A stretch of 32,000 bases of DNA from NCBI RefSeq assembly GCF_000009705.1, contig NC_003272.1, positions 3,030,001 to 3,062,000 on the forward strand, written 5' to 3'. Shown piece after piece: positions 1-32,000 of the stretch. The stretch's first letter is position 1. Each line of letters starts with the position of its first letter. A program made the position numbers and the translations under genes. The stretch is from Nostoc sp. PCC 7120 = FACHB-418 (GTDB lineage: Bacteria > Cyanobacteriota > Cyanobacteriia > Cyanobacteriales > Nostocaceae). The notes beneath the pieces are model-generated. The model was not told the origin of the DNA and searched no databases. It saw nothing but the letters and a program-made list of their open reading frames with translations.

Positions 1-69
1 CGTGAGTTAGCGAAAAGTTTAGGCTTGTATCCTGATTTTCAACAATCTCAAGGAGCAAATGAGGGGTAA
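1..69 (+). CDS. 3' end of an ORF running off the left edge (partial)
   Basis: Frame 1 is open from base 1 (RELAKSLGLYPDFQQSQGANEG) to TAA at 67-69, 2 nt before the next ATG. It is too short to assign a family. Confidence 0.3.
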   Translation, partial: RELAKSLGLYPDFQQSQGANEG

Positions 70-71
70 TA

Positions 72-383
72 ATGCTACTAACTGCAACTGATGCTGGACA
101 TATAGCGTTAGAGTTTCTCCTAGCAGACTGGAATATTGTAGATGAATACAGAGATTGGTTTAACATCTTTAATTCTCGTCTGACGGGTCAGAGTTGGTAC
201 ATTGTAGAGTTAGGTATAGAAGGATTTCCTGATAGGTGGTACATCCAAGTTTACGACACAGGAGAATGTGATCCTAACTATACTTTTGCTTCCCCTATTC
301 ATGCTTCTGAAGGATTTGCCGACTTGAGTCATTTACCAGAAATTGTGGCTGAAGTATTAGTTGCAGAGCGCAAATCCAGATAA
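72..383 (+). CDS. hypothetical protein, 103 aa
   Basis: ATG ORF with GAGGGG (61-66) 5 nt upstream as an SD. A strong intrinsic terminator begins 27 nt after its stop. No family recognised. Confidence 0.55.
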   Translation: MLLTATDAGHIALEFLLADWNIVDEYRDWFNIFNSRLTGQSWYIVELGIEGFPDRWYIQVYDTGECDPNYTFASPIHASEGFADLSHLPEIVAEVLVAERKSR

Positions 384-410
384 AGTATTAATCAATATTT
401 TACCAATAAA

Positions 411-450
411 GATCCCCGATTTCTTAAAGAAATCGGGGATCTTTTGTTTT
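411..450 (+). terminator. rho-independent terminator
   Basis: Perfect 13-bp stem GATCCCCGATTTC (411-423) / GAAATCGGGGATC (429-441), 5-nt loop, then TTTTGTTTT (442-450). Confidence 0.75.
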
Positions 451-603
451 CAAATATACAAGTATAAATATTAATTTAAATTTGTTTTTTTTACATACAT
501 TCTATTAATAATAGGAAGAAAATAATGCTGAATTGTCAACATTAAATGACAAAAATATGTTATATTAGTTAGCGTGATGTACGCTACATAAATATCAATT
601 GCA

Positions 604-939
604 ATGATTGCGGAAGATATCCTAGCTAAGGAATTCACAAGAGTCGTCAATCACTACTACCCAAAAGTCGGGGAATTATTAGATGGGTGTCATGTGAAAG
701 TCATCACCTGTTTCTGGGGACGACCTGCTAGACGTTTGCAATATATAGGGATTTATTGTTCTGGTGAAATGCTCCCTTATGTGCAGACTCAAAAAGAAAT
801 ACTCAGAGAAGTAGCTGAAAACATGGGATTAGTGCAAGTAGTTTGCATGAATGCTAAACGATTATTGCGAGACCCCATGTCAAAGTTGAAAGATAACGAC
901 CCACGCCTATGGCTGGAGTTGCAGATGGTAGCAAGGTAG
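604..939 (+). CDS. hypothetical protein, 111 aa
   Basis: ATG ORF preceded by about 150 bp of AT-rich spacer. No family recognised. Confidence 0.5.
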   Translation: MIAEDILAKEFTRVVNHYYPKVGELLDGCHVKVITCFWGRPARRLQYIGIYCSGEMLPYVQTQKEILREVAENMGLVQVVCMNAKRLLRDPMSKLKDNDPRLWLELQMVAR

Positions 940-949
940 ATGGAAGAAA

Positions 950-999
950 GGGGTATGGGGGTATTTTTGAAACTATTACACCCCTACACCCTTACAACC
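950..999. repeat. TACACCC-type imperfect inverted repeat (dispersed family, copy 1)
   Basis: GGGGTATGGGGGTA (950-963) faces TACACCCCTACACCC (977-991). The same 15-mer recurs at 7861-7875. Confidence 0.55.
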
Positions 1000-1037
1000 T
1001 CCTTAAGTCCCGGTAGAGTAGGAATCGCTAGCAAATA

Positions 1038-2039
1038 ATGAAAACAGGACTGTTCTGCAATTACGAAAATCATCACCAAGACTCGCGTCGAGCCATTTTT
1101 GAACAAGTGGCGCTAGTACGACAGGCGGAAAAGTTGGGTTTCGACGAAGCTTGGGTAACAGAGCATCATTTTAATGAAGTAAATCTCAGTTCGTCAATAT
1201 TGCTGTTGATGGCACATTTAGCAGGTGTCACCTCAACTATTAAATTAGGTACGGCGGCGGTGTTATTACCATTCCACAACCCGATTCGGGTGGCGGAAGA
1301 TATTGCTACCTTAGATAATTTGTGCAATGGACGATTATTATTTGGTGTGGCTAAAGGGGGGCCATTTCCCCAACATAACAAGCATTTTGCCACACCAATG
1401 GGCGAATCTCGCGCGATGATGCTAGAGGCGTTGGCATTGATTCAAAAGCTTTTATATGAAACTGATGTATCATTTAACGGACAATATTATCAGTGCGATC
1501 GCCTCACAGTTTACCCTAAACCTTTACAGCAAGAAATCCCCGTTTATCTAGCCACTGGTGATGATGTAGGTATCGAATTTGCGGCGAAACATTCCTTTGC
1601 TTTGATGGGAGGGCCGCCGTTTGCTCTGGAGAGATTAAAAAAGACGGTGGAAACCTATCGAGCTTTAAATTCTAGTGGTGGGGAAAAATTTGTTTTAGCG
1701 CGCTTCTTTTATGTAGGTAAGACCTATGATGAAGCAGTCACGGAAGCTTTACCTTTTATTAGGTATTTTAGCCAGAAAATGACAGCCAATTCGTCCCAAG
1801 TAATGCAGAACGGTTCTAGCGGTCATAAGCAATTTGACCGCACAAATATTTGTTTTGATGAAGACTACTTGATTGAAAATTCCATCATTGGTGATGTGGC
1901 TACTTGTCGGGACAAAATCAAGAAATTTCAAGACGAATTGGATCTAGGTACATTAGCGCTCAAACCCTCATCTTTTGCCTTGCAAAAAAATCAGGAAAGC
2001 TTGCAGCGCTACAACCAAGAGGTACAAAATTATGTCTAA
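1038..2039 (+). CDS. LLM-class (luciferase-like) flavin-dependent oxidoreductase
   Basis: N-terminal region (ENHHQDSRRAIFEQVALVRQAEKLGFDEAWVTEHHF, LGTAAVLLPFHNPIRVAEDIATLDNLCNGRLLFGVAKG) is typical of bacterial luciferase-like monooxygenases. Length is 333 aa. Confidence 0.85.
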   Translation: MKTGLFCNYENHHQDSRRAIFEQVALVRQAEKLGFDEAWVTEHHFNEVNLSSSILLLMAHLAGVTSTIKLGTAAVLLPFHNPIRVAEDIATLDNLCNGRLLFGVAKGGPFPQHNKHFATPMGESRAMMLEALALIQKLLYETDVSFNGQYYQCDRLTVYPKPLQQEIPVYLATGDDVGIEFAAKHSFALMGGPPFALERLKKTVETYRALNSSGGEKFVLARFFYVGKTYDEAVTEALPFIRYFSQKMTANSSQVMQNGSSGHKQFDRTNICFDEDYLIENSIIGDVATCRDKIKKFQDELDLGTLALKPSSFALQKNQESLQRYNQEVQNYV

Positions 2040-2403
2040 ATTGAATCTGCTTCCACCAGATGATTTACCGCCTAGTGTGGTGTCAAAAGAGGATGGAATG
2101 CTGCATCTGGAATTAGAACAGTCTATTGGCAGATGCTTTTATCAGGCTTGCGATCGCATTACTCAAGCATTGCTAAATAATTGCCAGTGGTATCTTACCA
2201 AAAAAGATGCGATCGTTATGCTCATTGTTGACTGTCCAGATATTGTCTCTTACTGGCACATAGTCAGCAATATTCCTCAATTAGGGAATCGCCTAGAGAG
2301 GTTTACCAAAAATGCCAAAATTCGCGTTTATCCCCCTTTTGGCAAAGGTGAACCTTTAGAGATTAGTGTCAATGAAATTTCTGCCTATCGAGATTGGCTC
2401 TAG
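2032..2403 (+). CDS. hypothetical protein, 123 aa, translationally coupled to the LLM gene
   Basis: ATG at 2032 overlaps the LLM stop (ATGTCTAA, TAA at 2037-2039). The upstream part of the 1975 ORF lies inside the LLM gene. A terminator follows. Confidence 0.6.
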   Translation: MSKLNLLPPDDLPPSVVSKEDGMLHLELEQSIGRCFYQACDRITQALLNNCQWYLTKKDAIVMLIVDCPDIVSYWHIVSNIPQLGNRLERFTKNAKIRVYPPFGKGEPLEISVNEISAYRDWL

Positions 2404-2437
2404 ATTTTTGAAGCATATCGAATGATTACATTTCAGT

Positions 2438-2473
2438 AACCCAGGTTTTCCCAAAGGCTGGGTTTTTTCTTTT
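2438..2473 (+). terminator. intrinsic terminator between convergent genes
   Basis: AACCCAG (2438-2444) pairs with CTGGGTT (2458-2464), followed by a T-run TTTTTTCTTTT. It sits between the 2403 stop (+) and the 2485 stop (-). Confidence 0.6.
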
Positions 2474-2484
2474 ATTCCCAGTCC

Positions 2485-3171
2485 CTAAGCTCTTTCACGT
2501 TGCTTTACAGTATTCATGCCTAAACACTCACGTATTTCAATCACTGGTACATCCCAAAACTGATCCCATTTCTGAGCGATTAACTTCCTCGGCGTATGGG
2601 AACCTAAACTATATCCGCGAGCTATTTCTGCCATTAAATCTTGGAATTTTGCTGGTTGATAAAGACTAGTCATCACCATGCCAAAACTGACCAACATCAC
2701 ACTAATAGGAATTGGGGTTTGAGCCAAAACAAAAGCTTGAAGACCAATTTCACCAATCCCATCAGTATCAAATCCAGCGACGACATGATAAATATCATGG
2801 GTAGAGCGCCACAGCATTTTCAGATATGAGATGTCATCAACTACAGGGACTTTCTTATAAAAGTAGGGGTCGAAACCTCTAGCTTTCATTTCAATGGCGT
2901 AGACATGGCCTAATGTTCCCTCTGGAAGTTTAGCTAAATCATCTAAATTGAAAGGTGCTGGTAGCCAGCGTTCCGCAAACAAGGTGTTAACTTCGGGAAT
3001 TTTTTTTAACTCATCAACAGCTAACTGCGCCATTTCTGTTTGGTCGAGTGCATCCTCAAAGTCAAAAACTGGGTCAGTATTACCGTTGCTGGGTTTTAAC
3101 GCTCTATCTGCCAAAAATTGAATATAGGCAAGAAGTCCTTTGTCATTGTTGTAACTGATGACATTGGTCAT
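2485..3171 (-). CDS. Coq4-family protein
   Basis: Carries the Coq4 zinc-ligand signature HDxxH-x11-E (HDIYHVVAGFDTDGIGE). Length of 228 aa fits. GAGGAA SD lies upstream of the ATG. Confidence 0.8.
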   Translation of the reverse strand: MTNVISYNNDKGLLAYIQFLADRALKPSNGNTDPVFDFEDALDQTEMAQLAVDELKKIPEVNTLFAERWLPAPFNLDDLAKLPEGTLGHVYAIEMKARGFDPYFYKKVPVVDDISYLKMLWRSTHDIYHVVAGFDTDGIGEIGLQAFVLAQTPIPISVMLVSFGMVMTSLYQPAKFQDLMAEIARGYSLGSHTPRKLIAQKWDQFWDVPVIEIRECLGMNTVKQRERA

Positions 3172-3651
3172 GGTAATTTCCTCATGTAATGTTGGGGGAT
3201 GAGGGATAAGATGAAGAGGGAGAAAAATATCAAGACTTTAACTAACAGGACTTAACTAAATTCTTCTTCCTAATTTTAAGTTTGCATCAGGGAGAGATTT
3301 TTTTGCCAGTTTTTTGACTTTAGCCATCAGGATTGACCTATCGATAATGAATGTGGGAATATGCAGACCTAATTTTTATACTACTTGAGTCATATTTTCA
3401 TTCATCCTGAGGAGTATTTATTCATCTGTCTTCTCTCGCCCCTAACCTCTATTTTCAGACAAAAATGCGATCTCCCATGCTAAATAGGTATACTGCTATC
3501 TTGCATCTTCTCAATAAGCAAGTGGTGTGGAGCATCCCAACCTACGAAATAATAATCCTTTTAGCCTGTAATTTTGGTAATAAGAGAGTGGTGCAAGATA
3601 TAAGTATAAATAAACCCGAAGATGTAATGAAAGATTTGATGTTTAGTCAAA

Positions 3652-5013
3652 TTAACTACTTAGAACTGCTGACCATACCGCATGAGCTATTTCAGGTTTG
3701 TCAATAACACAGTGGGAACCCATAACAAAATTTGCCTGAGGATCGTAAATGTATTGACTACTTTCTAAGTTGTAAATTTTCTGTGGTTGGAAATTGTAAG
3801 AATATTGTAGGGGAAGCATATCAATATTGATAATATCTAAGTCTGTTCCCTGAATACCATAATTGCCAATTCCCCCAACATTAGGAAGCGGAGGTGAACT
3901 AACATCAGTATCTATATTTTGACCTGCAAATAATCCTAATTTCCCCGCTACAGGATAGGCTAGCTTGACAGCACTATCGTGTTTAGATTGGGTAGTAATA
4001 ATTGCACCGGCAACTTTCCTCTGAGCAATGATTGAGTGAAAGTAACCAACCAAATTATTCTTATAAGGAATCTTCGCACTAAAAGACCAGAGTGATAATG
4101 CACCTTGTACTAGAACCAGAGAATTTACAGGACGAACTAAAGCGTTATTTTGTTTATTCCCCGCGACTGTAGCCGAAGCAAATATACAACCAAAACTATG
4201 TCCCATAAGATGAAACCGTACTGTTTTTGCAGCTGTCTGTTGCAGTTTTTTTAAAAAATTAAAACCACTAGTTTCACCAATTCTACGGGCGCGGTCTTTC
4301 ATTTTCCAGAAAGAGACTAATCTTGGCAGCCCTAAAAATGAATCCCATGCTGATTTAACAGTATCAGTAAAACCAAAGCTGAAATCTTGAGTATCTTCTA
4401 ACAAAATATTTTGATAGACAGTTTCCGGATCTAAATTTAATAATTCAGTTTGACTCCAGCCGTCAGCATCTTCTTCATCACTAATCAAAGAGGCCTCTTT
4501 TAGCAATACCTCATAAGCTTGACTTACTTCTAATGGTAAAGTATCCGGCGCAGACTTATACTCTATTGCTGCTGTAAAAATCACTCGCAGTGCTTCTCTA
4601 GTAACTTCCGTATCAGCTATGCTTTGAGCATAATCATCAATCATTTGCTGTTGAGAATTATCTGTGATGTCATAAGAAACAACAGCTTTTAAGCCTTCAT
4701 GACTCCAAGGACTACTAGGCCAGTGTAAACCTATCCACAGAGGATGAAACTCTGGTCGTATTTGTTGGATTTTTTCAATATCAGTATGGCTGTCAGCCAT
4801 TGTTCTAATCCATTCTTTGTAGTGCTTTTGGGCGGAGGAAATATCACCCATCCAGCCATGACTAATTAAGAAGACATCTGTGATTGGCTGTGTAGATAAG
4901 ATGTCTATGACCTTTTGGCTGACTTGTTGAGTTCCATCACATTCCTTGCCATCAGCATCAAAAGCAATCAGATAGTAGTTCAGGGAAGTTCCGATTACTG
5001 TTTCAAGTGGCAT
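3652..5013 (-). CDS. alpha/beta-hydrolase (lipase/esterase-like) protein with a large insertion
   Basis: HG oxyanion-type motif (FLISHGW, res 52-53), nucleophile elbow GHSFG (Ser273), candidate acid SKHD (Asp346) and GSH (His434). Confidence 0.7.
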   Translation of the reverse strand: MPLETVIGTSLNYYLIAFDADGKECDGTQQVSQKVIDILSTQPITDVFLISHGWMGDISSAQKHYKEWIRTMADSHTDIEKIQQIRPEFHPLWIGLHWPSSPWSHEGLKAVVSYDITDNSQQQMIDDYAQSIADTEVTREALRVIFTAAIEYKSAPDTLPLEVSQAYEVLLKEASLISDEEDADGWSQTELLNLDPETVYQNILLEDTQDFSFGFTDTVKSAWDSFLGLPRLVSFWKMKDRARRIGETSGFNFLKKLQQTAAKTVRFHLMGHSFGCIFASATVAGNKQNNALVRPVNSLVLVQGALSLWSFSAKIPYKNNLVGYFHSIIAQRKVAGAIITTQSKHDSAVKLAYPVAGKLGLFAGQNIDTDVSSPPLPNVGGIGNYGIQGTDLDIINIDMLPLQYSYNFQPQKIYNLESSQYIYDPQANFVMGSHCVIDKPEIAHAVWSAVLSS

Positions 5014-5268
5014 ATATGTTATTTAACAGTGTGCAATGTAAATTTACTGAAACTGGAGTTTCAAGTGATTGTTAGAGCTTATAGTAGAAAATATGCGTGA
5101 ATCAATTAATACGCTGTTTTTAGTTATAAATGCTCAAATTATTTTTTAGGAATGCTGTAATATTTGTTAATATTATGTGAAAATACATGAAAAAGAAGCT
5201 ATAACGCTGTTAAATTACATATTCATGTGTATGGTTTGTTGACTGCTGATCCTTAGACTATGCTCAGA

Positions 5269-5296
5269 GTTAACTGTCAACCGTCAACTGTTAACA
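5269..5296. repeat. heptamer tandem array (GTYAACN x4), overall palindromic
   Basis: GTTAACT GTCAACC GTCAACT GTTAACA read directly from the sequence. Confidence 0.7.
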
Positions 5297-5383
5297 GCCA
5301 GTAGGAAAAGATATGCAAGTTAAAGCAAGGTTAGCCAACTTAATATAAGCGATCGCCTCTACTCAAGATTAATCAATTAAGAT

Positions 5384-5599
5384 TTATTCACTATAATAGT
5401 GGCGTGTTAATTTTCTAGTCATAAACAAAGCAATTAGCAATAATCCTTCTAAAGGAATCAAGGAAAATTTAAGGCTACAGCATAGCCAAAAGAACCCTAC
5501 TAGTATGGAAATAACTTGCCAGATTTGATTTGTAATTTTTAGACCAATAACTACAAAAAATATAGCTAGTCCTAGAGTAATAAATGAGGTGAATAGCAT
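5384..5599 (-). CDS. small hydrophobic protein, 71 aa (possible)
   Basis: The ORF is almost entirely hydrophobic segments. No SD is evident and no family is recognised. Confidence 0.35.
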   Translation of the reverse strand: MLFTSFITLGLAIFFVVIGLKITNQIWQVISILVGFFWLCCSLKFSLIPLEGLLLIALFMTRKLTRHYYSE

Positions 5600-5726
5600 A
5601 GCTAATACATTTGATCAGAATGATTGCGTGACTTGTTTATTCTGGAATTGCAGCAGAGTATTAAGAGTTCAATACCTTCCTGGTGGACAATTTTGGCTGT
5701 TTTGCTAATGACTACTGACCACTGAT

Positions 5727-5758
5727 AAAAACTCTACCCATACGAGGATAGAGTTTTT
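5727..5758 (-). terminator. weak AT-rich hairpin, possible terminator downstream of the NifX-like gene
   Basis: AAAAACTCTA (5727-5736) / TAGAGTTTTT (5749-5758) with a 12-nt loop. The stem is AT-rich, so it is weak. Confidence 0.3.
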
Positions 5759-5896
5759 GTGCTAATTTCAGCCCTCAACCTAGTATGTTTTTGGCAGCCT
5801 GCTTAATTCATAAATAGGGAGATTTAGATGGAATGTGAAGCGAAAATTTCCATCTATAGATTAATGCCTAATTAGCATCAGCTTAGAGAGGATTTA

Positions 5897-6403
5897 TTAC
5901 ACAGATTCTAGTTCACCGATACTTTCTTGATTTTGACGTAGAGCTTTACGCAACCAAGGCGGAGGATTACCTTTAAGAGTTTGCACTAATCTATTCAAAA
6001 GGTAGATAATATCTTCCTTCTTTGAACGTGGTTTAACTGGCATTACGCCTTTTTTGATTAACTTGGCAGCAGCAGTACCGCCAATGGATGCCACATATAC
6101 AATTTTGCAATCAGATAAAGCTGCGATTTTTTGAGCTACTTTATCATCACTTTCACCATTTTGAACCTTAGGTTTTTGCTCCTCTTCTTTTTTAGCTTTT
6201 TTGCAATCGCTTTTACCGTGTTTGCAATCACCTTCGCTTTTTTCGGTTGTATCTTCACTAGGTTTAGGAGTTTCCTTATTAAAGGAGAGAGTTTCGATAA
6301 ATTCATAACCCCCGTCTGAAATTTCATAAACATCAATTTCCTGCGCCCAGCCAAAGTGAGCGTCAACATTAATCCTATCACTTGTAGCAAATGCTATCTT
6401 CAT
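5897..6403 (-). CDS. NifX/NafY-family (dinitrogenase FeMo-cofactor-binding domain) protein with internal low-complexity insertion
   Basis: N-terminus MKIAFATSDRINVDAHFGWAQEIDVYEIS and C-terminus LVQTLKGNPPPWLRKAL match my memory of NifX. The central K/E/C-rich stretch is extra. Confidence 0.7.
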   Translation of the reverse strand: MKIAFATSDRINVDAHFGWAQEIDVYEISDGGYEFIETLSFNKETPKPSEDTTEKSEGDCKHGKSDCKKAKKEEEQKPKVQNGESDDKVAQKIAALSDCKIVYVASIGGTAAAKLIKKGVMPVKPRSKKEDIIYLLNRLVQTLKGNPPPWLRKALRQNQESIGELESV

Positions 6404-6843
6404 TTTTGTGTTCCTTTTTTCATCAGTTATGACTAACTGCTAATAATTGCTGAATTGAGGTTAAATTATTACCTATTATTGAATAGGCAATGCCCTGCAC
6501 CTTGTAATTCATCAGGTGTAAGATGTCAGATTAGGCATTTTTACACAGTCACGGTTAACAATTAGTAGTTCAGTATCCGCAGAACATGATTCCAAAGACT
6601 CTATAGCCCTAAAAACAACCTCACTTAATGCAGTTGTTGAAGGCTCATACTATTTATCTTAGGCTCAATTCCTTAAGTGTGGTGATGGCTCAAGAACTTT
6701 TTCACCTCATTTTTCCCGAAAACCAGCCTATGTAATGCCATAAAAATATGGAAAAATCATCCATAGGGTATCTATGAGTCAACTCATCCCTTCCACTACG
6801 ATAGCGATCGCACAGTACCCACAGCTAGTTATAGGCAGATTAG

Positions 6844-7749
6844 ATGGTGTTGCGAATCAGAAGGTGGAGAAATAACCATAGATGGAACATCACAGACAGC
6901 TTGTTCGGATATGTATTCATGATGCCGACTCTGCTGGTTTTGGGAACTTTCGTAGTTCTACCTATTCTCTATTCTGTTTTCCTGTCGCTCAACAAAGTTC
7001 AACTGTTAGGTGGTGTTGCCTATCAATTCATTGGGTTGCGAAATTTTCAGCGATTAGTTGACGATGAATTAGTTTGGATTGCCTTAAGAAATACAGCAGA
7101 ATATGTGGTCATTGTTGTACCAAGCCAAACTGTTTTGGCATTGATTTTAGCAGTAACTTTAAATGCTGGAATCCGGGGTAAGAACTGGTGGCGCATCCTT
7201 TACTTTTTGCCAACAGTCACTTCTTCAGCAGTGCTGACGCTAATTTTTATGTGGATTTATAATACAGATGGACTATTAAATGATTTTCTAGCTTTTTTGG
7301 GACTGCCTACTTATAATTGGTTGGGTGATCCGGCTGTTGCCCTCAAAGGCATCATGCTCATGAATATTTGGTCAACTGCACCATTTTATATGGTGATATA
7401 TCTAGCAGCCTTACAAGATATACCTGCGAAACTTTACGAGGCGGCAGAATTAGATGGTGCAAATTGGTGGCAGCAATTTATTTACATTACAATTCCTCTG
7501 CTGAAACCTGTGACTTTTTTTGTGATCGCGGTGGGGGTAATTGGCACTTTTCAATTATTTGATCAATCTTATATTTTCTCTGGTGGTACTGGCGGCCCTA
7601 ATAATGCCACCTTGACTGTAGTGCTGCTGATTTATCAAATGGTATTTCGTTATTTACAGATGGGATATGCTGCGGCGATCGCCTTTCTCTTGGCAGTGGT
7701 GATTATTGGTATTACACTGATTCAACGGCGAGTTTTTGCTGGTGAATAA
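6844..7749 (+). CDS. carbohydrate ABC transporter permease (MalF/UgpA-like)
   Basis: About 6 TM segments and the EAA loop YEAAELDGANWWQQFIYITIPLLKP. Confidence 0.85.
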   Translation: MVLRIRRWRNNHRWNITDSLFGYVFMMPTLLVLGTFVVLPILYSVFLSLNKVQLLGGVAYQFIGLRNFQRLVDDELVWIALRNTAEYVVIVVPSQTVLALILAVTLNAGIRGKNWWRILYFLPTVTSSAVLTLIFMWIYNTDGLLNDFLAFLGLPTYNWLGDPAVALKGIMLMNIWSTAPFYMVIYLAALQDIPAKLYEAAELDGANWWQQFIYITIPLLKPVTFFVIAVGVIGTFQLFDQSYIFSGGTGGPNNATLTVVLLIYQMVFRYLQMGYAAAIAFLLAVVIIGITLIQRRVFAGE

Positions 7750-7774
7750 TTCCCAGTTTATGATCGGGAATAAC

Positions 7775-7906
7775 AATATTTAGGACTAACGCACCCAGGC
7801 TGTTTGTTGAGACTAGATATAAGGGGTTAAGGACACAAAGGTGTAAGGATTTTAAAGATTTACACCCCTACACCCCTGTACCCTTTCATGCGTAAGTCCT
7901 AATATT
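7775..7906. repeat. MITE-like composite inverted repeat between convergent genes
   Basis: Terminal arms AATATTTAGGACTAACGCA (7775-7793) and TGCGTAAGTCCTAATATT (7889-7906) are complementary apart from 1-nt shifts. Inner arms at 7821-7848 and 7860-7885 belong to the TACACCC family. Confidence 0.6.
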
Positions 7907-7914
7907 CTCTGCGG

Positions 7915-9984
7915 TTAAACTTCAACAGCTAAAGTCCGGACTAAAAAAGCCCATTTATCTGCGGCTTCTTCGATAATCTTCGCCGTGGGTTTCCCTGCAC
8001 CATGTCCAGCTTTAGTTTCAATTCTAATTAATACAGGTGCATTGCCGTTGTGTGCAGTTTGCAAAGCTGCGGCAAATTTGAAGCTGTGGGCGGGGACAAC
8101 GCGATCATCGTGATCGGCGGTGGTAATCAAGGTTGCGGGGTATGCTGTACCTGGTTTGAGATTATGCAGTGGTGAATAAGCGTAGAGTGCAGGAAACTCT
8201 TGTGGGTTATCTGGGGAACCATATTCAGCAGTCCAAGCCCAACCAATGGTAAATTTGTGAAACCGTAACATATCCATCACACCAACTGCTGGTAAAGCTG
8301 CGCCGAATAATTCAGGACGCTGAGTCATGCAAGCACCCACTAATAAACCACCGTTACTACCACCAGCGATCGCTAGTTTTTCCGGTTTTGTATAATTATT
8401 GGCAATCAACCACTCAGCAGCAGCAATAAAATCATCAAAAACATTTTGCTTTTTATCCTTCATTCCTGCTTGATGCCATTCTTCGCCGTATTCTCCGCCA
8501 CCGCGTATATTTGGCATGGCATAAACACCACCCATTTCCATCCATACCAACATACTTACAGAAAAACTGGGCGTGAGTGAGACATTAAAACCACCGTAGG
8601 CATAAAGATAAGTGGGGTTATTCCCATTCAATTGAATGCCTTTCTTATGTGTAATAAACATGGGTACTTGTGTACCATCTTTACTTTGATAAAAAACTTG
8701 TTTAGTTTCGTAATTATCAGGATTAAAATCTACAATTGTTTCTCTAAAAACCTCACTTTTTCCTGTTACTAAGTTATAGCGGTAAATAGTTCCTGGTGTA
8801 GTAAAACTAGTGAATTTGTAAAAAGTTTCTGTATCGTCACGCTTACCACCAAAGCCACCTACAGCACCCAATCCTGGTAATTCTACATCCCGAATTAATG
8901 TACCGTTGAGGTCGAAAATTTTAACTTGCGATCGGGCATCTTCTAAATAATCAGCAATAAACTGATTATTTAAGATATTGACACTTTCTAAAGTTGCTTC
9001 AGCTTGAGGAATAATTTCTCGCCATATTTCTTGAGACGGATTAGCTGTATCAATAGCAATTACTCTACCCCGTGGTGCATCCCAGTCAGTACGGAAGTAG
9101 AAAACGCTCTCATCATTATCAATGAAACTATAATCTGCTTCAAATTGATTAATTAGTTCTACAACTTCGGCATGGAGGTTAGTTAAGTCCTTATAAAAAA
9201 CTAGATTTCTGGAATCAGTACCCAGCCAAACCGAAATTATCAGATAGCAACCATCTTCTGAGACAACTCCATTAAAACCCCATTCTTTTTGATCAAGGCG
9301 TTGGTAAATTAGTACGTCTTCAGATTGGGGTGTACCTAATCGATGGTAGTAAAGCTTTTGGTAATAGTTAACATCTTCCAATTTGGTTTTTTCCTTTGGT
9401 TCGTCATAACGACTATAGAAAAAGCCTTGATTATCATTCGTCCAAGATGCACCGGAAAATTTAATCCAATTTAGATGATCTGGAAAATCTGCACCAGTTT
9501 CTACATCAACAACCTTCCATTCTTGCCAATCAGAACCAGAAGTAGATATACCATATGCCAAAAGCTTGCCATTATTGCTGATAGCTAAACCCGAAAGAGC
9601 AACAGTCCCATCATCTGAAAGTTTGTTAGGGTCTAGTAAAACTCTTGGTTCAGAATCCAGTGATTTCAATGTATACAAAACACTTTGATTTTGCAAGCCA
9701 TCATTTTTGAAATAAAAATAATTTTCTCCTTCTTTAAATGGGATTCCATACTTTTCATAATCCCAAAGTTTGTTAAGACGTTGTTGAATTTTCTCTCTAA
9801 TCGAAACTTCGCCCAAATACGCAAAAGTAATTTGATTTTGTGCCTCGATCCAAACCCTAGTTTTTTCAGAGTCAGGATCTTCTAACCAACGATAAGGATC
9901 TGCTACTAAAGTACCGTGGTAATCATCAACGTGATCAATTTTGTGGCTGAGTGGATAGTTAAGGGATTTTTCAGAGTAGGGCAT
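7915..9984 (-). CDS. prolyl oligopeptidase (S9A serine peptidase)
   Basis: 689 aa. N-terminal propeller-type region, catalytic GGSNGGLL Ser motif, TADHDDRV Asp and AGHGAGK His. Confidence 0.9.
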   Translation of the reverse strand: MPYSEKSLNYPLSHKIDHVDDYHGTLVADPYRWLEDPDSEKTRVWIEAQNQITFAYLGEVSIREKIQQRLNKLWDYEKYGIPFKEGENYFYFKNDGLQNQSVLYTLKSLDSEPRVLLDPNKLSDDGTVALSGLAISNNGKLLAYGISTSGSDWQEWKVVDVETGADFPDHLNWIKFSGASWTNDNQGFFYSRYDEPKEKTKLEDVNYYQKLYYHRLGTPQSEDVLIYQRLDQKEWGFNGVVSEDGCYLIISVWLGTDSRNLVFYKDLTNLHAEVVELINQFEADYSFIDNDESVFYFRTDWDAPRGRVIAIDTANPSQEIWREIIPQAEATLESVNILNNQFIADYLEDARSQVKIFDLNGTLIRDVELPGLGAVGGFGGKRDDTETFYKFTSFTTPGTIYRYNLVTGKSEVFRETIVDFNPDNYETKQVFYQSKDGTQVPMFITHKKGIQLNGNNPTYLYAYGGFNVSLTPSFSVSMLVWMEMGGVYAMPNIRGGGEYGEEWHQAGMKDKKQNVFDDFIAAAEWLIANNYTKPEKLAIAGGSNGGLLVGACMTQRPELFGAALPAVGVMDMLRFHKFTIGWAWTAEYGSPDNPQEFPALYAYSPLHNLKPGTAYPATLITTADHDDRVVPAHSFKFAAALQTAHNGNAPVLIRIETKAGHGAGKPTAKIIEEAADKWAFLVRTLAVEV

Positions 9985-10424
9985 AGTTTTGGATTAAAAG
10001 TATCTTTTCATATACTACAAACATAAACCCCAGTCTTGATGTAGGTACTATTGACGCAGAATTGGCATGGTTACGGTTTATCTGGGCGATCTTTAACCAT
10101 AGATTGGTAATTTATTGCTCAAGATGTCAAAGTTAGAACCATTTTACTATCTAGGGCTTCTAGATAAGCAAGCCCACTAGATATTTGCTTGATTGTTCCC
10201 TGGAGGGTTAGGTCAAAATGTCCTGCACCACCTATATTAACCTCTGGTAAGTCGTGGTGATATTAATAACCAAACCATACATAGGAATTAGTTGCTAGAG
10301 AGAAGGAGATAGCGAAAAGATATTCTTATCCTGTATTGTTAATAACAGTTCAGGAACGACTTTCTCTTTGGGGAGAAAGATGATTTAATAAAACTCTCGT
10401 AAATTGTTTTATATCAACACAAAA

Positions 10425-11675
10425 ATGAAAATAACTTTTGCGTATACCACAGCATTATTCTCTGCTTGTACTTTTTTTCTGGCAGCTTGTGGTGGTGCTA
10501 ACACAGACACAAATTCGACTAACAATTCTCCAAATAACACAACTAATGCTGCAACAAATGTTACTACAACAGCCAATAACAATACCATTCCCATTGGTAT
10601 CGCCCTAGCACAAACGAGTAATGTAGCTCTACTTGGTCAAGAACAAGTCGCTGGAGCTAAAATTGCTGAAAAGTATTTTAATGATAAGGGTGGAGTAAAC
10701 GGTACTCCAATTAAACTGATTTTTCAAGATACGGCTGGTGACGAAGCTGGAACAATTAATGCTTTTCAAACTCTTATCAATAAAGATAAAGTCGTAGGTA
10801 TTGTAGGGCCTACATTATCCCAACAAGCCTTTAGTGCTAATCCTATTGCTGAAAGAGCAAAAGTCCCAGTGATTGGGCCATCAAATACAGCAAAAGGCAT
10901 ACCAGAAATTGGTGATTATGTGGCGCGCGTTTCTGCACCTGTGTCTGTAGTTGCACCCAATTCAGTCAAAGCTGCACTTAAGCAAAATCCCAACATTAAA
11001 AAAGTCGCGGTTTTCTTCGCTCAAAATGATGCCTTTAGTAAATCAGAAACAGAGATTTTTCAACAAACTATTAAGGAACAAGGGCTGGAATTAGTAACAG
11101 TACAAAAGTTCCAAACTACTGATACTGACTTTCAATCTCAGGCGACTAATGCGATTAATTTAAAACCTGATTTGGTGATTATTTCTGGACTAGCTGCCGA
11201 TGGTGGCAACTTAGTTAGACAGTTGCGTGAATTGGGTTATCAAGGTGCAATTATTGGTGGTAATGGTTTAAATACCTCAAATGTTTTCGCAGTTTGTAAA
11301 GCACTGTGTGATGGCGTGTTAATAGCTCAAGCTTACAGTCCAGAATATACTGGTGAAATTAATAAAGCATTTCGCCAAGCCTATGTTGATCAATATAAGA
11401 AAGAACCGCCTCAATTTAGCGCTCAAGCTTTTGCCGCAGTACAAGTATATGTAGAATCTCTCAAAGCATTAGACAGCATGAACAAAGTTAGTAAAATACA
11501 GTTACCGGAATTACGTACAGAATTGAACAAACAGCTACTAACAGGTAAATACAATACACCATTAGGAGAAATTAGTTTTACACCAATTGGTGAAGTTGTA
11601 CAACAAGATTTTTATGTAGCTCAAATTAAAATGGAAAAGGATGGTAGTCAAGGTAAGTTTACATTTTTGAAATAG
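10425..11675 (+). CDS. branched-chain amino-acid-type ABC transporter substrate-binding lipoprotein
   Basis: Lipobox FLAAC, N/T-rich linker, then an LivJ/type-I periplasmic binding fold (IGIALAQTSNVALLGQE, VVGIVGPTLSQQA). ATG at 10425 is preferred over the TTG at 10404. Confidence 0.85.
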   Translation: MKITFAYTTALFSACTFFLAACGGANTDTNSTNNSPNNTTNAATNVTTTANNNTIPIGIALAQTSNVALLGQEQVAGAKIAEKYFNDKGGVNGTPIKLIFQDTAGDEAGTINAFQTLINKDKVVGIVGPTLSQQAFSANPIAERAKVPVIGPSNTAKGIPEIGDYVARVSAPVSVVAPNSVKAALKQNPNIKKVAVFFAQNDAFSKSETEIFQQTIKEQGLELVTVQKFQTTDTDFQSQATNAINLKPDLVIISGLAADGGNLVRQLRELGYQGAIIGGNGLNTSNVFAVCKALCDGVLIAQAYSPEYTGEINKAFRQAYVDQYKKEPPQFSAQAFAAVQVYVESLKALDSMNKVSKIQLPELRTELNKQLLTGKYNTPLGEISFTPIGEVVQQDFYVAQIKMEKDGSQGKFTFLK

Positions 11676-11714
11676 GAAATTTAGGGTGGATAGTGGGAGG
11701 GTGAAGAAAACTAT

Positions 11715-11749
11715 TGACTAATGACAACTGACAACTGACAACTGACTAA
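11715..11749. repeat. STRR-type heptamer array (TGACAAC/TGACTAA, 5 units)
   Basis: TGACTAA TGACAAC TGACAAC TGACAAC TGACTAA. The array ends 5 nt before the livH-like ATG. Confidence 0.85.
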
Positions 11750-11754
11750 ATTAA

Positions 11755-12705
11755 ATGGATATTAGTGTATTTTTACAACAATTATTGAATGGGTTATCTA
11801 TTGGCAGCGTTTATGCAATCTTTGCCTTAGGTTATACATTGGTTTATTCCATTTTGGGAATTATTAATTTAGCACATGGGGCAATTTTTACTCTGGGAGC
11901 ATATTTTACTTATGCTCTTATGGGTGGAACCTTTGGGTTTAATGGTTTGCTGGCTAACGCTACTTTGCCGATACAATTACCATTTGCTATGGCATTGATT
12001 ATGGGTAGTAGTTTAGCTGGTTTAGTGGGAGTAGCAATGGAAAGAATTGCTTTTCAACCTTTACGAAAAAAAGGATCTGACACCTTACTAACTGTGGTTT
12101 CTAGCTTAGGGGTAGCAGTGGTAATTGTGAACCTAATTCAATATTTAGTAGGTGCAGAAAGTTATACATTTCCAGCAAATACTTTTGGGAATTTACCCCC
12201 AGCGTTTAACTTTGGAACTTTGGAAAAACCGATTCCTATTCGTAGCGTACAGGTGGTAATTTTTACTGTATCTGTTGTGATTGTGGCTATTCTTACTTAC
12301 TTTATTAATCGTACTAAATACGGTAAAGCAATTCAGGCGATCGCCGAAGATGCCACTACTGCTAGTTTATTAGGTATCAATAGCGATCGCTTTATTGTCT
12401 TAACTTTTTTTATCAGCAGTTTTCTCGCTGGCTTGGCGGGTACATTAGTCGCTTCTAGTGTAAGCATTGCAGGCCCTTATTTTGGGATTGGCTTTGGGTT
12501 GCGGGGTTTAGCGGTGATTGTTTTGGGTGGCTTAGGTAGCATTCCTGGCGCAGTGCTGGGAGGTTTACTGATTGGTGTGGTTGAGGCGCTGGTTCCCTCT
12601 GATTACTCTGGTTATAAAGACGCTGTAGCTTTCGGCATTTTGTTTATCATGCTATTAGTTAGACCCCAAGGATTATTAGGTCGTCGGTTTATTCAGAAAG
12701 TCTGA
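11755..12705 (+). CDS. livH: branched-chain amino-acid ABC transporter permease (LivH family)
   Basis: N-terminus FLQQLLNGLSIGSVYAIFALGYTLVYSILGIINLAHG is typical of LivH. Multi-TM protein of 316 aa. Confidence 0.9.
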   Translation: MDISVFLQQLLNGLSIGSVYAIFALGYTLVYSILGIINLAHGAIFTLGAYFTYALMGGTFGFNGLLANATLPIQLPFAMALIMGSSLAGLVGVAMERIAFQPLRKKGSDTLLTVVSSLGVAVVIVNLIQYLVGAESYTFPANTFGNLPPAFNFGTLEKPIPIRSVQVVIFTVSVVIVAILTYFINRTKYGKAIQAIAEDATTASLLGINSDRFIVLTFFISSFLAGLAGTLVASSVSIAGPYFGIGFGLRGLAVIVLGGLGSIPGAVLGGLLIGVVEALVPSDYSGYKDAVAFGILFIMLLVRPQGLLGRRFIQKV

Positions 12706-12716
12706 GGTACAAAGCC

Positions 12717-13319
12717 ATGACAGCAATCGCAAGACAAAAATTAACCTTTGATCAGTTTCTCGATAAATGTCCAGAGGAGGGTTTTTATGAACTTGTAAAT
12801 GGAGAAATTATAGAAGTGCGTTCAACCAGAAATCATGATGATGTTGCCAATTATCTATTGTTTGCTTTTAATGATAAAATTAGGCGATTAAATTTAAATT
12901 ATATAGTCAACAATACAGCAGTTTTTAGAACTACAACTGCTGATGGCATAGAACAAGGGCGCAAACCAGATGTTAGTGTAATTGATAGGGATTTATGGCG
13001 GTCAAATCGTTCAGCCTATTCTGCACTTGAGCAACCCATTCAATTGGCTGTAGAAGTGACATCAACTAATTGGGAGGATGACTATATTGATAAGTTGGAT
13101 GAATATCAAAGATTAGGCATTGAAGAATATTGGATTGTGGATTATTTAGCAATTGGAGACAGAAAATATTTAGGAACACCAAAAGAGCCGACTGTATTTG
13201 TCTTTCTATTAAATACTAATGGTAACTATGAGCGTTCATCTTTTAAAGGTTCTGAGCGTATTATATCAGTCACCTTTCCTGAACTAACATTAACCGCAGA
13301 GCAAATATTAACAGCTTAA
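12717..13319 (+). CDS. Uma2-family (DUF820) putative endonuclease
   Basis: Family hallmarks: FDQFL, ELVNGEI, PDVSV, AVEVTS and EYWIVDY. GAGG SD 9 nt upstream. The gene lies 11 nt after livH and 22 nt before livM. Confidence 0.8.
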   Translation: MTAIARQKLTFDQFLDKCPEEGFYELVNGEIIEVRSTRNHDDVANYLLFAFNDKIRRLNLNYIVNNTAVFRTTTADGIEQGRKPDVSVIDRDLWRSNRSAYSALEQPIQLAVEVTSTNWEDDYIDKLDEYQRLGIEEYWIVDYLAIGDRKYLGTPKEPTVFVFLLNTNGNYERSSFKGSERIISVTFPELTLTAEQILTA

Positions 13320-13341
13320 AGTTTCATAAAAGCAATTTAAA

Positions 13342-14268
13342 ATGGCTGAATTTTTCTCCACCTATGGTTCTCTCATCGTCTCTATGGTGTTGGGGGCGTT
13401 ACTGGGACTATCACTTTACTTACCTCTTATGGCGGGGCAATTATCTTTAGCAAGCCCTGGATTTTATGCTTTAGGTGGTTATATTGCCGCGATTTTATCA
13501 ACCAAAGTTTTTCAAACTAACAGTAATTCATTTCCTATACCGCTACTTTTATTGGAAATGTTAATTGCTGCTGTAGTCTCTGGTTTATTAGGGATAGCTG
13601 TAGGTATTCCAGCTTTACGTTTGCGGGGAATTTATTTGGCGATCGCTACTATCGCTTTTGTGGAAGTTTTACGCGTTCTCTCCCTAAATTTAGATATTAC
13701 AGGCGGTGCTGTCGGTATTTTTGGTATCCCTCAACCCTTCCAAACACCAATCGAATATTTATGGATTACTTTGCCACTACTATTAATTAGTATGGTGCTA
13801 TTTTACCGTTTAGAACGGGTGCGAGTAGGTAGAGCTTTTACTGCCATCCGTGAAGATGAATTAGCAGCCGGGGCGATGGGGATTAACCCAACTTACTACA
13901 AAGTTTTAGCATTTACTTTAGGGGCGATGCTTGCTGGTATTGTGGGTGTGATTAGCGCCCACTTTCTTAATACTTGGAATGCCAGACAAGGAACATTTGA
14001 TGCTAGTATTATCTACCTCACTTTTGTTTTAATTGGTGGTTCGAGAACTTTTTTAGGTTCAGTTGTTGGTGGTATGGTATTTACAGCTTTACCAGAAGTT
14101 TTACGCGGACTAGCTGATACAGGTGGTTTTCCTACTTGGTTAGCCCAGTTTCTCCGGGATGGTAGGTTAATTATTTTTGGGTTGTTAATAGTTACAGGTA
14201 CTATTTTCTTTCCTCAGGGTTTGGTAACTCCAGATATTTTTAAATTCGGTAAGCCTAAAAATAGATGA
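13342..14268 (+). CDS. livM: branched-chain amino-acid ABC transporter permease (LivM family)
   Basis: GQLSLASPGFYALGGYIAAIL plus multi-TM LivM-type topology. The stop overlaps the next start (ATGA). Confidence 0.9.
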   Translation: MAEFFSTYGSLIVSMVLGALLGLSLYLPLMAGQLSLASPGFYALGGYIAAILSTKVFQTNSNSFPIPLLLLEMLIAAVVSGLLGIAVGIPALRLRGIYLAIATIAFVEVLRVLSLNLDITGGAVGIFGIPQPFQTPIEYLWITLPLLLISMVLFYRLERVRVGRAFTAIREDELAAGAMGINPTYYKVLAFTLGAMLAGIVGVISAHFLNTWNARQGTFDASIIYLTFVLIGGSRTFLGSVVGGMVFTALPEVLRGLADTGGFPTWLAQFLRDGRLIIFGLLIVTGTIFFPQGLVTPDIFKFGKPKNR

Positions 14269-15044
14269 GCCTAGATAAAAGTAGAGTTATATTAGAAGCA
14301 AAGTCACTCACACGCCGCTTTGGTGGTTTAGTAGCGGTAAATAATGTATCTTTTACAGTTAATCACTATGAAATTTTCGGTTTGATAGGGCCTAATGGTG
14401 CGGGTAAAACTACACTGTTTAACTTAATTACAGCTTTAATTCCACCTTCCAGTGGTGAATTAATTTATCAGAATAAAGCAATTGCTAAATTACGCCCTCA
14501 TCAAATTGCTAGTTTGGGTATTGCGCGGACATTTCAAAATATTCGCTTATTTGGGGAATTATCGGCACTAGAAAATGTGATAATTGCCCGTCATTTACAT
14601 ACTAAAAGTACTATATTTACAGGTGTTTTAGGATTACCACCAGCACCTAAAGAAGAATCTCGCAGTAGAGAGAAAGCTTTAGAATTATTAGAGATGGTGG
14701 GTTTAAGCGATCGCGCCCAAGAAAAAGCCCGCAACTTTGCCTACGGTGATCAACGGCGTTTAGAAATCGCCCGTGCTTTAGCTTTAGAACCGCAAATATT
14801 ACTACTCGATGAACCTGCGGCGGGGATGAATCCCAGTGAGAAACAGCAATTGAGTGATTTTATTCGGGAGATCCGCGATCGCTTCAATTTAACTATCATT
14901 TTAATTGAGCATCACGTACCCTTAGTCATGGGTTTGTGTGACAGGATTGCTGTATTAGATTTTGGACAATTAATTGCTTTAGGTGAACCATCTGTAGTCA
15001 GGAATGATCCGGCTGTAATTGAGGCTTATTTGGGCAATGAATAA
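14265..15044 (+). CDS. livG: ABC transporter ATP-binding protein (LivG family)
   Basis: Walker A GPNGAGKTT, signature region YGDQRRLEIARAL, Walker B LLLDEPAAG, LivG-type insertion and C-terminal VIEAYLG. Confidence 0.9.
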   Translation: MSLDKSRVILEAKSLTRRFGGLVAVNNVSFTVNHYEIFGLIGPNGAGKTTLFNLITALIPPSSGELIYQNKAIAKLRPHQIASLGIARTFQNIRLFGELSALENVIIARHLHTKSTIFTGVLGLPPAPKEESRSREKALELLEMVGLSDRAQEKARNFAYGDQRRLEIARALALEPQILLLDEPAAGMNPSEKQQLSDFIREIRDRFNLTIILIEHHVPLVMGLCDRIAVLDFGQLIALGEPSVVRNDPAVIEAYLGNE

Positions 15045-15060
15045 GTCTGCTGAAATTCTG

Positions 15061-15348
15061 CTAATGAACTAACAGCGATCGCACTATCATCAGGTTTTCT
15101 AATCGCTCTACAGTCTCCCCTTCTAGCCTTGCTGTTAACTCTTGGGGAATTTCACCAAAACGCCGTTCTAAGAGTCGGATTAATTGCCGTTGCATACCCT
15201 GCTGTAGTCCCTGCTGTAGTCCACGTTTTTCACCTTCAGCAAGGATTTCTTGATACCAAGGCGATTCTCGCAATACTGCCATATCCCACCTCATTATTTG
15301 CTGGACTAAATGAGTTTCTAATACAAAGCTAGCAAAAAATGCTAGCAA
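15061..15348 (-). pseudogene. remnant of an Rpn-family / DUF4351 (putative transposase-nuclease) gene, C-terminal part only
   Basis: SPWYQEILAEGEKRGLQQGLQQG...LLERRFGEIPQELTARLE matches the DUF4351 C-terminal module as I remember it. There is no ATG start (the ORF opens at TTG), the N-terminal nuclease part is absent, and the distal C-terminus diverges. Confidence 0.55.
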
Positions 15349-15378
15349 TGATTCTAACTGGTTTACTGATATTGAGGT

Positions 15379-16173
15379 ATGTTAGATATTATGTCAGAAC
15401 TCAATATTTCTAGATTTAAACCGCCGATGAACGCAGATGAAAGCCGATATGAAAATAGACAAGATTTTAAAATTTTAGAGATTCAGGAACTTGATGTTAA
15501 CTATGGCGGTATTCAAGCTCTGAAAAAGATTAATTTAACTATTCAAAAAGGTGAGGTTGTTACATTAATTGGTGCGAATGGTGCAGGTAAAAGTACCACA
15601 TTAAGGGCGATATCGAAGATAGTTACTCCGAAGAATGGGCAAATTATTTATAGTGGACGGAATATTACGCGCCGTCTACCCCATGAAGTTGTGAAGTTTG
15701 GTATTGCCCATTGTCCGGAAGGGCGGAGAGTATTGGCAAAGCAAACAGTTTTAGATAATTTACTTTTGGGTGCATATATTCGCTCCAATCAAACAGAGAT
15801 TAAAGCCGATATTAAACAACAATTTGAGTTGTTCCCCCGGCTAGCACAACGACAAAATCAACTAGCCGGAACTCTGAGTGGTGGAGAGCAGCAAATGTTG
15901 GCGATCGCTCGTGCTTTAATGAGTAGACCACAACTGTTACTGTTAGATGAGCCTAGCTTGGGTTTAGCACCAGCTATTGTGAGGGAAATATTCTCGATTA
16001 TTGAAAATTTGCGTGCTACTGGTGTGACTATTTTACTTGTGGAGCAGAACGCCAATTTAGCCCTACAAATCGCTGATAGAGGATATGTTTTGGAAGCTGG
16101 TTCTATTACCTTATCAGGGGCTGCATCCAACTTAATTAATGATGAGCGCGTGAAAAAAGCCTACTTGGGTTGA
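15379..16173 (+). CDS. livF: ABC transporter ATP-binding protein (LivF family)
   Basis: ILEIQELDVNYGGIQALK, Walker A GANGAGKST, signature LSGGEQQ, Walker B LLLDEPS and C-terminal KKAYLG. The start is ambiguous (ATG at 15379, 15391 or 15427). Confidence 0.9.
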   Translation: MLDIMSELNISRFKPPMNADESRYENRQDFKILEIQELDVNYGGIQALKKINLTIQKGEVVTLIGANGAGKSTTLRAISKIVTPKNGQIIYSGRNITRRLPHEVVKFGIAHCPEGRRVLAKQTVLDNLLLGAYIRSNQTEIKADIKQQFELFPRLAQRQNQLAGTLSGGEQQMLAIARALMSRPQLLLLDEPSLGLAPAIVREIFSIIENLRATGVTILLVEQNANLALQIADRGYVLEAGSITLSGAASNLINDERVKKAYLG

Positions 16174-16251
16174 TTATATTGCTGAGATCATTTACGTGGG
16201 AAAACTGATAATATCTGTGGGGATTGGTAATCGGTAAAATCAGGAAGAGTT

Positions 16252-17088
16252 ATGACAAATCAAGCTCCTATCCCAGTTATTGTCAATGGTGCTGCTGGCA
16301 AAATGGGACGTGAAGTAGTCAAAGCAGTAGCCCAAGCACCAGACTTAAACTTATTGGGTGCAATTGACAGCAGTCCAGAACATCAAGGTAAAGATGCAGG
16401 AGAATTAGCGGGGTTAAGTGAACCTCTGGAAGTTCCCATCACAAACCAACTAGAACCAATGCTGGGTTATGTCGCTGGAGAAAGACAGGGGCCGCCAGGG
16501 GTAATAGTAGACTTTACTCATCCTGACTCAGTTTATGATAATGTACGCAGTGCGATCGCCTACGGTATTCGTCCGGTTGTTGGTACGACAGGATTAAGCC
16601 CAGCACAAATCCAAAATTTAGCTGATTTTGCCGAAAAAGCCAGCACTGGCTGTCTGATTATTCCTAACTTCTCCATAGGTATGGTGTTGCTACAACAAGC
16701 AGCCGTCACCGCATCACAATATTTTGACCACGTAGAAATCATCGAACTGCACCACAATCAAAAAGCCGATGCACCCAGTGGTACAGCTATTCAAACCGCC
16801 GAGTTACTAGCAGAATTGGGTAAAACTTTTAACTCTGCTATTGTGGAAGAGACGGAAAAAATACCCGGAGCTAGAGGTAGTTTAGCTGAGGAAGGAATTA
16901 GAATTCATAGCGTCCGCTTACCCGGACTGATAGCCCATCAAGAAGTAATTTTTGGCGCACCAGGACAAATTTATACATTACGCCATGATACAAGCGATCG
17001 CGCCTGCTATATGCCTGGAGTTTTACTTGCGATTCGCAAAGTCTTACAGCTAAAGTCGTTAGTATATGGTTTAGAAAAGATCCTTTAA
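16252..17088 (+). CDS. dapB: 4-hydroxy-tetrahydrodipicolinate reductase
   Basis: N-terminal NAD(P) site [18 protein letters not shown], and the central [18 protein letters not shown] motif is diagnostic for DapB. Confidence 0.95.
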
Positions 17089-17113
17089 ACTTCAAACTCC
17101 CCATTCCCCACTC

Positions 17114-17797
17114 ATGTTAGTTCCACTGACTCGCCAGAAATTTGAACAACTAATTCCTTTAATTGCCACTGGCCCGCAGTATAAGTACTACTGGGGAAAG
17201 TTTTCCAACTTTTTGCAGCGCCTGCTAGCTTCTGTAGTATCCGTAGTTGTGATTCTCCTGATTAGGTCAGTTTTTCGCTTAGAGTTTGGCCTTATCATCT
17301 TTTTCTTGGGTGTATTCGCCGCCTTTTTCTGGATGTGGTACCCCGTACTTCAAGCTAGCCTACGTAATGCAAAATGCCGCCGTTACAAGTACAGTGGCTT
17401 TTTCCGTGGGCGAATTTTGGATTGGTGGATTACAGATAAGTTGATGGGTAAACAAGAAACTGTCAACAGCAAAGGCGAATTGGTAATTGTCGAAAACCGA
17501 GAAAAACGGATCAATATTGAGGTAGGCGACGATACAGGATTTAGTGTCGAGTTAGAAGCACCCCTACGTCCTTTCCATAAAGCCATCGCCCGTGGTCAAA
17601 TTGCTGAGATGATTGTCTTATCAGATCGTCCTGATTTGAGCAGAATCGAAGAATTTAGTGATGTTTATATCCCCAGCCGCGACCTCTGGGTAAACGATTA
17701 TCCCTATCTACGCAGGGATTTCTTTAACGAAGTCAGCAGCCGTTTACGCCCAGACCGACAAGATAAACCACGCCGCAGACGCAGAACTGAGGAGTAG
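17114..17797 (+). CDS. conserved-looking hypothetical membrane protein, 227 aa
   Basis: Two hydrophobic segments near the N-terminus, a soluble C-terminal half and a basic tail (KPRRRRRTEE). No family recognised. Confidence 0.55.
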   Translation: MLVPLTRQKFEQLIPLIATGPQYKYYWGKFSNFLQRLLASVVSVVVILLIRSVFRLEFGLIIFFLGVFAAFFWMWYPVLQASLRNAKCRRYKYSGFFRGRILDWWITDKLMGKQETVNSKGELVIVENREKRINIEVGDDTGFSVELEAPLRPFHKAIARGQIAEMIVLSDRPDLSRIEEFSDVYIPSRDLWVNDYPYLRRDFFNEVSSRLRPDRQDKPRRRRRTEE

Positions 17798-17812
17798 GGA
17801 GAGATAAGAGGT

Positions 17813-17968
17813 AGGGGAGCAGGGAGCAGGGAGCAGGGGAAATTTTGAATTTTGTAGCTTTAGCTTACCGTAGGCTATTTTGAATTTTGTTGGTGTAGCC
17901 TACCCTGCGAGTTCTCCGCAGGAGTAGCCGTAGGGTATTTTGAATTTTGAATTTTGAATTTTGAATTG
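17813..17968. repeat. composite STRR region (GGGAGCA array, three AATTTTG blocks, embedded hairpins)
   Basis: (A)GGGAGC x3-4 at 17813-17841. AATTTTG blocks at 17841-17854, 17877-17889 and 17937-17968. Between the blocks, GTAGGCTA/TAGCCTAC and CCTGCG/CGCAGG form complementary pairs. The region fills the whole spacer between two convergent genes. Confidence 0.85.
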
Positions 17969-17969
17969 A

Positions 17970-18590
17970 TCACTCCCTCTTCTGCCCATAAGCTTGCCAA
18001 GCCAAGTCTATCAAACCATCGGCGATCGCAGCTGCGACAACAGCATTACCTTTGCGGCTGTCGATTGTGATATTAGGGACTAAAGAGTCTTGCAAGCGCC
18101 TTTTGGCATCTTCTATATCTCCTAACCCTACAGGAGTAGCAATGATTAAAGCCGGGTTAATCTCTTCTGCTTCAATTAAATTGACTAATGTAGTTAAAGC
18201 TGTTGGCGCTTGACCTACTATAAAAATACCTTCTGGATAGCGTTTGGCTAAAGTTTCAATTCCCCATGCGGCGCGAGTTTTTTCTATTTGGGGACGAGTC
18301 AAAGTTTCTGTACTGCAAAAAACTGGGTTAGCAAAGGTTTTTTGAATATCGTAAGCAATACCTGTTTGCACCATCGGTACATCTACCACAATAGTAGTCC
18401 GTGCTGCCAATGCGGCGGCTCCGGCTTGTAAAGCACGCTCAGAAAACCTGATTAAAGACTTGTACTCAAAATCAGCCGTAGCGTAAATTACGCGGCGAAC
18501 AATTTCATATTCTGCTGGCGAGAACACATGATCGCCAATTTCACTATCGATAATTGCTAAACTTTGAGCATCACTTACGTGCCATTCCAT
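17970..18590 (-). CDS. cobH: precorrin-8X methylmutase (CobH/CbiC)
   Basis: 206 aa. IIDSEIGDHVFSPAEYEIVRRVIYATADFEY and the C-terminal GNAVVAAAI are typical of CobH/CbiC. Confidence 0.9.
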   Translation of the reverse strand: MEWHVSDAQSLAIIDSEIGDHVFSPAEYEIVRRVIYATADFEYKSLIRFSERALQAGAAALAARTTIVVDVPMVQTGIAYDIQKTFANPVFCSTETLTRPQIEKTRAAWGIETLAKRYPEGIFIVGQAPTALTTLVNLIEAEEINPALIIATPVGLGDIEDAKRRLQDSLVPNITIDSRKGNAVVAAAIADGLIDLAWQAYGQKRE

Positions 18591-18653
18591 TGCTATTCAA
18601 TTCTCAGAGACTAGCTTTCAGCTTATCAGTTTGGGCGATCGCTAAGTAAGAGG

Positions 18654-18692
18654 AGATAGATTAGAGATTAGAGATTAGAGCTTAGAGGCTAG
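18654..18692. repeat. STRR-type heptamer array (TTAGAGA, about 5 units)
   Basis: AGATAGA TTAGAGA TTAGAGA TTAGAGC TTAGAGG read directly. Confidence 0.85.
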
Positions 18693-18704
18693 TAATATAT
18701 TTTT

Positions 18705-18736
18705 CACCAATCCCCAATCCCCAATCCCCAATCCCA
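18705..18736. repeat. STRR-type heptamer array (CCCCAAT, about 4 units)
   Basis: CACCAAT CCCCAAT CCCCAAT CCCCAAT CCC. The array abuts the stop codon at 18738-18740. Confidence 0.85.
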
Positions 18737-18737
18737 T

Positions 18738-19547
18738 CTACGAATTAGCATTAGACGAAGGACGACTAAAAACAGGGGATAAGTAAGCCACTAAACCCCC
18801 AATGAAGAAACCGGAGAAGTTGCGGACTAGAGGTAGCCAGTCACTTGTGCGCGTTACCACAGGCCCGATACCAAAGGCTATGAACAAAATTCCCCACAAT
18901 GGTGAGAAAATTAAAGCCCATTGCCAAGCAAAAATTTGTCCTTCCTTGCGGGGTTGTCCAGCAAAGCCACAAATAATTCCACCAATAATGGATGTAATTA
19001 AGGTTAAAATCCACTGTTCCCTGGGTAGTCCAGGTACAACGTTACAACCACCTTTAAGTAAACAGCCTTTAACTGAATCTAAAGCTTGTAAAATCGCTTG
19101 GTCTTCACCTTGTTCTCGGACAAAATACAAATTCCCAAAGCGGGTTTGTAGTTCTATCCAAAAAGTCCGGGGTAACAGTTCATAAACTGCATCACCAACG
19201 CTAAAACTGAGGATGTTCCCGCCACGGGAGTCAGCAACTAGGAGAATGCTTTTATCATCCAAACCCCAATAATTAATTACAGCCCTACCCGGAGTGCGGT
19301 CATACTGAGTCAGTACACGTAGTTTCCAACCAGTATCAGCCTCAAATTGCTCTATGTCTTCGACTAGCTTTTCTTCTTGCGGGTCAGGGAGTGATTTAGC
19401 TAGGTCTACAACTGGTGTGAAAAACTTAGGTAACAACTCAGGATTGTCGTAAGCCAGCGCAGAGGGGGAATTCATTACCCAAAGTGACCCAGCCAAGAAA
19501 AATACTGTAATAGATACTAAAATTCGTCGCCAAAAACGAGACTGCAT
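18738..19547 (-). CDS. TPM-domain membrane protein (secreted/lumenal domain plus C-terminal TM segments)
   Basis: Signal peptide ending SALA, a TPM-like segment (VVDLAKSLPDPQEEKLVEDIEQFEADTGWKLRVLT, ILLVADSRGGN) and hydrophobic C-terminal helices. ATG at 19547 is preferred over the TTG at 19586. Confidence 0.6.
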   Translation of the reverse strand: MQSRFWRRILVSITVFFLAGSLWVMNSPSALAYDNPELLPKFFTPVVDLAKSLPDPQEEKLVEDIEQFEADTGWKLRVLTQYDRTPGRAVINYWGLDDKSILLVADSRGGNILSFSVGDAVYELLPRTFWIELQTRFGNLYFVREQGEDQAILQALDSVKGCLLKGGCNVVPGLPREQWILTLITSIIGGIICGFAGQPRKEGQIFAWQWALIFSPLWGILFIAFGIGPVVTRTSDWLPLVRNFSGFFIGGLVAYLSPVFSRPSSNANS

Positions 19548-19779
19548 GGACGTTCTTATACAAATATCAACAGTAAAAGTGAACAAGTTACTTCAAAAGA
19601 GTATGAGAAAAGTGATAGTTTGTTACACTTGTTTACTTTACTCTAATCTTAGGGATGAAAGCAAAGATTATTCTTGGAGATTGGGGAGTCAAAGAGAACT
19701 ACAGACGCTGGAATATGTACAAACGTTTTAGGAACATTGCACAGCAAGCCCTATGTACAGAAGTTACACTGCAACGTCT

Positions 19780-20325
19780 CTAAGGAAATTCCTCATCATC
19801 AATGCCGTTGTTCCAGTTAGAAGCTTCACTGTAACCATCATGACTCCGGTATGCTTCTGCTTTGGGTAGGCGATTTTCTGCTTTGAGTGCTTCTCGTTCT
19901 CGAAGAGCAAAAGAAGATGGTTCTGTGATAGATAAACGCTCAACTGCTCGTCTTGTAGTTTTTTGTCGGGTAAAGGTTTTCCAAGCGGTTTTGACACCAA
20001 CAAATATGCTGCGTGTGCCTACTTGCAGATTTTGAGCTTGTTTTCTTGCACCATCTAGGCTTTGATCAACTTGTCTTGCAACCTGACTGGCACTTTTGAC
20101 ACCTTCGCTAACATCTTCTGTTAAATCTGTAATTTCCAAGCCTGTTGTACGGATGGCCTCTAGTGTAGGTGGTAGTTCCCTTGAGAGAGTATCAAATAAC
20201 TTTTCGGCACTGCGAGCTGCCCGTGCTAATTCCTGCAAAGCGGGTATCGCCGCTACCAAAACAGCAGTTAAGCTGGTAGCGACTAAGACAATTGACAGTC
20301 CCAACCAAAACAGGGGTTCAACCAC
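19780..20325 (-). CDS. DUF948-like membrane-anchored coiled-coil protein
   Basis: N-terminal TM (LFWLGLSIVLVATSLTAVLVAAIPAL), then a helical region of the DUF948 type. GTG start. Confidence 0.6.
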   Translation of the reverse strand: MVEPLFWLGLSIVLVATSLTAVLVAAIPALQELARAARSAEKLFDTLSRELPPTLEAIRTTGLEITDLTEDVSEGVKSASQVARQVDQSLDGARKQAQNLQVGTRSIFVGVKTAWKTFTRQKTTRRAVERLSITEPSSFALREREALKAENRLPKAEAYRSHDGYSEASNWNNGIDDEEFP

Positions 20326-20409
20326 GGCAATAAAAATTCAAATAATCTACGACTAGGCTTGTACCTACACAGGAAAACAAGGTTTACTGTATGTATTTCT
20401 GTCTCATAA

Positions 20410-20760
20410 TTATGGGGTTTCTAATTCTTGGGCAAGAGAATCAGCGTCTGGGGTAGCTTGTTGGCGTTTCAAGACTTGGCTTTCGCGCTGACTAGCATCC
20501 ATACCAGCTGCGATCGCATCCCGTAATCTATCTAAAGTTTCATCCCAATTTCGCAAAGCGTTGGTAGACAGCCGATCTGCTTGAATTTGTACACTTGTTG
20601 ATAAATCTTCTGCTAATTCGGGGATGGCATCAGCAGACTTTTTCAAAAGTTTACGAGTTTCGCGCCCTGTGCGTGGAGCAGCAAGCAGCCCTGCTAAAGC
20701 ACCAATGGTAGCTCCCAGCATCATACCGCCAATAAATGTTCCAGAACGGTTATTAGACAT
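20410..20760 (-). CDS. YtxH-domain protein
   Basis: GTFIGGMMLGATIGALAGLLAAPRTGRETRKLLKK is the canonical YtxH N-terminus. GGAGAG SD upstream. Confidence 0.75.
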   Translation of the reverse strand: MSNNRSGTFIGGMMLGATIGALAGLLAAPRTGRETRKLLKKSADAIPELAEDLSTSVQIQADRLSTNALRNWDETLDRLRDAIAAGMDASQRESQVLKRQQATPDADSLAQELETP

Positions 20761-20900
20761 CTTATATTGTTTCTCTCCTTACACTTATTTTAGGTGGTTT
20801 TCGCCTTTTGAAAAACACCAGTAATTTTATCTGATTAATTTAGCGTGACAATATATCAACCAAAAATGTTGCTTTTATGCCTGATATGATTCTACAGACT

Positions 20901-21221
20901 TCATTTTTCCGATATAGAAACTTGTTTGCGGACATAACGCCCCCAGGTGCGTTGACCGAGCAGTAATAAACTCAGAATTTGCCTTACTTGCTGAATTTGG
21001 ATCTGTAAACTTTGGTTACTCAACCGCAGATTTTGAAGATTTTGCTGGCCAAGATAAATATTTTCCGGTGCTTTATATAGTAAATCATGACTACAGCGCT
21101 CATAATCGATGAGGCGATCGGCGATAAATGCTATGAGTCGTTTCAACTGCCAGACTCGCCAAGCTATATAAAGTAGTATTACAGAAATGGCAGTATTAAA
21201 AACTACAACTACTATTGCCAT
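20901..21221 (-). CDS. hypothetical membrane-anchored protein, 106 aa
   Basis: One N-terminal TM segment and a Q/L-rich helical tail. No family recognised. Confidence 0.45.
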   Translation of the reverse strand: MAIVVVVFNTAISVILLYIAWRVWQLKRLIAFIADRLIDYERCSHDLLYKAPENIYLGQQNLQNLRLSNQSLQIQIQQVRQILSLLLLGQRTWGRYVRKQVSISEK

Positions 21222-21361
21222 TTATTTTACGCCTTGTCTCTAGAAAACGGGTTAAGTGAGTGTAGCTTTAGGAATCAGATTTAACTAAGCTAATGCGCGT
21301 CTAAATCTATTTCAAAAATTAGGTATGAGTCCTATATAATTTAATATCTTACTAAAATTTT

Positions 21362-22363
21362 CTACAAGCCTTGAAAATATTTCTTTTGAAATTTATTATA
21401 TATTCTATTGAGAAAAAGCCTCACCAACCTCACTTTAGTTAAACTAGGTATATTACTTTCTTGATATTGTCTGTGGTCAAAAAATTCGTTTATTTCCTTT
21501 AGAATTACTTGCAAACGCTTCAAAATATTTTCAACACGATATTCAACAAAGAAATCTTCTGATAAATTTGCCGATATGGAAGAATCTATCACCTTGAGAA
21601 TACGCTGGACATCATATTCTTGGGAATAACCAGAAATTTTATGACAATTAAAACCAGGGTCTAAATAATCTGACAGTCCACCATTAACACTAGAAAAAAC
21701 CTGACACCCACAAGCCAAGGCTTCCATTGGTTGTAAACCAAAACCTTCACTAACATTCTGTTGCGCCCAGTATTCAGCAGAATCATAAAGATAAACTTTA
21801 GTGCGATTAAATAGCCCAGGTAAATCTTCAACATAAGAATTAACTACCTCGACTTTACATTTTTCTTTTAAAGCTGGAATGAGTTGTTTTATCAGATATT
21901 CAGAAGATTTTCGCGCCTGAACTAAAACATCTATGTCTCTTTCTGTATGTAAATTTCTAAATTCAGGACTAATTTCATTTGGTACATAATAAATGAGAGA
22001 ATTAGGGGCTTTTTGTCCCCAATATCCCAAAGTGTTACGACTCACAGTAATGATGGGAATACTTGCAGGTAGGCTGAACTTATAACCTGCACTGTGAGCA
22101 TGATAAACCACATTGTATGGCTTGAGTTTTGCCGCTAACTTAGCTATGTCAAAACCCCAGCTAATTACAAAGATTACGTCGTCTAAATTTTTCTCTTTCA
22201 ACAGTTCATCAAGAAATAACTTCCCGACTTCTCTTTGACGGTAAGTCACAACTTCGGCATGACAAATTTGTTGCGCCAATTTAAATGATTTTAACTCTGC
22301 CCAAAGACCACCGCAAGCAAATTTGCCATCAGTTCCTGGGACTAAGAAATAAAGTTTTCGCAT
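21362..22363 (-). CDS. glycosyltransferase (GT-B, family 1/4-like)
   Basis: C-terminal EGFGLQPMEALACGCQVFSSVNGGLSDYL resembles the E-x7-E motif region of group-1 glycosyltransferases. Confidence 0.75.
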   Translation of the reverse strand: MRKLYFLVPGTDGKFACGGLWAELKSFKLAQQICHAEVVTYRQREVGKLFLDELLKEKNLDDVIFVISWGFDIAKLAAKLKPYNVVYHAHSAGYKFSLPASIPIITVSRNTLGYWGQKAPNSLIYYVPNEISPEFRNLHTERDIDVLVQARKSSEYLIKQLIPALKEKCKVEVVNSYVEDLPGLFNRTKVYLYDSAEYWAQQNVSEGFGLQPMEALACGCQVFSSVNGGLSDYLDPGFNCHKISGYSQEYDVQRILKVIDSSISANLSEDFFVEYRVENILKRLQVILKEINEFFDHRQYQESNIPSLTKVRLVRLFLNRIYNKFQKKYFQGL

Positions 22364-22385
22364 GAAGGAATAGGAGCAAGGAGAA

Positions 22386-22406
22386 TGACTATTGACTATC
22401 GACTTT
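22386..22406. repeat. short heptamer array (TGACTAT x2 plus a degenerate unit)
   Basis: TGACTAT TGACTAT CGACTTT, 23 nt upstream of the glycosyltransferase ATG. Confidence 0.6.
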
Positions 22407-22432
22407 TTTTGAATTGGAGCGCAGCGACTTGA

Positions 22433-23092
22433 CTAATGACTCTCTCGCCATGCCACCTTAATAAAATGCCCTTGGCGACCCCAAACATCGCGGGAAATAG
22501 TAATATTTTCTACTGCCAAGTTAAAAGGAATCGCAGTGGTAATGTATCGCTGCGCTATTAAGCCTAAATCGGGTGCAATTTCAGATGCGGTGGTAGCTGC
22601 CAATCCTAAGCCTATCAATTGTTCTACAGGACGGAACGGTAACATGAGATTTACACCCACTGCTAGTCCAGCCGCTAGTAGCATAGCCACTGATAAGTTC
22701 GTACCGCACCGGGGGTGTACAGCTAAATCCCATTCACCATTGGTCAGGCGGTGGAGAGCAAGGGTGACAGCACGCCGCAAATTGCTAATATTCACCTCTC
22801 CGTAGAGGTAAAAGCCTTGGTCTGTAGACAAACCACCTAGTAGCTCGTTGTCAACTTGAACTGGGCTTGGTCTACTAATAGGCGTTTGAGTGTTTCTAGT
22901 TTCACTCAAAACCCAAACTGTGGCGTGTTCGAGGGCGTGAACTTGCCGCAGCATCAAGATTTCTTTCAACCCTGGTATGAAAGACAGATTTTTTAGTAAG
23001 TCAGCATCCTGTTTTGGTTGAGGTGTTGTCAAGTCAAAATTTAGAAAATCAAAGGGAGACGAGCTACCTTGAACATAAGCAGAGGTATCCAT
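22433..23092 (-). CDS. conserved-looking hypothetical protein with HALEH and HPRCGTN motifs
   Basis: ATG at 23092 (alternative TTG at 23122). Motifs QVHALEHATV and HPRCGTNLSV are followed by hydrophobic helices. Confidence 0.6.
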   Translation of the reverse strand: MDTSAYVQGSSSPFDFLNFDLTTPQPKQDADLLKNLSFIPGLKEILMLRQVHALEHATVWVLSETRNTQTPISRPSPVQVDNELLGGLSTDQGFYLYGEVNISNLRRAVTLALHRLTNGEWDLAVHPRCGTNLSVAMLLAAGLAVGVNLMLPFRPVEQLIGLGLAATTASEIAPDLGLIAQRYITTAIPFNLAVENITISRDVWGRQGHFIKVAWRESH

Positions 23093-23238
23093 AAGAACAC
23101 TGCTCCCAAGTTGATGGAGCAATATAGATTTCTTACAAATGTAACGCTTGAAGCTAGGGATTGTTGCTAATTTTTGTTGATGATTTTTTCAAGGTCTATT
23201 GACATAAGTTTAAGTCGCCGCCCATTGCTGGTCAGAAT

Positions 23239-23441
23239 GGGTGTAAGGGTATGAGGATGTAATGCTCTATGAGACGCTAAGTGTATTCTTCCGGGGAAGC
23301 AAGCTGCGTGTAGCGTCCCGCAGGCAACGAAGAGAACGACATGAGCGCTCAGTTGAACGCTGACGCTCATACCAAAGTGCGGGTTTGAAGGGGTAATGGT
23401 TTTAGACATTTACACCGTTATCCCTCATACCTTTATCACCC
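23239..23441. repeat. MITE-like element with TACACCC-family imperfect terminal inverted repeats
   Basis: GGGTGTAAGGGTATGAGGATGTAA (23239-23262) versus TTACACCGTTATCCCTCATACCTTTATCACCC (23410-23441). An internal hairpin ATGAGCGCTCAG...CTGACGCTCAT lies at 23341-23370. Confidence 0.5.
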
Positions 23442-23632
23442 TTCTGTTGAGCAATGAGGAAAATAACTCCGCACGATAACTAACAGATGATGATTCTGTT
23501 CTGCTTGATGTTGACGTTTATCAGACTTGCGCTAGAGGTTCACAAAAAAGATGCGTGAGGAGAAAACAATCAGTAAACCATCAAAATTATCTGTATTACC
23601 AGACAACATTCGTCGCTGTGCTAGATGCACTC

Positions 23633-23655
23633 AATGGCGTTTGCCACACGCCATT
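23633..23655 (-). terminator. hairpin just downstream of the LuxR-type gene (weak terminator candidate)
   Basis: AATGGCG (23633-23639) / CGCCATT (23649-23655), 9-nt loop, 8 nt past the stop. No clear T-run. Confidence 0.3.
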
Positions 23656-23663
23656 AACTTGTG

Positions 23664-23927
23664 TCAGTCGTTCTGGTTTGGTAGAGAACAGCAGTTAACG
23701 TCATTCAAGCAGACTTTACCCCACTGTAAAGCCCATCGGACGAGCGCTACTCGGTTTTCCGTTCGCGTCTTGTCGAGGATGTTGCTAATGTGATTATCAA
23801 CTGTGCGTTTGCTAATTTCCAGTTTTGCTGCAATCTCTTGGTTAGTTAAGCCAGCGGCCACTAAGTCGATAATTTGCAGTTCTCTGTCTGACAGAGTAAC
23901 AGGGGTCTGAGACTCGCCACCAGCCAT
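23664..23927 (-). CDS. small LuxR/GerE-type HTH transcriptional regulator (87 aa)
   Basis: LSDRELQIIDLVAAGLTNQEIAAKLEISKRTVDNHISNILDK is a canonical LuxR C-terminal HTH. ATG at 23927 with GGAGG upstream is preferred over the TTG at 24008. Confidence 0.8.
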   Translation of the reverse strand: MAGGESQTPVTLSDRELQIIDLVAAGLTNQEIAAKLEISKRTVDNHISNILDKTRTENRVALVRWALQWGKVCLNDVNCCSLPNQND

Positions 23928-24251
23928 GAGTTCTTTTTTCCTCCGTTGGTATATGTACTTATCACCTTTCTTAATTCTAGAAGATTCTTTTGGCTGTAGG
24001 GATTTCAAGTGTTAGCTGTAATACAATTGACAATATTTTTTTTCTTTTTTAAAGGAATGATAATTTAATTAAATTTTCTGTATATGTATAAAATAATGTA
24101 TTCAAAAAATTAAATATACTTGAAAAATCTGATTGTAGTGCGTATTTTTTTGAGCATTTACATCTAGACTACGTATAAAGTTTATCTTAGTATTGGCAAA
24201 ATCTAAGTATGTCCGGGGTTGATAATATCGACGGAGAAAAGATTTTGGTGG

Positions 24252-24298
24252 ACAATAGTCTTACTTGATGGATTGCCACAATCAAGTAAGACTATTGT
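24252..24298. other. perfect 18-bp inverted repeat (hairpin or operator), function unknown
   Basis: ACAATAGTCTTACTTGAT (24252-24269), loop GGATTGCCACA, then ATCAAGTAAGACTATTGT (24281-24298). Confidence 0.7.
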
Positions 24299-24429
24299 AT
24301 CAAAAATTACTAGCAACTCATGTATGCTAGTAATAAAATTGAGGACGGATATTAGTTAACGCTCTTCTATTACTCTCGTTAAATAAAAATTCACAATCCT
24401 TGATTGTTAAGGCTTTGATAAATTTATGA

Positions 24430-24540
24430 GTAGGTTGGGTTGAGGAACGTAGGCGCAGCCTTCTCATAGAGTAACCCAACACGAAAAATCCTTGGTTTTG
24501 TTGGGTTTCACTAAAGTTCAACCCAACCTACATTTTTTTC
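24430..24540 (+). repeat. nested-hairpin dispersed-repeat element (GTAGGTTGGGTTGA type) with T-run
   Basis: Outer 14-bp perfect stem 24430-24443 / 24518-24531. Inner 9-bp stem AACCCAACA (24473-24481) / TGTTGGGTT (24499-24507). ATTTTTTTCTTT follows. Confidence 0.6.
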
Positions 24541-25040
24541 TTTCATCAAAGTCATAAAAGAGTGTTAATACCTTCTTCTCAATTAGCAAATTACAAAAAG
24601 AAAAAAGTCTATTCTTAATTTAGAAAAAATTGATTTATTAGATTAGTTCTTGTTTTTATATCAAAAATACACAATACCTTAAATTCAATAATTATGAGGG
24701 TTATTAAATCTAAAAGATGCCCTAGGAAATTAGCGTTTGAGGTTCTTATCTTAATTGAAGATATATGTTATGGCGATTCCCAGTTAAGTGAAGTACAGAT
24801 AATATTTTTAAATGCAGAGGTACGCAGATATTTGTGCCTCAGCAGACTAGGAAACGCTATATGTTTGGCACTTTTTAATAAAGTTTCTTCATATTTTTCT
24901 GATTTGGAAACTCTTACACTCCAATACTTGTCTTCATATTGATACTTCACGATCGCCTACGGTGGAATGTAGCCTATAACCGTTTGAGCATTCCCATCCC
25001 ACTTAGTATATCCTTGTATATCCTTTACTACATTAAATAT

Positions 25041-26282
25041 ATGAAATTTAGTAATCTCAGAAATCCCTGTATCTTGATGATATTCAGCTTGAGTTTTTTA
25101 CAGGCTGCTGAGGCGCAAATTCCTGTAAGTCAAGCATCTCAACTATCTCAGGAAGTAGCAACATTGCGAAAACAGGGGACAAAGGGGTTGCAAGTGTTTC
25201 TTAAATCCCATAGCAGTAAACTTAATAACCCCCAAGTCAGAAAAGCTTTAGATGCACTCTGCCAGCAACGAGACTGTTATGCTTCTCGTCTTTACTGGTA
25301 CACCGACATAGAACAAGCTAAAGCAGCAGCTCAGGCTAGTGGTAAGCCGATTTTATCTTTACGGTTGTTAGGTAGGCTTGATCAGGATTTGAGTTGTGCT
25401 AATAGTCGATTCTTCCGTGTTGCATTGTATCCTAATGCAGAAATTTCTCATCTGTTGCAAGACCGTTTTATTTTACACTGGGAATCAGTGCGCCCTGTAC
25501 CAAAGGTGACAATCGACTTTGGCGATGGTCGGAAACTAGAACGAACGATTACAGGTAACAGCATTCATCATATATTAGATGGGTCTGGTCGTCCCATTGA
25601 TGCTATACCTGGACTTTACAGCCCTAAAGCTTTTTTGCAACAACTACAACAAGCTGAATTATTATCGCAAGAATATCGACGGATTCCTGTTGCCAATCGT
25701 GATGCTTTTTTAAAAAAATATCACAGCGATCGCCTGCAAGCAATCCAAACTCAATGGACAGCAGATTTATCTCAACTAGGAATTAATTCTTTTCCCCGGT
25801 TGACACAATCACCAAGTAATACAAGTCAGCCACCAACGGCAGAGTTAGCAGCTTCTTTGGCAGTTTCTAAGATGGCTGTAGAGCGTCCCTTACTCAGGAC
25901 TATTCAGCCTACTAACAATCGGGAGACGCTGGCAAAAATCACAGATGAGGAATCTTGGAACAAAATCGCTCAACTTTACATAGCTGATACTAAACTAGAT
26001 CAAAACAGCGTTGCTTTAATACGAGCTAAAACTAAAGCAGCTAATTTACAGAAATTGGTAAAAAACTTTGAGTCAGTAATGGCTTTAGATACAGTTAGAA
26101 ATGAATATATTCTACACAGCCAAATTCATCAATGGTTTGTGGAAGGTAATCAGACTAGTGATGTGGCAATACTCAATGACAAAGTATATGCTCAACTATT
26201 TCTAACTCCTAATTCTGACCCTTGGTTGGGACTTGCCCCTGATGGCATATACAATGCTATTGATAATGATGGAATGCGTTGA
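25041..26282 (+). CDS. secreted hypothetical protein with a thioredoxin-fold-like segment
   Basis: ATG at 25041 gives a Sec signal peptide (MKFSNLRNPCILMIFSLSFLQAAEA). WYTDIEQAKAAAQASGKPILSLRLLG...SCANSRFF resembles Thioredoxin_7/DUF255-type domains but has only one Cys. Confidence 0.6.
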   Translation: MKFSNLRNPCILMIFSLSFLQAAEAQIPVSQASQLSQEVATLRKQGTKGLQVFLKSHSSKLNNPQVRKALDALCQQRDCYASRLYWYTDIEQAKAAAQASGKPILSLRLLGRLDQDLSCANSRFFRVALYPNAEISHLLQDRFILHWESVRPVPKVTIDFGDGRKLERTITGNSIHHILDGSGRPIDAIPGLYSPKAFLQQLQQAELLSQEYRRIPVANRDAFLKKYHSDRLQAIQTQWTADLSQLGINSFPRLTQSPSNTSQPPTAELAASLAVSKMAVERPLLRTIQPTNNRETLAKITDEESWNKIAQLYIADTKLDQNSVALIRAKTKAANLQKLVKNFESVMALDTVRNEYILHSQIHQWFVEGNQTSDVAILNDKVYAQLFLTPNSDPWLGLAPDGIYNAIDNDGMR

Positions 26283-26401
26283 TAATTCTCTGTTTTTAAG
26301 CTAATAAGCCTAGTTTTTGCCGTTATCTTGAGCTAGGCGGATTAGCTTTTGTCTTGCTTTTGATGTAATACCGATACGGTTGCAAACATTAGTGATGAAA
26401 G

Positions 26402-26419
26402 TCCCCTGAGAAAGGGGAG
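26402..26419 (-). terminator. short hairpin downstream of prxQ (weak terminator candidate)
   Basis: TCCCCT / AGGGGA stem with a 4-nt loop. On the minus strand it is followed by CTTTCATC. Confidence 0.3.
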
Positions 26420-26449
26420 GTTTTAAACACAAATTTTCGGTAACAAAGT

Positions 26450-27007
26450 TCAAGAAGCTGTGGACTGCAATTTTTCAAGTCGAGCCAAAACTTCTGTACT
26501 GTGAACAGACGGGTTAACTTTGACAAAAGTTTCCCGGAGAATACCTTGTGGATCGATGATAAAGCTATGACGCATAGATACATAACCGATCCAAGAACCG
26601 TAGGCTTTACTAACTGCACCATCAGTATCAGCCAACAAAGGAAATTTTAGACCCTCGGAATCACAAAATTCAGCATGGGAGTCTATATCATCAGCACTCA
26701 CACCAATAATCTGGACATTTTTATCTAGATAGGTTGGTAAATCTTGCTGAAAACGACGAGCTTCAATCGTGCAACCCGATGTAAAGTCTTTGGGGTAAAA
26801 ATACAAGACTACCCATTTACCCCGCAAATCACCAAGAGAAAGTTTACCATCACCTGTATTGGTTGGTAACGTAAAATCGGGTGCAGGTTGGTTGATAGGG
26901 GGGAGTTTGCCCCCAAGTGCATAGGCAGTGGGGGGCAAGTTTAACCAGCTAATAACAGCAAAGCAGCTGACAAGCAAAATATGCAGAAAATTGCGTCGGG
27001 AAATCAT
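26450..27007 (-). CDS. peroxiredoxin, BCP/PrxQ type, with Tat-like signal peptide
   Basis: Active-site FYPKDFTSGCTIE. N-terminus MISRRNFLHILLVSCFAVISWL...AYA. ATG at 27007 is preferred over the TTG at 27037. Confidence 0.9.
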   Translation of the reverse strand: MISRRNFLHILLVSCFAVISWLNLPPTAYALGGKLPPINQPAPDFTLPTNTGDGKLSLGDLRGKWVVLYFYPKDFTSGCTIEARRFQQDLPTYLDKNVQIIGVSADDIDSHAEFCDSEGLKFPLLADTDGAVSKAYGSWIGYVSMRHSFIIDPQGILRETFVKVNPSVHSTEVLARLEKLQSTAS

Positions 27008-27050
27008 GATGTAAACAAGAATGATATCTTTACACAAGTTTACAATTTTT

Positions 27051-27100
27051 AGGGGATGGGGGTATAGATATTCCAGTTCACAATCTTTACACCCTTACAC
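27051..27100. repeat. TACACCC-type imperfect inverted repeat (dispersed family copy)
   Basis: AGGGGATGGGGGTA (27051-27064) faces TACACCCTTACAC (27088-27100). It overlaps the stop of the DUF3148-like gene. Confidence 0.5.
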
Positions 27101-27337
27101 ATCATGATTTTCTGGAAGCTTATCCACACTTTCGATGTATTGGCTATCGATGAGAAATGCACCTTTAGTAAAGCGGACACCCCAATATCCGCCAGGACGA
27201 CGGTCAAGTACAATGCCTTCTTCACCAAGTTGAATCACATCAGGGGGGCGTAGCATGGGCATGGGGTCTGCGGTTTTGATATAGGGCGGTAATGCCACTA
27301 CACGGACTTTACTACCAACGATAAATTCTTCAGACAT
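27095..27337 (-). CDS. DUF3148-like small conserved cyanobacterial/plastid-lineage protein (80 aa)
   Basis: VRVVALPPYIKTADPMPMLRPPDVIQLGEEGIVLDRRPGGYWGVRFTKGAFLIDSQYIE matches my recollection of DUF3148. ATG at 27337 is preferred over the TTG at 27415. Confidence 0.65.
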   Translation of the reverse strand: MSEEFIVGSKVRVVALPPYIKTADPMPMLRPPDVIQLGEEGIVLDRRPGGYWGVRFTKGAFLIDSQYIESVDKLPENHDV

Positions 27338-27626
27338 ATGATTTGTAAGAAACGAGAGTCCCAGTATCCAAGATACCGGGATTCTGAAGCCTTCAATATT
27401 CTGTTTTATCGGCAATAAATTGACATTACTTCAACTTAAAAATTTTCGCTACACTTTTAAGTTTTAAGTGCTATGTTATACTCCTACCGAGCAAGCATCA
27501 TCGAATATGTGCTGAACTCATTTGTTAAATTTACTTAACTTTATTCATCAAAAGTTAGTAAAATTTCCAACATCACTTAGAATTAAACCTGATCTGCACT
27601 TAAAAATCTTCATCTTTTATAAAATC

Positions 27627-28088
27627 ATGGAAATTACTGTCACTGAAGAATCGGTAAAGAAAAGTAAAATTCTGAAATCAGAAAAGGATGATTTCCAGTC
27701 CATAATTACGCATCTTGACTCTAACAACTTAGATGCTAACAGAATTATTGATGCTATTAAGTCAGCGATCGCTGAAGTTGTGGAACTGGAAATCACTACT
27801 TGGGTAGCAGAGCCATCAACGCAATTAGAAGAAGAACTAAACAACATCACCGAAATTGCTAAACCAGGAAACCGAATTTACACCAAAATTAATTTGATCA
27901 GTGGAGATATAGAAAACGAAGTAGGTAGTCAGTTCTTAGCTAGTGGCCCTTATGCCGAACTACTCAACTTTCATTTAGTTCAAGTGAAAGATAGTCGAGA
28001 AATCATGCAGAAGAATATAGAAAGCGTCCAGAAAATATATAAAATTCTGATGGAAATGTATAACTCTCGCAAAACGGTACAACTGTGA
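27627..28088 (+). CDS. hypothetical soluble protein A (153 aa), first gene of an uncharacterised operon
   Basis: ATG at 27627. Motifs LEITTWV and IY-x7-GDI-x20-H are shared with the next gene. No family recognised. Confidence 0.6.
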   Translation: MEITVTEESVKKSKILKSEKDDFQSIITHLDSNNLDANRIIDAIKSAIAEVVELEITTWVAEPSTQLEEELNNITEIAKPGNRIYTKINLISGDIENEVGSQFLASGPYAELLNFHLVQVKDSREIMQKNIESVQKIYKILMEMYNSRKTVQL

Positions 28089-28186
28089 AGGGCGTTGTAA
28101 GTTTGAGAGTCAATAATTAGCCTCTACTTCTACCTATAGGTATCACTTAATAACAAGATTTGCCAGAATAATAAAGGGTGATTGCT

Positions 28187-29098
28187 ATGCAAAATAAAAC
28201 TCAAGGAATAGACGCTCTTGAGAATTCAGATGCGCGTGATAGTAGATTTAATAATAAGAAATTAACAAATAGTAATCAAACAAGAGATACTCTTGAGATT
28301 AAATGTAGAAATTTATTAGATAAATTTGTATCATCTGTACAAGTATTAGTTGATGATATTACAGCCTTAGAAGTCAATACTATGGTTGTTTCTAATATTA
28401 CTGGGTCTAAATTTAGTGCATGGGAAGCTTATCAAGAAATTTATTCCATACATGATAAAGATTATTTTAAGGTAAAAGGAATCCCTGATGATAGCCCATT
28501 GCGAGAGCGTTATCAACGTCTATTTGCTCAACTTGAAAGAGAGTATTTTTATATAATTATCGAGGATGAAAAACTGCACAATGACAAAGTAGAACAATAT
28601 CACAAGCGCTTGGCATTGTTAAAAGAAATTAAACAAGGAAATATAGTTGAATCAGACCCTCGATATGTGGAATTAGCCCGCCCTATATTACCTTCTCCCT
28701 CTCCTGTTATTGATAGTGGAAATACAGACAATCGTAATGAAAATTGGCAACAAGAATGGCAACAAAATTGCCAAGAAATTCATACGCTTTTGATTAATGA
28801 TAAATTTGTGCGTACTCTGCGGAAGATTTCTGAATTGAAAGCCGCTCTTGATGGTGGAGATGTGACAAGTACCAAGACTGATACTATTTATGCTCAAACT
28901 GTTATGCAGTTAGACGGAGATATTATTACTCGATATCATAAAGACCTGTTCAGTTTACCAGAAGAAACAAAAAACTTAATCCTGCAAGTTCACAATGAAG
29001 GTGTAGTTGCAGGTGAAAAACAATGGCATGGAGTGCTAGATTTTATGATTAATTTGGTAAGAAATATGGCAAATTTAGCTGTAAATGGAAGACAATAA
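28187..29098 (+). CDS. hypothetical soluble protein B (303 aa), paralogue of A with a roughly 170-aa insertion
   Basis: ATG at 28187 with AAGGG SD 8 nt upstream. Motifs LEVNTMVV and IY-x8-GDI-x22-H. No family recognised. Confidence 0.65.
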   Translation: MQNKTQGIDALENSDARDSRFNNKKLTNSNQTRDTLEIKCRNLLDKFVSSVQVLVDDITALEVNTMVVSNITGSKFSAWEAYQEIYSIHDKDYFKVKGIPDDSPLRERYQRLFAQLEREYFYIIIEDEKLHNDKVEQYHKRLALLKEIKQGNIVESDPRYVELARPILPSPSPVIDSGNTDNRNENWQQEWQQNCQEIHTLLINDKFVRTLRKISELKAALDGGDVTSTKTDTIYAQTVMQLDGDIITRYHKDLFSLPEETKNLILQVHNEGVVAGEKQWHGVLDFMINLVRNMANLAVNGRQ

Positions 29099-30044
29099 AA
29101 TCCAAACAAATAATCCTGCTGATGCTATAATTGCGATTTCCTTGCAAATTCCCCAAGGCAATATTTTACAGCTTCATGTTGAGCAAAATGATTATAGTTT
29201 TTACCTGAATCAGCAAGTCGTAGAACAAATCCAAGAAGCTAGAAACAAGGGTATTTCTATTGAGATTCCACCAAAGCTTTTGCTACCTCTCTGGTACTGC
29301 ACTTGCTTTAGCCATAATTTTGTACCAACCAGGAAGGAAGAAGATGGGACTAGGATAACTGTCACCAAGTCTTATACTATTTTTTTAATAAATATTCTGC
29401 AAGCCTTTTGGAGTAAATCTCTACAAAAGAACACCTCTTTACAACCTGGTTTTACTTTCACCTCTTATTATCAGCAAGAGCAATTACAATCTGTTGATGC
29501 TCATAAACAAGAGCGCGTTTTACAAAGTGTTGTCTTATTTCATGGCGATATTTTGCACAAAATTAAGTGGGATTTGCTAAATAACAATTTTGATTGCCAG
29601 AAAATTGTTGCGGCTCACTATTGGCTCATAGAACAAATTTTAGGTGCTTTGAGGAGTAAGTTAAATCTGTTAGTTTGGGAAATAGCCGCGATTGTGCCTG
29701 CTGGTTTTTTGGCTTATAATTCACATTCAATTAATGGGTTAACATCAGTCATAACTTGGATAGGTGCGACTATCACAATAGCTTTTAGCCGCCCTATATT
29801 GGTAAAGATTTTACGAAGATTTACTACTCTTAAAAGCGAAAATTTGGATAATTGGGTTTGGGCTATCGTTTGTAGTGTTTCTGGTATTATTTCTCATGGC
29901 GTTGGGGAGTTGAGTAACATTTACTTATTGTTGTTGCTAATTCTTTCGTGGTTGACACCAGAAATTGTCAAACGTACTTTACGTTATATCTGGCCACTAC
30001 TAGGTAAATTCATGATACGCTCACTCTCCCGCTTACCTTTTTAA
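29085..30044 (+). CDS. hypothetical membrane protein C (319 aa; soluble N-domain plus about 4 TM helices)
   Basis: The ATG overlaps the end of gene B by 14 nt. The N-domain carries HGDI-x21-H. The C-terminal half has four hydrophobic segments. Confidence 0.65.
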   Translation: MEDNKIQTNNPADAIIAISLQIPQGNILQLHVEQNDYSFYLNQQVVEQIQEARNKGISIEIPPKLLLPLWYCTCFSHNFVPTRKEEDGTRITVTKSYTIFLINILQAFWSKSLQKNTSLQPGFTFTSYYQQEQLQSVDAHKQERVLQSVVLFHGDILHKIKWDLLNNNFDCQKIVAAHYWLIEQILGALRSKLNLLVWEIAAIVPAGFLAYNSHSINGLTSVITWIGATITIAFSRPILVKILRRFTTLKSENLDNWVWAIVCSVSGIISHGVGELSNIYLLLLLILSWLTPEIVKRTLRYIWPLLGKFMIRSLSRLPF

Positions 30045-31250
30045 CAAATGCCAACATTGTTGTGCGATCGCCCAATCTTCTTGAGTATGAATTACTAACA
30101 CCCGTACTGTAGAATCAGCAGTGGCGATATCTATATCTACTGGTTTGTTTTGGTTCTTTTCTGGGTCAAGTTTTAACCCTAAAAACCCAAAGGCTTCACA
30201 AGCTGCTTGGCGAATACCTGCTGATTTTTCCCCTACGCCTGCGGTAAACACCAACACATCCAAACCCCCCAGACTCGCCAACATGGAACCAATCCCAGAA
30301 CGCAGCCGATGTACGTACATATCCCACGCCAGTTGGGCGCGGTAGTTACCTTGGGTAATGGCTTCTATGACCTGGGGTAAATCGCTGGAAACCCCAGAAA
30401 TACCGCGTAAGCCGGAAGCTTTATTTAAAACATAGTCCAATCTTTCAGCAGAGTAATCTGATTGTCGCATTAAGTGAACAATGATCCCCGGATCGATGGC
30501 ACCGGAACGACTACCCATCATCAACCCATCTAAAGGTGTGAAACCCATTGTAGTGTCAATACTGCGACCATTTTTAATTGCTGCCAAAGAGCAACCATTG
30601 CCCAGATGGCAGGTAATTATCCGCAGAGATGCCAAATCTCGACCAAGGATTTGAGCCGCACGAGCCGAACAGTATTGGTGACTAATGCCATGAAATCCAT
30701 AGCGGCGGATACCTTGTTCCACCCATTCAAAAGGGCCGGGATAAATAGCGGCGGCATCGGGTAGAGTGGCATGGAAGCCAGTATCAAACACTGCTACTTG
30801 GGGAACATCACCCAAACTTTTTTCGATAGCTTCGATACCTTCCAAGGCGGCAGGATTATGTGCTGGGGCGAGGTTGGATAATTTAGCGATCGCCTGTTTC
30901 ACTTCTTCAGTAATAATTACACTATGGCGGTAATTTTGCCCACCATGTACCACCCGATGTCCCACCACATCGATTTCGGATAATTGACCGATAACCTTAG
31001 TTGCACCGCGACTGAGGGTATAAAGCATATAGGTGACGTGTGCTTGACGGGAATCACCATATATAGACTCATGGAGCGTTTCACCTCTAGCTGTTTTGAC
31101 CTCAATTTCCGCCACACTTCTGTCTTGAGTCCAGTTAACTTTCCCTTCCCAAAGCGGCTGGGGTGCTTCACTCAGGAGAGCATCATCGGGAATTTCATAT
31201 AGACAACTCTTTTGGCTGCTTGAACCAGCATTCAAAATTAGTACTTTCAT
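30033..31250 (-). CDS. ackA: acetate kinase
   Basis: MKVLILNAGSSSQKSCLYE N-terminus, VGHRVVHGG, FDTGFH and the HGISHQY motifs are diagnostic. Confidence 0.95.
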   Translation of the reverse strand: MKVLILNAGSSSQKSCLYEIPDDALLSEAPQPLWEGKVNWTQDRSVAEIEVKTARGETLHESIYGDSRQAHVTYMLYTLSRGATKVIGQLSEIDVVGHRVVHGGQNYRHSVIITEEVKQAIAKLSNLAPAHNPAALEGIEAIEKSLGDVPQVAVFDTGFHATLPDAAAIYPGPFEWVEQGIRRYGFHGISHQYCSARAAQILGRDLASLRIITCHLGNGCSLAAIKNGRSIDTTMGFTPLDGLMMGSRSGAIDPGIIVHLMRQSDYSAERLDYVLNKASGLRGISGVSSDLPQVIEAITQGNYRAQLAWDMYVHRLRSGIGSMLASLGGLDVLVFTAGVGEKSAGIRQAACEAFGFLGLKLDPEKNQNKPVDIDIATADSTVRVLVIHTQEDWAIAQQCWHLLKR

Positions 31251-31350
31251 TACATTTACGTGATTCAGGTTTGTGAAGTGTGAGCTATATCATTTCCTAA
31301 TTTCAGGTATTTATTAAACTTATTACCGATATTTTAGGAAAAGCAAAGAC

Positions 31351-31746
31351 GTGAACCGTTTCCAAAAGCTATCCTCAATCGTGTTCCTGTTATTAGCTTT
31401 CATCTATCCGCCTACATTAGTTGAAGCTAAAGAGAATACTCTCAATAATGCTTTGAATGAGCAAACTATTGAAGCAGAAACAAACTTAGTCGAAGGTGAA
31501 CACAAAGAAACATTAATAGCTCACCGACAATATAGACGGCGTTATCACGGAAGAAGACGGGCTAGACGGCATTACCACAGACGGCGCTATCATAATCGGC
31601 ATTATTACAGGCATTACTATCGTAATGGACGTTATCGTGGTCGGCATTATCGTAGAGCAAATTATCGCGGTCAATACTATCGTCGTGGAGGATGGGAACT
31701 TGTTCGTGACCGTCATGGACGATTAATGTATGATTGGCAGCGTTAA
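31351..31746 (+). CDS. secreted Arg/Tyr/His-rich repetitive protein (131 aa)
   Basis: GTG start with AGGAAAAG upstream. Sec-type signal peptide (LSSIVFLLLAFIYPPTLVEA), an acidic spacer, then about 57 residues that are roughly 77% R/Y/H. Confidence 0.55.
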   Translation: MNRFQKLSSIVFLLLAFIYPPTLVEAKENTLNNALNEQTIEAETNLVEGEHKETLIAHRQYRRRYHGRRRARRHYHRRRYHNRHYYRHYYRNGRYRGRHYRRANYRGQYYRRGGWELVRDRHGRLMYDWQR

Positions 31747-32000
31747 TACCTAAAGGGTGTGTAGATAACCAGAAAGCTATGATTTGCGTAGGTTGGGGAC
31801 GTTATCAACAATCAGTCCCCACCCATCATCAAAGATGGTTTGATTGGTAAGTAATTTAACTGAATTATTCATGATTTATATCTGTGGTATGAGTTGCTTC
31901 TCTATTATTTGATGAACTTATAGGTAACAAAAATATCATTCTGAAGATAGAGACATAGGTATTTACTAAAATTCTATGTTTATCACTGGTATAAATTTTT

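Follow-up and report, generated by a model that had tools for sequence, protein, structure and literature searches.

Three open reading frames, referred to here as A, B and C, lie close together on one strand of the window, which is the whole 32,000-nucleotide stretch of DNA that was analysed (Table 1). The gap between A and B is 98 nt and the start of C falls inside the end of B with an overlap of 14 nt, as read from both the coordinates and the sequence, which confirms the compact same-strand layout described in the initial annotation. The start codons match those of full-length homologues (P0001, 153 aa and 99% identical; P0121; and P0241, 319 aa and 100% identical). B and C are no more than 2 nt apart in all 80 Nostocaceae loci that were compared, and this spacing, taken with the overlap seen here, fits translational coupling of the two genes. 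A promoter and terminator scan, which was otherwise uninformative, placed no terminator-like site on the + strand inside the A-B-C unit, and Rfam gave no match on the operon region or on distant loci.

Table 1. Positions in the window of the three genes and of the conserved or hydrophobic segments of their products
Feature	Position	Strand	Description
Gene A	27627-28088	+	ORF call; 153-aa acidic soluble protein; minimal form of the shared module
A residues 51-60 (VVELEITTWV)	27777-27806	+	End of helix 1 and strand 1; N-terminal motif common to A and B
A residues 83-116 (RIYTKINLISGDIENEVGSQF...FH)	27873-27974	+	Strand, GD turn, strand, loop, invariant His opening the long helix
Gene B	28187-29098	+	ORF call; 303-aa acidic soluble protein; most conserved member
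B residues 58-68 (ITALEVNTMVV)	28358-28390	+	Counterpart of the A strand-1 motif
B residues 234-269 (IYAQTVMQLDGDIITRY...QVH)	28886-28993	+	Strand, GD turn, strand, then His
Gene C	29085-30044	+	ORF call; 319-aa basic membrane protein; about 4 TM helices
C residues 144-178 (RVLQSVVLFHGDILHKIK...AAH)	29514-29618	+	Strand-GD-strand...His half-module; helix continues into TM1
C residues 193-292	29661-29960	+	Transmembrane region (Kyte-Doolittle hydropathy)

Protein properties, predicted folds and family searches

No transmembrane (TM) segment was found in A (pI 4.85, net charge about -8) or in B (pI 5.5), and C has a pI of 8.95. Homologues numbered 122 for A, every one of which is named 'hypothetical', 465 for B, with relatives in at least 186 species-level genomes, and 66 for C. 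None of the three proteins came anywhere near a curated cut-off in Pfam-A or NCBIfam, and the precomputed Pfam assignment was empty for all 306 homologues listed. Pfam was likewise without a match to any of the four genes of locus L081 or to eight genuine long A′ proteins (see below for both), and neither CAAD nor any other Pfam family was matched by C at E up to 10. PADLOC-DB 2.0 returned no match to A or C and no significant match to B, searches of PDB sequences with the A, B and C profiles gave only noise, and Foldseek searches of the A model against the PDB and BFVD (viral) gave nothing at E below 0.1. Literature searches with locus tags, accessions and descriptive terms found nothing relevant. 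The initial annotation had been unable to place the three proteins in a known family, and these searches bear that out. It is now uncommon for families with hundreds of members to lack any neighbour in Pfam, NCBIfam, the PDB or structure comparisons, and here such families make up a whole operon.

One B homologue, P0202, which aligns with B over its full length, carries a J-domain cluster label in one source. It has no precomputed Pfam domain and no HPD, and the J-domain identity was rejected; the label is probably an annotation error or derives from a different member of the cluster.

The AF2 model of A has a mean pLDDT of 72, with values of 85-92 in the core, and an α-β-β-β-α topology composed of a helix (residues 37-49), a strand (53-59), a variable loop, a strand (83-89), the GD turn, a strand (95-99) and a helix (111-151). 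Four YbaB/EbfC structures (1pug, 1j8b, 3f42 and 1ybx) were among its top 22 Foldseek matches in the PDB and share this topology, and A could on that basis be a YbaB/EbfC-like nucleoid-associated protein, with the complex tethering DNA to the membrane. YbaB works as a homo-oligomer through an α-β-β-β-α fold and binds DNA through basic helices. However, the Foldseek matches were non-significant (E no better than 0.26, with a probability of 0.25; TM 0.34-0.43 after normalisation to the short target), and SRP9/14 and dsRBD, with the same generic topology, were also in the list. Profile-profile comparison of A, B and C with five PDB YbaB sequences gave P = 0.2-0.5, Pfam YbaB_DNA_bd (PF02575) was unmatched by A at E up to 10, and the acidic isoelectric points of A and B are at odds with a basic surface. 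On the profile comparison, membership of the YbaB/EbfC family was rejected, and a DNA-tethering role is considered highly improbable.

The AF2 model of B, built from 32 sequences, was poor (pLDDT 53). Helices with pLDDT of 63-77 were obtained only within residues ~69-231, the mostly helical insert of about 165 aa by which the A-type module is split, and the motif segments were modelled as low-confidence helices with pLDDT below 50; an A-type fold in B is suggested by sequence profiles. The insert holds the invariant motifs QLEREYFY, PILPxPxP and LRKxxELKAALD.

In C, an N-domain of about 190 aa precedes two TM hairpins, with about four helices in total, and a basic amphipathic stretch comes after each hairpin. 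Three segments exceed the Kyte-Doolittle threshold (residues 193-211, 222-240 and 268-286) and a weaker one lies at about 255-270, in agreement with the soluble N-domain and four hydrophobic helices of the initial annotation. Loops rich in K/R are located on the N-terminal side, in the TM2-TM3 interval and at the C-terminus, a positive-inside charge pattern that fits an N-in, C-in topology with a cytoplasmic N-domain. The predicted extracytoplasmic loops are tiny, at about 8-11 residues. The C proteins from outside the Nostocaceae are shorter (~245 aa) and have a single TM hairpin only.

A module common to A, B and C

A GDI-x20-22-H spacing had been described for all three proteins and stands as described: GDI and His are residues 93-95 and 116 of A (x20), 244-246 and 269 of B (x22), and 154-156 and 178 of C (x21). 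These columns are invariant or near-invariant within each family, with Gly at 95, 100 and 100% (G93, G244 and G154) and His at 100, 100 and 98% (H116, H269 and H178) in A, B and C, respectively. The Asp of the turn is conserved at 95% in B (D245), 92% in C (D155) and just 58% in A. Other strongly conserved positions are F103 of A (97%), Q237 and T238 of B (both 100%) and W180 of C (100%); in the N-terminal motif, columns L54, T58 and V60 of A are conserved at 94-100% (191 sequences) and L61, E62 and N64 of B at 100%. The series of a strand, a G-[DE]-[IV] turn, a strand, about 20 residues, His and an amphipathic helix was found in all three proteins and in their families; hydrophobic patterns agree across A, B and C, and the post-His helix is amphipathic in each.

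BLASTP detected no significant similarity between any two of A, B and C, and hhalign with shallow profiles gave P = 0.05-0.09. The pairs became significant once diverse profiles (191, 56 and 64 sequences) were used, in every case over the motifs picked out in the initial annotation. The N-half of A was aligned with B 45-70 (P = 0.0023), and the C-half of A with B 242-296 (P = 0.0009) and with C 146-178 (P = 0.0011); the N-part of B against the A profile gave P = 0.00019. The best of all pairs was the C-part of B with C 144-184 (P = 3.6e-5, probability 71%). As a control, 120 column shuffles were performed per comparison. The observed score was reached by 1 of 120 shuffles for the N-half of A with B and by 0 of 120 for each of the C-half of A with B, the C-half of A with C, and B with C, and the observed scores lay 4-10 SD above the column-shuffled decoys. 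In the distant locus L135, the C protein carries the same half-module motif, and plain BLASTP of B against C from this locus gave E = 2e-4 over that motif.

Because A and B match at both ends and co-linearly, B is, judged from these alignments, A carrying a helical insert of about 165 aa, and the extra residues fall exactly at the variable, low-confidence loop of A. This is the arrangement put forward in the initial annotation, where the insert was estimated at ~170 aa. The further claim that C repeats the core holds in part: the GDI...His half, situated just before TM1, was recovered by hhalign, by the shuffling control and by BLASTP in L135, whereas the N-terminal motif was undetectable in C (hhalign P = 0.3-0.5).

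It is very improbable that A, B and C are unrelated neighbours whose common motif arose by chance in short segments of low information. The non-significant BLASTP and the shallow-profile values would be expected of such neighbours, as would a top hhalign probability that is not above 95%. Against this, significance climbs with profile diversity, two independent halves of A match co-linear places in B, shuffled columns almost never reach the observed scores, and an independent BLASTP match comes from a distant clade; in addition, no columns of any of the families are better conserved than those of the motif, and the genes are kept adjacent across the phylum. A, B and C appear to be genuine paralogues, though very distant ones at the level of sequence, and the shared module is proposed as a new family.

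Distribution, gene order and neighbourhood

The three genes were found on the same strand and in the order A-B-C in 73 of 80 species-level Nostocaceae loci, and B-C was found in all 80; about 130 loci were collected in all. A is absent from the locus in six of the 80 Nostoc genomes, and is therefore not an obligate subunit; in one more locus it is cut by a contig end. Each inspected locus held a single copy, and in one of them C was split into two ORFs. Other cyanobacteria have a fourth gene, A′, which encodes the A domain followed by an acidic disordered tail of 360-1000 aa, and the order A-A′-B-C was seen in other orders at L081, L085, L088, L089, L094-L098, L105, L108, L125 and L127; this four-gene operon is ancestral-looking. 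A very divergent clade (L129-L135) has the order A-B-C and has lost the GD in its A. At least 600 protein clusters (50% identity) across cyanobacterial orders are headed by the A domain, most of them with huge acidic tails, and every named member of the A, B and C families is cyanobacterial. The operon is thus not a Nostocaceae peculiarity, and the tightly coupled, uncharacterised three-gene unit recognised in the initial annotation is real, its genes being kept together in the Nostocaceae and in other orders. Inheritance looks vertical, and the operon is deeply conserved across orders. A protein of 1724 aa (P0347), retrieved by exhaustive search and scanned alongside the eight long A′ proteins, was rejected as a false positive, being a eukaryotic Mos1-type HTH_48 repeat protein with a chance ELEVTTWF.

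The closest named strains in the clusters inspected were Nostoc sp. PCC 7524 (Nos7524_3328-3330) and NIES-3756. No PCC 7120 or ATCC 29413 orthologue was present among the ten homologue clusters inspected, which is no proof of absence; since the operon was not seen in this group among those clusters, it would not be universally required.

In 60 of 80 loci the operon borders the acetate kinase gene ackA, and most Nostoc loci have ftsH, an aminotransferase and a GNAT gene upstream. Maf is located upstream in 10 of 17 non-Nostocaceae loci, which may be close relatives of one another. The neighbours in this window are a CRR42-like protein and a peroxiredoxin (PrxQ), a neighbourhood that recurs in only 1 of 80 loci, being restricted to this genome and its closest relative, so hints of function taken from these neighbours are weak. 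No conserved regulator was found near the operon in the loci examined.

The initial annotation had suggested a conflict-type, a sensor/effector or a membrane-remodelling system; the last of these is kept as a candidate role. A conflict system of the anti-phage, toxin-antitoxin or another type, with the small proteins and the membrane protein as its effector and regulator, agrees with the generic layout of small soluble proteins beside a membrane protein and with sub-threshold PADLOC matches of B to PDC-M04B (E = 0.007-0.014, 14 bits, a segment of ~65 aa). None of these matches reached significance, however, and a tblastn search with B through 50,697 phage and 72,556 plasmid records retrieved nothing homologous. 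The operon lies in a stable chromosomal setting beside ackA, with housekeeping genes upstream; it is single-copy in each inspected locus, deeply conserved and apparently vertical in descent, and its GC content does not stand out in the window. The housekeeping neighbourhood together with the lack of phage and plasmid homologues makes a conflict system unlikely, and we give it very little weight.

In the sensor/effector reading, C would perceive a membrane or envelope cue, and A and B would be cytoplasmic transducers that exchange partners through the module. The layout of a membrane protein with soluble paralogues is as this reading would have it, and the loss of A in some genomes and gain of A′ in others suggest modular partners. 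No member, however, contains a kinase, receiver, HTH, GGDEF, STAS or other input or output domain that would back it; the extracytoplasmic loops of C are tiny, and no conserved regulator lies nearby. A sensor or signal relay is for these reasons considered distinctly unlikely.

Proposed assembly and comparison with known systems

We tentatively propose, as a plausible reading, that A, B and C belong as subunits to a single complex of ancient paralogues, specific to cyanobacteria and anchored in the membrane, that serves as a structural or organising scaffold. Each subunit would contribute a β-strand, a Gly-Asp turn, a second β-strand and the invariant His at the start of a long amphipathic helix, and A and B would additionally share the preceding helix and strand. 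C would anchor the assembly in the membrane, its module facing the cytoplasm and the module helix running into TM1. B would be the conserved core soluble partner, bearing the helical insert domain, with its synthesis tied to that of C by translational coupling, and A would be a minimal accessory subunit that can be lost in some lineages; in most non-Nostocaceae cyanobacteria the A′ paralogue would add a very long acidic disordered tail. Like modules may pair, by sheet-to-sheet contact, helix bundling or both, giving a hetero-oligomer on the cytoplasmic side of the membrane, and we infer that such a complex would act as a scaffold and not as an enzyme, signalling device or defence system. Conserved adjacency and paralogy are circumstantial evidence of contact among A, B and C.

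The invariant His and conserved Asp in each paralogue could just as well belong to a catalytic or metal site, in which case a pure scaffold would be wrong. According to one such alternative, the His and the turn Asp/Glu are ligands, the paralogues, each supplying one His, together form a metal or cofactor site, and the complex is a handling or assembly factor for membrane complexes of photosynthetic or respiratory type. The near-invariance of His in all three families and of Asp in B and C favours this account, as do the restriction of named members to cyanobacteria, the position of the C His near the membrane surface, about 14 residues ahead of TM1, and the CRR42-like and peroxiredoxin neighbours in this window. 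The weaker conservation of Asp in A, the loss of GD from A of the divergent clade and the rarity of the CRR42/PrxQ neighbourhood count against it, and no Cys/His cluster, known metal motif or match to a known assembly factor was found; we regard this alternative as unlikely.

The scaffold proposal may be extended to a membrane-organising machine, which we consider unlikely, in which A, A′, B and C would be joined through the Gly...His module into a stalk standing on the TM hairpins of C. A′ would form a polyanionic brush of 360-1000 residues, ending in a polyproline tag, in most lineages, and the machine would control how thylakoid or cytoplasmic membranes are spaced, curved or attached, or would bind cations or partners at these membranes. 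If true, both the fold family and this type of membrane scaffold in bacteria would be new. The organisation of internal membranes and the cell architecture of cyanobacteria rest on few known factors; to these, a conserved complex that is anchored in the membrane and bears a giant, disordered acidic arm would add a new one, open to direct testing. Available handles are the invariant His for mutation, the defined module, the constant core pair B-C, and the natural variants that lack A or contain A′. Even if the role is mundane, the remote paralogy defines a new domain family that can be added to databases.

Three known systems offer comparisons with the proposed scaffold complex. Gene order and translational coupling are known to track the assembly of complexes, as in paralogous hetero-oligomers encoded in one operon. 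The conserved gene order, the overlapping or abutting B-C pair in 80 of 80 loci and the single shared module are similar to such systems, with the difference that the complex here is hypothetical.

The YbaB/EbfC proteins (PF02575; 1pug, 1j8b, 3f42, 1ybx and 5yrx) are likewise small α-β-β-β-α proteins with a long C-terminal helix, and are the top, non-significant structural neighbours of A. They differ in having no sequence or profile relationship to A, which is strongly acidic, and the Gly...His signature of A, B and C is not a feature of the five aligned PDB YbaB sequences. In the system described here, the 165-aa insert of B interrupts the module, and in C a membrane anchor is attached to it.

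The CURT1/CurT proteins (CAAD domain), which shape thylakoids, are curvature-inducing, oligomerising membrane proteins with TM hairpins and amphipathic helices. By functional analogy, C may resemble them in the basic amphipathic helices that come after its short TM hairpins, in having almost no extramembrane loops, and in its restriction to cyanobacteria. C differs from CURT1/CurT in its cytoplasmic domain of ~190 aa, which holds the shared module, and in being encoded beside soluble paralogues.

Gene layout and neighbourhood

Genes A, B and C lie on one strand, with a 98-nt spacer between A and B and the ATG of C lying within B, for an overlap of 14 nt; coordinates, gap and overlap are as given in the initial annotation, and the start codons agree with those of the same-length, full-length homologues P0001 (A; 153 aa, 99% identical), P0121 and P0241 (C; 319 aa, 100% identical). 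The terminator scan gave no + strand terminator-like site in 27000-30400, and the Rfam scan no element in the A-B-C region. Hydrophobic segments are lacking in the acidic proteins A (pI 4.85) and B (pI 5.5). The basic protein C (pI 8.95) has them at residues 193-211, 222-240 and 268-286, with a weaker one at ~255-270; because K/R-rich stretches lie ahead of TM1, in the TM2-TM3 interval and at the C-terminus, the positive-inside rule suggests an N-in, C-in topology with the first ~190 residues cytoplasmic.

Features of the operon region and predicted secondary structure of A
Feature	Position	Strand	Basis
Gene A, 153 aa	27627-28088	+	ORF
Gene B, 303 aa	28187-29098	+	ORF
Gene C, 319 aa	29085-30044	+	ORF
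CRR42-like gene, divergent upstream neighbour	27095-27415	-	window
PrxQ/AhpC-TSA peroxiredoxin gene, divergent upstream neighbour	26450-27037	-	window
A helix	residues 37-49		AF2
A strand, ELEITTW	residues 53-59		AF2
A loop, variable, low-confidence	residues 60-82		AF2
A strand, RIYTKIN, G-D turn next	residues 83-89		AF2
A strand, loop next	residues 95-99		AF2
A long helix, starting just ahead of His116	residues 111-151		AF2

A pattern scan in which each GTDB species was represented by one genome found B encoded in 186 genomes, and gene order was counted in the best 80 loci of these, all Nostocaceae-like. The order A-B-C on one strand was found in 73/80; A was cut by a contig end in one further locus, and the B-C pair, with a distance of <=2 nt, was present in all 80. 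Six loci, those of the N. linckia / N. paludosum / C117 group (L030, L047, L050, L056, L057 and L079; N. linckia z4, N. paludosum, ATCC 43529, C117, ChiSLP01 and CreGUA01), carry no A; in them ~260-400 nt separate B from the divergent upstream gene and B-C is intact.

A convergent acetate kinase gene is next after C in 60/80 loci. In the window its 3′ end (-, stop 30033) overlaps that of C (+, stop 30044) by 12 nt (30033-30044), with no terminator-like site predicted between the two genes; they stand ~80 nt apart in other loci, so that only this genome has the overlap. Upstream, most Nostoc loci carry ftsH, a class-IV-aminotransferase-like gene, a GNAT gene and a gene for a 261-aa protein without a Pfam match. 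The window has instead the CRR42-like gene (PF11347, E = 1.7e-35) and the PrxQ-type peroxiredoxin gene, whose product has an N-terminal hydrophobic stretch, an arrangement met again in the closest relative alone (1/80 loci), so that a rearrangement has taken place upstream of the operon. The 261-264-aa protein, which bears a TM or signal segment at its N-terminus, is encoded divergently from the operon in 71/80 Nostocaceae loci (e.g. L057, 4866-5651, -); in the window its gene does not adjoin the operon. Two further + strand ORFs begin with a hydrophobic signal-like stretch and have no Pfam match: a 131-aa ORF (31351-31746) continuing into an extreme Arg/Tyr/His-rich region (...RRYHGRRRARRHYHRRRYHNRHYYRHYYRNGRYRGRHYRR...), with a homologue beyond ackA in 17/80 Nostocaceae loci, and a 447-aa ORF (24939-26282; no family at E up to 1e-3), which begins in the window's lowest-GC kilobase (24001-25000, GC 0.307).

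Similarity and fold of A, B and C

Pairwise BLASTP gave no support for a resemblance among A, B and C, and with Nostocaceae-only profiles (Neff ~2) the best local alignments fell exactly on the motifs of the initial annotation at P = 0.05-0.09. Profiles were rebuilt with distant relatives added from metagenome loci and an exhaustive HMM search (191, 56 and 64 non-redundant sequences for A, B and C), and the same alignments then reached P = 0.0017 (A-B), 0.0027 (A-C) and 0.0002 (B-C). When the two halves of A were tested apart, each found its own, co-linear match in B (B 45-70 for the N-half, P = 0.0023; B 242-296 for the C-half, P = 0.0009), as expected from the proposed match at both ends; the C-half also matched C 146-178 (P = 0.0011), and B matched C 144-184 (P = 3.6e-5, probability 71%). 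Scores for these four comparisons were 20.7, 26.2, 26.1 and 36.4, against means of 10-13 (SD ~2.5) for 120 column-shuffled decoys each, of which 1, 0, 0 and 0 reached the observed score. In the very divergent locus L135, plain BLASTP aligned local B with local C on the motif (E = 2e-4; B YAQTVMQLDGDIILRIN...LMRLH, C AARTLFQLDGDMLVKID...IIEAH), and an alignment of this C with the Nostocaceae C family spanned 85 columns (P = 2.5e-4). Conservation within each family peaks at the shared positions (in A/B/C, 100/100/98% for His, 95/100/100% for the turn Gly and 58/95/92% for Asp), and the GDI-to-His spacings are x20, x22 and x21 as first described. The claim that C repeats the core held for the C-terminal half; the N-terminal motif (ELEITTWV in A, ALEVNTMVV in B) is common to A and B only and was undetectable in C by profile comparison (P = 0.3-0.5). 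Coincidental resemblance, for which the BLASTP result might speak, is very improbable beside the decoy scores, and the profiles point to a paralogy that is real but ancient: B contains all of A, and C contains half the module.

An AF2 model of A, built on 121 A sequences, had a mean pLDDT of 72, with residues 80-140 at 85-92; that of B was poor (pLDDT 53) and its motif segments unreliable. In profile alignments the extra ~165 residues of B map exactly onto the variable loop of A, as would be expected had they been inserted in a surface loop of an A-type module. The post-His helix is amphipathic in all three families (periodicity 3.5-3.6 residues) and in C continues straight into TM1. Foldseek of the A model against PDB and BFVD gave no significant neighbour; the PDB list was headed by the generic α-β-β-β-α folds of YbaB/EbfC, SRP9/14 and one dsRBD. 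A YbaB-like DNA tether, suggested by this list, is a remote prospect, and YbaB membership was rejected when the profiles were compared directly with five YbaB sequences from the PDB (P = 0.2-0.5).

Operons in other cyanobacteria

With the A profile, the exhaustive HMM search (E up to 1e-3) returned 628 clusters at 50% identity. Most are proteins of 300-1700 aa in which the A domain occupies residues ~8-120 and leads into a tail (28% Asp+Glu, 10% Pro, 10% Ser) that rarely contains a TM segment and often ends in ...KRVPPPPPPPSRFPNQNN. No Pfam domains were found in eight of these long proteins (A′) that were scanned. Taxa represented among the named members are Coleofasciculus, Trichocoleus/Funiculus, Roseofilum, Lyngbya, Spirulina, Lusitaniella, Leptolyngbyaceae, Elainellaceae, Xenococcaceae and 'Synechococcales' MAGs. 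One candidate, P0347, was rejected: this 1724-aa eukaryote-type protein, made up of 11 Mos1-transposase HTH_48 repeats, owed its score (E = 2.9e-34) entirely to an ELEVTTWF segment that recurs in it, so repeats can inflate HMM E-values.

Where contigs were long enough, an A-A′-B-C operon was seen in one Coleofasciculaceae MAG and 13/55 metagenome loci (A ~145 aa; A′ 360-1000 aa; C ~245 aa with one TM hairpin), and the Nostocaceae operon therefore looks like a derived three-gene form in which the TM hairpin of C was duplicated. Maf lies upstream in 10/17 non-Nostocaceae loci, which may be closely related to one another. The A′ tails (L081 1420-3012; P0333-P0477) run to several hundred residues with scattered Trp-acidic repeats such as EEWEQEEWEE and EDWDSFDIEE. 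The conserved polyproline tag (...KRVPPPPPPPSRFPNQNN) that ends many of them and an invariant proline motif of B (PILPxPxP, residues 166-173) could be docking motifs for a partner.

Metagenome contigs L129-L135 form a very divergent A-B-C clade, with B at 23-29% identity to the query from Coleofasciculaceae, the Gly-Asp turn of A lost (LLQADRKNKIH) and FH kept, and C of only 209-218 aa. No rRNA or other Rfam elements were found on these contigs; neighbours include a nadC-like gene.

Possible function and relation to known families

The three genes are co-linear, translationally coupled and conserved across a phylum, and their products share a structural module with an essentially invariant His, fused in C to a membrane anchor and placed by the predicted topology in the cytoplasm; the partners are soluble and acidic, and the giant polyanionic tail is optional. 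The simplest reading, a tentative one, is that like modules of A, B and C would pair into a hetero-oligomer, which C would tether to a membrane and which would act as a scaffold. The main alternative, that the conserved His/Asp residues form a metal or cofactor site, is unlikely, and a signalling role is somewhat less likely still, there being no output domain.

Pfam-A, NCBIfam and PADLOC scans of A, B and C (E up to 10) gave no match near any cut-off, and no homologues of B were found in phage and plasmid collections; a defence or conflict system is highly improbable. Searches of the PDB sequence set with the three profiles gave noise only, and no description was met in the searchable literature, the curated libraries, solved structures or predicted-viral structures. 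None of the 306 homologues retrieved has a Pfam domain precomputed, and 'hypothetical protein' is the name of them all; stray labels ('J domain-containing', 'ClpS', 'endonuclease III', 'DnaD') had no domain support and were rejected. The earlier failure to assign a family was thus upheld. A-B-C is a widespread, well-defined operon, open to genetic testing and, judged from ten homologue clusters, apparently missing from the main model strain. Its architecture is unusual in combining remote paralogues with a membrane-fused member and a huge acidic IDR. Its function could prove ordinary, but by every test available here its proteins fall outside known families.
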